Shown here in pieces: positions 1 to 64,000 of a stretch of 64,000 nucleotides of DNA. Under the pieces are notes generated by a model. That model searched no databases and had not been told where the DNA came from. It saw only the letters and a program-made list of their open reading frames with translations. The first letter of the stretch is position 1. Every line of letters begins with the position of its first letter. Origin of the DNA: Pseudogymnoascus verrucosus (taxonomy: Eukaryota); the NCBI GenBank assembly GCA_001662655.1, contig KV460263.1. One strand, given 5' to 3'. Position numbers and translations under genes: made by a program.

Positions 1-1277
1 TGTTCACTACGATCGCTCGGGCTTCTATTTCTTGGCTCTGGCGCAACAACTTGTTCAGCCCTTTCCCTTTGGCGTCGTCTAAATGCTTCTGCAATTCGCT
101 CACTGATTTGGTCTTCCTGGTTGACATCGATGTTCTCCAGGTCGATGCCGTCTAACAGGCCTTCTTCGCGAATCTGGCGTAGGATCTCTTCCTCCATCTC
201 GCGCGAGTCCACATCCGAGGAGCTTATCAAGGAGCGCAGGGACGATTGGTGCTCAATCTGCCTCACAGCAGTTCGGTTTGCGTCGTCATTCCTCCGTCGC
301 GAGTCATCCTGGCTTCTGCGAGCTGCTGCTTCTTCGCTCCGTCGTCGTCTCCTTTCTAAAGCTCGAGTAGATTCTGGGTGTAATGTAGTCGGTGACGACG
401 CAGATGCTGATGCCCTTTCCTCGCGCCTCTCCTCACGCCTACGCCTGCTCTCACTCCCGCTGTCCTCCTCAGCCCTCCTTCGGTCTCTGTCCTGTCCTGA
501 CCCGGCAGGGTCACTGCTTGGCTCTCTGCTAGCAGTCCGGCTAGATGTGCGCCCCGATGCCCTCGCCCTTTCTTCTCTCCTCCTCCTCCTCTCCCTCCTT
601 TCTTCCGGAAGCTCGACCCCCACCTCCCTCAAACTAGCCATCTGAACCTGCTGTATCAGCCTCCCATCGTCATCCTCGGCCATTCGTTCCCTCATAGTCT
701 TCTCCCGCTCCTCTGATTTCGGCATGACATCATCGCCCGGGCTGTATTTCTTCTTCACATCCTCCTTCTCCTCCGCCGTCCTGCCTTTGTCCGGGTTCGC
801 GGCGAGGAACATCTCAAGGAGCGTCGTGACTGTCGCATTATTCTTCGTTGCGCGCACCACGGCACGACATGACGGGCAAGTGACGGGGTTGCTGCTGCTC
901 GAAGAAGAGGCGCCGGAGGCACGCGCCGAGTTGAGCTGGAACGCGAACCATTCCTTGAGGCACGCGCCGCAGAAGGTATGGAGGCAATCGAGGAGGGTGA
1001 GGGGTTGGTAGAGGACCTCGGTGCAGATCTACAGGGCGAGCTCGTTAGCTAGTGATTAAGATAAAGCGCTGCAAGGCGTAGCCATAGGAGCCAAAGGCGA
1101 GTAGGCATTGCTCCCAAGCTGTCATCGGCGTCGTCACGACTGCGGCTTAGCTGTCGAGGCTGAGGACCGCTTGTGGCCGCGGTGACGTTCGCCTGGCATG
1201 AAATAAACGGGTTGTGGCTTCCTCACCGAACATGTCAACTCCCTCTCCAAGTCCAGTCCTTGGTTTGCGGCCTCCAT
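1..1277 (-). CDS. C3HC4 RING finger protein, 3' end runs off the window
   Basis: ATG at 1277 gives exon 1 MEAANQGLDLERELTCS; GT-AG intron 1029-1226 with GCTAAC branch; exon 2 reads ICTEVLYQPLTLLDCLHTFCGACLKEWF...TCPSCR (RING-HC), then an R/E/S-rich region. Not in the ORF track because it is spliced. Confidence 0.85.
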
Positions 1278-2017
1278 AGTTATGGTGTCGCTGTCCTCGC
1301 TCGATGTACTCGTAGCGGCTTCAACTTTGTGAAGGTAGAAGCTGATACGAGATGCTCGTAGGGCTCATGGCCATAAGCCGCCACTTGGCTGCGCGTATAC
1401 GAATTGTTGTGCCTGGCGGTTAGTACCGTATGCGTATGGAGAACAAAGGAACAGCAACATCATAAATAGTAACTACGGGCAACAGAATGAAGGCATCTGC
1501 GAATATTTCACAGTATATTATAGTTTATGGGAGTAAGCCTTGTGTTACGTTTAATTCAATTTTCGATGTTATATTTCTACGGTCACACGTTCCATTCGAA
1601 TACGACCTCTTGGATTGGAGATTTGTTGAAGGCGCCTATCGGTCACATTAGAGCTATGCCTGGAATATTTGTATATTTCACCATTCGCCCCTCGAACACA
1701 GGTGAAAATTCTTCATGAAACTTGCTTCGGATTCCTACAGCTGCAGAGTCGTAGATGAAAGATGCAGATACACCACCGTCAGCTTACGGATATCTAGCCG
1801 CATCTACGTAATACTCGGCCACGCCGCGAAAAGGCCCGTCCCGCTATCAAGGCCAATGACGTTCTCCAGTCAAGAAGCAATATTAGGAGACTCCAATATA
1901 AGAAATAATACTCCGTATGAGTATATATGCATATTATATCTCCCTAATTAATATTTACACCTATTACATTACGCACTATAGCCATCCCACATCATCCCAA
2001 CACCCACCAGGCGCACA

Positions 2018-2827
2018 TCACCTCGCCTTCTTACTTTCCTCCTTCTTCAGCTTCTCCTCGCTCGCGACAATGACCTCTGTGCGAACATTGAAGGCATTGC
2101 AGATATCCTTGTACGAAACGTAGATCGCATACATCGGGATCCAGACCCACAGCGTGTTGAAGAAGAACAGGTACACCCATCTATCACATGTTAGCTTCAG
2201 AACCCAGACTCCACGAACAGCAACAGGGAAAACTCACGTAAAGATCCAGTTGCTCGTATCCAGGCTCGGGCTTCCAGTCAACCACTCCGGCGCAAAGGTC
2301 ATGAACCCGCCATAGAGCTCAGCGACCGCCAGCGCGATCATCCATATGCTCGCCCTCGCGTCCCCGCGCGCGATCAAAATCGCAACGTACGCAGCCACTG
2401 GCCCCGCCAGGAGCACTGTCAGGAGCTCGATGCTCACGACCGTCGCGTCAGCGCCTCCCCATCGCGAATCAGCCTGCGCATACACCCTCCAGAGCGCAGC
2501 GAGGTGGTTCTCTGGGCCGCCGAAGTTCGAGCCATAGAGACGGTCCGTGTAGCCCAACCAGTTCGGCGCGGCCGAGGCGAACGACGGCAGCGAAACGTAC
2601 GTGAAGAGCGCGTTGTAGAGGAAGGAGCCTTCGAAGATGAAGTGGATCAGGGCGTCGAAGGCATGCCAGATGAAGAGGAATCGCAGCGCGCCGGAGGTGC
2701 CGCGGCGCAGTGTTGCGAGGGAGAGGACGTAGGCGGAGATGATGAGCGCGAGGACGAGTGAGAATGAGAGCACTGTTGTGCGGTCTGCGAGAAGTTCCGC
2801 GATGGTGGTGGGCGGTTGGGAACTCAT
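2018..2827 (-). CDS. EBP/EXPERA-domain (sterol isomerase-like) ER membrane protein
   Basis: Motifs WHAFDALIHFIFEG, LWRVYAQADSRW, VAELYGG; intron 2181-2237 restores WVYLFFFNTLWVWIP; ends in KKAR, a KKxx ER-retrieval motif. Confidence 0.88.
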
Positions 2828-3291
2828 TGTTGGCGATGCTTTGTGTATATGATCCAAGAAAGCTTGATGGCAGGATATATACAGTAGCCGGTTAGGCGAT
2901 GCTGGTTGTTGTGAGTGCTTTTGGGAAAGAAGTACCCAAATAAATTAGGGGTCTCGAAATACCCCAGATGGGAAGGATGCGCTAGCACTGCGATGTGCCG
3001 CTGATAGGGGGAGCTTGGACCAGGAGTTTTCCAGCCCCGATGCACGTGCGCGGTCCGCAGCACGGCTCATGTCTCACCTAAAATGAATTTCAACGACTTC
3101 ATTTCTAGCTATGAATATCTACTGCCAGCGCCCTAAGCAATACGGCAACGCCAAAAAAACTTCTTCTAACCGTATAGTTTTAACTCCATGTCAACTCCGT
3201 AATATATCCCGCTATACGAAATTCCTGGCTGATAAACCACCCAACAAGGCTACCCATAATAATCTCCTGCAAAGCGACCTAAAACCACGCC

Positions 3292-5222
3292 TCACATATC
3301 TGGTCCTCCGTGCTCAGGTCGCGCATCACGACCCATACGTCTATTCCAAGCCGCATTGCGTGCATTGAGACGTCTTTCAGCTTCTTCGACCTCGGCTGCT
3401 GCGCGACGTGCAGCAGCACGGGCAAAGCGCCCGCCTAAGCGGCCAGGGGCTGCCTGAGGATTTGGTTGTCCCCGTCTCGCACGAGGAGCAGGAGCAGGAG
3501 CAGGGCGCGGTGGAACTGGGCCGAGACGGAGGACAAGCGGTCCATCGTTTTGTGCTTGTGGCTGGTCTCCAGGATCACCCTCATGTTCCCCATCGACGAT
3601 TGGGTCTTGTCCAGGCTCAGCTATAAAAGGTTGAGGTTCAAGGCGCATGTCCTCGATCATAGGTAATTGGCCATCCATATCGGCGGGGCCTTCATCATCA
3701 GAGCCATCGTCTGAAAAATCACCCTCGTCGGGGGGGTGGTCTCCGCCCGCATAGTTGTATCCGACATCGTTTCCATCGCCGCCTTCGAGCTCCCACAGCC
3801 GTTGATAACACCCTGTTGTCTCGGTGTTGTAGTGTTGGTATGGGTTGCCCACGTCCAACCAGCTAGAGCATAGGTAACAGAAGTGAGTTCCACACCGCTG
3901 ACATATCATGTGGTTGCAGCCGTGGGTTTTCTGTGCAGGCACCGCACAGGTAGGGCAGGGCGTAGTGTGGAACTTGATGTATTCCAGAGAAGCTTTGTCC
4001 TCAGCGCTGAGCTCGCTCGTATTCCGTGGCGGCCCGCACAGCACATACTCCCCGTGCCATGTCTGGAGGCACCGACTACAGAAAGCAAACAGACAATCTT
4101 CACAAACACGAAGAAGGCTAGAGCGGTTTGGAGGCTTGGTTGGGTCAATGGATGCCAGCTCATCATCGGATTCTTCGTCGGCCTCTTCGTCCGCAGTAGC
4201 TGTTGCAAAGGTGGGCGTTATTATTGGCTTCGTGTGCTTTTTCGATCGTGCGGCTCCCTGACAAAAACTCCTTGGGCAGTATACCGTGCTCTTATCATTC
4301 TCAAGTTCGATCTTGTGTCTCATAGTGACATACCGTTTAACCATTTCGTGTTCTAATGGGATCAGAAGAAGCTCACTCGGTAGCAAAGTCACCTTGGGCT
4401 TTCGTTTGCGGTCTGATATAGCAAACTCTTCCTCACGCTTTTTGGCACATCCCGGGTCAAGGCATTTGACCGAGTCGAGATCGCCTTCGGTAATGGCATT
4501 ATTATAGAAGTCTTGCAGGCACTGGCGGCAAAAGACGTGCCCACAGTCATTCAACTTGTGACAAGTAGCTCCTCGTTTCGGTTCTATTTTCCGTCAGTAA
4601 CAGGTTACATTCCATCAATACCATCAGGACCCTTACCTAGGCAGACCCCGCAGTCATAGCTTTGTCTATCAAATTCCGCTTGCTTTGCTGATTTATCATG
4701 ATCAAGAAGTTCGATCTCAAGGTCAGGGGATAGCTGCAGATGTTCTTCCCTGTCGAGGAGTCCAAAGGCCCCAAGAGCAGAGTCTTGGATGTGATCGATG
4801 AACATATATAGGACCTGGTCATGTCCTATATCCTCCCAGAACTCCTTGCATTGCCCTAATAGCTCATGTATTTTCCTGCGAGGAAGCCAGTTCGGTGTCG
4901 CAGACAACTCTAAGACTGGAGGCTTTTCAGCTGGGTAGCCCTCGGGTAGAGTAATTCCAATGTGAATGTTGGGCAAGTAGCTCAGTCGATGGATCTGGAG
5001 CTGTCTGTCGGCTTCAATGGGCGAGTCATCCGACACATCTTTAAAGACAATAGGAACCGACTCTGAAGGCGCAATGGGTAGCTCCAAAGTGGCCGTAAAT
5101 TGTTGCTTCTCGTCTATGACAAGCTCAGGAAAGATTGCTTGGAGAGCAGAAAGCTCCATAGTTCGCTCATCATCTTCGTTGGCGGTGGCCATCGTAACAG
5201 TTTCTCCCGAGGCGTCCGCCAT
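3292..5222 (-). CDS. ITT1: RWD + RING-IBR-RING (RBR) E3 ubiquitin ligase, Itt1/RNF14-like
   Basis: N-terminal RWD (ELSALQAIFP, LPEGYPAEKPP); intron 4584-4636 joins CGVCL|EPKRGATCHKLNDCGHVFCRQC; IBR domain and RING2 CPTC...GCNHMIC...THFCYLC. Confidence 0.88.
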
Positions 5223-6558
5223 TATGAGATCGTCTGTATCGACTGTCGAGGGACGACATTAGGGCGAAACTGCAACCATGCAGGGCTTTAGTAGAGACAA
5301 ATAGATAGAAGATCGAGGAATTGAAAGAGAGTTTGGATTCGGAAGCAACAAAGACCACTTCAAAGACCCAGAAGTGGCGGATCTTTTTGACGTTGAAGCT
5401 ATCGCGATTAGATATCCGCTATCGTTATCCGCCCCTGTAACACCCTCCCCACATTTTCCGTGGCCTTGCGAACGAGGCAGGAATATTACTGGCATATCTT
5501 CAGATGAACCATCAACCTTGATACATCTTGGCCTGAGGCGCCTTCTATATTCTCCCTTGGCACGGATTTTTTGGGTAAGAGACTCTGTAGTAAAGAAAGA
5601 CTTGCTCTAGTCTAGCTAGAGGGGAAGTGGAAAGAGAGGATGGCCTCTCCTCCTTCCTCAGGAGAACGATGTCTCATAACAAGCCGAAATATCTGAAAGG
5701 CAAAGAACGATAACATAGTGAAGAATGGCGAACTGAAACAATTTTTAGTTTTTTGATGTCTTTCATTGGCTTGGGAGGTGTTATGTCCGCCTTCTCAGGG
5801 TAGGATTGTGTGAAAGACCCAGGTGAAATCTGTGTCGGACATAGCGCAGACATTCCAGACATTCCCGATCTCTCGATCCTCAAAGGGGACACTCAATGCT
5901 GCGCTCAGACATGTTTTGGTCACAGCAATACCTAGGCGTCATTCATTCAGCTCCCTGTCAACATCAGGTTTCGCTCAAGCTACAGCTCTTCCGGCCTCCC
6001 CGCGCCTACATGCATCAGTGCCATGGTCAACACTGTTTTGGGGTCTTTTGCCAACGAATGAAGTTGCTGCTTCTGACACCGCTCCTACGCAGGAGAACCT
6101 TGTTGGGTTAGGCCATGTCTGTATAGTCCATCTGTGTATGCACAAACCTAGATGAAATTGAGACTTTTCAGATGATCTTGATGAAAAATCAATTACAGCG
6201 CATTTCGATCGATTTACAGTTTCAGGTCACGCGAACTTCTAAGCAAATGAAGGCGCTTGTCCCGGAAAAATGTCTATTATAACTGGATGTAGCCGTCAGT
6301 GCAGGATCTTGCAGGCGAGACAACCGGTATTTCCGTCGTCTTGTCTCTCTATTCGTCCCACATCTAGAACAAGGTTTGTGTTATTCTTCCCAAAGGAACA
6401 TATTTGGCTTTACCCTGATTCTAGCATGTGCTTCGAAAATAACGGCGCAATACACGTATAGGTAAATTAATATTAGTACAGTTCATTATAAATTCCAGTG
6501 GGGGGTACACGGCAATACTCACAATACTACCAGGCTAGAATTATTTCACGTGGCGGCC

Positions 6559-6586
6559 ATTATTACTATTATTATTATTATTATAA
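6559..6586. repeat. (TAT)n microsatellite
   Basis: attattactattattattattattata visible directly. Confidence 0.85.
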
Positions 6587-9496
6587 TATCGCGGTTTATT
6601 TTATCATCTCCACCATCCCACGAGACTCTTCAGAGCTCCCAGAACAGCGGAGAAGTCGCAACATACAGGATGTTTTCGAGCAAATGCGGGGAAAGAAAGG
6701 CTCGACGGGTGTAACGGATGGGTGTCTGTTCCGCCACGCTACTGCATGTGGGCACAGTCGAGGCCGCTGGATCGGCCTAAACAGGGGTATTTAGGTACAA
6801 GGAGGCCTGTCAGCAAGGCCGAATTGATAGTGCGTCCGAAGCCCTGCTAGAGTAATATCTGGGATAGGAGTGGATAGGCACTTATCCCAAAGTATGGGAA
6901 TACTTTGGTTACTGGGACAGGCCCTATTAGAGTGCTATGGCACAGGAGGTCGGGGAGATGGAGCCGAATGTCTCTCCATATGCACGCGCAGTACGACCTA
7001 CATTATTATGTGGTTACGACCAACCGTGGCTTCAAAGATTGATTTGTACTTGTATAATTTTTATGAGTGAGACTCCCCTCTGTTCATGGCAAGACCCGAG
7101 ATTGCGAAGAGCCATGACGAAAAGTACAACGCCGGGAAATTTGATGATCTCGCTCTGGGCCAAAAATAACTACATTTTTTATGAAAGTCGAGAAATATTT
7201 GATTCGCGCTGTAGATCAACATTGGAGAGGGAGTCTTACGAGAGTCTCCGCCGCTGAGAATAGCAATAGCAATACCACCAGGGGTTCACCAGCAAATCGG
7301 ATGCGTCTGCGTCCGATAATCACAATATTTCACTGAGCGAAAAATTGGCGTTGGAAAATACCGTCGAAAAATAGAGCCGTTGGCCATGCCAATAAGAGCA
7401 TGAAGTGGCTAAATGACACAGGGCAAATAGCTTCCAAAATCCACAGTATGGAGTCGTCTATCGTTCGTCAGGGTCTGAATAGTACTCCACATCTGAAGCT
7501 CAGCACATCATCGAAGCACGGCGCGGACAATATCCTGGACCGGACCGTTGGGCGCGGGGGAGAGACAGGCTCAGAGGCCCTGACCGACTTACCACCCCCA
7601 CCGCAAAATGAGTCTTTTTGGGAGACTCGTACTCTGCTCTAGTGGTCGTAGCCCGTATCCACGAGGAGCACGGGGATTATCGAGATTAATTGGCATGGGT
7701 TATCAAACTTGGGAACGGCACAGGGCTCTCCTCGTTCGCTCCTTACAGGCCCCGTCAGCGCCAATATGCTGGCCCCGCCAAGAGACGCCACTCAACGGTG
7801 GGCAAATTCCTGTGAACAAAACTGTCTCGAGTGCAGCGGGCGGCACTTGTAAAAGGGGGGCTTTTCACGATTTGTGCGGCTGGTTTCCGAGACTCATATC
7901 GGCGCCGGCATGCATCAGCGAGCTTATTGAGTCTCTCGCCCGCCATTCTAGATTTCTATAAAAAAATGCCGTCCACGCGTTCGGCCCCCAAAGTTATGTT
8001 AGTGCTCAAATCGTGGTGCTCAAATGATCGAGAGTCCATGCATGTGGAGTGAGTACATCGGTACCAATAATTAGCAGGTGCCAAATTGGACACATCTCCA
8101 CACCAGGAAGGCGCCAGGGGCAACAAAAAGCTGTCGGTATGACCCCACCCCAGCATTCGGTCTACGGACGCATTTGCCAAGCAATATGCACTGGCGCAAT
8201 AATCCATTTTACAACAGGTCTCACCTCACACCCATCCTCACCGATCGATCCCTTAAACGTGTCTGTGATGGCTCTAAAACCGACGTTTCTCCGCCCATGG
8301 CTAGGCGCCTTTGGGCCGCTCCTTCTGGTTGTTGTGTCACGGTGCTCTATGATTGCAGAAGGAGCTCCCTGTCAATATCGAAGCCTTGATCGTCTTCTGT
8401 CTCGATAATGTCCCAGCTCGGGCACTAACACTCTTCCGTCAACTTGTAATAACTGACCACTGCGCTTGCTAGGTTTTTTTGCACTACTGATTCCCTCTTT
8501 CATGCCTCTCAAGAGAGATAGCGCCACGTGCTATCCCTTTTTCGGGGCATACGTACTTTCGGACGAGAGCCCAGGGCCAATGTGGTTGAAGCGTCTTCAA
8601 CTAGGCCTTCAGGGCGCCATACAGTCCGGTCCTTGGTACCGCTACTCGAACCTATTCTCGCTGTTCCGGAGATACGAAGACTGTCATCTGTTCCTGGTGG
8701 GCCGTTCTTATGTCGGGAATCGTTGCTAATAGCGAGCAACAGGGCCCATCAAACTCTTCGAGAATGTGGAAATGTGGACGCTTAAGTGGGTAACAGGCAT
8801 GGCGCATCACAACGAAAACCGTTTTGGGGGTTAGACGAGATTGAGTACTCTCAGCGGGGAATTTGGTTATTCATAATATCTGGGGAATGGCCAATATCGG
8901 CACATTACCATGGAAGCTATCTCGCGCGACTTCCGCAATACCGGTATCAATATGCGTTCTTCTCCCTGGCCCCTTTCCTTTTTTTGTTCTTTCAATTTAA
9001 GGATAAGGGTAGCGTTCCGCCAGATAGCATTACAGACATCAAGCAAGATATAATAACTCGAGCCGTTTCATTTTCTTCTCGTCACTCCAGCGGCCAATTC
9101 AGTTTCCATCTCCTGTTTTATTACCTGTCTTTCCCACCGCCACTCGCCACTACTCCTTGTCTGAATACATTTTGCGACTGATCCCTGGCGGCTAGAGTTG
9201 CCACTGGCTTGCACAGTGGTAGCCTGTGCCCAGACACCCCCCCCCATCACCGCTCTAGCTGTTGTTACTTAATTCCAGATTGCCGGCACGCCTCATCCGG
9301 GACTTCCCTTCCACCTAAAACAGTGTGGAGCTCCCATTCAAGCTTCTCCAATGTCATTGTTATGCTTAGGTATCTAGCCTCCTCTTTCTTTCCACGTTTC
9401 CTGCTCTCCGCCCGCCTTGCTAGTTAGGGCTTGCCCGATAGTCTCCAGCCCATTTCAAGACATGTGCGGGCGTCGTTCACAGCATTCTCACTTACG

Positions 9497-11390
9497 ATGG
9501 AAGATATAAAACCAGAGGAGCCTGGATCGACTGGAACTTCGTTATGGAACGGCTATCGAGTCCCCCTCCCGGCGCCAATGTCGCGATTCTCCCATCATTA
9601 CGAGCAGAGTGCTCCAGTATCGGAACCGCAAGAAATACTGTACAGCAATAGCGCAAAGGATCCCTACAGCCCATCGACACAGCACCAGCAACCACAGCAG
9701 CAACAACAAAATGACATGCTACCACGCCGAGGCAGCGAGTCTCTTGCTGTTTTTGGAGTCTCCAAGCTGAATTCAGGATTGACTTCCCATCGTAGCTATC
9801 CAAGCCTTAAGAGGCCGCATGAGTCGTTCGACGAGCACTCGTACGCCAATGTTGCCTCCTCCCTGCACGAAAGCATACCGGAGTTCGACGATTCGACTAA
9901 ACCAACGATTCAATCCGATCATCGCCTACTGTCGTTTGAGCCTTTGTTGCCACATGGGCATACCGTCCTGGACCAATATGGAGCGCCCGCCAAACTGGAG
10001 GTTGTTGCGCAAATACATGGCATGTTCTTTTTATCTGAAATAGCAACCCATGCTGGTGACAACATTATCATGCAGCCAGAACTCACCTGCTACCGGCGCA
10101 ACCTCTTCCAGATATCAGGTTCCGTCACATGCCCAGCGGGACCTCTGTCAGTCGTCACTGGCCACGGCGAGTCTATGTCTATTGTGTCGCATGAGATTAC
10201 AGTTTCAGCTACAGAATCTGTGGATGGACACGATATCCGACTGATTGTTATACCATGGAAGACCCCACCAGCCAATTCCCCGGATCTCCCATCTGGCCAA
10301 GAGCAGGAGCCAGCGGCTATATCAATTGACAGCCTTGGGAATGACGACAAGAACAATGAGACGGTCTCTCAACAAATAGCATGGAGGAGACTCCAGTTCC
10401 GTGTTGCAACAGCCAACAATGGTCGTAGGAAAGAACTACAGCAACATTTTGTATTGCGCCTAAAACTAATATCCACGCTGTCCGATGGATCGAGGGTGTG
10501 CACAGTCGAATCGGCAACAGCGCCCATTGTGGTACGGGGACGAAGCCCCAGAAACTTCCAAGCCAGAAAAGAAATACCGCTAGTAGGATCGTCAGCTTCG
10601 CCAAGGGGCCATAATTCTCGCGTGTCTCCATCTCAGAAGAAAGATCCCTTGATGGCGGATAGACCCGGCATCGCGAAGCCTACGATGATGGATTTACCGA
10701 AACGCCCATTTCAGTTCGATACTGTCAACTTTCCTCCGTCTCCTCTGATAATCCGCGGCGGGTGAGTAGCATGCATAGGTTAATAATGTATAAACTGTAT
10801 GCTGACTACAAATTGACAGCTATCCACAGTGGAATCAAGCGCAGCAACACCCTGGGCACGCCGCATCAGTCACATCGACGTTTCCGCAGCCAAGCAGCAG
10901 CATATCTGCATACCACAACGAACCCCAAAGAATACATGCGGTTCAGGATCCGCCCTCTCATCACGGACTGCCAGAGCTAACCTCACCGATTGAGTCTTCA
11001 TCGCGGCATTTCTACACGCCCCCAACGTCGTCACCTGCGCAATTTGACCCTAACCCGCGTCCAATGAAGTCTCCACGACATACGGAGGTGCCCCACAGCT
11101 CGGTTTATCAGCAATTCGAAACCTCGTATGGAAATAACCTTGCGGGCAACCAAAATCGCCTGTACTATCCTCATGCGCCAGCTCCACCGCCATGGTCAGG
11201 CACCGAGCCAGATGGGCCAAGCTATAGCACGGCTATGCACCTACCACCCCAACAGCCACTCCAACATCAAACCCATCAGACAGAACATCAGCGGCAGCCA
11301 TCCCAGGATTACAACTTTGCTTCAGAAGCATACGTTGATGCTAGGGACGACACCCAAAATATCGGATACACATGGAGCGCCGCTAGCTGA
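9497..11390 (+). CDS. NDT80/PhoG DNA-binding transcription factor, VIB-1/XprG-like clade
   Basis: LTCYRRNLFQI, RLQFRVATANNGRRKELQQHF, PIVVRGRSPRNF; intron 10762-10819 puts the 11064-11390 ORF in frame; first ATG at 9497. Confidence 0.88.
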
Positions 11391-12309
11391 TTCATAATAC
11401 ACATTCCAAACATTTATCAACGAGAAAAACACGAGTACGAGCCACGATATACCCCTTTGTACCATAGCCGGTTAGCTATCTACTCCAAAATTAGCGTTTT
11501 GACGTCTGTTTTTCGATTTTTTTATATTAATCTTCTTGTTCCTCGCCATTTTCTTGTTCTGTAAGCGATGATATAGCTTTGAGATGCGAGCATTGTCCAG
11601 CGTCGGAGTTATAGTGGCTTACAACTGGAAACAGGGAAGGGTTTTAGGGAGGGGAGCAGGAGATCGGCGTATTGCCAATTATCATTATTTGGTGAATCTG
11701 TGTCCAGCTTGAAATTGTTTACTCATCTTGGGTCCGGTTCAGAGATTGGAAGGAAATGTATTTCATTACACGGAGGGGATGGGAGCAGGGGATATAAAGG
11801 ATCTGGGAGGCGAATCTTCCATACCTACAGAACAATATATCATATTCATGCTAAGTGACCTGCCCTGTTGTGGCACATTGTGCTTAAAGCTTGACCTCTA
11901 ATTTTAAGACGTGGTTATCCATCCGGTTCGCGTCGGGCAAATCAAACATAGGACCTTTCCTCGTGTGTTTAAAATCTGATATTTGAGTTTAAGGCTGATT
12001 GAACTGTTAGAATTTAGGTGCTCATGTAGAAACCAAATATACTCTATCAGACTAAAGTCTCTGAAACTCCGCATCACTTTACTAAGCATTAGTGTGCGGT
12101 ATGCTGGATCGATTATCCATTAAAATTTGGCGCTTGGGCGGGAAGGCTAGGCTGGGCCAAATTTGGCCCAGCTTGAAATCGTAGCCTCGTGGGGAACTTC
12201 ACGCAATCAAGGATGTTATCGGCTGGGTAAAAACTCCAATACTCGACAATTTCTACAGCCTGCGCCTTAAATCCAAATATTAGACATTAAACATTCGAGG
12301 AAAGGTCCC

Positions 12310-13259
12310 ATGTTTGACCTACCCGGCGCGAAGCGGTATGTGCTCAAGTTCAATTGCCATGTAAAACCTGGACGTACCTGATCTGACATATCTACAGCGT
12401 CCGTCGCGACGACCTATACAACTCCGACGACGGCAATGAAGACGCCGCGTCACAGATAGATGACTCTCGCGCGAGGCTCCTTCAAGACCAACTAGCACAA
12501 CTCTATGGCCCCATAACCATTCCGTCACAGGACCCTGTCGCTCCTGGTGGCACAGAACCGTCCCCAGATGCCCCTCCAGCTGAGGCAGAAGACGAGGAAT
12601 TTGAGTTCAGATTATTTGCTCCCTCCACCACAGCGGTTGCCTCGAATGACAACCAATCTTCCAAGCCTGACGAGACGACTACCCAACGAATTATACTATC
12701 CAATTCAGACGACGAAGATCTAGGCGATGGCGCGTTTACCGTACCACAGAGGAGGCTGAGCTGGTATATCGCCGCACCAGCCACAGGAACGAAGAAAGCG
12801 GAGTTTGAAGAGGCAGCTGTGAGTGCGGAGATGGTGCAGCGGGAGAGAGAACATAGGGCATGGGCTCTAGAGAAGCCATGGAGGGTGACAGTTATACGAA
12901 CGGGCTCGGCATCAACCTCACAACCTGCGGCTGCACTGGCAGCCAAGTCAGTCAGCGTGCGGACTGCTGAAGGCGACGGGAAGACTAAAAGGACAAAGCC
13001 GAATAAAAAGAGACGCATTGAAGTTAGGATAAGAGAACGAGCTCTTGCCGAGAAGTTAGAAGCAGAGCGGCTGCGGTGTGCGAAAATGGAGGAAGAGAAA
13101 GCGAGCAGAGGTGCTGAGGATGCAGAGAAGAGGACAGCGCGGAATAGAGAGAGGAAGATAAAGAGGAGAGAGAGGGAGAAAAGGAAGAAGGCAGCTGCCG
13201 CTGGGATGCCCGAACCCTCGGGGGAGGGCGACAGTGGAAGTGAAAGTGATGCCAACTAA
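12310..13259 (+). CDS. Conserved fungal K/R/E-rich protein, probably DUF2011 family
   Basis: MFDLPGAKR, intron 12336-12397, then VRRDDLY; EEFEFRLF motif; basic coiled-coil C-terminus in frame with ORF 12819-13259. Family name from memory. Confidence 0.7.
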
Positions 13260-13389
13260 ACGGATGACCAGTTAGAGTGCGAACCACATAGAAATATATT
13301 TGGCTTGCTGCATATAACCTTATAACATGATATTGAGTGGGTTTAACTTTAAATATTTACACCGAGGGTGCAGTACAGTATTTTTACAG

Positions 13390-16242
13390 TTATATGACAA
13401 AATTTACCGTCTTCCCACCCTTAACAACAATGACCTTCTTCGCCCCCTTGAGCTTCTCCACAAGAGGATTACTGCTCGCCTGAAGCGTTATTTTGTCTAC
13501 GATCCAATCCTTCAAGACATCTCCCTTCAACTTATCGCTTGGAGTCTCGATTTCTAGCGTAAATTTCAGCTTTCCGTTGACCTGCACCGCACATACGTGA
13601 CGGCTGCTCTTTAAACTCTCTGCCGTACCATCTTCCACTGGGAAGGCCTCCATTAAAACCGATGGTACCGATGTGGAATCATGGAGGATTTGCCATGATT
13701 CTTCAGCGAACGCTGGGGTAATGGGCGCCAGCATCTTGACCAGCGTTGCAAGTGCGTGGACCTGCACAGGCGAGGACTCTGGAAGGTCGAGAACAGTATT
13801 TGTGAGGCCCATTAGGTCAGACACGACTGTATTGAGCGCGTATGTCTGTGACAAGGATTCGGTGATGGAAGTTATCGTATTCTGCACAGCGAGCCAGGTG
13901 GCCGTCTCTTTATCCAGGAGCGCCGACGAGTTCAGATCGCTAGGCTTGTTGGTGAAGTACACTTTAGGGTCTGTGGGCAGCGAAGAAAGGACACCACGGT
14001 TGCGCTCCATCCTCTCATGTAGGCGTCGTAACCAGCGAGTTACGCCGCTTATCTTCCCCTCATCCCACTCGAGAACATCCGTGGGTGGTGCTTGGAATAG
14101 CATATGGGCGCGGGTCGCATCAGCACCGTATTTTTCGGTACAGGTGGCAGGGTCGACACCATTGAACTTTGACTTTGACATCTTCTCGTACGTAACGTTT
14201 GCGGTCTGGCCCGTCGCTATGATGATGGGCTTGTTGGGATTCTCCATGTCCACTTCTTCAGGTTTCAGGAATCGTCCCGTTGATGGGTCGGTGCAAGTCT
14301 TTCCGTGAACCATGCCTTGCGTTAGAAGCTGCTTAAATGGCTCTCCAAGCTCCAGCGCGCCCGTGGGCCAGAGTGGCGTAGTTGACAGGAATTTAGATAT
14401 GAACCTCGCATATAGTAGATGCAAAATCGCATGCTCAACTCCGCCAATGTACAAATCAACTGGCATAGTGGAATCAGCACTATCCGCGGAAAAGGGATTC
14501 TCTGTGTTGTGCGGATCTGCGAATCTCATAAAATACCAACTCGAATCTACAAACGTATCCATGGTGTCAGTATCGCGTTTAGCTGCGTGACCACATTCCG
14601 GACAAGGTGTGTTGACCCAATCATGCGCCTCTTCGAGCGGGTTTCCAGCTTTACCACGTAACCAGTGGCCCTCCACAGAGGGCAATGTGACTGGCAATTG
14701 ATCAACTGGCACTGGAACAGGGCCGCACGAATCGCAATGAATGATGGGGATAGGGGTGCCCCAATAACGTTGTCGACTAACCAGCCAATCTCGAAGTCGC
14801 CAGGTTTCTGTTGCTTTGGCGACTTCTCCGTTGTCAGCAAGTAGCTTGACGAGGGCTTCCCCTGCTTCGGCAGACGTCTTGCCGGCATATTCGCCACAAG
14901 CGTCAGTCAAAACGCCACTATGAGGAAATGGCTCTGACAACGACGAGTTGGATGCTACCTCTGCCGGCTCCGATGCCGACCGAATAACAACTCGGACTGG
15001 GTCTTCCGAGTTTTGCTTCCAGAATCCAAAATCTCGATTATCGTGCCCAGGCACACCCATAACGGCACCGTGGCCGTAATCCCCGAGCACATACGGAGCT
15101 ACGTAAATGGGCACAGAGGCTTTCGTTGCGTCAGGCGTTTTTGGGTCAAATGCTAGAGGGTTGATGGCCCGTACAGATGGGAGTACGTAGCCTGCTTTTG
15201 AGTCGGCTGCTAATGTTGGCATGGCTTCTAAGAACTTTTGCAGCTCATTGTCTGTTTTGGCGAGCTCGATAACCAATGGGTGATTGGAGGCCAGTGCGAT
15301 GTATTGGACTCCAAATAATGTGTCCGGTCGAGTTGTAAACGCTTGGATGCCCTCGTAATCCTGCTTGTCAAAGGACAATACAGGAAAACGAACCTGGGCA
15401 CCCTTTGATCTCCCCAACCAGTTCTTCTGCATTGAAACCACCCGCTCCGGCCAGCGCCCGTTTTTTGCAAGGACATCAAGATCCTCTAACAGAGATTCCC
15501 TAAATTCTGATATCTTGAAGAACCATTGTTTCAGCATTCTCTTCTCCACTTTGGCGCCTGATCGCCATGAGAGCCCATTGGAGTCGACTTGTTCGTTTGC
15601 TAGAACTGTTTTATCAACGGGGTCCCAATTGACCATGCTCTCCGCTTGGTAGGCGAGACCACGTTCATGAAGCATGAGGAATATGCGTTGGGTATGTTTA
15701 TAAAACTCCGGGTCGCAAGTCGCTAGTTCTCTGCTCCAATCCCAGCTTCCGTTCATTCCTTTTAACTGATGCTTCATCTTCGCGATGTTATCCTTAGTCC
15801 AGACAGCAGGGTCAATTCCTCGTTCGATAGCCGCATTCTCTGCCGGAAGCCCAAATGCGTCCCATCCTATGGGAAGCAGCACATTGTAGCCTTGCATGCG
15901 CCGAAATCGTGCCAGCACGTCCGGTATGGTATAATTGCGGAAATGGCCCAGATGGAGATTCCCAGATGGGTAGGGAAACATTGGCAAAATATACATCTTC
16001 TTCTCATCCTCCAAGGGTGTCGTCAGCGGCCCCTCCCGCTCGCCCCATATATGCTGCCATTTCTTGTCCAGGGCGACTAAGTCAAGCTTCGCACCATGGG
16101 CGTATGTCCTCTGGGAAGCAATAATAATATGGTCGAGTCGGCTGAAGCTTGAGCTCCGCGATGCCGCCAGCCTGCCATGGTGTCGCCATGAGACTAGCTG
16201 AGGCTGGTTCCAGCCAATTCGAGATATCAGAGCCTTGCGCAT
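13390..16242 (-). CDS. NAM2: Mitochondrial leucyl-tRNA synthetase
   Basis: 950-aa intronless [16 protein letters not shown] (HIGH), [15 protein letters not shown] editing domain, [14 protein letters not shown]; Arg/Ser-rich presequence. Confidence 0.96.
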
Positions 16243-16606
16243 TCTTTTCGCTCATGCATTGCGCCGCTTGGTCGTTGCTGATGGGTTGTCGCCGTCAATA
16301 ATTGAGCCTTGTAGGTTCCGCGCCTGTAACGCACGGACCAACTCTTAGTGTCCAAGAGCGGCACAAGCCCGCTATCCATATCTGGTAATTCAAAAGGGTC
16401 CTTGTCAAGGCACGCTCCAAGAACACAACAAGCAACGCCCTTTGCTTCAATCGACCAGACGTGCCCACTTCGACAAATCGAAACCTACCGATCGGATTTG
16501 CTCGCTTTGGCTACACATATCAATCTGCCCGCGCGCAACATGAATGGTGCATGATTGGACGCCAAACAAGACCTTCTAGGTCAACCTATACATATTCACA
16601 AACGCG

Positions 16607-18495
16607 ATGTCTCGATACGCACAAGTAAACTACGATACCCGCGACTCTCTTGAGCTTGCATCACTTGCGTCGTCTTCGCCAGATGGCCGCGCCTCCACAG
16701 ATTCAAGTTCGTCACAAGGCGTCTCCTCCTCGCGAAAACTTTCACTGGAAGCCGAAGACCCTTTAGATACACATAACGCCGCGGCAGATGCCAGACCCGC
16801 GGGGCACAATAGGACATTTTCTGTGTCATCCGCTTTCGAATTCACATCCAACCTCTTCCCGTTATCGTCAACTACTGCCAGCGGATATGCTCGAATAGGA
16901 GAGGCGATAGCCCCGTCGGATCCGGCGACAGGGTTGGGCGGGGTGTCGTTGGAGAAGCACAAGACGTTGACATACTTGAACGGGCTGTCGCTTATAGTCG
17001 GTTTAGTCATTGGGTCGGGGATTTTTTCTTCTCCTGGCCAGGTCATCACCAGAGCGGGCTCACCTGGAGCATCTCTGATTATATGGGTGATCGCCGGAGT
17101 ACTGGCGTGGACGGGGGCAGCCAGTTATGCCGAATTAGGAGGCGCAATACCACTCAACGGGGGTCCACAAGTCTATCTATCGAAGATATTTGGCGAGCTG
17201 TTTGGATTTTTGTTCACATGGTGCGCTGTGGTGGTGCTGAAACCGGGCTCAACCGCCATTATTGCCATTATTTTTGGGGAATACCTGGTGCGCGCGATTG
17301 TTGGCGCGGAAGCGGAGAGTGTCAATCCGTGGATTAACAAGGGCGTTGCGTTGTTTGGGCTGTTGTCAGTGACGTTTATGAATTGCCTATCCACGAAGCT
17401 AGGAACACGCATTGGGGATATGTTTATGTTCCTGAAATTCATTGCTTTACTGGGCGTTACTATTATTGGGATCGTTGTGGCCATTACCGGATACTCTGCA
17501 TCAGGAGAAGCAAATCGCGACTGGAAAACCCATGGATGGTTTGAGGGTACGAGTACAGACATCTCTTCGTGGGCTGTTGCTCTGTACTCGGGGTTATGGG
17601 CCTTCGATGGCTGGGATAATGTACGTTGTTTTTTGCTAACTCAAGAACTTGCAAATACTAACTGTTATAGACCAATTATGTTGTCGGAGAGTTCCGTAAT
17701 CCGGGGAGAGACCTTCCTCGGGTTATTCATACGGCAATGCCGATGGTTATCGTGAGCTACCTGTTGGCCAACGTTGCATACTTCTTCGTTCTTCCTCTCG
17801 ACGCCATCAAGTCCACCAATACTGTGGCTGTTCTCTTCGGTGCCAAGGTGTTTGGCACCGCAGGTTCTCTGATCCTCTCCCTTATCGTCAGTGCGTCTTG
17901 TCTTGGTGCGCTTAATGCCACTGCTTTCACTAGTGGCCGGCTGGTCTACGCTGCTGGCAAAGAGGGATATCTACCATCTATCCTCGGCAAGGTCGGTGTG
18001 GGCAATCAAGTCGAACACCCATCACTATCAACGCTGCGGACGCGGTCTTGGCTTTCAAAGAAGTTGGCTGTTCTGTTTGGCGACAGCGAAACAGGGCTGT
18101 TCTTTACGCCCGTCAACGCACTGGTGTTCAACGCGCTCATCGCAGTTGTGTATATCATCATTGGCGATTTCAGCACACTTCTCACTTTCTACGGTGTTGC
18201 GGGATACACCTTCTACTTTTTGACCGTGCTCGGCCTAATCGTTCTGAGGGTCAGAGAGCCACACCTGGAACGCCCATATAAGACCTGGATAAGCACGCCC
18301 ATAATCTTTTGTTGTGTAAGTCTGTTTTTATTAAGTAGGGCCGTGTTTGCTGAGCCGCTACAAACCCTTATTGTTGCTGCATTTGTGGTCGTAGGGATTC
18401 CGATATATTACTGGCGTGTACGGGGCAGAGATCAGATGTCTCGGAGGCAAGGAGAAAATGGGGAAAGGCCGTGGTGGAAGTTCTGGAAACGCTAA
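16607..18495 (+). CDS. APC superfamily L-type amino acid transporter (LAT/MUP-like)
   Basis: IGSGIFSSPG, SYAELGGAIPLNGG, GLWAFDGWDN, intron 17621-17670, then TNYVVGEFRNPGRDLPRVI; LERPYKT; many hydrophobic segments. Confidence 0.92.
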
Positions 18496-20083
18496 AAATA
18501 ACGAAGATAATTGTACTGTACATATACTGTTATACCCATAGATCACCTATAGACGCAATCAGACGTCTGTTGTCATATTAAATTAATTTATTGAATTTGC
18601 GAGCATTGAGTCATTGGTCACGTGATATGTTGTTCATCCCTTGAAGAAGCTGTGAACGAGCATCTTGTAATATGTGGTCTTCGACTTCTTCGACATCTTT
18701 GACCATGTTTCATTGCCGGTCAGCGAATGTATCGTCTCGACTTTTTGTTCCATTGCCTTGCCCCTGTCGACGATCAATTGTGATCTGAGCGTCGCGTCTC
18801 ACACCCATGTGTTGCCGTGTGCCGCGCGACCAACTGCGACAGCTCAGGTTTGAAGTTTCTGGGCACCTTCGCCTTGGCTCTCCATACCCGAACAGACCAA
18901 AGCTCGTCAACAATCGATATTCAGGGTATCGGCAGCTTCGCTATGAGTAGAGCTTAAGATTATCTACTTCGGTGTAGACCCAAGGATTTTCAGTGTCGAC
19001 GTTTGTTCTTGTCATTTCGCACATACCCGTGAGCCTTAAGTGGGAGTGAACGATTGATGGAATTTGTTGAGCTTCAATATTAGTCCAAGTCAGCCTCTCC
19101 ACTAGGAGCAAAGGTTTCCTCGGAATATCTACCTGAATAAAGATAAATTGCAATAGATTGCCTGTGCATGAACTGCGGACCAAGGCCAAGCCGGAGGCGA
19201 CGCTCTGATCCTGTCTGGATTTCAGACGACCAAGGGACTTGCGGGAGTTTGAGACGCCGTCACGTTTCGGAATCACCCCGAACGGCCACAATCTTGACAA
19301 ACTCGAGACTCACAACGTTGAAGATTTTGAGCAGGCATATTGCCAATGCCCCGTGAATGGCCATCCGCATGGGTCTGGTCTTATCGATACACGCACAGAG
19401 AAACACGTTGCCCATGATGAGACGCACGAAGACGTGAAGGTGGCGTCAGCGATGGACTATCAGATAGATTGCTAGGCAGAATGCGACCAGAGTTTGGATG
19501 CATTCTGCACTATTCCACGTTTGGGGCGAAAAAACGACCTGGAAACGGCATTCCAGGTTTTTATTTTGGAAGAGAATAGCACAGTAGCCTGGAAGATCCC
19601 CACCAACGTATCCCACCCCGCACGCGTCCAAAACCTTGCTATCGCGATTGAAAAGTGCAGGCTCGGATTTTGAGTGACCCGTGTGCAGGGCTCTCGAACC
19701 TATTCTATCGTCATAGCCCCCTTGCCGCAGTTTCGTTCTTATAATGCATTCCTCCCATATGCCCAAGAAAGTACACAGCCTGGTGCTTTACGTTCTTTTT
19801 GTCGGCGACGTCGATTATTCCCTTCTGTCGGCTTCATTGCTTTGACTGACATTTGTCACCTCTTCTGCTGGCTCAGGACTTACGTTTCTTGTTACAGTTT
19901 ATCTTTGCCAACTTACTACTTCTCCTCGGACAATATCTCAACCCTGAGATTATCACTGCCCGAAGCCCTTTTCACTCTCTATGACAGATACAACACACAT
20001 TGCTCTAATGGTCTTCACAAACAGCAATACACTTTCCCGTTAGGCCAGTCACTCAAAGGATCACATCTCGACTCGGCTTCAAC

Positions 20084-22129
20084 ATGGTGAATGCAGTATC
20101 TTGGCTAGAAAGACGAGCAAGCGATGCGATCGCAATTCAGATATGGCAGGCACAGATGGGAGAGGGTAGTGACCAGACAGAAGCACAAAGAGTGATATCA
20201 AGTCTTGTCTTTGAGAACAGCAAATCTATCCGAACATCTACAATCATTTTAGCAGCATTCAACGGCGTCGCCGCTTTTGCCACTGCTTTCAGCATACTTT
20301 ACGACTGCTATTGTACCTCTAAACGTTATGGGAGCACTTCGAATTCTAAGTATGACTTTCAAGATGCTCTCTCGATCCACTTAGCTTACCTCTGTTATAG
20401 GAAGTTCTTCCTTTGGGCGATGCATCCTGCAGAGACATTTCCACTTGTGCTCGCGTTGGGTATCGTTGTTCAGGGACTCATCTTTGCGATTGCTCAAAGT
20501 TTTGGTCTGCAGTCCTTGATGATTGATAGTTGCAGTACCATCGCACAATTTGTATTTCCGGGTATGTTATCAAGCTGCCACCATGAGACTGTTGCTGACA
20601 GCCCTAGCTATCTTTCTGCCTTCCTATATTCACATAGTGTTTGGTGTCGAGTGCGCAATACGATCCTTACGAAAGGAGCCTTTTAAACAGAGAGGCAAAT
20701 ACGACGTAACGATATGCATATCTGCCATTGCCTTGATGGCTATTGGCACCTGGATACCAACGCAAATTAGCAAACAACCAAACCACTGTTTTGCATCGTT
20801 GATGTGGTTTGTGACAAACTTTGGCGTTGCTGGACTCGGCATTCTCTGTTCTATCGCTTTTTTCGCCATTTCTAGTTCAGTCATCATCTGCTACCGCTTG
20901 TCGACGCACAAGGCAATTGACCAACACCAGCGTATTGCGGCATCTCGAGTGGTGTACTATCTTATCCTAAAACTTGTTGGACTCGTGAGTGAGCACTATT
21001 CTAAGATATGAATCCGCCTAACGATGTGTAGGCATTTGTAACACCTTGGTTTGTCACAATGACAATAAAAGAACCAACCATTCTCACGGCCATGATGGCG
21101 ACGGTGGTTTTGAATCTCGTTGGCCTCATGACGGGAACTTTGCAGCTGTTCCTACGTGCAAACACTGCGACTACATCCTTTCGACCAAAAGGAACTCCCG
21201 GTTGGAGCGGAAAGAAGCACGAGATAAGAATGTGGGGCCCCAACGACCTTGGATTCGGTGGACACATTTTACAACCATTATCTGGCCCCCGGAGCCCTGC
21301 ACCTTCCAGCAGTGAAGGGGGCTTTCCCCGTGAGAAATACCGGCCGTCAACCTCGGAATCGTCACAAAGCCCCCGTCGTTTTGATATGACATCAAACGAG
21401 ACCAAATTATCTTCTATCAATCCACCTCCCGTCACACCCACGGGGCTCCCATCGAGGCCGAATCAAAATATTACCACTGGGTCCTCACCGCCTAGACTAC
21501 AGAGGCATAAGCAATCTCAATCATACTCCCTATTTCCGAATGAGGAGGCGTCTACAAGCCCGTCTCGCTCACAAGAACCAAGCTCCATCATTTCAACCAC
21601 CAAGCTTCCATCCACGACGTTCACGCTACCACCTCCTCAAATAAATTTTGACTCGTCAGCTGAGCTTCAACCACCACCGTCATTATTTGTGCCTCGCGGA
21701 CACCGGAGAGACTCGTCTATGGTTTCTTCTGCAACAGTACAGATTGGGCTTCGACTGACGTATATGGATGAAGAACCGTGCCCATTGCTTACAGATGCTC
21801 AGAAAGAAGCACATGCACAAAGTACAAACTCAAAAATGCCACCTAGGTCTAAATCACCTGCGTTGCAGGTCCAGACCCAAAATTTGCCATCACTGCAGTT
21901 ACAGTTGGGAAATGAACGTCTGTCACCTCAAGAGAGAGCAGCTAGGATGAAGACTCTACCCCCGGTACCACGACCTAATGAAGCGCGGATCGCGGAGAGT
22001 GTCTCTAATGACTCCGAGAGTAACGAGCCACGGCTATCACCTACGGTTTATATGCCACCGAATAAGTCAAAGAAGCTCGCTGCAGAACAGGATGAGAAAC
22101 CAAGGGCAAGCAAGGTAAACTGGATATGA
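20084..22129 (+). CDS. Orphan 7-transmembrane GPCR-like protein with long Ser/Pro-rich tail
   Basis: Introns 20350-20400, 20562-20607 and 20985-21031 join three ORFs in frame; seven hydrophobic segments; Cys at the top of TM3 (SCSTI) and in loop 4-5 (NHCF). Confidence 0.75.
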
Positions 22130-22419
22130 GTGTTATGAGTTATGGTGTTCTTCGATTCTTTATGGGTATATAGGGAGCGGCAGGAGATTGGATGGATGCA
22201 TCAGCGGATCTACATCAGGTATTCGAAATTTCTGCTTCACTTGCTACGGCTGTGTTTGGATACTGGATAGGATGGACAGATTCATAGGTGTATATAAATG
22301 TAAAAGATAGCGGCAAGAGAATTGGAATTTTGGAGCTCTCTCTCGTATGGCGATGAATGGTATTGGATAACCATTTCACGTAAATCGATTATGGGTATGA
22401 AATCATTGTGCTTCCTATT

Positions 22420-24310
22420 TCAAGAAACTGGTACCATCAATCGATCGATATCAGCCACTTCGAGGAGTTAGCAAGTCTTAATCTTTAATAAGGATTGGCT
22501 CTGCCTACCGTATCCACCATTATACGCCTCGAACTTAATCACGTTCCCCGAGCCGCTGTTCAACGGCACCGTTAAGACTGACGTCCCTGGAGTATTACCA
22601 TCTGGAGACGGTAAAAATGCGATTATGTTCGACACGCCATTGACTATCACGTTTCCGTATCTCTGTGACTTGTCCCCATTCGCATAGTGGATCCGGATTG
22701 TCGTCGTCGTAGAGCTCGTACTCGAAATGGCAGGGAATGTTAACGTACCACCAGACGAGCCGCCTATATACCCGATGGACTTGCTTCCCGAGCATCCAGA
22801 GCAAGTTACGACTTTGGCGCCACCTGCGAGAGTGTTGGAGCTGGCTTCAGCTTCGGGAGATGTTTCTGAAGGGCCTCCAGACCAGGTCCCCGCGGATGGG
22901 TTGATTACCCAATTGACTCTATTAGACTGTTCATGTGTCAGAGGTATTAGATAGTATTCTGGGGAAATTGTAGAGCGGTACCATTGAGGCGGTTGTGCCT
23001 GAAATTGTCAAGGGCAACCAGACGTAGGTAGATCTCATTAGGTTGCTGGACACCCAACGGTCGCCCATATACATAACAACCCCATTTATAGAAACCACAG
23101 CAGTGGTTTGGGAGCTATAAGTATTAGATCCAGAATCTGCGAACGTCTTCCATGCCGCCCATGGGCCGCTGAGGCTGGTTGCTGTAGTGTACACGTTGTC
23201 ATTCGCATCTAACAATTTGATAAGTACGGTACTACATAAAATATACTCGGCAGGTATTCTTACCCCATCCTATGCTTTTGATTAGTTTTTATACTGTATC
23301 GATATGGGGACGGATAAACTAACCAGTCAGGTGCGAAGCAAACATGAAATATGTGCTGCCAGATTTGTAAATTGCGGGCGACTCGTAGCTCCCAAAAGTA
23401 TAGACTTCTGATGCTACGCTCAGATAATCAGAAGACAGTTTATCGATTCTCAGGCCGCTCGCTCGCTGTAAAAATACAAAATTAGAGGTGTATCTCTCAT
23501 ATGTAGTGGTGGGTAAGGCTTACATCTTCAGTTAGAAGGTATGCCGTTCCATCAGTATCTATCTGCATTAGCTGTGAAATCGTTTACCGAGTAGAGAAAT
23601 ATGATAAGTCACAAACCTTTGAAAAGATTGATATCTCTAGATTGATGGCCAAGCGGTTGTGAAGAGCCGCTAGAGAGGCATCCTGTCAGGCCCTTCCTGT
23701 CACGGATTGTAGACAGGATGTAAATCTTACAGATACGTATAATCACCGCAAACAGAAGAGGAGGTGGCAACTCCAGCTTTTGCTTCTCCGTATGAGCTTG
23801 AATCGATATGCAACCACATGACATATTTAGACGAGGCAGAGTTGTAGATAATATGCGGCCTTTCCACAACACGGCTTGGGCCCAATTCTCCAGAGGGTTG
23901 CAGGGTCAGTAGTTTATTTACGAAAGTCCATTGAACGAGATCCTTTTGACAAGTCAGCGTGGGTCCACGAGCAGGTATCGGTTGCCATGTACAGTGCTAG
24001 AGTAGCAGTTGATTGATTGGAAGGAACTCCCATCAAGCTTGTTCTCTCCAATCAAATAATATGTCGAGCCGACCTGGATAATTTCTGTACGATCTCAGTC
24101 TCCAACATCTCGTTTTCGCGATATACGCTCTCACCTCCTCCGTGGGCCTGCACATGCTGGTTCGTCCCCTTTGCGGTCCACGTTGATCCTGGGATCTATA
24201 GCACCCATTAATCATAGATCTTTGCTATAGAAGGCAAAGCATACAATCTGGAGAGTGGCCGATACCACATTAATAGACAACGCCGCTACGAGCGCAACGA
24301 GGGACAACAT
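22420..24310 (-). CDS. Secreted GH43 glycosidase (exo-beta-1,3-galactanase-like, GH43_24) with C-terminal CBM35-like module
   Basis: Signal peptide MLSLVALVAALSINVVSA; spliced model with 10 introns gives QAHGG, VVERPHIIYN, YESPA, SHLTGWDANDN, TYSSQT, YMGDRW, then EAE...CSGCSG...GYIGG...DIDRLMVP. Confidence 0.85.
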
Positions 24311-25540
24311 ATTGGGCAGTTTCGTTTCGCAATTCGGCCAACTCGAGGGCTTCATGGCGTGGGAGAAGCCCGCTCGTTATAACTCCGACGACCTCGGAAG
24401 ATCTTACCCATATTGGCATCCTCCAACATTGCCTAAATGCACAGCGATATCAGGTGTGTGCTATAAGTGCTATAAGGAATAATTATGTTCGAAACGCCGA
24501 AGATACATGAGTGGGTTCGGCGGGGATAAGCTTAAAAGTATTGCCGATTGGCGTTTTCTGGCTGCCGATCACGATTTGTATTTACAGGTAGCTGCTGGCC
24601 CTTTGCCTCGGCCACATCCATCAAAACTAATAGCAGGCCTATAAAACCCGAGGTCCCAACTAATCCACACTCTACGCACGTGTGTATGAGAAAAACAAAG
24701 ATATGCCTTTTGAATGTGAATTAAACTTCCATGGAGGTACCTTCGATGATGCATTTGGACCCAACAAGGGCGATGATTACCTCCAGAATCAAATATATTT
24801 ACTATATAAGTTTGCAGACAAACTCCGAGATTATAGCATCTATCTCGTGAGATGCAAAAAACAAAGGCACCAAAGTTAAGTAATACAGGTCTACTTTGAA
24901 AAGGTTGATTTTTAAAGTTAAGCTATGCTGATCTATTCTCAAATCTAGTTTAAACGTGCTTTTAACGATTACAAGAACTTGGCAGCGGATAAGCCGCCAC
25001 GCTATATCATTAACGGGAATCGTCGTATTTCATGTTTCCCCGCCTTCTGGTAAGACTTGCAAACCCTCAACCAGTTCCAGCACCAAATGGAGGCACCGTC
25101 ACGTGAGAAACACACCCGAGGGGTATGGGGTTCAGTGTCGATCGATCTGCCGATGTGGAGGGGGGAAGCCGGATATTTACCCGCAGTGCCGATCAGCCAC
25201 TGGAGCTTGGACACACACTCCTGGAAGCTGATGCCGGCGGTCAATGTTTAGTCTCCATTTCCCCACACTTCCATCAGTTTAATATATACCAGAACCCATC
25301 ACGAATGGGATCCATTTTAGCCGCGAGTGCAACGAATAGCCATGTGATGGGGTAAACAAAATGCCCGGAGAGTTATGGCCGCTGCGTGCAGCGACGACCA
25401 TGCAGGTACTTTCAATCCTTGCACCTATAGGTATCACCGCCGGCCCGGCAGATATACCAATATCATGCCAATCTACTTTGACTGCGCGCGAGGTGACAGT
25501 CACCCTGCCTGCTGCCCATACGATATTCACCTTCCTCTTT

Positions 25541-25932
25541 CCCCGCATTGTCTACCCCCACTCTGGGGCCTGGGGTCGATGAACACGCCATCCACCTACC
25601 GGCATCTGGATGGAGCGGTGGAGCATGGCTCATTTGTCTCAACCTTCGACCGTTATCCTTTGAAAGTTCTCTGCAATCCGGGAATTCGAATCCATGCCTC
25701 ATATGTGCCTTTTGAGCCTTGTGACCGAGGATCACGGCCCGGTTGGGTTTTGGCATCCGTAATAGTGCACTTGGCACCAGCAGCATCCTCACCTGGAAGG
25801 TCTAGGTCTCGCGTTTCATTCTAGTATATTTTTTTCCTGGGGTTTCCAAGCTTGGCCTTGATGACAATTTGTTCGTCGCGTCTCTACACTGGCATAACGG
25901 CCCTGCTTTAAATATTGGAAGCCTGTATAAAA
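25541..25932 (+). promoter_or_regulatory. Cluster of CreA/Cre1-type SYGGRG sites plus TATA box upstream of LPMO gene
   Basis: SYGGRG (either strand) at 25541, 25556, 25563, 25570, 25618, 25837; TATAAAA at 25926, 80 nt before ATG 26006. The motif is short, so chance matches are common. Confidence 0.45.
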
Positions 25933-26005
25933 GCATCCGCATCTCTCTCTCACTTGGCACTCCCCCAACCACCTTCATCCTCACAGCTCACCTCCATCTA
26001 CAGCC

Positions 26006-26962
26006 ATGAAGCTATCTATTACTGCCCTTGCAGTCGCGCTTCTTGCCCGAGAGGCATCAGCTCACTGTACGTCCCCAACCTCGATTAAAAATACTGAATA
26101 GGCCCTTACATATGCAGATATCTTTCAATACCTGACTTATGGTGGCACAAAGTTTCCCCAATACCAATATATCCGGAAGAACACCAACTATAACTCTCCC
26201 GTCACCGACCTCACCTCTAATGACCTCCGATGCAATGAGGGCGGCTCGGTCGGTGCTGGGGCCACCATTTCCGTGACTGCAGGTTCAACTGTCACCTTCA
26301 CCGCAGATGTTGCGGTTTACCATCAAGGACCTACCTCCTTCTACATGGCCAAGGCCAGCAGCACTGCTAATACTTTCGACGGCGCCGGCAACGTTTGGTT
26401 CAAAATTAAGGATATTGGCCCGACCTTCTCCAACGGCGCGGCCACTTGGGATCTCGGACTCACCTACAGCGTTACTATTCCCGCCAGCGTACCCAATGGC
26501 GAATATCTTCTCCGTATCCAACAGCTCGCCATCCACAACCCGTGGCCTGCAGGAATTCCCCAGTTCTACATAGAGTGCGCACAGATTTCCGTCACAGGCG
26601 GTGGCAGTGGAGTCCCAGGCCCCTTGGTTGCTATCCCAGGTGCTTTCCACGATACTGATCCTGGATACACTGTCAACATCTACAACGCCTTCACCAGCTA
26701 CACTGTTCCAGGCCCTGCTGTCTGGACTGGCGGGAATAGCGGCGGCGGGGGCGGCGGCGTCACCACCCCACCTGCTACAACAACAAAATCCCCAACAACC
26801 ACTGCGCCACCTACGCAGCAGACATCTACGACACCTCCTACTACTGGCACTGGTTCTCCACTTTATGGGCAATGTGGGGGCACCGGCTGGACTGGCCCAA
26901 CCACCTGCGCTAGTGGCACTTGCAAGGTTACAAACGAGTGGTATAGCCAATGCTTGCCATAG
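26006..26962 (+). CDS. AA9 lytic polysaccharide monooxygenase + CBM1 (type-1/C1-like)
   Basis: Signal peptide then mature His1 (ASA|HY, intron 26067-26117); [43 protein letters not shown]1 [15 protein letters not shown]...WYSQCL. Confidence 0.95.
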
Positions 26963-27718
26963 AGTGAGCGAGCCTGCTAGGGGTGCATGGTTGGAAGGAT
27001 ATTGTACGTCTGTTGTAGAGATTGAATGAATACCTGAACATGATGGAAGACTGTCTTGGAAGGGGCTTTTATTGTACATAATTTTACTATTAGTACACTT
27101 ATAACATGACATTCTCCATAAACCACGTTTCTGCACTGTCTCGCTATGACTTGTGGCTACTTCACCATTCTACTCCCACTCTTGTTGCTAAATGCTGTAA
27201 GTGAAAGACTGTCCAGAACACTGGGATAAAGACGCAGAGGCTAGAAATAGAATCCAAAGAGACTATTCCAATAATTTTGCGGGCAGCACAATACGCCTGC
27301 CAATAAATTCATAAACAGCACACTTAAAAGTTTATTTTAGCAAAGATAGATGACATAGACGTAGGCCATTTACGTATGTAAATATAAATATATACAATAA
27401 TGCTAGGTGTATGTGCAAGGATACATAATTTACCAATCCACCCCCATATTTCACCATTGGCTCTAACTAGAGAAGTCCTTCTTACTAAGCACTTGAATTT
27501 CCAATTTATGGCAAGCATTGGCTGTACCACTCGTTGGTTGCTTTGCAAGTGCCACTAGCACAGGTGGTTGGGCCAGTCCAACCGGTGCCTCCACATTGCC
27601 CATAAAGTGGAGAACCAGTGCCAGTAGTAGGAGGAGTCGTAGATGTCTGCTGCGGAGGTGGAGCAGTGGTTGCTGGGGTTGTTGGGGTTGTAGCAGGTGG
27701 GGTGGTGACGCCGCCGCC
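26750..27718. repeat. 213-bp inverted repeat (26750-26962 / 27506-27718) formed by the two LPMO linker-CBM1 regions
   Basis: Manual gapless alignment: 17 mismatches in 213 nt (about 92% identity). Confidence 0.92.
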
Positions 27719-28486
27719 GCCGCTGCAGCTGAAAACCGAAGGGCCGGGAATAGTGTAGGAGATAGGCGACACATAGAGGTTGAAGAGGATTCCTGGATCA
27801 GTGGACTATATCAAATTAGCAATTGTTCATCATTGGAGGATAGTGGACCGTACCTTGTAAGCACCCGGAAGGCTGACAGTCGCAGGGGAAACAGATCCCG
27901 TGCCGCCGGTGACATTGATCTGGGCACATTCCATGTAAAACTGAGCACCATTCGTGCTGCTGGCGGCATGGAGCGCAATGATTTCACCGCGGAGTAGGTA
28001 TTGACCGTTTGCGATGCAAGACGGGATTGTGATAGACTGAACACCGCCATTTGAAATCAACTTATCCACGGCCCAAAGTTTGCTGGAGGAGTCGTAGCCA
28101 TCTTGCGAGATCTTGAACCAACCGCCGCCAATGCCAGTATCAGTCTTCGCATCGGTAACCTTCTTCATGTAGGCCATGACGGGGCCCTTGTGGGACGAAT
28201 CAATGACATCGGAGGAGGTCGAAGTCAGCGTGTGGCGCCAGTAGGTTTGCACGGTTGAGCCCGCCTTCACATCGATAACGACGTTGCTTGGTGTAGTCGG
28301 GTTAGGACCTCCATTGCAGGCGATGTCGCTAGTGCTAACATCTGTGATTGGGCCGTCGTATGAAGGAACGCGGATGCCAACTCCAACACCATTCACAACA
28401 CCGTTAGATACGAGGTTGGTCATGATGGTGTGGGCTGAGGCGCCGGTGAGCGCTGCAGCGGCAACGACTGAGGATGAGAACTTCAT
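27506..28486 (-). CDS. AA9 lytic polysaccharide monooxygenase + CBM1 (type-2/C4-like)
   Basis: [64 protein letters not shown]; intron 27806-27853; C-terminal CBM1. Confidence 0.95.
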
Positions 28487-30344
28487 ATTGAAAATTTGAG
28501 GGCGTGGAGACTGCAGAAAGCAACAAGTGGATTGATACACGAATGGAAAGACGAACAGAACGAGGGATGAGTGAGAAATATAAGAACGAGAGCAGCGAAG
28601 CCTACTGTCAAAGCTCTGTCTTTCACGGCACAGAAAAGCCAGAGACCCGTCTTGGTATTTCTTGGGTACTCTCAGAGTATTGAAGCCCGGCATCTGCACT
28701 GGCGCTGGCGTGTCACCATACCATACTTTTGTTGAAGTTCTTCATCCGCATACGCTAGACCTGCCGATATACCTCCAACGGAACGGCCAGAGCAGCTGGG
28801 CTGTCGTGGCGAGGCGCGGGGCATGAAACCATACAAGGGTACCGGGGATCTCGAAATGAATATTAGCAGGGGAATGAGTGCGGAGGATACTTTCCGCCAT
28901 ATGAGAACCACTCTTTCTGGCACCTCTAATAGCTTGGCGCGTCATGTGTTCTGTATGTGTCGGAGACATTGTCGGTTTTATCCATATTAAACTCATCCAT
29001 ATCGCAAATCCGGGACCCCAGCCCGAATAGCCACGTGATAAGATAGAAGCCAAGCCGGCTCGATCCCGACAACAGCACGGAAGATTGGCCCTTTACCCAC
29101 CCCCTATTAATACATTAGGTTGCACTGATACACGTGTGGCATCTAAGGCGTTCAGACATCAAAATATTGCGTTGTAGTGACGAGTTGGCGGTGTTCCGTC
29201 GCGCCTGATTTTAAAACGCGAATTAGAATTTTTATTTATTTATATAGACTACTCCATATGGGTATTTTTTCCTATTTGAAACTGAAATGGGAACCGTAAT
29301 AGTAATTATTTGTACAATATGGTACCATGATGGTCGTACTCCGCATACTACGGTTATCAAAATGGGAGAAGCGCCTCCAGTCAGATAATTATCTAAGCGA
29401 TTAGGACTAATAAAGTTGATCGAACATACATTTCACCAAGTGAGGGTTTACGCAAAAGTGGAAAGTTCATCGCAGCCTCTCCTCTGCCCTACGCCGACAG
29501 CGGTGGAATGTAGGGGTTGTTTTGTTAAGCCTTGGGCAAAAAGCTTAGGCTCTGATCCTGGTTCCAAACCAGGCATAGTTACAAGGTTGGGCTCAGGTTT
29601 GGGACATAATGGTGGAACATTGTGGACAAGCTGTAAAACCAGAACTAGGTGTACAAAGCCAGCAAACCATGTGTGCAGTCGCTATAATTCAACGCAGGCT
29701 ATCGGAATATTGGATGTCAAGCTCCAGTGACAAATTTGGGCAACAGGGTAAACGAACCGGCTTCCCAGGATCTTCATTCAATGCATATCATCGGGATTTT
29801 CGGGTGCTAAGGTTGGAGCAACTGGAACACACTCTCTCGTGACAGCTGTAGTCATAGGCCTGGCGTACAAGGTAAGCAAGCTGGGATTGTGAGTAGCTTT
29901 ACTCTACAAAATTATATATATTTCAAAGATAGGAAGAGTGCAATAGTTGTCCGTTCGTGATGCTCTTAGTCACTGGTAAATCGCATGTTGATCAACAGCT
30001 TATTTAATTATCATTTAGGGGAGTTCGCGAAGTTAATTGTTTAAATTTATTAGAGAAATTGGATTTCTGTACAGCGCATTGTGTTAAATTTCTTAAACGT
30101 AGGATTCCCAACGTCAGCAAGGTTATACAAGCTTTCTTCTCCGTTACTCGCCTCAATATTAATGTTACCTCGTTTAAGAATTTATGAGGATTCCGTTTGA
30201 GCCACGCATCAGCATGCCTGTGGCTGAATGAGACCTTTTCCATTGAGCGGAAAGTTATAAATTCAGTTCTCATTGCCTTGAAACTCTGGATTAGAACATA
30301 AAAGACCATTTACAAATATTCGCTGCTGCCGAGTATTGTTGAAA

Positions 30345-32199
30345 ATGCATTTAATTCTTGCTTATATTTCTCTTCTCCTTTTGCGTGGTGCGAAGGGAGC
30401 CTCACTCCAAAACTATGCTTCAAGCAACCCTCGAGAATCATTTCTTCGCGAGATCTTAGCTGGATCCAAGTACCCAAATAGCCCCACAACTCCAACCCCA
30501 AGAGACATACCTTTGAAGGTTGGTATTATAGGAGCTGGCGCTGCAGGTCTGTATGCGGCAGTGCTGCTCGATTCTTTGGGTATTGAGTACGATATCATCG
30601 AGGCGTCGGATCGTGTTGGTGGAAGAATCTACACCTATCGATTCAATGAGACTGCGTGGTTGAACTCAACCCCCGACGACCCTGACTACTATGATTACTT
30701 TGTTAGTATAAAACCCATTTTGAATCCGCACTGCTGATATTTTCAGGATGTTGGGGCGATGAGATTTCCAGGCATGGACTACATGGCTCGAATCACAGGA
30801 CCTTATAATAACTCTTTGATACCATACATCAACGCTCATGTTTCATCCCCGAAAGATAAGGTAGTTCAAATACCTTACATATATACGGCGAATAACACAT
30901 TCCGCCTATATAATGAGGTACTTTTGTATAATCAGGTCCCTCCTACTGCGGATGCCTTCAATACCGAACTTACAGACAACGGCACCGTCGACGCACAGTT
31001 TGCTCAACTCGATCCCACGAAGGTGTGGGCATCAGTAACTCAAAAAATGACCGCAGCCCTCTCTGAAACCTTTACGGCAGGGTTTAACTTACTCATGGAC
31101 TACGACTATCAATCTATTCGTTCATACCTGGTATCCCAAGGTTACACTGGCCCTCAAATTGATTGGATGGAAACCATCGACGACGCTACAGATCACTATG
31201 ACATGTATTCGATGTCTCAAGGTGCCCTAACGCAGTGGATCTTCACTGAGTCGAGTATTGATAATTGGACGTGTATTAATGGAGGGATGGACCGTATCAC
31301 GTATGGGATGGAGCAAATTATCAGCTCTAAGCCAATTTTGAATTCCCCAGTTACGGCCATTAAGCCAGCCTCAGGTGGACAACTAAGTCTTGAAATCGAC
31401 AGCGGCAACAGCAAGAAGCGAACATATGCTCACGTTATTTCTACAATTCCGCTTGGGGCACTTCAGATTGTTGATCTAACGGAACTTGATCTTAATTACG
31501 GGCAGAGACATGCGATACGAAAGCTCAACTACGATCCTGCTCTAAAAATTGGCATCAAATTTAAAACTCAATGGTATATATATATCTCGGTATCTTTAAA
31601 AACGTTTATACTTACAGGCAACTAGGTGGGAAAAACTCCCAGCCCCTTTCAAAGGAGGGCAATCATACTCCGATCTCCCTATCCGCCGAAGCGTCTATCC
31701 CAGCTATGGCTTTGACCTTCCTGACGACACTGCGCCAGGCGTAATGATAGCCTCATATATATGGGGTCAAGACTCTACAAGATTAGGGGCGTACCTTAGG
31801 ACCCCCGAAGCTCGAGATACTCTCGTGAAGGTTGTACTTTACGATCTCGCCGCTATGCACAATGTGACATTGGAATTTATCGAGTCTGAGTATCTTGACT
31901 ATTATGCTTGGGACTGGTACCAGAGCGAGTGGTCCGTCGGCGCATTTGCCATATTCAGTGCGGGTCAATATTACAATGTCATGCCATCGCTAATGGTGCC
32001 TGCTGAAAATGGCCATTTGCATTTTGGTGGCGAAGCATTGAGTAGTGGACATGCCTGGGTCATTAGGGCAATCAACTCAGCATATAGAACTGTTCTCGAG
32101 GTGCTGAAGGCAGAAGAGAGGGACGACCTGATCGAGAAATTGGTCCAGACTTGGGGGCCGATGAATGAGGTCGACCTGGGGTGGTATACTCACATTTAG
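30345..32199 (+). CDS. Secreted L-amino acid oxidase / flavin amine oxidase
   Basis: Hydrophobic N-terminus; VGIIGAGAAGL, RVGGRIYT, YF|DVGAMRFP (intron 30702-30746), KIGIKFKTQW|W (intron 31574-31625), HFGGEALS..HAWV. Confidence 0.9.
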
Positions 32200-32443
32200 G
32201 TTTAATCTAGTATAGTTGATCATCAGTAGCAAGTGCCATGTCCTATATTAGTCATTATCCTATAACCCTTGTACTATTATTGCTCACATAATTATAACTG
32301 ATAGGACGGTATCATGTTGCTCGTTGCTCAAACATGTGCCACAACTTATCAAATGCAGAATACGGTTAAGTTTTTGGAACATTAACTTGGAGGTAGATTC
32401 CGAGATCTATATGCTGTCTAATTTGTAGCTCGGACGTTCGACT

Positions 32444-34564
32444 TTATCCCACAACAACAGAGACGTCCAAATCCAAGTCGATTGACAACCCGGCGGTGCT
32501 GCTGGCAGCGTCTGCCAAAATGACATCTGCAGCCTTTTCACCAATCATATACACAGAGGCAACAGGGAAGAACCCTGGGACCTGTGGGAAAACACTGGCG
32601 TCGACGACACGGAGACCCTTGACACCACGGACTCTGAAATTTCCATCTAGAACAGCCATAGGATCGCTGGCCTCACCGATCTTTACGGTGCTGCTAGCGT
32701 GATGACCCCAAGATTCGTTCTTGATGAACTCCTTGACCTCCTCGTCTGTGGTAACATCTGGACCGGGAATGACTTCCGTGAAATCATTGTTCGGTGCAGC
32801 AATGTTCTTGTAGAGCTTGCGCATCCACGCAATACCCTCCACCTGTGGCTGCAAGTCGAGGTCCTCAGCGCCTGCGGTACCAGCATCAAAGTAGTTGAAG
32901 TTAATAGATGGCATGTCAAGCGGGTTGGTTGATCGGAGAGTCACAGTTCCGGCCTTGTTGTGCTCATGCGCCTTTAGGGAGAGCCAGGAGAAATGCTGGT
33001 GGTCCGCAAGTGCTGCAGCAGTGTAGCCCTGGAAATATCCCCAGAATTTAATAGGGCCGCCGAAGAGGAACGTGTCTCTTTGTCCGTTGGCAACAGTGGA
33101 TTTACGGATTGCCGCGACGGGAATAAGATTTGTGCCATAAGTACCCTTTCCTCCAGCAACATTGCTGCCGGTGGTATACTTTGCGTAACAGGCATCGTCG
33201 GCCGTGGAAAGAAAGGTGCAGCCCTCAAGGAATTTGAAATCGGTGTCGTACTTGACAACAGTGGAAATCTCATAATGATCTTGGAGATTAGTTCCAACAC
33301 CTGGCAGATCGGCAACGACATCAATCCCGAAGCTTTGCAGCTCGTCAGCAGGACCGATTCCGGACAACTTCAGGATCTGGGGAGTGTTGAAAACACCAGC
33401 GGAGAGGATAACTTCTCGGGTTGCATCGACGGATCCGGGAGTTCCGGCAGTCGCTGAAGATGCGCGGGGGTCAGCACTGTACTGGCTAGCGCCATCCAAG
33501 AAGTCAACGCCAATTGCAACTGGCGTCGTGTCGTTGGAGAAGCGGATCTTGGTGACAAAGGTGTTGAGCTTGATCTCCAATGCGTATTTCTTGGAGCCAT
33601 CAGCGTTGACGGCGTTGGCAGTGGCAAGCAAAAAATCGCGTGGGCTGCTTCGAATGCTATCTTTGGCCGCAATGGGAAGGCGATAGACGCCATCAATAGA
33701 ATCGCGACCAAGATAGTCGGTGTTCATGTCAATGGGGAAGATTTTCGCTAGGTCCGATTGAGTCTTAATTGTCTTCTGTTTGGTGCCAAGCGTCACAGCG
33801 TTGACTGCACTGTATATGGCAGTGAGCTTGGGGTCCTGCATGAGGAGCTCGTCAGCCGCCTGGCTGACACCGAGCCAACCGTCAAATCCATGGCCAGCCT
33901 TCTGAATAGCGCTAGCATTGGCGAGGTATTGGTTATCCTCAAGGCGTTTCCAATACTTGCGCATGTTTGCTGGAGACCAGGAAGCGTCTCCAGTCAGCCC
34001 TTGAATATGGCTCCAATCCTCTTGGTGAGGATAGACCGTGACCAAAGCGTTATGAGCAGCGCATCCACCGAGAGTAGCTGCTCTTGGGTACCAGATGCCC
34101 TTAAAGGTAGATCCTTCAGGGGGACTTGTCCCGACGTACGTCTCGCCCGAAGGAGTTTCGTAAGTGGCCTTGCTGTTGAGTTTCTCTCTGGCATCATCGG
34201 GGTAATGGCGAACGAAGAAATCCCAGGACATTGGCTCGTATTCGCTCGCGGCCGCGAAGAAAGCTGGGATCGATTCCTGAACGCTTTCGCCCTGGTCGTC
34301 GCCTGCCTCGAGGAGGAGGACCTTGGCGCCATTGACAGCAAGACGTGCGGCAAGCGTTCCACCTCCGGCACCAGATCCTACAACAATGTATTCATAACTG
34401 CCCAAGTCCGCAGCGCTGGCATCGCGCTTCTCGGATTTACTATTGAAGTGGTTAGAACAGAGGCAGCCGGATGTGCGGCAATTGACTTACTCGGAAGTCG
34501 TTGGGACAGATGCAACCAAACTGGCAGCAATCGCAAAGAAGCTGATGGTACGAAGGACGAGCAT
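32444..34564 (-). CDS. Secreted GMC oxidoreductase (AA3 superfamily)
   Basis: Signal peptide exon, intron 34440-34490, KR site, YEYIVVGSGAGGG, YPRAATLGGCAAHNA, REVILSAGVFNTPQILKLSGIG, PGVGTNLQDH, WGHH, LRVVDASVFP. Confidence 0.93.
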
Positions 34565-34720
34565 TGTGAAGGATGGACGCAGAGTTCCCAGGGCCGAAGA
34601 AAATCTTGTCCTAGCTGTTAACGGGGAGCCTGGCCTTTATGTAGGATGGCACTGCCTTCACTTCTAAAAAGTTAACGGCCAAGACTAATGATGTAGAATG
34701 GGAACAGGTGGTGCAACGCC

Positions 34721-35117
34721 CATGCCACGGCGGTGCCGATAGTGGCCAATCTCCATATTGTGTGGGTTATAGTTGCAGTGCAGCCTCAATGCAAACGATG
34801 TGATCGAGTTACCCCTGTGCCAACAATGCCTATCTCAATATTGCGTGGGTTGTAATTACAGAGCAACCTTGACAAAAACGACGCAATCCGTTTACCCCTG
34901 TTCGAATGCCTCTCAGAAACATATGCCACGACCGTGTTGACAGTGGCTATCTCCATGTCATGTGGGCTGGCTTATAATTGCTTAGCAACTTTGATAAAGA
35001 CGGTGTAAACGTGTTACCCACGTGCCAACAATGGCCATCTCCACACTGTATCATGTGGATTATAATTACAACGCATTGTTGGAATGGCAATGTGATATAG
35101 CTGGCCCCTGTTCGAGT
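34721..35117. repeat. Four degenerate copies of an ~85-bp unit in the GMC promoter
   Basis: Cores starting at 34733, 34817, 34934 and 35022 share GTGCCRAYARTGGCYATCTC...TGTGGG..TATAATT...TTACCCCTG. Confidence 0.75.
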
Positions 35118-37134
35118 ATAGCAGTTTATCGAGCACAACTCTGCTATGAGGAGGGGTTTTGGTGCCGCAGAATATAAGGGTTCGACGAAAGTGTCAGCCG
35201 TTGGGGTATCGACTTGGCGGGATATACTATATCGACAGAAGTGGAGAAACCTTCTTGACCTAGTCTCCCCTGACTCTATGTCAGTCCTCGTATTCAGACT
35301 GTACTTGCGCTCCTACTATGCCTTCTGACAACTACCGAAAACCAAACCAAACGTCTAACGGGAGACAATCCCACCGGACACCACATCTAGAGTAACGGGA
35401 GCTTCGGAGATGATTGATGCTGGAACGGGTCTTGTTTAGCACGTGGGGCAACGTTCCCCCAACAAAAGAAGAAGCGCCGAAGTCAGGATTGCCTCCACCT
35501 GTACTCATGGCAGTTCTCCATTATTTCGACTTTTGTGGTATGCGCAGCCGCATAGGACGTGGGGTTGGAGTTGTAGTGTGCCTCGGTCATTGTGCTATTA
35601 TGCAGCGATATGCCGATCTATACCAATATAGTGACGTACTAAGGAGGGGTGTTGCCGCGTGCATCTCTTGGCCAAAAGAGGGGCTGTTAGTAGGTGTTTC
35701 GTATGGCCAAAAAGGGGACAAAAAGAGGGACAAAAGAGAGACGGCTCGGGGGTTTCGCGTGGCAAAGAGGGGCTGTTTCGCCTTCCGCTGCCAGAGATGG
35801 TCATACTATAAGACGCGCTAGGCCCGGATCGATAGCACTACGAATTCCAATAGCCCACTGCAAATTGCAGTCCGATTTAAATAGAAAATTTCTTCGAGAG
35901 TCCACCTGCGGGCATGAAGGCTAGAATGTAAGATATGGAGAGGCGTGCAAAGGTGCGTTTTTCTAGAATACTTCGAAGTCCATGGTATAAAGTTGGAAGT
36001 GGTGGTAGGGATTATTGCAGAGTATACATTGGAATGGTACGTTCTCAATATGGGGTCTTGGCACATGGAGTCGATTTTTTACCCCTCTTAACCTCGGCTG
36101 GCCTTGCCTGTACTACGTTTTTGGCTTTCATCCCCTGTCGTATGGATGGATGCAATGATGGTTTTGTGCCGTTTTTTTTGCGCCATAACACGGCTTGTTG
36201 CCGTGTAACATATATTGGTTCACAGTGATCTCCGGTTCACATTTAGGAAGCTACGATCAGCAGTTCGAGACCGCTGGTCTAAGGGGTGAACGTCGGAGCT
36301 AGATCATGGTCTAGGTTTGAAATTCGGGGTCAACCGCATCGATCGGCATGAGTTACTTATGGTTTATTACAGTCAGCGCGATTCAGCGTCCTAGCAGTAA
36401 CGAGCCATATAAGTTTTGATATAGATTCATGTAAATAGACAAAGTATATGCGACAAAGCGCATTTATAAAGTTACGCGTATAGGTACTTGCACAACTTTC
36501 TCCAAAGCAGGTCGGCCAAGAAACCGTTGGGGACTGGTGGGCTTGGGCAGAACCCCTTGGGGAAGAAAGCGGTGCGGTCCCGTGGATTGGTTTGGGGTTG
36601 GTTCCCCGACGACGTGACGCAAGCCATGGCCAGTATGTCCCAGCTGGGACGAAGGTGGTATAGCAGTGAGACAGCCGTCTGCCGCCGCTTTGATGTTTTC
36701 ATGCATAGCGCAGACCCTATAATATAGGTCCCATGTAAATAAGATAGGCACAAGATAGACGAATTGGGAAGTCCAAGACGATGTAACCCACGGCACTCTG
36801 GTCACCATCACACAAACACATGGAAGAACCAGGGCACCCTACGCACATGCATTTCCATCTTATCTTCCCTAGATCTGACCCCTACCATGCTATCAGTCTT
36901 CCAGGGCAAAAAGCATGGCATCCGCCTCCCAGGATGAAGGATGAATGGACCGTGCCAGACCTTCCACATTCAGCAACTGCAAACCAACAACCCGCGAATC
37001 CTAGCAAGGATATCAGCATCAATAAGACCAAGAAACAATTTGTGAATAGTTCATTTTGGAATCAAGTAAATTAGTTAGCATAAAAAATGGTATCATCGCA
37101 GGTATAATCGCACACACCAATCCTAACAGTAAAC

Positions 37135-38445
37135 TTAATGCCTTGTCTGCGTCATGCCCGTGGTCTTCACAATCCCTCCCTTCCAGGCCGGTGGCTCTTC
37201 GTCACTGCTGTTCCCCCTCAACTGTGCATCGCTGTTGTTCCACCCCGCCGGGTTCGCATTCCCATCATGCGATTCCCTCTTCATGTGCCCGCTCTCCATA
37301 TCCACATCCCCCTGGATGACCGTTGTGACGCCACCGGTCTTGCTAATATCGCTGCGGAGCGCAAACGCTTCGTTCGCGTCCCTGCTGCGGATATAACCCG
37401 ATTTCGGCCAATGGCTCGAGGCTGGGGCGGAGCTGCCACCATTAACAGCCTTGCTACCGGCGAAGAAAACACGGAAGAGCGGGCGCAGAGTGGCGGCGGC
37501 GGAAGCGACAATTCCGATGCCGACCTCAACGGTGGACCAGATGGCAACGTCCATAGTGGAGTAGAGGAAGTCGTTAATGTCGGCCATGCCGCTGATGAAT
37601 GGAATGCGGATGATTGTAGCGGTTGAAGCACTAGGGATGGGTTAGGTCTGATGTGGGATTTGCAGAAAGGAGGTGGAGGATGCTTACATGCAGCCGACGG
37701 CAAGAATAGCAGCGACGGAGAGCTTGGTGCGGCGATTCATTTGCAGGTTCCAAACCATGAAGGCAGGAAGGATGCCAACTGTCCAGTCACCGATACAGGA
37801 GATTGCAGAGTAGCCGTAGAAAGCCTGGACAGTGATCTTCGGGTCGATGCAGGTGCCCGATCCACCAGTGTACTGAGTCCAGAAATATGCCGAGGGACGA
37901 CATTGTAGGACGAAAAGGAGGAAGAAAAACGTAGAGTATGTCTCTGTGACGATAATGACAGTCCAGATGATAATTTTATGGGTCCTGACGACGGCGATTC
38001 GGAGCAAGAAGATTCCAATGCTGAGTTTTAGTGCCATACAAGTCAAGATGTAGGCAGGTTCGCATGCCCACCACCACTGGGAACGAGATTAGCCCAAGCC
38101 CTCGTCTTGCCAATAGGAATTTCTTACCTTTAAGCCCACTGGAAGCACCTCCTTAGGAATATCAACAGCATGCTGGCCAGTTCCATTATGAACGCCCGAC
38201 ATAGCGAAGGTGCTGTACAAGATGAAAAGAATCTTGTGTCTTGTTAGCCTTTGTGCAAATCACATTGGAGATTGGAAAATATGGCGTACCCAAGCGGCGA
38301 GGGCAGTGTAGTCGTCGAGTCCAAAACTCTTGACAATACATATCCGAGTATAGCATCGTAAGATAATTGCGATGGTACTCAATGCAACGAACAAGCCAAC
38401 CGTCCCGAGGAGTTCCGGTCCTCGACCAGCTGGCGTGATTCCCAT
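37135..38445 (-). CDS. PTH11-like (fungal rhodopsin-domain) integral membrane protein, no CFEM
   Basis: LRCYTR...FGLDDY, GTGQH, KLSIGIFLLRI, QCRPSAYFW, LPAFMVWNLQM, IIRIP, WSTVEVGIGIV..AATLRPL; introns 38233-38289, 38077-38127, 37631-37687. Confidence 0.9.
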
Positions 38446-40871
38446 GACGAATAGAGCGAGACGTCAGAGACGTCACAATACTCAAACTTGATGTCTTCGA
38501 CAGGCGTTGGGCAATGGTCGAGTGGAATTGCGAATTGCGAATTTGATGAAGATGGTGGGTTTGGGCCCAGACATATACACACTCCAGTCTTCTTATCATG
38601 CCGCTCATCTCCATACCGTTACCATCTGTCGCGTGTGCCGTTTGTGGAGAATCCCGATTTGTGCTTCGCCCGGTGTGCCACCATAATGGACCCCGCAGCG
38701 GTCCCTGAGGCACTAGGTAATGTACCTAGGTAAATCTAGGCAAATCCAGAGCAGGAGATTGGCCGTGCTGATCAGGGGAGAGGGGGGAGGCGTTTTTCTG
38801 GTTTTCTTGGAGTGCGGCACATAATTGCTACATGGGATCACTAGCTCTGTGGATTGCGGCATGATAATCGCTTACCATGGACAAGACGGGCCAAAGATTG
38901 ACGAACCAACTGGATGGAATGTGCTATTGCTTTGCTATTTCCATTTTAATCTCTGGCCCACTTTTGACCCGACAAAGAAAGGATCTTTGGTCTCCCGCTT
39001 TGACGCTCAGACCCTTTACGCTGATGTTTCTGAATTTCTATATAGCGGTAAAACCTCGGCAGAAGTTGATGGCATGTAAGCATGAGTACAAACCTGGAAA
39101 TATTGTACCGACTGTTTAGACTGTTCACAGAAGCATCTCCGAATACCAGGCTTATGTTCATGGGTAGCTATTCCGTTATGTTCCGTGTGTGTTCCGTGCG
39201 TAGCACAAATGTGTGTATGGTGGTTGCCATTACCTTGTCCCGTCCCATCTATACAATACATAATATACATAATAATGTGCAATACGAACGGCATGGGTGG
39301 CGTCGTTGGAAGGATCAGTAAGGCCTGGAAGGAAGTCCAGGGACCCGGCAATTCAACACGAGCCTAGAAATGCGGGGAAAGGGGAAAGATAGACAATACT
39401 GTGTGAACAATACCACAAAAATGCTCCATATTATGCCCGAACATCTCCGGAAGGGGTGCGTGCGTGGCTAAAGACTGTTTAGCCAAGACACTATACCCTA
39501 GCCAAGACTATTGTGGCCCATCGTGCCCCACACCTGCATGATAGATGTAGATAACCAATTAGAAGCCCTGTCGGCGAATGTGAGAATAGACGTTACCTTA
39601 CCTACACTAGGCAGGGTTGAGGCCTGAGTTTTGGAGGATTCCTGTGTTGAAGAGTGAGAGCCACTGAAGGTTGCCCAGAGCTGCCTAAGAACCCACGACC
39701 ACTCTACCGCCATTACCGGCGCCCTACCTATATTAGTATTAGTAGGCATATGCCGGTGTTACATAGCGGGTTGTGTTACAGCGGTTTGTGGACCTAACTA
39801 ACAATGGCACTCGCCCCAGATGGCACTCGCCCCAAAAGCTCCAAGCTGTCAGGTCACTAGGACAGCCGCTTCCTAAACCGGTCGGCCAACAAGATGTCTG
39901 TGATGCATTATACAAGGGCCGCTACGATTACGAGTCTGACAGGAAGCATCTGAATCTTTTTACAAGGGATCGGAGATAAACTATATGGAAAGCTGACCGT
40001 ATTCATGGATTGTAACTTGCCGACGTCAATGGCGTACTTTCTCGAAACCACCATCAAAAAACTAGGTGAAGGCCGAGGTGCAGTAAGTGAAGGTAAGATC
40101 GTCGCCGTCATTTTTGAGACAATAAGCCCCTTAATAGTGCTAATTTTACCGCCGTGGGACCTTCATACCTTCATCATTCCATTAGTTCCGCGTTGTGCCA
40201 GAAAGGCACAGATCGGCGAGAGCTACTGAAGCCGGCCTTTCACCGAAGCAACCCACATACCTCATTGACAGCCCCTCGGAGGCACAAAAGGAGGCAGTAG
40301 TGTTCCTTCCGTTATCTCCAGACAGTAAATGCTGGGCGCCTAGGTGCCAATCCTCACTTGTGCCCGACTACAACTCTGAAGAGGGACCGTGCGTAGTTGA
40401 GAATTAATGCTAATGAATTATATCTCTTTTTGGATCTATTTCCTTTTAAGAAGCCTTTCAAAGGTCTATAATACAGCTATAATATAACAATCGCAGCCCG
40501 GACCGAGTCGGAGCGACTGAGTGCCTTGTTTTTGAACAAGTTTGCTGAAAACCTTACCTGATGTGCACGGTCCTCGTCCACACCTTCGGTGCCAGAAGTC
40601 CGTGCATGGAAACGCTGGCGCTCGAAACAAAACATTTATCAAATCACAAGCAGCAAAATGTCAGAACTCTGTTAAAGTGCAAGGTTCTCTTAATTCAGCT
40701 CTCAGAAGCTCATGGGTATAATCTCAAAACATAGCAAATGCAGACTCCGCCTTGCCAAAAAATCCTTCGCCTGTCCGTTTCCGTTTCCGTCTAGGTCTTC
40801 TATACTGACGCTGACCATCGATACGACGTGCCGGAACTATCCCTCGGCCCCATTATTACCCTCCCAAACCA

Positions 40872-43800
40872 TCAGCCCTTTCGAAACACCCTCCTCGTTC
40901 CTCCAACCTGTCCAAGCGCCCCGAATCCTTCTTGACTGCTCTCCACGCTCACCTGACGCACCTTCTCCACAACTCCGTCGACCCACCTCTTGCGTCCCTC
41001 GTCCATCTCTCCCTTCTTATTCTTCGGTCCCGAAGGCCCAAGATGAACCTCCTCGCCGTCAGGCCCCACGCTCCAAGCCTGGCGCGAGACGGAGCGGGCC
41101 GGCGGCGTCTGTCCCCTAGCTGCATTCGCCCGTAGCGTTGTGCTCGTGAATGGTAGCGGCATAGACGGTGAGCGCACAGAGTTTTCCCTGCTATCAGCCA
41201 CGTCCGAGACCCTCGCGCCACGCTTGCGCACCTGCAAGCTCGAACCGGGACGACTGCCCATCGATGATCCAGGGCGGCTTCCAGGGCTAGACCAGACATT
41301 CCCATTAGGGCCCGTGCGCAGCATACCCGGTGCGGGGTTCAAGCTCCCAATGCTACCCATGCGGGGCCTGGCGTCGGTTGGGAGCTCAACTTGGATTTCG
41401 CCAGAGCGCTCGGCGCGCCGCCCGTGATGGCTAGAGTATTCCTTCAGATATTCGCCAAGATCAGCCCAACCACCGCCGACGCGGACCATTACGCGCTCGC
41501 CTCTCTCGCCCACGAGACGCACAAAGAGTTTAATTGGTGGGTCGCCAGTGCTCCGCATCAAATGGTAGAGTTGGATGTCGGAATTGCCCTGTTGCCGTGG
41601 GCGGGATAGCCGAGTTTTGGCCGGTGCAAGAGTGAAAGATGGTGTTGGTGCTCTTGAATAACTTGGTCGAGATGCGGGGCTGAGAGTCGGGCGGGACGGG
41701 CGCTTCCTGATGGTGTGCTTTGGCTTCATGGGGGACTTCTGTGGAGGGATCGGGGCATTGCTCAGCTCGATCTTTGCTGGAATAGACTCTAGAATTTCGC
41801 TTATTTGTTGTTGAAGCTGATCGTCGGAAATTTTTGTAGGGCTTGCTTGTGAATATTGAAGATCAACATCAACATTTGTAAAACTTGGAGCCTCCAATGC
41901 CAATTTATCCACCGACACTAACGGCTCAGCGACAGACGCATCTAACTCTGTGTCCTCCGCGGCATAGAAATCGAGGTTAGGCGGCACCGAAAAAACCGGT
42001 GTCCCTGGCTCGCTGTAATCTTCTTCAATGCTCTGGCGGATGTCGTTACTATACAGTATTGTCCGACGCGTGGACGGCGAGAAGTCTAAATCATAGCCGT
42101 CATCGGAAGCCAGATCTTCAACGATGCGAGGCGATTCAAATGTCATGATGTTATTGAGCACGGGCAGTTTGCCTGCGGAATCTGCGCGGCTATGGGCTTT
42201 GAAAACAGTATCGTTGGAACCGAATGACACGACGCTCCCATGGCGAGAATTGTCCAAATCATAGGATCTGCCACCATCGACTTGATAGTCCATTAGGGAA
42301 TCTTCCTTGACCATGGGCGGAATTTCCTCCTCATTACTGGCGCTTGTTGGTGGTGATACCTTGATGGGGTTTTCTGAGTCTGAAAATCGAGGCCAATCGT
42401 CACATGCATCCTCGACTGGGGTTATTATAGCTTTAAAGCTGACCGATGCCCCAGATCCGTGAGTATTCGGATTTGGATTAGAGGTGGCATGCTCCAGATC
42501 TGTGGGGGTATGTGGTGCGGCTGAAATTTCTTTATAATCCTGCTCTTGAGTGACGAAAACATCGTCGATGACAACCTTAGCTGTTTGATGGGTAGATTGT
42601 GGCTCAGGAGAGGTATCTGCCCCGTCACGTTGGGCAGAAAACGCAGACGCTTTCTCCAGAGGTGTACTGGGCGCACCAGACCTCTTTTGGGGGTCTTTCT
42701 CGCCGAGGCTGGCTGTAGAATTCCTCCTGGTAGAAGACGTCGACTCAGAGTTCTTATTTCGTGCCCAGGGGCTTCTCATTTCAAATTTTGGCGCACTCTC
42801 TTGTAGTCCAGGCCATCCTGGTTGTAACGCTGGTCTATTTGCTGAGCTCCGTGGGTTCTCATCATCGTCGTCACTCATCGATAATAAAGACAGCCTCCGC
42901 TCTTTGGGCGGTTTCTTGCCCTTCTTGGGACTACGCGGTGTGCCCCCATCGTCCAATATAGTTCTCTTTGACGGACTCGGCGGGCATTCATCGTCGGAAA
43001 ATTGGCGCGTAAGAGCAGGTTGGTTTGATGGTGACATGATTGCATGCATAGACTCTGAAGCGGCCATTGGCGGAGGAGTAAGCGGGGCCTCAGCCTGCGT
43101 TGTAGGCGTGGGCACCAGCTGTGGGACGTCCGTAAATGGATCTGACGTGGGGATGTGCGGCCTTGGCGAACTCTTGCGCTCATTTGCGGTATGACCTGTG
43201 CGAGCTGGTGGGGTACTTAACATTTGAGCGGCGCGGTCACTCGCAGCTGCCAGCAAGGCAAGCTCTTCCTCGTCGCCGAATAGTGTTTGTGACCTTATTT
43301 TGCTTGTGCTTGGACGAAGACTGATCGATGATGAGCGCGAGCCAGGGAATAGGGGACTCCCTCTGAATGAAGGGAATATTGGTGATGTGGGTGAAGTTTG
43401 AGAATCACGTCTTGATGTTGGGTTGCCTGACCCCACACTTTGGGAGTCTCCAACATCCCAGCCGGAAGGCGCGACCGAGTTTCGACTGCTCCTGCCTCGT
43501 GGGATAATTGGCGACGGCGGCTGTGAACTAACAACGGCGCTAGTGCCCAGAATAAAAGGCCGGAGGTTTGAGCTCCCTGTCGGTGATGGAGACGCTGCCA
43601 TGGAATGGATGGCTTCTGGCGATCCGGGCCGAGAGCCCTCAGTGTGAATTCGGTACGGCAACGGCAGCCTGGGAGGAGTGTTTCGACCCTTGACGGAGGG
43701 CGTTCGGCTTCGTTCGAGGAGAAATGACCTCTCACTGGGTTCAAGACTGGCTCTGGACGGTGTCCAAAAGCCTCCCGCATCCTCTCTTGTACCGGGCGGC

Positions 43801-45413
43801 GAAGGGCTTCCAGCCTCATCGCCTCGCTTATACGTACCACGTCCGGCCGTTGGAGAGCGATCATCTTGGCCATCGAAACCCCAAGGAATATTGAAATCTC
43901 GGTCGCTTCGTGACTCTGGTGACTCCGCATAAGCTTGTAGTGTGTTTGGTACATCCGATTGTGGTGCATTGGTGGCGGGTGACTCCATGGCCAGTGGGTT
44001 GCCAAAGTCAGAGCCATTGTCAGATATTGCCAGGCTTCCTATTGGTAACTCCTGAACTTGGTCGTCGGATATCGGTATGTTTTCCGCCGTTGTGGCAGGG
44101 ATAGACCCATGATCAGACACAGCAACTTGTTCTATTTGTACCTTCTCCCACTCCTCTTCGATGGCCACTTCGTCTCCAGTCCCAACATCAGCCATAGCCG
44201 CCTGTTGATCAGCCAATTCTTGGAGCATTTGTAGAGACTTCTCCAACTCCGCCTTCTTGGCAGCCTTGACTGCCCACTCTCCCTCCTGTACTTTCCTCTC
44301 GGCTGCAATAGCCCAATTCCCATAATCCGTCTCAACGGCATCCATTTGATCCAGCCACGGCCCGGGCACCGTATCAACACGCCCATCAAGCCGATCCAAC
44401 ATCGAATCAATCATCTTCCCTGTGTCACTGATTGTCTCACCAAGCGCCACCTGCATAGTTTCGTAGTCAGAGCGTGTGAGCATCATTTCTTCGCCGCTGG
44501 AGTTTGTAGCTTTAAGCGACACCCACGCAGATTGCAGCATTGTGTCTGCGTCTCGCAGGGATTCAAGGGTAGAAGGGATGTCACGCAGAATGTCGATGCG
44601 GATGCTCCAGACATCGAGAAGCAGGCGCAAACGGTGTAGCTTGGGCAGGGAATCGAGGACGGTGTGGGTGATCATACCAGTGAAGGTGTCGAGTCGGGTA
44701 TATTTAGATTTCACTGGTGTGGTGGGACGAGAATGTTCACCAGTCGCAGTTGCTGGTTGCGCATCAGTCGCAACGAGATCGAGAACCTTGTTCTTGATCT
44801 CCTCAATGTCCAGATCAAACATGTCGTCAAAAATCTCCGAGACCCGATTGGAGTATAGTTCGACCAGGGGCGCAGGAAGGCTACCCCAGTATTCCTTCGT
44901 ATCAGCCTCCTCCTCCAACCCCATATCATCTTCCTTCAGATCTCCAAAAATCCCATACGTTTTCTCTGGCATCACAAATCCGTCGGCCCCAATAGTAGGC
45001 CACGGCCAACCTCCAACCTCGTTTGCCCATTCTTCAATCTTCTTGCTAGCCACCGCAGCCCTTATCCCAAATTGTTTCTGATCCGGGGTCGAAGCTTCGA
45101 TGCTCTTTGCCAGCTCGCCGCTCGCAGAGGTGAAGCGTTCCAGAATCCTCGCCGGAGAAAGATCCTCAAATATATCATCTGTTATGCGCGAGCGGGTCGG
45201 CGAGCGCGTGTGTTGTCGACAGGGCGATTTCGACGGCGATCGTGGCCGCATCCGCAGCGAGGTGGGCGAGAAGCGCAGGGCTGGCGGCGCATCTCGAATG
45301 CTGAACGCAGACATGTCGCGTTTGTGCTTCGCCATCATGATGGATGGCTGTTGTATCGCTGAGTGGGGATTTGCTAAGTCATGTAACCTCGACGAAGACG
45401 GGAGATCCAGCAT
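40872..45413 (-). CDS. Large Ser/Pro-rich GAS2 (GAR)-domain cytoskeletal protein
   Basis: 1513-aa ORF; C-terminal PPIKLFVRLVGERGERVMVRVGGGWADLGEYL GAR motif; helical N-terminal region. Confidence 0.88.
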   Translation of the reverse strand: MLDLPSSSRLHDLANPHSAIQQPSIMMAKHKRDMSAFSIRDAPPALRFSPTSLRMRPRSPSKSPCRQHTRSPTRSRITDDIFEDLSPARILERFTSASGELAKSIEASTPDQKQFGIRAAVASKKIEEWANEVGGWPWPTIGADGFVMPEKTYGIFGDLKEDDMGLEEEADTKEYWGSLPAPLVELYSNRVSEIFDDMFDLDIEEIKNKVLDLVATDAQPATATGEHSRPTTPVKSKYTRLDTFTGMITHTVLDSLPKLHRLRLLLDVWSIRIDILRDIPSTLESLRDADTMLQSAWVSLKATNSSGEEMMLTRSDYETMQVALGETISDTGKMIDSMLDRLDGRVDTVPGPWLDQMDAVETDYGNWAIAAERKVQEGEWAVKAAKKAELEKSLQMLQELADQQAAMADVGTGDEVAIEEEWEKVQIEQVAVSDHGSIPATTAENIPISDDQVQELPIGSLAISDNGSDFGNPLAMESPATNAPQSDVPNTLQAYAESPESRSDRDFNIPWGFDGQDDRSPTAGRGTYKRGDEAGSPSPPGTREDAGGFWTPSRASLEPSERSFLLERSRTPSVKGRNTPPRLPLPYRIHTEGSRPGSPEAIHSMAASPSPTGSSNLRPFILGTSAVVSSQPPSPIIPRGRSSRNSVAPSGWDVGDSQSVGSGNPTSRRDSQTSPTSPIFPSFRGSPLFPGSRSSSISLRPSTSKIRSQTLFGDEEELALLAAASDRAAQMLSTPPARTGHTANERKSSPRPHIPTSDPFTDVPQLVPTPTTQAEAPLTPPPMAASESMHAIMSPSNQPALTRQFSDDECPPSPSKRTILDDGGTPRSPKKGKKPPKERRLSLLSMSDDDDENPRSSANRPALQPGWPGLQESAPKFEMRSPWARNKNSESTSSTRRNSTASLGEKDPQKRSGAPSTPLEKASAFSAQRDGADTSPEPQSTHQTAKVVIDDVFVTQEQDYKEISAAPHTPTDLEHATSNPNPNTHGSGASVSFKAIITPVEDACDDWPRFSDSENPIKVSPPTSASNEEEIPPMVKEDSLMDYQVDGGRSYDLDNSRHGSVVSFGSNDTVFKAHSRADSAGKLPVLNNIMTFESPRIVEDLASDDGYDLDFSPSTRRTILYSNDIRQSIEEDYSEPGTPVFSVPPNLDFYAAEDTELDASVAEPLVSVDKLALEAPSFTNVDVDLQYSQASPTKISDDQLQQQISEILESIPAKIELSNAPIPPQKSPMKPKHTIRKRPSRPTLSPASRPSYSRAPTPSFTLAPAKTRLSRPRQQGNSDIQLYHLMRSTGDPPIKLFVRLVGERGERVMVRVGGGWADLGEYLKEYSSHHGRRAERSGEIQVELPTDARPRMGSIGSLNPAPGMLRTGPNGNVWSSPGSRPGSSMGSRPGSSLQVRKRGARVSDVADSRENSVRSPSMPLPFTSTTLRANAARGQTPPARSVSRQAWSVGPDGEEVHLGPSGPKNKKGEMDEGRKRWVDGVVEKVRQVSVESSQEGFGALGQVGGTRRVFRKG

Positions 45414-46208
45414 AAATAGCTCGCATTGTGCCGTGAGTGTCGTGGTTTTGTGGTGTCCCGTCGTTGTAGGGTTCAGGGTTCGTAGATGTTGTGCGAGAGG
45501 TGAAAATCGAGATGGGTTTCTGTGGCCTTCCGTCTTTGACCTGGGTATGGGTATCTATTGACGTCTATGGGCGGCGGCGACCAACGCTGTAACGCTGAGA
45601 CAACAAACGCAAGAACAAGTCGACGAGAGGGAAACCAACGTCCCTTTACTAAACATGGAAATAGGAAAATCAAAGAGAGGACATGCTGGAAAACCCAGCA
45701 ATAAACAATTTGTGTCGGACGCCGAAGATTGGAAAGGGCGATATCCGATGCGCTGGACAAACAAACAGAAGACGTCAAGAGTCGATTGGGTGACAAACGG
45801 GCACTAAACGCGGCTATTGATTTGCCCTGGCCTGGATCATTCAGGGTCAAGTTTGGGTCAAGTTTGTCGCTTCGGTCGTTAATTTCTCCGTTTTCATTCG
45901 CCGGCGTCCCGATGGATCGTGCCGATCAGCGCGCCCTGCGCTGGCGCTACTGAGACAACCGTGCGGAGTAATATTTCCCCAGACCGACATGCAGGGACCA
46001 TCGACGTCTCGTCGTATATTCCTATCAAATGTTCGAACATGTTACTACAATATAGACATTACTCCAATACCGGGCCATGGCCGTCTCGTTTTCAGTGCGA
46101 GCCTTTTTCCGGCATGGAAGTCCCCATATGCATATGTACCGCGTGAGTAACCCAAATGGCTCCGAGAGGAGTTGGACCCTGAAGTCTCAAATCACCACAT
46201 GGCGCCAC

Positions 46209-46316
46209 TATGAGCTGTTCCTGGGCCACGAGCTGCCCCTAGCGCATGATCTGTTCCTAAGGTCTGAGCTGATTCTGGAGCATGAGCTGTTCCTGGAGCA
46301 TCAGCTGGTTCCTAGC
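46209..46316. repeat. Six degenerate 18-bp tandem units (consensus CATGAGCTGTTCCTGGAG)
   Basis: tatgagctgttcctgggc / cacgagctgcccctagcg / catgatctgttcctaagg / tctgagctgattctggag / catgagctgttcctggag / catcagctggttcctagc. Confidence 0.8.
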
Positions 46317-46496
46317 CAGCCCAGCTCTATCATACCACTTCAAACCACCATTCTCACATGATCTCCTATCTCTTCCCACAAGCTAGGTCCCAACCATCTC
46401 ATAACGTCATCTCACTGTCTGTTCCTATCTCTCCCATGTCCTTGCCGCCGCAGCCCCTATCCCCCTCACCCTCCACATATACCTCAATATCGCAAA

Positions 46497-47708
46497 ATGG
46501 GCTCCGCCCAAGCCGTCCTCTCCGTCCTCATCCTCCTCCTCGTCATCGTCCGCAACCACTTCCCCGGCCGCCTCTTCGCCCTCCTCCACCGCCATAGAAA
46601 CCTCCTCACCCACCCCCGCCTCCCCGCCTTCATCCACCGCTACCCCCATCTCCAAGCCCCCCCCCCTCACCAACCCCGTATCGAACCTCTCGTCGCCATC
46701 CCCCAACCCCCACCCCGGCCCCCATCCCTCGGCCACTCCCCCCTCGGCCGTCTCGCCCCAGAAACAATCCAGCTCATCGCCTTCTTTCTCCCCCCCTCCG
46801 CCGCCGCCTCCTTCGCCAGCACCTGCCTCTCCATCCGCCTCATGACAGGAACCGAATACCTCGCCTCCCTCCGCGCCTCCCCCACCGAGCTCCTCAGCCT
46901 CCTCAAATACACCGCGATCGACCAACCCCTCGACCCCATCACCGCCGTCCCCCCCCGCCTCCTCTGCCTCTACTGCAACCGCCTCGTCCCCTACATGACC
47001 CTCTGCAGCGCCTCCCCAACCCCCCCCTGCCTCGAAGCTTACGCCCAATACCACCCCTACGTCCCCCCCACCTTCCGCCACCAAATCTTCCACACAGCAA
47101 TGACCCTAGACCAGCACGACCTCTGTCCCTACGCCCTCCTGCGAAACCTCAAACCCTGCTCCACAGCCACCACCACCTACGACGGCGGCATCACCTCGCA
47201 ATCCGCCTGGGAATACCGCATCGTCGCCGGCTCCCTCTACCAGCGCACCCGCGTCTCCATGATCCTCCCCCGCGACGACGGCAACTACAACCCCACCGTG
47301 CACCCCTGCCCACACTCCGCCAGCTACCAGAACGCCATGGCCCGCAAGGCGGCGGAGGTGCAAGAGCAAGTGCGCCAGTTCCCCAAGCTGCGCGCGATCT
47401 CGGACATGGTCTCTTGCCGGCGCTGTCGCACCGTGCTGCGTGTCGGATGTCGCAAGTTCCGCGGCCTGGGGATGGGACTGTTCGTCACGTGGTGGATGGA
47501 TGTGGGTTTTGCGAATGGGCGGTGGGAGATGGGGAGTGGGAAGAGGGAGTGGACGGGGTGGAAGGATGTGTGGTATACGAGGAAGTGGGCGATGGATCGT
47601 TTTGAGCATGGGTGTTCTTCGCAGCGGTATTTTGATTTCGAGGGCATGGATTCGCTAAAGGATAGGAGGGAGTTGTTGGCTGCTGCACGTAGTGTTCTTA
47701 AGGGATAG
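46497..47708 (+). CDS. Hypothetical protein with N-terminal hydrophobic helix and F-box-like motif
   Basis: 403-aa ORF; AVLSVLILLLVIV; LGRLAPETIQLIAFFLPPSAAASFASTC resembles an F-box; CxxC pairs (CLYC, CRRC); TWWMDVG. Confidence 0.7.
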   Translation: MGSAQAVLSVLILLLVIVRNHFPGRLFALLHRHRNLLTHPRLPAFIHRYPHLQAPPPHQPRIEPLVAIPQPPPRPPSLGHSPLGRLAPETIQLIAFFLPPSAAASFASTCLSIRLMTGTEYLASLRASPTELLSLLKYTAIDQPLDPITAVPPRLLCLYCNRLVPYMTLCSASPTPPCLEAYAQYHPYVPPTFRHQIFHTAMTLDQHDLCPYALLRNLKPCSTATTTYDGGITSQSAWEYRIVAGSLYQRTRVSMILPRDDGNYNPTVHPCPHSASYQNAMARKAAEVQEQVRQFPKLRAISDMVSCRRCRTVLRVGCRKFRGLGMGLFVTWWMDVGFANGRWEMGSGKREWTGWKDVWYTRKWAMDRFEHGCSSQRYFDFEGMDSLKDRRELLAAARSVLKG

Positions 47709-47754
47709 AGACTATGTAGGGATTTTAGGTTTATAGGCGCTGTTCTTTTGTTTT

Positions 47755-48530
47755 GTGATCATAGGCTCTCATATCCTGTCCTGTTGTCCTACGAGAATAG
47801 ACGCTCTTCCTATATCTCGTAGTTGTGGCCTCTGTCCTCGCATCTTATCGTAACAGTCGCTATTTACTTCTTTTGTGTTAATAGGCACTATCCTTACATC
47901 TTATTATGACAGTTGCTATTCCCATCTTTTATGTTAATAGTCACTAATCATAGTCGGAAGCGATATGCGTACGCTTAATTTACGTAGTAATTTACTAACA
48001 TCGCAACTTTCCTTATTTTCTATACCCTATATATAAACACTATTTTATATCCTTTTTAGTAATTAACAACTTCATAATTTTACAAACTTTAAATGCTTCT
48101 AGTATAAGTAGTATTATACATATATATATTATCTATTAAATTTTAGGAATACTAATAGAGAATTTAGGGTAGTTTATATACGTCTTTGTTAAAACAAATC
48201 TACTACATTTCTATCTTTTTATAACCTTAAGTCACTTTATGTATAATTTACTATGTAAAAGTACTTGCGAATTTTAGTGGCTACGTACGTATTTTACTTC
48301 TGCATAGTCGAGCGTACACATATCGCTTCCGACCACGATTATTCTGCTATCCTATTGTAATAGTCGCTATTCCCTTCTTTTCTAATAACAGACACCCTCC
48401 TTCTATCCTATAGTAATAGACACTCTCCTCGCCTCTACCCCTAACAATCACTCTCCCTACTATCTACATTTATAGCGTCCCTCCTCTTCTCCCCTACTAA
48501 CAGACGCCCTCCCCTCCATCTACATTCATA
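47755..48530. repeat. Degenerate ~28-bp minisatellite (approx. TAATAGTCGCTATTCCYWTCTTWT) interrupted by the MITE
   Basis: Recurrent AATAGxCRCTAT / AACAGxCRC units on both sides of the MITE, e.g. near 47851, 47879, 47907, 47935, 48358, 48386, 48414. Confidence 0.6.
47947..48339. mobile_element. Non-autonomous Tc1/mariner-pogo-type MITE (393 bp) with TA target-site duplication
   Basis: 29-bp TIRs ATCATAGTCGGAAGCGATATGCGTACGCT vs ATCGTGGTCGGAAGCGATATGTGTACGCT (3 transitions); TA at 47945-47946 and 48340-48341; very AT/TpA-rich interior. Confidence 0.88.
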
Positions 48531-48748
48531 ATCCTTAACACCTATCACATGCAGAACAAAATAAAATCATAACATAAAATATTCTTAATTCCTCTCCTCT
48601 CATATATATATCTACCCTAAAAAATCCCTATCCCCCCATCCTAACGCCAAAATCACCCATCCTCCCTTACCACCACCCCAAAAATCGCTAATGCCTGGTT
48701 TTATACACCCCAAACTCCCATCCTTCATCATCCCCATCCCACCCTTAA

Positions 48749-51499
48749 TTACTCAACCATCACCCCTCCCCACCCCCCACCAAACTCCATCCCCCCCATC
48801 ATAAACCCCCCACTCTCCCCATGCATCCCCCCCACCATCTCCGCACCATCACCCCCCGCCCCGCCCTCCCCAAAATCAACCAGCGCCCCGAATTGCTCCT
48901 CAAACACCCCCTCCTCACCGCCGCCAACACAGTTCTCAAGTTTCATCCCCGCATCCGCATCATCATCATCCGGCGGCGTCGTCACCTCCCCAACCCCCAT
49001 CCCACCCGGCGTCGTCCCACTCGTCCCATCCCAAAACCCCGCCTGCACCGTCCCCATCATCGTCGTCGACGACGGCGGCGGTGCACCCGCACCACTAGCC
49101 CCCGTCGACGAGTCCGGCGGCGGCGTCAACCCCGCCCTCGCATTTGCCATATCCCCTCCTCTCGCCGACGGCGACTCCGCGGCGTCAATACCAGCCTTCC
49201 GCATCGCCGCGCCGAGGAACTGCGTCGCGAAGTCCGCGGCAGCGTAGTTATCGCGCAGGAGTTCGAGAACACCCATACACGTCGCGAAACCCCTTCGTGC
49301 CTCGTCGCGGGTGCCGCTGCTCGGACTCTTGATGTCGAGGAGGTGGATTATGATAGCGGGTAGGAGAACAGTGACGCCGGTGGTGGGAAGGTAACGCGCG
49401 AGTTGCAGATGGAAAAGCGCCTGTGCAGCGCGCGTGATCTCGCGGGATGCCTCGCGCACCTGTCGCCGCGACACGTCCTGGAGTGCGCGACATTGCGGGT
49501 GCGCGGCTGTTTCGGCCGAGGGGAGAACCTGCGGGCGGTGCAGCGCGGAGAGCGTGGCGTGGTAGCACATATGCAGTAGTGCGCGCTGGACGACGAGGCT
49601 AGCTTGTCCCGCGTCGACGTCGGCGGGGGTAGGGGCGCGGTAGAGGCAGGGTTCGGGGAGGGAGACGAGCCATTCCGCTAGTTCCGAGTCGCAGTCGCGC
49701 ACTTCGTCGGTCTGGTCGAGTTTCTTCGGGAAGAGCATCACGCTGCTGCGGGTGTTGCCTTCTTGGCCCATGGCCTGGCCCTGGTCGCGGATGAGGACCG
49801 AGTATTGCGCGCCGAGGACGTGGGAGATGCAGAGGCAGAGCTTGGCCTTGGCGATGCAGAGGTGTCCGAGGTCGGTGAGGAGACTGGAGTTGCGGAGTGT
49901 CCCGCAGGATGAGAGGATGTGCGAGGGGAACTCTTCCGTCTCGAAATCCTCGATCTCAAGCATCGGCACGTCGAAGTCCTCGTCCTTTATGCGAGTGGGC
50001 CTGCGCATACCGAGGGCAACGAGGCGGTCGCGCATGAAGCAGGACCACCATATCCGCTTCCATAGCTTTTGCTTCCGCGGGGGCATGGAAGTTGGGGAGG
50101 GGTTGCGGTGCAGACCGATTGTGTGGGCGAGGGAGATGGCGACGCCCATCCAGTGCCAGGTGTCCTTCTGGTCGTCTGGGGTCTCATACCAGTAGGTCAT
50201 GAGGAGGAGGGCCTGGACGATGGCGACGCGGTCGGTCTCGTAATCGAAATCGTACAGGGCCTGTAAAAGTTAGTTTCTGGGTGTTACCGGGGAAGCGGTT
50301 GCACATACCCTAGATTTCAAGTAGAACGCCTTCCTTGCGTCCTTCCTCGTGGCATACCCCGCCGCAGTGAGATACGACATGTCCACGAATGCCACGCCTG
50401 TGAACATAACCGCCTGAAACAACAACAAGCTGATTCTGCCAGAATCTCCCGTTCCCTCCTCCACGATACCCAGGAACTCGCGAAGCTCGATCAGTGGCAT
50501 ATATGGGTGCACATAATCGACGTAGGCGCTGAGCAAGGCGTCGCGGAAAGACACATCGGGGATGGTGAGCGCACCCTTCTTCCAGAGGTGGCCAACATCC
50601 TCGATGGGGATGCGCGCGTTTAACGGCCTGATGTAGGCGGGGAGAAGGCCATTGGTGAGCTGGCGTGCAGATTGCGGACGTTGTTGCGGGGGCGGGGGGA
50701 GTGGGTTGGTGGGCACGAAGGAGGTGGGTGCAAGTTCGGCTGCGAAGCCGGAGACGAGGTTTGTGAAGGTAGGTGGCTCGAGAGAGAAGACACCCGGAGT
50801 GGCGGATTGGTCGAAATTCGACATTTGGTTGTGGTCTAATGACTGTCAGCTAGGTCCTTCCAGGCAAAAAATGAGAAATGAGGAAAAGTAAAAAGTGAGT
50901 CGTACACAAACCATGCGGCACGTGGAAATTTCCCATCTCATCATCCTGATCGACAGAGCTGACGGAGTGGTCCTCGCCTAGGAAATTCCCATTCGAGATA
51001 TCGATTGGGTTCACGCTGCCGTTGGCGAGCGCCTCAACGGCCGAGAAGGAGTGCTGATGCGGGAGTTCCATGTGCGCGTGCCTGTGCGTGTGCACCCCCG
51101 GCGCGGGGCTACCTATGGTCTCCTCCGCGGTGGGCTTGAGGCTGTGGTATGGGTGCTTTCTGGGGTGTGTTAGTTGTATATTTTTTTCTGATCGCTCTGC
51201 TCACGTGAGGCAGGCTGGCGGGAGAAATAAATAAAAAGGTAAACGTACTTCCTCCTCCGGCTCTCAGTGACAATGCAAGGCACCTCATCTAAGCGGCAGT
51301 TCGTACACGGAGCTCCATGCTCGACGACGTTGCAGCGGACCTTTCGGGCGCGGCAGCACTGGCACGCTTTCGAGGCGCGGCGCTTGACGGGGCGGTTGGA
51401 GGCGGCGGTGTTGGAGGCATCGGCCTTGCGTTTGGGTGATGGCGGATGCGATGAGGGGGAGCGCGGGGAGCTGTCTGGGGAGGTGGTTGGAGGCGTCAT
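48749..51499 (-). CDS. farB: Zn(II)2Cys6 transcription factor, cutinase transcription factor 1-beta / FarB type
   Basis: KRRASKACQCCRARKVRCNVVEHGAPCTNCRLDEVPC; fungal_trans region YWYETPDDQKDTWHWMG, KRIWWSCFMRDRLVALGMRRP; introns 51160-51248, 50836-50905, 50261-50307. Confidence 0.88.
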
Positions 51500-53221
51500 T
51501 GTGATTGTGGTGGGGAGCTGTGAGGCATCGATCGGTAGCGCGTGTGATAAGTCGTGTGAGCTTATTTAGAGCTTGGGCAGCTTTTTGCTATTTGCAAGTT
51601 GGGCGGTGCTTATCTACAGCTGATTCTGTAAAGGGAAGCAAATTGGCCTAGGTAGAGGATATGGTCTCTGGATTCTTGTCTCTCTGTATTATGAAGATAT
51701 AGTGGTGGTGGTGGTGGTTGTCGATCTCTTTGTAATAAATAAATATGCAGTTAGAGTGGTGGAGTGGAGATTGTTTCTTTTCTTGGGTATGATTCCTTTT
51801 GTATAAGGCAATCAAAAGCAAGCAAGCAAGCAATGATACAGAATCGTATAAACAAAAGCAAATAGCCAGGAACCTCTTGGGTTGCGGAGGGACGGTGGAT
51901 GACAGAGAGGAGGGGAATCAAAAAAGTGAGGAAAGTCGGGGGAAGGTGGGGATGGGGCTCGACTTATATGAAATGGACGTTCCTTGGTTGGGACGGTAGA
52001 GGGAGAAGGTAGATAGGTGTACTAGAGGTACTAGAGGATTGTGGGATGGAGGGGAAAAAGAGGGGATGGGAAGGGAAGGGAAGAGATGGGGATGGGGGAT
52101 GGGAAGGAGAAGAGGAGGAGGAGGAGATGGAGAATGTGGAGAAGGGAAGATGGGAGGTGGGACAGGCCAAGTACCCCATGAAGTACCCCGTGTCTTGGTT
52201 TGCCGCATAGAGTAGAGAGGGTACTTGGTAATAATAGTGTAATGCAATACTATGACCAAGTATCCCTCGGTGCAGTGGCAAGCTTGTGACCAAGTACTCC
52301 CCATAAATGTGGACATCTAGCCAAACAGCAACTAGAGCAGTGTGTCCAGTAGCAGACAGCAGTTCAGTCAACTTCAGTCAAGTTCAGGGTCAGGCACGCA
52401 GGTACTCGGGTACTGGAGATACTTAGGGTGGTCACTCCAGACGCGCGGGCGGCCATTGGAGCGGGATTCAGGTACGTATCTTTCTGTCTTTCTGTCTCTC
52501 TCTCTTTGTTCTTTGCAGCATCGGCCGAGCGCCGAGTGAAAAGAAAGAGTGAGACTCTCCCACCGAGTCAGTCCAAAATGACGCACGCTATTCCACATGC
52601 ACGCTAGATTGATTACGGCATTAGTGCGGTTGGCACCATTAGACACGGTATTAGTGACGTCTGCCAGGGATGGTGGGTGGATGGTGGTGGATGATTTTGA
52701 TGGGGATGGATGGAAGAGTGGATGTCCGTCTCGCTGGGGATAGCGCGGAAATACTAACAGCAAGATGGAGATGGAGAAAATCCATGGAGAACCCCTGTCG
52801 CATCCCTGTCGCAAATTCTGGTCTCCAGGTCTGCAAAAAATTCCCAAAACAGCCCGAAGGGGGAAGGCGGCGAAGATGAAGGGCTGAGGGAGATTGCTGG
52901 CCACTGCTGGCGATTGGATCTATACTTCATAAGGGTATGTGTGGGTCCACCATAACATGGTAGAGATCCACTTGGGCAGAGAAGAAAGAAGCTGACTAAC
53001 TTACTGTGGTATAAAGTATGTACAGTACAGATGTACAGTACAGTAGGGACAGCCCACTCGTGATCGGCGGTGGAGAGAGGGAGAGAGACACACAGAGGAA
53101 TGAGGGGATGAGGGGAAACAAAGAGGGAAGAACGAGCGAGCAGCTAGAGTCAACTAAGGGCAGCTAAAGGCCAGCTAGTTTACATAGTAAAGGCAGCAGA
53201 GAGGCAAAGAGGGAAAGAGCG

Positions 53222-53267
53222 ATGGAGTCCAAAATGGAGTCCAAAATGGAGTCCATACAGTCCATAC
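53222..53267. repeat. 12-bp tandem repeat (ATGGAGTCCAAA) about 3 copies
   Basis: atggagtccaaa atggagtccaaa atggagtccata cagtccata. Confidence 0.8.
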
Positions 53268-54796
53268 CAGTCCCACAATGGAGTCGCCATGGAGAGTGCC
53301 GTACAAGTCCCGTGTCTATCCCTCATGCGTCCAAGGTGTGTTGTGTGTGTGTGTCCACGATGTCCGTCCATCCACCACCCTCACCCTCGCCCATCCCGAG
53401 TCCATCCGTACGTAACCCCTCATGCTAATCCCAACCTGGCAACCGCTGTGTCACTCCTCACCCAAAACCGCTCTATGCACACAGTTTTTTTTGGGCTTTT
53501 CTCTGTGGCTTTTCACTCTCTCTCCAACTCTCTCCGCTCCTCCACTCCAACGCCCCCACTCTCTCCAATTCTGCTTCGTCGCTATTGGCTGTCCTGTCCG
53601 TCCCTCTTTTCTCCTACTGCCTCCATCGATTCCCGCTCCTCTCGCTTCCCACCCATGCCAAGAACCCACCCACAGCACAAACATTCAAGAGAGAGACGAG
53701 ACATACAGTACTCCATACACTATGGGTGCACACTGGAGGTGGATCACGTGGAGTTGAATGGGGAATGAGACACGAAACGCGAAACACAAAGCAGATCAGA
53801 CCAGAGACTGGCATAACCGCAGAGATTGAGACGGACGGAGATCGCAAATCACATGTGCTTATGCATGCGTGCGCCCTCTCTCTTTTCCCTGGGTGCATAC
53901 ACTGCATACACAACTCATACAAACTCCTGCGTATTCGGCGCATTGAAACGGATGGCATGGGGCATGGATACAGGATACGACGGCATCAATCGACCATACT
54001 CTATTATTGTGTGGCGTTTATGGTATACAAACACGCAGGTACACACTCTAAACTCTCCGACTTCGAACAACAACATCCGGAGTCGGCACCCCGGGCGGAA
54101 TATGTTTGAGGAGAGTCAGACTTGGAGAGGCATACACGGACGGACAGAGTGTAGTACTAGGAGCCTACTAGCATCCTTCCTCACTCGGCACACTACCGAA
54201 TTTCACCCTCTCTCCCCAGCCATTTACACGTCTCCACTTTAAAGCAACATCCCACCAATCAGCACACCCCAAACTCAACAGAAACGGCGGTTGCTCATCG
54301 GGAGGTCTCCACTTTTCTTTTCCCTTCCCTCTCTCTCTCTGTGTCTCTCCGCACACAAAACGGCACAAAACGTACATAAAACCCACAGAAACACGCACAC
54401 GGAAGCAGGCTGGGGCTGGGGGGACCAATATCCATACTATCCACGAGATGCATAATCCCCATACTGTACATCCTGGTTGCAGGCTACAACAGAGACAGGC
54501 CTAGACGGATAGACAGGCAGGCAGCCTGACTGACAGACAGGGACAGACTGGACAGACTCAGAAATGAAGATTCAGACAGACTCAAACGAGCAAAAGGAAA
54601 CGAGCGAGGCTCAGACCCTTATGCGATCTACTTCTACTTTTACTTTTCTTCTTAGTTAGTCCATCTATAAACAGAACAGAACAGTATATGTACCTTTTTA
54701 CAGCAGAGCAGGTTCGAGGGTTTCACGCCTGGTCTTGACGCTGGGTTCGTCTGCCTGCGCGTGCGCCATCGAGTTACGTGCGCTTGGACGACTGTA

Positions 54797-54830
54797 TACG
54801 GCATGGGCTACGGCATGGGCTACGGCATGA
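54797..54830. repeat. 12-bp tandem repeat (TACGGCATGGGC) about 2.8 copies
   Basis: Directly visible. Confidence 0.8.
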
Positions 54831-56988
54831 AACATGAACGGCTATTGAGCGAACTACTGGTACTAAACCACAGAACGGACGAACGAACGAACTGCTCAAC
54901 AAACTCGAATCCTAATCCCATCTGCATGACTGACTGACAAAGTGGCCCATGAACACGCAATCTGAAGTCATTCAGACTGACCCATGAACGCCCACAATCC
55001 GCAATCCCATCAGCATGATTGACTGCCTTCCTTTCCTGACTTCCTAGCCGCCCATGAACGCGCAATTAACTCCCTTCCGTCCTCCCTTCTTCACCCATGC
55101 CCGCCCGCAATCCGCAATCCCCTATGCCATGCCATGCCAAGCCCCAACGCAGTGACCACAGCCACGCATCAACCACCACGACCACCATCACCACGGCCAC
55201 CACGGCCACCGCCATCGGTCATCAATCGCCGACAGCCCAGCCCAGACCACCACCCACCAAAGTTGACCGACCCCGCCATCCGCCGAGGGGCGCGGCGGAG
55301 GAGGGGGGAGGGAGTGCCAAGACTAGCGGCGGGTTGGTGGCACGGTACTTTTGTATGTGCTGTGGTGCGAATCGTACAAATCGTGTCGTACGTACTGTGC
55401 GAATCGAACTGTGGACTGTGGACTGGGGACTGTTTGTATGGAGCGCTCACGTAAGGGATGACTCCACGTGAGGACAGACTGACACAACACAGCAGGGGTG
55501 CAATGGGATGGGGAGGATACCAAGAGCTGGAGTGACTGTTGGGTGGGAATAGTGGCATTGTAGATGGCTCACGTGGTTACTCATGCTGTCAACTACTTAC
55601 CATCTTGACAACATTATACGCAGCATACAGAATACGCATACGCTCAAAACGCACACCACAAATAAAACCTCAACCCCCGATCCCTCCCGACCAAACCACC
55701 AAACCCTCATCCCTTCCCCAATTAGAGCCCTAACCCCCCCTGTCACCCACAGTCACCCACAGTCACCCACAGCCACAGCCACCACCACACCAAACTCCTC
55801 CCACTCCTCCCACCCAACCCTCGCCTTCAATCCCCAAATCCTCCTCCCATCCCTCCACCCGCATCCACTCGGAGAATTTGGAGAAAACAGTGGGTCCCCC
55901 TCCCCTCTTCCCTTCCACGGATAGCGGCATTCTTGCATCGTGCGGAGGCGGAGAGAGAGGGACGAACCAGCGACAGGGGTGGGTGTCTCCGCCGCTCCGT
56001 ATGTCCTGGTGGGTGGGCGGAGATTACACCAGGCAGGTGTACAGGTGGACAGTACAGTCACATGTCTCTTTACCGAGATGCCGAGATTCTACGTCCGTGC
56101 GGCAGCGTGTCAGTTTCGTGTGTGTTGCATTCTCCTCGTCTCCTGCCTTCCCCTCTCGAGACTTTTTACCCCACTTCAACTCTGGGTACGAGGGCGGAGG
56201 TGGTGTGGGAGGTGGGAGGTGGGAGGTGGGAGAGGAGGAGGTGGGGATTGCACGTGCCGACGACGACTTATTTTCCCCCTTAACCACCACAGTACACACA
56301 TGACGCGACGCATCACAGCACAACGCGACACCTCACTCACAAGCTCACAAGCTCACCACAACTAGCGAGGTCCGATCGATCATCGCAACGCTTCCCCTCT
56401 TCGGCCGCCGGGAAAGGGGTAGTGAGAGTAAGCATTATACTTTGTTTGGTACGCATAGGGTCCATGTACGCGTAGGGTCCAGTCCAGGCTAAGGCTAAGG
56501 CCACCGAACGAGCGGATGTCTTTGTCCTCTCCTGGGGCCGCGCTAAGGGGGTGAAAAAAAAAATGTTTGGGATGGATGCTGATGTTGATTGATCGTCCGT
56601 ACATCGGGGCTGAGTAGGGAGATAGGGGGAAAAGGGGGTGTTTTGAAAGTAGGCAGGTGATACTGATGCGATCGAGGTGGGTCACGTGATATGGGTGGTG
56701 GTTGTGGCCCCTTTTTTTTTTGGTGGGGGAGGAGAGGCCTACTGGTGGTGATGATGATGATGGTGAATGGTGAGTGAGATAGGATGCAGAGGTTATGAGT
56801 TGTAGATAGATTTACTCAATAAAGACTCAAGTGAAGTTGTAAAACATGCCATATACACATACTCTCCCCCATATCCTCCAACCTGGCAATGACATCACCA
56901 CACCCCCTTCTCTTCGTCTCAGTCGATCACACATCTCCAGACCGCCTCCTCTACCACTCCTGACCGCCCGCGTAGGACTATCCCACTA

Positions 56989-57273
56989 ATGCCCACCACA
57001 CCCCATCCATCATCGCCACCGGAAGACGCGCAGTATACACTCCCAGGCACGTACACCCGTCTCAGCGAGATCAGGTCCCCGCCGCCGGAGGAGAATCCGT
57101 ATGAGGGGGGGCGGTATGGACATTCTACGCTTGAAGAGGCGAGGGGAGTTGAACGGGTTGAAAGGGTTGAACGTGTGCCTGAAGACACAGAAGAAGAGCA
57201 GGAGCCGGGCTGCTTGTGTAAGGTCGTGAAGAGTTGGGTGAAGACCGCCATTCGTAAGAAGCGCGGGTCGTAA
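56989..57273 (+). CDS. Small hypothetical protein (94 aa)
   Basis: ATG-to-stop ORF convergent with the ABC-F gene; Pro/Glu-rich with VERVERVERV repeat and basic tail; no recognised domain. Confidence 0.35.
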   Translation: MPTTPHPSSPPEDAQYTLPGTYTRLSEIRSPPPEENPYEGGRYGHSTLEEARGVERVERVERVPEDTEEEQEPGCLCKVVKSWVKTAIRKKRGS

Positions 57274-57376
57274 ATCGGGATAAAATCGCTGACATGGTGG
57301 ATATCCGATATGATACCAATCCCCATCACAACTCCTATTTACACCGCCCATCCACAAGAGAGTCAACTCACTCACT

Positions 57377-60130
57377 TTAAATCCCCATCTTCGCGACCCT
57401 CTTCTCCATCACCCTCACGAACCCCTCCATCCCCTTCTCCAAAACCTTCATCTTCCCCCCGCTCAGCGAATACACCACTCTCCTCCTGTTATCCTCTTCC
57501 TCCTCCCCTCGACCGCCTTCATCATCTCCGTCGTCTGTGAACACCTCTCCTTCCACCACGCGACGAACAAGATACCGATCGTGCGTCACCAGCACCACCG
57601 CGCCATTATAGTCTATCAGTGCCTCACCAAGGGCAATGACAGTGCGGTAATCGAGATGGGTAGTCACTTCATCAAGAATAAGGAGGTTAGGACGGGACCA
57701 AAGGATACGGACGAGCGCAAGGCGGACCTAAAACACATATCAGCAGAGTAAACAATCTCAACGCGGCCGAAAAAAAAAACTCACAAGTTGTCCCCCCGAC
57801 AACTTCGCAATCGGCACATCCGACGCCGTCCGTCCCTGCAACCCAAACGACCCCAACAACCCCCTCATCTCCTGCTCCGCCAACTCCCCCGCCGAATCCT
57901 CCGCCAACAGCCTCAACGCCGTCAACCCCGCGTCCGCACGCCCAAGCGTCTGCAAATCCTCCACAGCATGCTGCGAATAATACCCCAACTTCAACCTCGG
58001 ATGCCTCGTCACCACCCCCTTATTCGGGCGCAGACTCTCAGTAAGCAGGTTAAGCAACGTCGTCTTCCCCCCGCCGTTAAGCCCGACGATGCCGATGCGA
58101 TCGCCGAAGTGGAGGGAGAGGGTTATGTTCTGCAGGACGAGGGGGGAGGTGGGGGCGTAGCGGTAGGAGACGTCTTCGAGGGAGATGAGGGGGCCGGGGA
58201 AGCGGAGGTCGGGGGCGGGGGGGAGAGAGATGGCGACGCCTTGTTCGTCTTTGGGGATTTCGATGGCGGCGTGTTTGCTGTCGAACCAGCCTGTTGGGGT
58301 TAGTTAGTCGATGTTCATTATGTGTAAAGGGAGGGGCATCGGGGGCTTTCAAGGGGATCATGGGCTCTCGCGGGTATCAGGGGCATCAGGAGATCAAGAG
58401 CACTCACCCATCCTATCAGACAGTTTAAACCGCTGTCCCTTCTCATTAACCTGCATCCCCGCGCCATCTTCAAGTCTCTTCTGCCGCGACTTCGCCATAC
58501 GGAGCTTATTATCATCCCCAGTCTTCTTCCCCACCTTAATCGTCTCCCGAATTGACTTCTCCAACCTCGCTGTCTCCTTCCCCTGCGCCTCCTGCATCCT
58601 CGTCAAGTTCAGCACTCGTGACCGAAAGTCCTCTTCGTACGCTGAGAGATTGCCACGGAAATACTCGAGGCTCTGCTCCTTTACCAGGATAACCTCCTCA
58701 GCGACACTGTCCACAAACTCGCGGTCGTGAGAGACTAGGAGCACCGTAGTCCCGGCTTGGCTATCGCGCAGGGCGATGAGGTGCGATTGGAGCCAGATGA
58801 TGGCACGGAGGTCGAGGAAATTGGTGGGTTCGTCGAGGATTAGTAGGTCGGCTTTTTGGAGGAGGGCGCGCGCGAGAGCGGCGCGCATGCGCCAGCCTCC
58901 TGAGAGAGTGGGGATGGATTTGGCGAGGGTGGCTTCGGTGAAGCCGAGAGCTGTAAGGATGGAACGGGCGCGGGTTTCCAGGGCTGGTAGAGGCATCTGG
59001 AATATGTCAGATGGTTGGGATAAATGCTTAGATGGGGGCTGGGCATACAGTTTCCAGCTCGGCTTCAAGGTCGACAAGCAGGGACGACGCAGTGAGGAAT
59101 TCGTCTTGGATAGCAGGGGAGTCGGGGTCTGCGATTTCTTCTGCAAGCCTGTACCGTAGCATCAGTACCTAAACTATCACATAACTTGATCATAACTTGA
59201 TTGTGAGGGCCATACTTCTCCGTTGCTTCCGCAACCTCCTTCTCAAATGCGATGAGGTCTTTTCTGGCCTGTGACCCACGCGCTCCACTCCGTCGATACG
59301 CATTATTCTGCACCTCCAGCAGATCACGGTTCAGGCGGTTATAACGCATCTGGCGATACCTTCGAACCTGTTTTATAACATCTTCACGATCTGAATCTGT
59401 TCCTGCCAAGGCTATGGCGTGGGTAAATATTAATTACACAGGTTTCCCGGAATGGGGGAAGAGGTGGCAAACCTTGTAGATCCTGGATTAGAGCAGTGCG
59501 TGACTGGTCTCCTTCGATGACATGTTGCAACACTGTTGTGTCTTCTGGCGCAGAGGTACTGGGTCCATCCTTTGCAGGGGAGAGGTTTTCAGCATCTGTG
59601 CTCGTCTGCTGAAGGATGGCGACACGGAGAGAAGGTGGAAGACCGGGGATTATCCTGTCTGCGAGGGCTCGAAGAATTGCTGGCGTATGCGTTAGCTTAT
59701 ATTGATCACTGCTGCTGCATAATAGACTGTATTTAGATTCCACTGGCTTCAAATGGCTGGTCGTGCTCTATATAGCTCTCAGAGTACCTACTTGACTTCC
59801 CACTCCCATTGCGCCCCAGCAGCGCATAGTGAATGCCAGACTTCAATCTTAGCTCGGCATTGACAAGAAGCTCTTTTTCTTGGGCAGAAGCTGTCTTGCC
59901 CTTTCCTTTCTTCGCTTTCCCAGCGGCTCCAGAGGGTGCAATACCAAGACTAAGCCCAGCAATATCGATCTACTCCCAATAGAGCTACGTCAGTCGAGGG
60001 TTCGTGAGGGGGTCGACAGAATAAAACCAACCTCTGTAGACTTATCGGTGTCAGATATGTGGAAGCGCGTCTGCTTGCAGCTTGCCACGATAATTGCCTC
60101 CGTGGACTCGTCGTCGGCGATGTTGGTCAT
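57377..60130 (-). CDS. ABC-F (non-transporter) ATPase, GCN20/ABCF3-related
   Basis: Seven-intron model; two NBDs GRNGSGKST / LSGGWRMR / LDEPTNFLD and GLNGGGKTT / LSGGQ / LDEVTTHLD; no transmembrane segments. Confidence 0.9.
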
Positions 60131-60487
60131 CTTGTATGTTGATATACCAGGGTGTGTATCCAGCCAGGCCCGTCCGTCGTTCTGCCCCGCGATTTTTGTG
60201 GCTGCTATCGCGATCTTATCAGGTACCCTTGTCCCCGTCACTTCGTGATTATATAAGCAGGTGGGTTGGCCTATTGACTCACACGGCGTGGGCGCATTTC
60301 TTAGAATCGTCTTGAAGGCATTTCAGTAGAATTGATGGAGCTTGTTAAGTTTCACATGAATGAATGTTTTACGTTACGTATAGGAGATGGGAGAATTTTG
60401 TTGAATTTTTCATATTTGTAGACTAATTTCTGCAGCTTTTTGTATATTATTACTATAGGACGTGGCAAAAAAAACAAAATAGCAAAA

Positions 60488-60545
60488 ACATACAACAGTG
60501 GGTATTCGCTAGTGGTCACCCACTCAACTACTAATCTACTTATCT
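60488..60545 (-). pseudogene. Truncated 5S rRNA gene (3' half only) with Pol III T-run terminator
   Basis: Minus strand reads GATTAGTAGTTGAGTGGGTGACCACTAGCGAATACCCACTGTTGTATGT-TTTT, the ascomycete 5S 3' end; the ACATACGACCATA 5' half is absent. Confidence 0.85.
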
Positions 60546-60784
60546 ATTCTGATTTGTGTTCTATGAAGCTAAATTGTAGAAGGGAGCTGAAGATTTGGGT
60601 TGGAAGGTATTTTGGAGGGCCAAAACCAGGAACAAATCGGGTGGGTAGCTCCCGCCACTTTCCCCGGCGCTAAAGCCACACAAATATACTCTATCTTATC
60701 ACAATTACATGTGACAGGTTGTGGCTGGTGATGTGGCTAGTAGCTGTTTTAATGTGTTTAACTTCCATCATGCCTATCGCTCCG

Positions 60785-61093
60785 CGTCAAGTGTAACCTC
60801 TCCAGTTTCTGTACGCTAGCCCTGAATTTTGACTTGTCCATCCTTTCTACGATGGGAATAATGCGCTCTAGGTTTAAAGAGTCCGTAATTCATCGAGCTC
60901 CCCCGACTGTGTGTCCAATATTAGTCGCAGCGGTTGCACTGTGTGCCTCCCTGTATGAGCAATGAAGGCAGGTTTCGGCCAGGCCGTATGTAACCAGGAT
61001 ATCTGTACGGCTACTCCATTTTTGACGCTGTCCTTTCCTGTGCTCCCATACGACTCCTTTAGGCTCGCCTGTACTACCAGACGTGAATATCAC
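60785..61093 (-). pseudogene. NRPS adenylation-domain relic
   Basis: A3 IFTSGSTGEPKGVVWEH, A5-like YGLAET, NIGHTVGAR*ITD...IIPI, A8 RKDGQVKIQG*RTETGE; in-frame stops and large deletions. Confidence 0.82.
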
Positions 61094-61474
61094 ATTGTCT
61101 TACGTCACATGATTGTGAGGCCAGTCGAGAGATTCTACTAATATTCAATCAATCGTTTCCTAGCTGACCACGATTAGCTTTGTCAATGTTCTCTCACATA
61201 GTTTCGATTGCTGAGACGATACAAGCATTAATTGAGCCCTAGTAAGCTTGGGAACGAGACTCCCTAATCTCAGTGGAGATCATGTAGATGAAATTTTGGG
61301 CGGAGGCGCAAGGAATAAAATTGTTGTTCTTGAGTAGTTGCTATATACTTCTTATATTAACCTTACTTTTAAGGTTATCCCTAACACTTTTTATATCTTA
61401 TGTCGAAGAACTCCGGTTTTGGCTGCCAAATCCAGCAGCTATCCGTCGCTGCATAATGGTGCCTTCACCACTCG

Positions 61475-62872
61475 TTACAACTCACGTGCTCTTGTTCCTT
61501 CAACATTAGGGACAGGGAAACACCCTTGAGTAGTTTCCATGCCAGTTCCTGTTACGCCTAGACTGTTAAATACTTCTCTTTGAAAGTTATCTGGGCAATT
61601 TGGTGTCGTAGTTGGGATCCAACAATATAGAACATCCACCATTTTACCACTCTCTTGTGACGGGACGGTGTCAATTGTTGGTGTAGAAGTGCCCAGCGGA
61701 CAGGTCGTAACAACTAACTGAGGCCATACTGCTGGATCTCCTTGAGTTTCTAATGGATTACCATATGGAACAGTAGCTTGAAGGAATGGCAGCTGAGCTT
61801 CAGGTACTCCATTGTCCCATCCGCAATAAAGGCGCCGAAACATTACTAGACATCGGTAATTAGCTCTCTGCAGTATATTAAAGCTAGAAATAGCCACGAT
61901 CAGATGGAAAAACGTGAATACTGACATAATCCAAACCAGGCATAAGTGTCTGGGTTATTGATTGAAGCTCGGCCGGAATCTACCTGTAAAACGTCTATAA
62001 AAGGCGACGGGATTCCGTGGGTGCCAACAGTATATCCGGAATCGTCAGAAGTATAATCACGGCCATAAATAGGGTCATGTATTTCTTTTCTAAGTTGGAT
62101 TCGATTATGCAAAGCTTCGTGAAAGAGGAACTGACCTGAATATTACGCATCTAGTGTTACTTAATGCCCACTTGTTAAAGGGAAACTGTTTTCACGCACC
62201 AGGATACCATGTAACCATATATCGTGGTGCCGTCTCGCACATTTCGTTATTTCCTGGTACGTCCGGTAGTGACCTGTATTGGTTTTTGAGTTGGAAGAAA
62301 CGGGGGCAAATCGAAAGATTTGGAATCGAGTTGCTGCTATCGGTGGATAGTGTAGGGTCACCATCGCAAGTGCTGGGGCAGGTGACATAAATATAGAAAC
62401 GCGTGCTGTCAAGAGTAGCCATCGTTTCCACCGCTCGTATAACGTTTCCAGCAAGTTGATATTGCAACGTGGAAAGTGAACCGAAGAGCATTTTAGTTCT
62501 GTGAAATTTAGCATATTAACTAATTTAGGTAGGGCATTGATTGAATAAATAACTTGCGAAATTGTTAAAGGAGACAATAAAATAGGCTTTCTTAACAACA
62601 GCAACCTTCGAATTCTGTAACATTGCAAGGAATCTTAATGGATAGACTTACAATGGATCCGCTAACGCAGGATTACCGCCGGTTTGCCATGCTGTATAAA
62701 CCCGATTTGAAAGGATCGAAGCATCGGCGTACCATCCATCCAACTCCTCTTGAGTGATTTGCCCTGTACATGTTCCGTCCATCATACTTATAAATGCAGC
62801 GGACATAGATAGTTGAAACGATGTAAGTAGAAGCCATGTTCGTGGGGAGCGTAATGTACGAAAAAGCAACAT
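61475..62872 (-). CDS. Putative secreted aspzincin (M35-like) zinc metalloprotease
   Basis: Signal-like N-terminus; introns 62499-62651, 62136-62199 and 61846-61925 give an open frame with ICPRFF, FHEALH, HDPIYG, INNPDTYAWF and a Cys-containing C-terminal extension. Confidence 0.68.
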
Positions 62873-64000
62873 GCTGATCAACTAAGGAGATTTGTATGAG
62901 TACTCTTATTCTAGATGGAAAAGCGCAAAGTCTGGATAGAAGATAGCGCAACTTCCAAGAGACCAGTAGGTATTACAATACAAATAGGAGGAAGGGGAGG
63001 AAAATGTGTTTAATTTATTATTGTCGCTAAAACTGGCATGTTACTGAGGTAAGTAGTGAGATAGCTTCCAATCGGCATTAGTGACGTACAAATGTCAAGG
63101 TGACAACGTAACTATGCCGTAATTAAAAAAGGGTCGATCACTGATCTCTTGATCTTTCGATCTGTTATTAAGTTTGATCGCCTTGCAAAAATCTCAATCT
63201 TGCAAGTGGCTCATCACATAGCATTAGACCGCTTCTGTTAGACTAAATCGCGACGGTACCTATCATCTAGAAAAGTCTCTTGATGAGTGGAATTTTATTT
63301 TGGAACGAGTGGTTTTAATGTATAAGTTACAAATAAACATATCGAGTTTTTAGCTTGCTTAATTAACAGTAATTATAGACTATAATATAACGTAGCTATA
63401 GCTGTGCAATGCTGCTATAATCGTTCCGTTGTGCCTAAAGGTATGGAACTAGTTGGGGTTAAGGGGTACTCTCCTAAGCCGAAAGAATTAATACTAGAAT
63501 TCAGGTAGACGATGAGCTGTCATAGAAACTCTACAGGTGGAATTGACAGTTACCCTACCCTATGGACATTGCATCTCCTACATCTTCATAGATTATAACG
63601 GACCCCAATTTCAAATCTGTCTGTCCAATAGAAGGGAAGGTTTTGTAAAGTTACCCTAGAGCTCTATTGCAATGTATGTTTGCTGCAATTTAGGGGCACC
63701 TAGTGTTGCATGTAATAAACATAGCCCAATAGTGCCCATTGCAAGCAGAGTAGGGTGTGCTAGGTAAAGTTTTCACAGGAAAACGGGTTGTCGAAAGCGT
63801 CCTCTCTCGCAACTTGTTTTTGTCACAGGTTGAACCAGAAATTGCAAATTGGATTAATCGGTCCGAATGTGCTGCTAACAGCTAAATCCATGATGTAGAT
63901 TTCTTTTGTATTGTATAAACCAAATTGTATAAACCAAGGTTATCTTAGCGCAAATATGGGCGAGTCGTTCGGTCTTTCCAGTTTAAGACTAAAATAAAAA

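What the first reader, a model, noticed from the sequence alone, without database searches (positions are those of the whole stretch)
26750..27718. Two deeply diverged, tail-to-tail LPMO genes share a near-identical linker+CBM1 (module swap or gene conversion)
Seen: the catalytic domains belong to different AA9 subtypes and have different intron positions, yet the last 213 nt align without gaps at 17 mismatches (8 transitions, 9 transversions; 6 aa changes, only one in the CBM1). Even the normally fast-evolving Pro/Thr linker is shared, and similarity stops at the stop codon. The copies form an inverted repeat with a 543-bp spacer. Inference: recent domain shuffling or ongoing ectopic conversion between inverted neighbours. 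The mismatch spectrum is not RIP-like, although RIP-like damage appears elsewhere in the window.
Basis: partly seen in the sequence, partly recalled or inferred. Interest (0 to 1): 0.75.

Follow-up and report, generated by a model that had tools for sequence, protein, structure and literature searches.

The report
Two cellulose oxidases sharing one tail
Two very different cellulose-oxidising enzyme genes that face each other in a Pseudogymnoascus fungus keep copying their cellulose-gripping tail onto one another; this is a known kind of gene conversion, but it offers a clear view of how a fungal enzyme can gain and keep a binding module.

Summary
Two tail-to-tail AA9 LPMO genes, 38% identical in their catalytic domains, share a 213-nt linker+CBM1 tail with 17 mismatches. 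It is the most similar of 741 CBM1 pairs compared in this genome (92%; next 78%).

The likeness is not one recent swap. The genes are annotated as neighbours across Pseudogymnoascus. In 7 of 7 strains compared, the two tails are closer to each other than to orthologous tails in other lineages. An all-A tail clade is rejected, while catalytic domains split cleanly by gene. One related strain carries a 128-nt tract overwritten from A onto B.

The tail type is that of B's Leotiomycete homologues (10 of 10), not A's (0 of 18). So B's family probably gave the module to A long ago, and repeated gene conversion has homogenised it since. Nearest solved relatives suggest A oxidises C1 and B oxidises C4. 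There is no RIP signature, although a RID-like gene is present.

Verdict: a known process, not found reported for fungal LPMOs in ten searches.

The parts
26006..26962 (+). Gene A: AA9 LPMO (nearest solved relatives are C1 oxidisers) + Gly/Pro/Thr linker + CBM1, 301 aa; exons 26006-26066 and 26118-26962
26067..26117 (+). Intron of gene A, 51 nt, GT-AG, phase 1, just after the His1 codon
   Evidence: the spliced protein equals annotated entry P0256
27506..28486 (-). Gene B: AA9 LPMO (nearest solved relatives are C4 oxidisers) + linker + CBM1, 310 aa; exons 28486-27854 and 27805-27506
27806..27853 (-). Intron of gene B, 48 nt, GT-AG, phase 0, near the end of the catalytic domain
   Evidence: the spliced protein equals annotated entry P0124
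26750..26962 (+). Left arm of the inverted repeat: linker+CBM1+stop of A (Pfam CBM_1 match 26861-26944)
27506..27718 (-). Right arm of the inverted repeat: linker+CBM1+stop of B (Pfam CBM_1 match 27524-27607)
26741..26758 (+). Poly-Gly (mostly GGC) run at the catalytic-domain side of the shared tract in A; length varies between strains (3 nt left out at 26747 in X2 and X3)
   Evidence: sequence
27710..27721 (-). Matching (GGC)4 poly-Gly run in B
   Evidence: sequence
27507..27634 (-). Part of B's tail that reads as copy A (26834-26961) in run X2, where the window differs at 8 sites: a recent A-to-B conversion tract
   Evidence: 128-nt unitig, 0 differences to A, depth 84.8 against 46-60 for its neighbours, 30-nt overlaps with both arms; the 8 sites
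26963..27505 (.). 543-bp unique spacer holding both 3' UTRs, 38% GC, no RIP signature; each UTR has TTATTGTAYATA about 105 nt after its stop (possible 3'-end signal, inferred)

Best explanation
This is domain-limited concerted evolution between two old, convergently transcribed neighbours. (1) An A-type and a B-type AA9 gene have been neighbours for a long time; a tail-less version of the pair occurs elsewhere in this genome and in other fungi (shown). (2) In an ancestor of Pseudogymnoascus and the L080 organism, gene A received a linker+CBM1 of the B-family type, joined at a poly-Gly run (inferred, about 0.65). This made a roughly 210-bp inverted repeat. (3) Since then the two arms, about 0.5 kb apart, have repeatedly served as repair templates for each other. 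Short non-reciprocal tracts (tens of nt to about 130 nt) are copied within the arm and stop where homology stops, at the Gly run and at the stop codon. The pattern is shown; the repair route (intrachromatid or sister fold-back pairing) is inferred. (4) The products are a probable C1-oxidising and a probable C4-oxidising secreted LPMO with practically the same cellulose anchor (regioselectivity inferred from nearest relatives). Conversion is episodic: slower than divergence of strains within a clade, faster than divergence between lineages.
For: Neighbourhood: consecutive locus tags or accessions for A and B in 12 annotated Pseudogymnoascus assemblies, one of them letter-for-letter identical to the window's proteins and not counted as independent; tail-to-tail layout seen directly in the window, in X13 and in L080. 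Lineage-specific shared tails. Within-strain A-B distance is 0.03-0.12 and is below every between-lineage orthologue distance in 7 of 7 strains. AU tests reject an all-A clade: p 7e-6, 2e-30 and 4e-5 on three row sets. In the gap-free last 44 residues of 6 lineages, 7 of 9 variable columns follow the strain and 2 follow the gene; 1 of 720 pairings is as close as the true one. Catalytic domains split into A and B with SH-aLRT 100. Synonymous sites are homogenised too: dS 0.19 between the window's tails against 1.27-1.94 between orthologous CBM1s of the window and L080. A 128-nt tract is polymorphic between strains; annotated strain F-103 also has the A-type Val in B (possibly the same strain as X2, so counted once). 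Tail type: the short LYG-type CBM1 is in 10 of 10 named Leotiomycete B-like proteins and 0 of 18 A-like ones; A's closest relatives in the catalytic tree mostly lack a CBM1.
Against: Between-lineage tests use proteins, not DNA; linkers are low-complexity and their alignment is uncertain; only 4 of 6 lineages resolve as A+B groups (F-4517 resolves weakly, F-4518 never). Two columns stay gene-specific across several lineages, so homogenisation is patchy. In L080 the linkers have diverged and the CBM1s differ at 20 of 105 nt (dS 0.83), so conversion is not universal in the pair. The donor story is not clean: B's sister paralogue B2 has no CBM1, 3 of 96 other A-like proteins (all unnamed metagenome entries) carry the short type, 18 of 30 other B-like proteins carry the long type, and related taxa are not independent draws. 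The X2 tract is read from unitig layout and depth, not from reads that span it. No expression or activity data.
Confidence: 0.8

Rival explanations
1. Reciprocal crossing-over between the inverted arms flips the spacer back and forth and shuffles tails between the genes, so the locus is a small invertible segment.
For: Inverted arms with runs of up to 44 identical nt are a substrate for inversion (general knowledge). One linker type (KAQ...PPTGTG) sits on B in F-4519 and on A in two metagenome proteins.
Against: X13 has the spacer in the window's orientation in one contig, and no strand-change joint was listed in any of 4 runs. The X2 tract is non-reciprocal: both copies read as A. Crossovers alone swap variants and do not make copies identical. 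Orientation cannot be read in X2-X4, whose unitigs break at the repeat, and the UTR test against L080 was inconclusive.
Confidence: 0.07
2. Conversion uses a cDNA of one gene as donor rather than the neighbouring chromosomal copy.
For: The tract has no intron and ends at the stop codon. A cDNA donor is proposed for fungal ribosomal-protein paralogues (section heading in PMC6993855; section not read).
Against: The end at the stop is equally explained by the end of homology. Unlinked CBM1 genes are not homogenised, and no conversion is evident between A and the unlinked, 82%-identical A2 (about 75% DNA identity over 614 nt), which favours proximity.
Confidence: 0.05
3. Selection alone keeps the two tails alike, because both enzymes need the same anchor.
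For: In the CBM1, dN is 0.013 against dS 0.35, so purifying selection acts on it.
Against: The tails change freely between lineages but change together within each. Synonymous sites in the linker are nearly identical (dS 0.09). Eight sites, 7 of them in third codon positions, were overwritten at once in X2.
Confidence: 0.04
4. One recent module swap gave a tail-less gene its neighbour's linker+CBM1.
For: 92% identity with sharp borders in the window; tail-less versions of both genes exist.
Against: Both genes have this tail type in L080, which is far older than the A-B tail divergence. A single event predicts A tails grouping with A tails across later lineages, which is rejected.
Confidence: 0.03
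5. Assembly artefact: a repeat collapse or chimera.
For: Short-read graphs do break at this repeat in X2, X3 and X4.
Against: The arms differ at 17 sites; X13 spans the locus in one contig; in X2 both linkers match the window's separate A and B linkers without a difference; the pattern recurs in independent annotations.
Confidence: 0.01

Closest known systems
Interlocus gene conversion between adjacent paralogues in Caenorhabditis (hsp16-48 inverted modules 416 bp apart, hsp70-7/8, fog-2/ftr-1; PMC3966223, passages read)
   Same: Adjacent, sometimes inverted copies; surviving tracts of about 50-200 nt; tracts polymorphic among isolates; unique regions escape conversion, so the genes keep different functions.
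   Different: Here the convertible part is only a terminal module on two genes whose catalytic domains have no alignable DNA, and the module appears to have been donated by one family to the other.
Concerted evolution of fungal ribosomal-protein paralogues (PMC6993855, abstract and outline read)
   Same: Paralogues group by species because of repeated conversion, in parallel across fungal lineages.
   Different: Those are whole-gene duplicates from genome duplication or retroposition. This is about 210 nt at the 3' end of two enzymes of different subtype, in a filamentous ascomycete with a RID-like gene.
AA9 LPMOs with CBM1. For B: PDB 5FOH, 5TKF/4EIR, 4D7U (NcLPMO9A, 9D, 9C; C4). For A: 8B7P, 4B5Q, 3EII, 4QI8 (the last three PcLPMO9D, TtLPMO9E, NcLPMO9F; C1)
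   Same: Signal peptide, His1, second His, Gln-x-Tyr motif, Pro/Thr linker, C-terminal CBM1. B's best PDB hits are E 1e-79 to 3e-70 and A's are E 4e-52 to 1e-39. Regioselectivity is from the table in PMC5987398; the mapping of 5FOH, 4QI8 and 4D7U to enzyme names is recalled.
   Different: Those enzymes are not reported to share a homogenised tail with a neighbour in the papers searched; activity of A and B is untested.
Repeat-induced point mutation (RIP) of closely linked inverted repeats in Neurospora (bioRxiv 10.1101/2021.04.05.438447, passages read)
   Same: A linked, GC-rich inverted repeat is the kind of target that RID-dependent RIP mutates strongly there; G000 has a RID-like gene and a transition-biased repeat family.
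   Different: This repeat shows no RIP spectrum and its spacer is unaffected.

Membership tests
AA9 lytic polysaccharide monooxygenase | AA9 domain above the Pfam cut-off | tested here: met
   170 and 190 bits against cut-off 27.8
AA9 lytic polysaccharide monooxygenase | His1 after a signal peptide, second His, axial Tyr in a Gln-x-Tyr motif | tested here: met
   Mature numbering A: H1, H70, Q150-F-Y152; B: H1, H81, Q164-F-Y166. Cleavage site inferred from homologues; no predictor run.
AA9 lytic polysaccharide monooxygenase | Copper-dependent oxidative cleavage, C1 for A and C4 for B | not testable with these tools
   Only nearest solved relatives
CBM1 | PF00734 match with four Cys and aromatic binding residues | tested here: met
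   50 and 51 bits against cut-off 20.6; four Cys and Tyr/Trp/Tyr visible in the translation
Interlocus gene conversion (concerted evolution) | Paralogous segments group by lineage rather than by locus, while flanking parts group by locus | tested here: met
   (tails) against (catalytic domains); proteins only
Interlocus gene conversion (concerted evolution) | Synonymous sites homogenised | tested here: met
   dS 0.19 between tails against 1.27-1.94 for orthologues in L080
Interlocus gene conversion (concerted evolution) | Non-reciprocal tracts that differ between strains | tested here: met
   X2: one 128-nt unitig equal to copy A serves both arms; inferred from unitigs in 1 of 4 runs, with a one-site hint at 27635 in X3 and X4
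RIP-mutated duplication | Differences almost all C-to-T transitions in CpA context | tested here: not met
   9 of 17 are transversions; 2 of 8 transitions in CpA
Invertible DNA segment | Both spacer orientations exist | tested here: inconclusive
   Same orientation in X13; unreadable in X2-X4; UTR comparison with L080 not decisive
Invertible DNA segment | A dedicated site-specific recombinase | not tested
   None among the window ORFs scanned with Pfam (7, 12); the genome was not searched
Hairpin-RNA locus | Read-through transcript and small RNAs from the arms | not tested

The most novel reading that the evidence does not exclude
The pair is a selected two-enzyme unit. A C1-cutting and a C4-cutting LPMO have been kept as neighbours across fungal classes, and in this lineage conversion keeps their anchors matched so that both land on the same cellulose sites. 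More generally, copying from an inverted neighbour, in a repeat short enough to escape RIP, would be a route by which fungal enzymes gain and update CBM1 modules.
Probability: 0.2. Interest if true: 0.75.

Novelty: new member of a known kind. Interest (0 to 1): 0.52.

Why it matters
Fungal cellulases gain and lose CBM1 tails often (established knowledge), but the step itself is rarely seen. Here the likely donor family, the recipient, the junction, a tail-less control pair in the same genome and strain-level tracts are all visible, so both the route of module gain and the rate of conversion can be measured with public genomes. It also warns that linker/CBM1 sequence misleads orthology and dating, and that short-read assemblies break here. 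It shows a linked coding inverted repeat persisting without RIP damage in a genome that has a RID-like gene. The process itself is textbook, which caps the interest.

Tried and rejected
- Spacer orientation from 3' UTR similarity between the window and L080: the orthologous comparisons (3 of 300 shuffles each) were hardly better than the cross comparisons (5 and 4 of 300), so inconclusive. A shared 12-mer in both B UTRs only hints at an unchanged orientation.
- The idea that the first duplication included the 3' UTR: window A and B UTRs do not align beyond chance (50 of 300).
- General homogenisation of neighbouring CBM1 genes: rejected; the 5 other neighbour pairs rank 182-706 of 741.
- Expression: no RNA holder listed; no evidence either way.
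- Folding the arms as one strand gives z -33, which any such inverted repeat would; not used as evidence.
- The Fisher p printed is not used, because related taxa are not independent.
- The metagenome scan gave 19 loci; 1 of 19 (L080) holds the tailed pair and 2 of 19 (L076, L081, near-identical layouts) hold the tail-less pair; the other 16 showed no A+B pair in the DNA held.
- Tricladium A-like and B-like genes share a contig but are 38 accessions apart, so not counted as neighbours.
- The GMC oxidoreductase at 32444-34486 is not clearly an LPMO redox partner; best PDB hits are choline and alcohol oxidases at E about 1e-44.
- Ten paper searches listed no report of this locus or of CBM1 conversion between fungal LPMOs; the library lacks most subscription papers and no supplements were read.
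- No structure or complex prediction was run, as neither would decide the question.

Full report
1. What is in the sequence. The window (G000:C58) holds two convergent genes. Gene A runs 26006-26962 (+) and gene B 28486-27506 (-); each has one intron, at unrelated positions. Both have a Pfam AA9 domain and a C-terminal CBM1, with the copper-site residues in place. The catalytic domains are 37.7% identical and their DNA does not align. The last 213 nt align without gaps at 17 mismatches (8 transitions, 9 transversions; 6 amino-acid changes, 1 in the CBM1), and identity ends at the stop codon. The arms flank a 543-bp spacer. The shared part begins in a poly-Gly run.

2. Is it more than chance, and is it real? 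A DNA search of G000 finds only these two copies. I extracted all 39 CBM1 matches found in G000 and compared all 741 pairs. This pair is first at 92%; the next is 78%, the mean 56%, and the five other pairs within 12 kb are 45-61%. Some of the 39 are split by introns, which lowers their scores. Of 4 public runs laid on the locus (4 of 24 listed), X13 spans it in one collinear contig with 108 other letters, so the layout is not peculiar to this assembly.

3. Organism and neighbourhood. Exon 1 of B is 100% identical to a Pseudogymnoascus protein and A's best named hit is also Pseudogymnoascus. A and B have consecutive locus tags or accessions in 12 annotated assemblies of the genus. One pair is identical to the window's proteins and is not counted as independent. 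For five more strains only one gene, or a non-consecutive partner, was listed; the list showed 15 of 21 members of the A cluster. These lists do not give orientation; tail-to-tail layout is seen directly in the window, X13 and L080. G000 has a second tail-to-tail pair on C26 (A2 and B2; 82% and 71% identical to the A and B catalytic domains) with no linker or CBM1. A tail-less pair also occurs in L076/L081. A-like and B-like genes without CBM1 have consecutive accessions in Phlyctema and Polytolypa. The neighbourhood is therefore older than the shared tail.

4. The decisive comparison. Catalytic domains of 41 proteins split into an A side and a B side with SH-aLRT 100 (P0256 and P0124 stood in for the window's spliced proteins). 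The tails do the opposite. Each lineage has its own version on both genes: for example VPG, CSGG and NQW in F-4281; GATT in F-4513; NTEPSTNP in 23342-1-I1; VTTPPATT and GTGSP in the window's clade. In 7 of 7 strains the within-strain A-B distance (0.03-0.12) is lower than any orthologue distance to another lineage (A-A 0.13-0.27, B-B 0.07-0.24). Holding all A tails together is rejected on 29 rows (p-AU 7e-6), on 14 rows without outgroups (2e-30) and on 14 rows with a sixth lineage (4e-5). The spread of these p values and the low complexity of the linker call for caution, so I also used the gap-free last 44 residues of six lineages (F-4519 dropped for a one-codon indel). There 7 of 9 variable columns follow the strain and 2 follow the gene, and 1 of 720 pairings of A with B is as close as the true one. 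Against the reading: only 4 of 6 lineages resolve as A+B groups, and within the window's own clade orthologues are closer than paralogues. Conversion is thus episodic and patchy.

5. DNA evidence. dS between the window's tails is 0.19 (linker 0.09, CBM1 0.35). Between the window and the distant relative L080 it is 1.27 and 1.94 for the orthologous CBM1s and 1.28 for the last 90 codons of catalytic domain A (small site numbers, near saturation). L080 already has both genes with this tail type, so the window's tails exchanged long after both existed. In L080 itself the linkers have diverged and the CBM1s differ at 20 of 105 nt: conversion there is old or has stopped. In run X2 a single 128-nt unitig equals window 26834-26961 with no difference, has depth 84.8 against 46-60 for its neighbours, and overlaps by 30 nt with the unitigs of both arms, while both linkers separately match the window. 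The window's A and B differ at 8 sites in that stretch. I read this as a recent non-reciprocal A-to-B tract. Annotated strain F-103 shows the same A-type Val in B; it may be the same strain as X2, so I count one event. X3 and X4 have the A-type base at 27635, where X2 and X13 have the window's, a weaker one-site hint of a second tract.

6. Where the tail came from. A CBM1 was detected in 99 of 120 A-like and 32 of 120 B-like hits. Leaving out the Pseudogymnoascus-clade rows (3 and 2), the short LYG-type CBM1 occurs in 10 of 10 named Leotiomycete B-like proteins and 0 of 18 named Leotiomycete A-like proteins; overall 12 of 30 against 3 of 96 (class assignment is from my knowledge of the organism names). 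Apart from JGI21747, which belongs to the tailed pair, A's nearest relatives in the catalytic tree lack a CBM1. The simplest history is that A received a B-family tail, probably by an inverted copy of the neighbour's 3' end joined at the Gly run. This is inferred. B's sister B2 has no CBM1, so either B2 lost it or B gained it from another B-family gene.

7. Mechanism and RIP. Two arms 0.5 kb apart with identical runs of 32 and 44 nt can template repair for each other; tracts cannot extend into catalytic domains or UTRs that share no homology. Tract lengths and the polymorphism match those reviewed for adjacent Caenorhabditis paralogues (PMC3966223, passages). G000 has C5-methyltransferase matches at four loci. 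One has the PCQ and EQT motifs that mark RID/Masc1 enzymes (PMC6709928, passages); I did not check that it is intact. A repeat family with a copy at 47945-48341 shows 203 transitions to 133 transversions, 99 of the transitions in CpA and 9 in CpC context (5 copies compared), a moderate RIP-like bias. In Neurospora linked inverted repeats are strongly mutated by RID-dependent RIP (bioRxiv 10.1101/2021.04.05.438447, passages), and RIP hinders evolution by duplication (PMC12543289, Introduction and passages). The LPMO tails show no such spectrum (2 of 8 transitions in CpA) and the spacer indices are normal. Likely reasons are short length near the RIP threshold (about 150 bp for linked repeats; recalled, from no call), weak or past RIP, selection, or repair by conversion. 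I cannot separate these.

8. Function. B's nearest solved relatives are the Neurospora enzymes listed as C4 oxidisers; A's include those listed as C1 oxidisers (table in PMC5987398, passages; part of the PDB-to-name mapping is recalled). So the pair probably provides both cleavage chemistries with one anchor type. Whether matched tails help is untested; homogenisation may be a neutral by-product of the layout. PMC5750222 (passages) reports that non-pathogenic Pseudogymnoascus species are CAZyme-rich, which fits the many AA9 and CBM1 matches here.

9. Comparison and verdict. It works like, and by the tests above is, domain-limited interlocus gene conversion. Ten searches of the paper library listed no report for this locus or for CBM1 tails of fungal LPMOs; the library is incomplete and no supplements were read. 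Earlier scan notes describe similar tail conversion in prokaryotes (unchecked), which suggests the process is common. New member of a known kind, well documented, with an informative history. Interest 0.52.

Noticed in passing
G000:C26:119000-131200 (L071, L072): The tail-less copy of the LPMO pair (B2 +, A2 -) lies in a cellulose-degradation cluster: a cellobiose-dehydrogenase-like gene with CBM1, the pair, a GH6-like cellobiohydrolase with CBM1 and a third AA9 (names from my reading of the translations). The GH6 - A2 - B2 - dehydrogenase order appears conserved in L076.
   Followed up: partly
Proteins P0095/P0150 (Polytolypa) and P0097/P0143 (Phlyctema): A-like and B-like AA9 genes have consecutive accessions in two fungi of different classes. 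Polytolypa A nests among the Pseudogymnoascus-clade A proteins in the quick tree, which could be transfer or poor sampling; not tested.
   Followed up: partly
window 47945-48341: MITE-like element with 31-nt terminal inverted repeats (90% alike) and an AT-rich interior; about 20 related places in G000 at 72-87% identity, with a CpA/CpT transition bias.
   Followed up: partly
window 11923-11995 and 12264-12336: A 73-nt inverted repeat (82%) around 268 nt, single-copy in G000, just upstream of a DUF2011 ORF.
   Followed up: partly
window 26963-27505: The spacer unitig has half the depth of the flanks in X2 (27 against 54), two thirds in X3, and slightly more in X4. AT bias or hairpin suppression in library PCR are possible; unexplained.
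   Followed up: no
window about 27067-27084 (+) and 27384-27400 (-): Both 3' UTRs carry TTATTGTAYATA about 105 nt after the stop, and L080 gene A has it at a similar distance; probably a 3'-end processing signal.
   Followed up: partly
window 32444-34486 (-): GMC oxidoreductase about 4 kb from the LPMO pair; best PDB hits are choline and alcohol oxidases, so a role as LPMO partner is open.
   Followed up: partly
window 34754-35048: Three degenerate 90-nt direct repeats (62-70%) upstream of the GMC gene.
   Followed up: no
G000:C43:50915-54367 (L097): RID/Masc1-like cytosine methyltransferase with PCQ and EQT motifs; PMC6709928 lists EET for the P. destructans enzyme.
   Followed up: partly
Proteins P0128, P0260, P0270, P0272: Several public models of gene B have a wrong end (N-terminal extensions of 69-102 aa, or a C-terminus that runs on inside the CBM1).
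   Followed up: no
G000:C5:393479-397465 and C59:118905-122134: Two further pairs of neighbouring AA9 genes on the same strand, one of each with a CBM1; no shared tail detected.
   Followed up: partly
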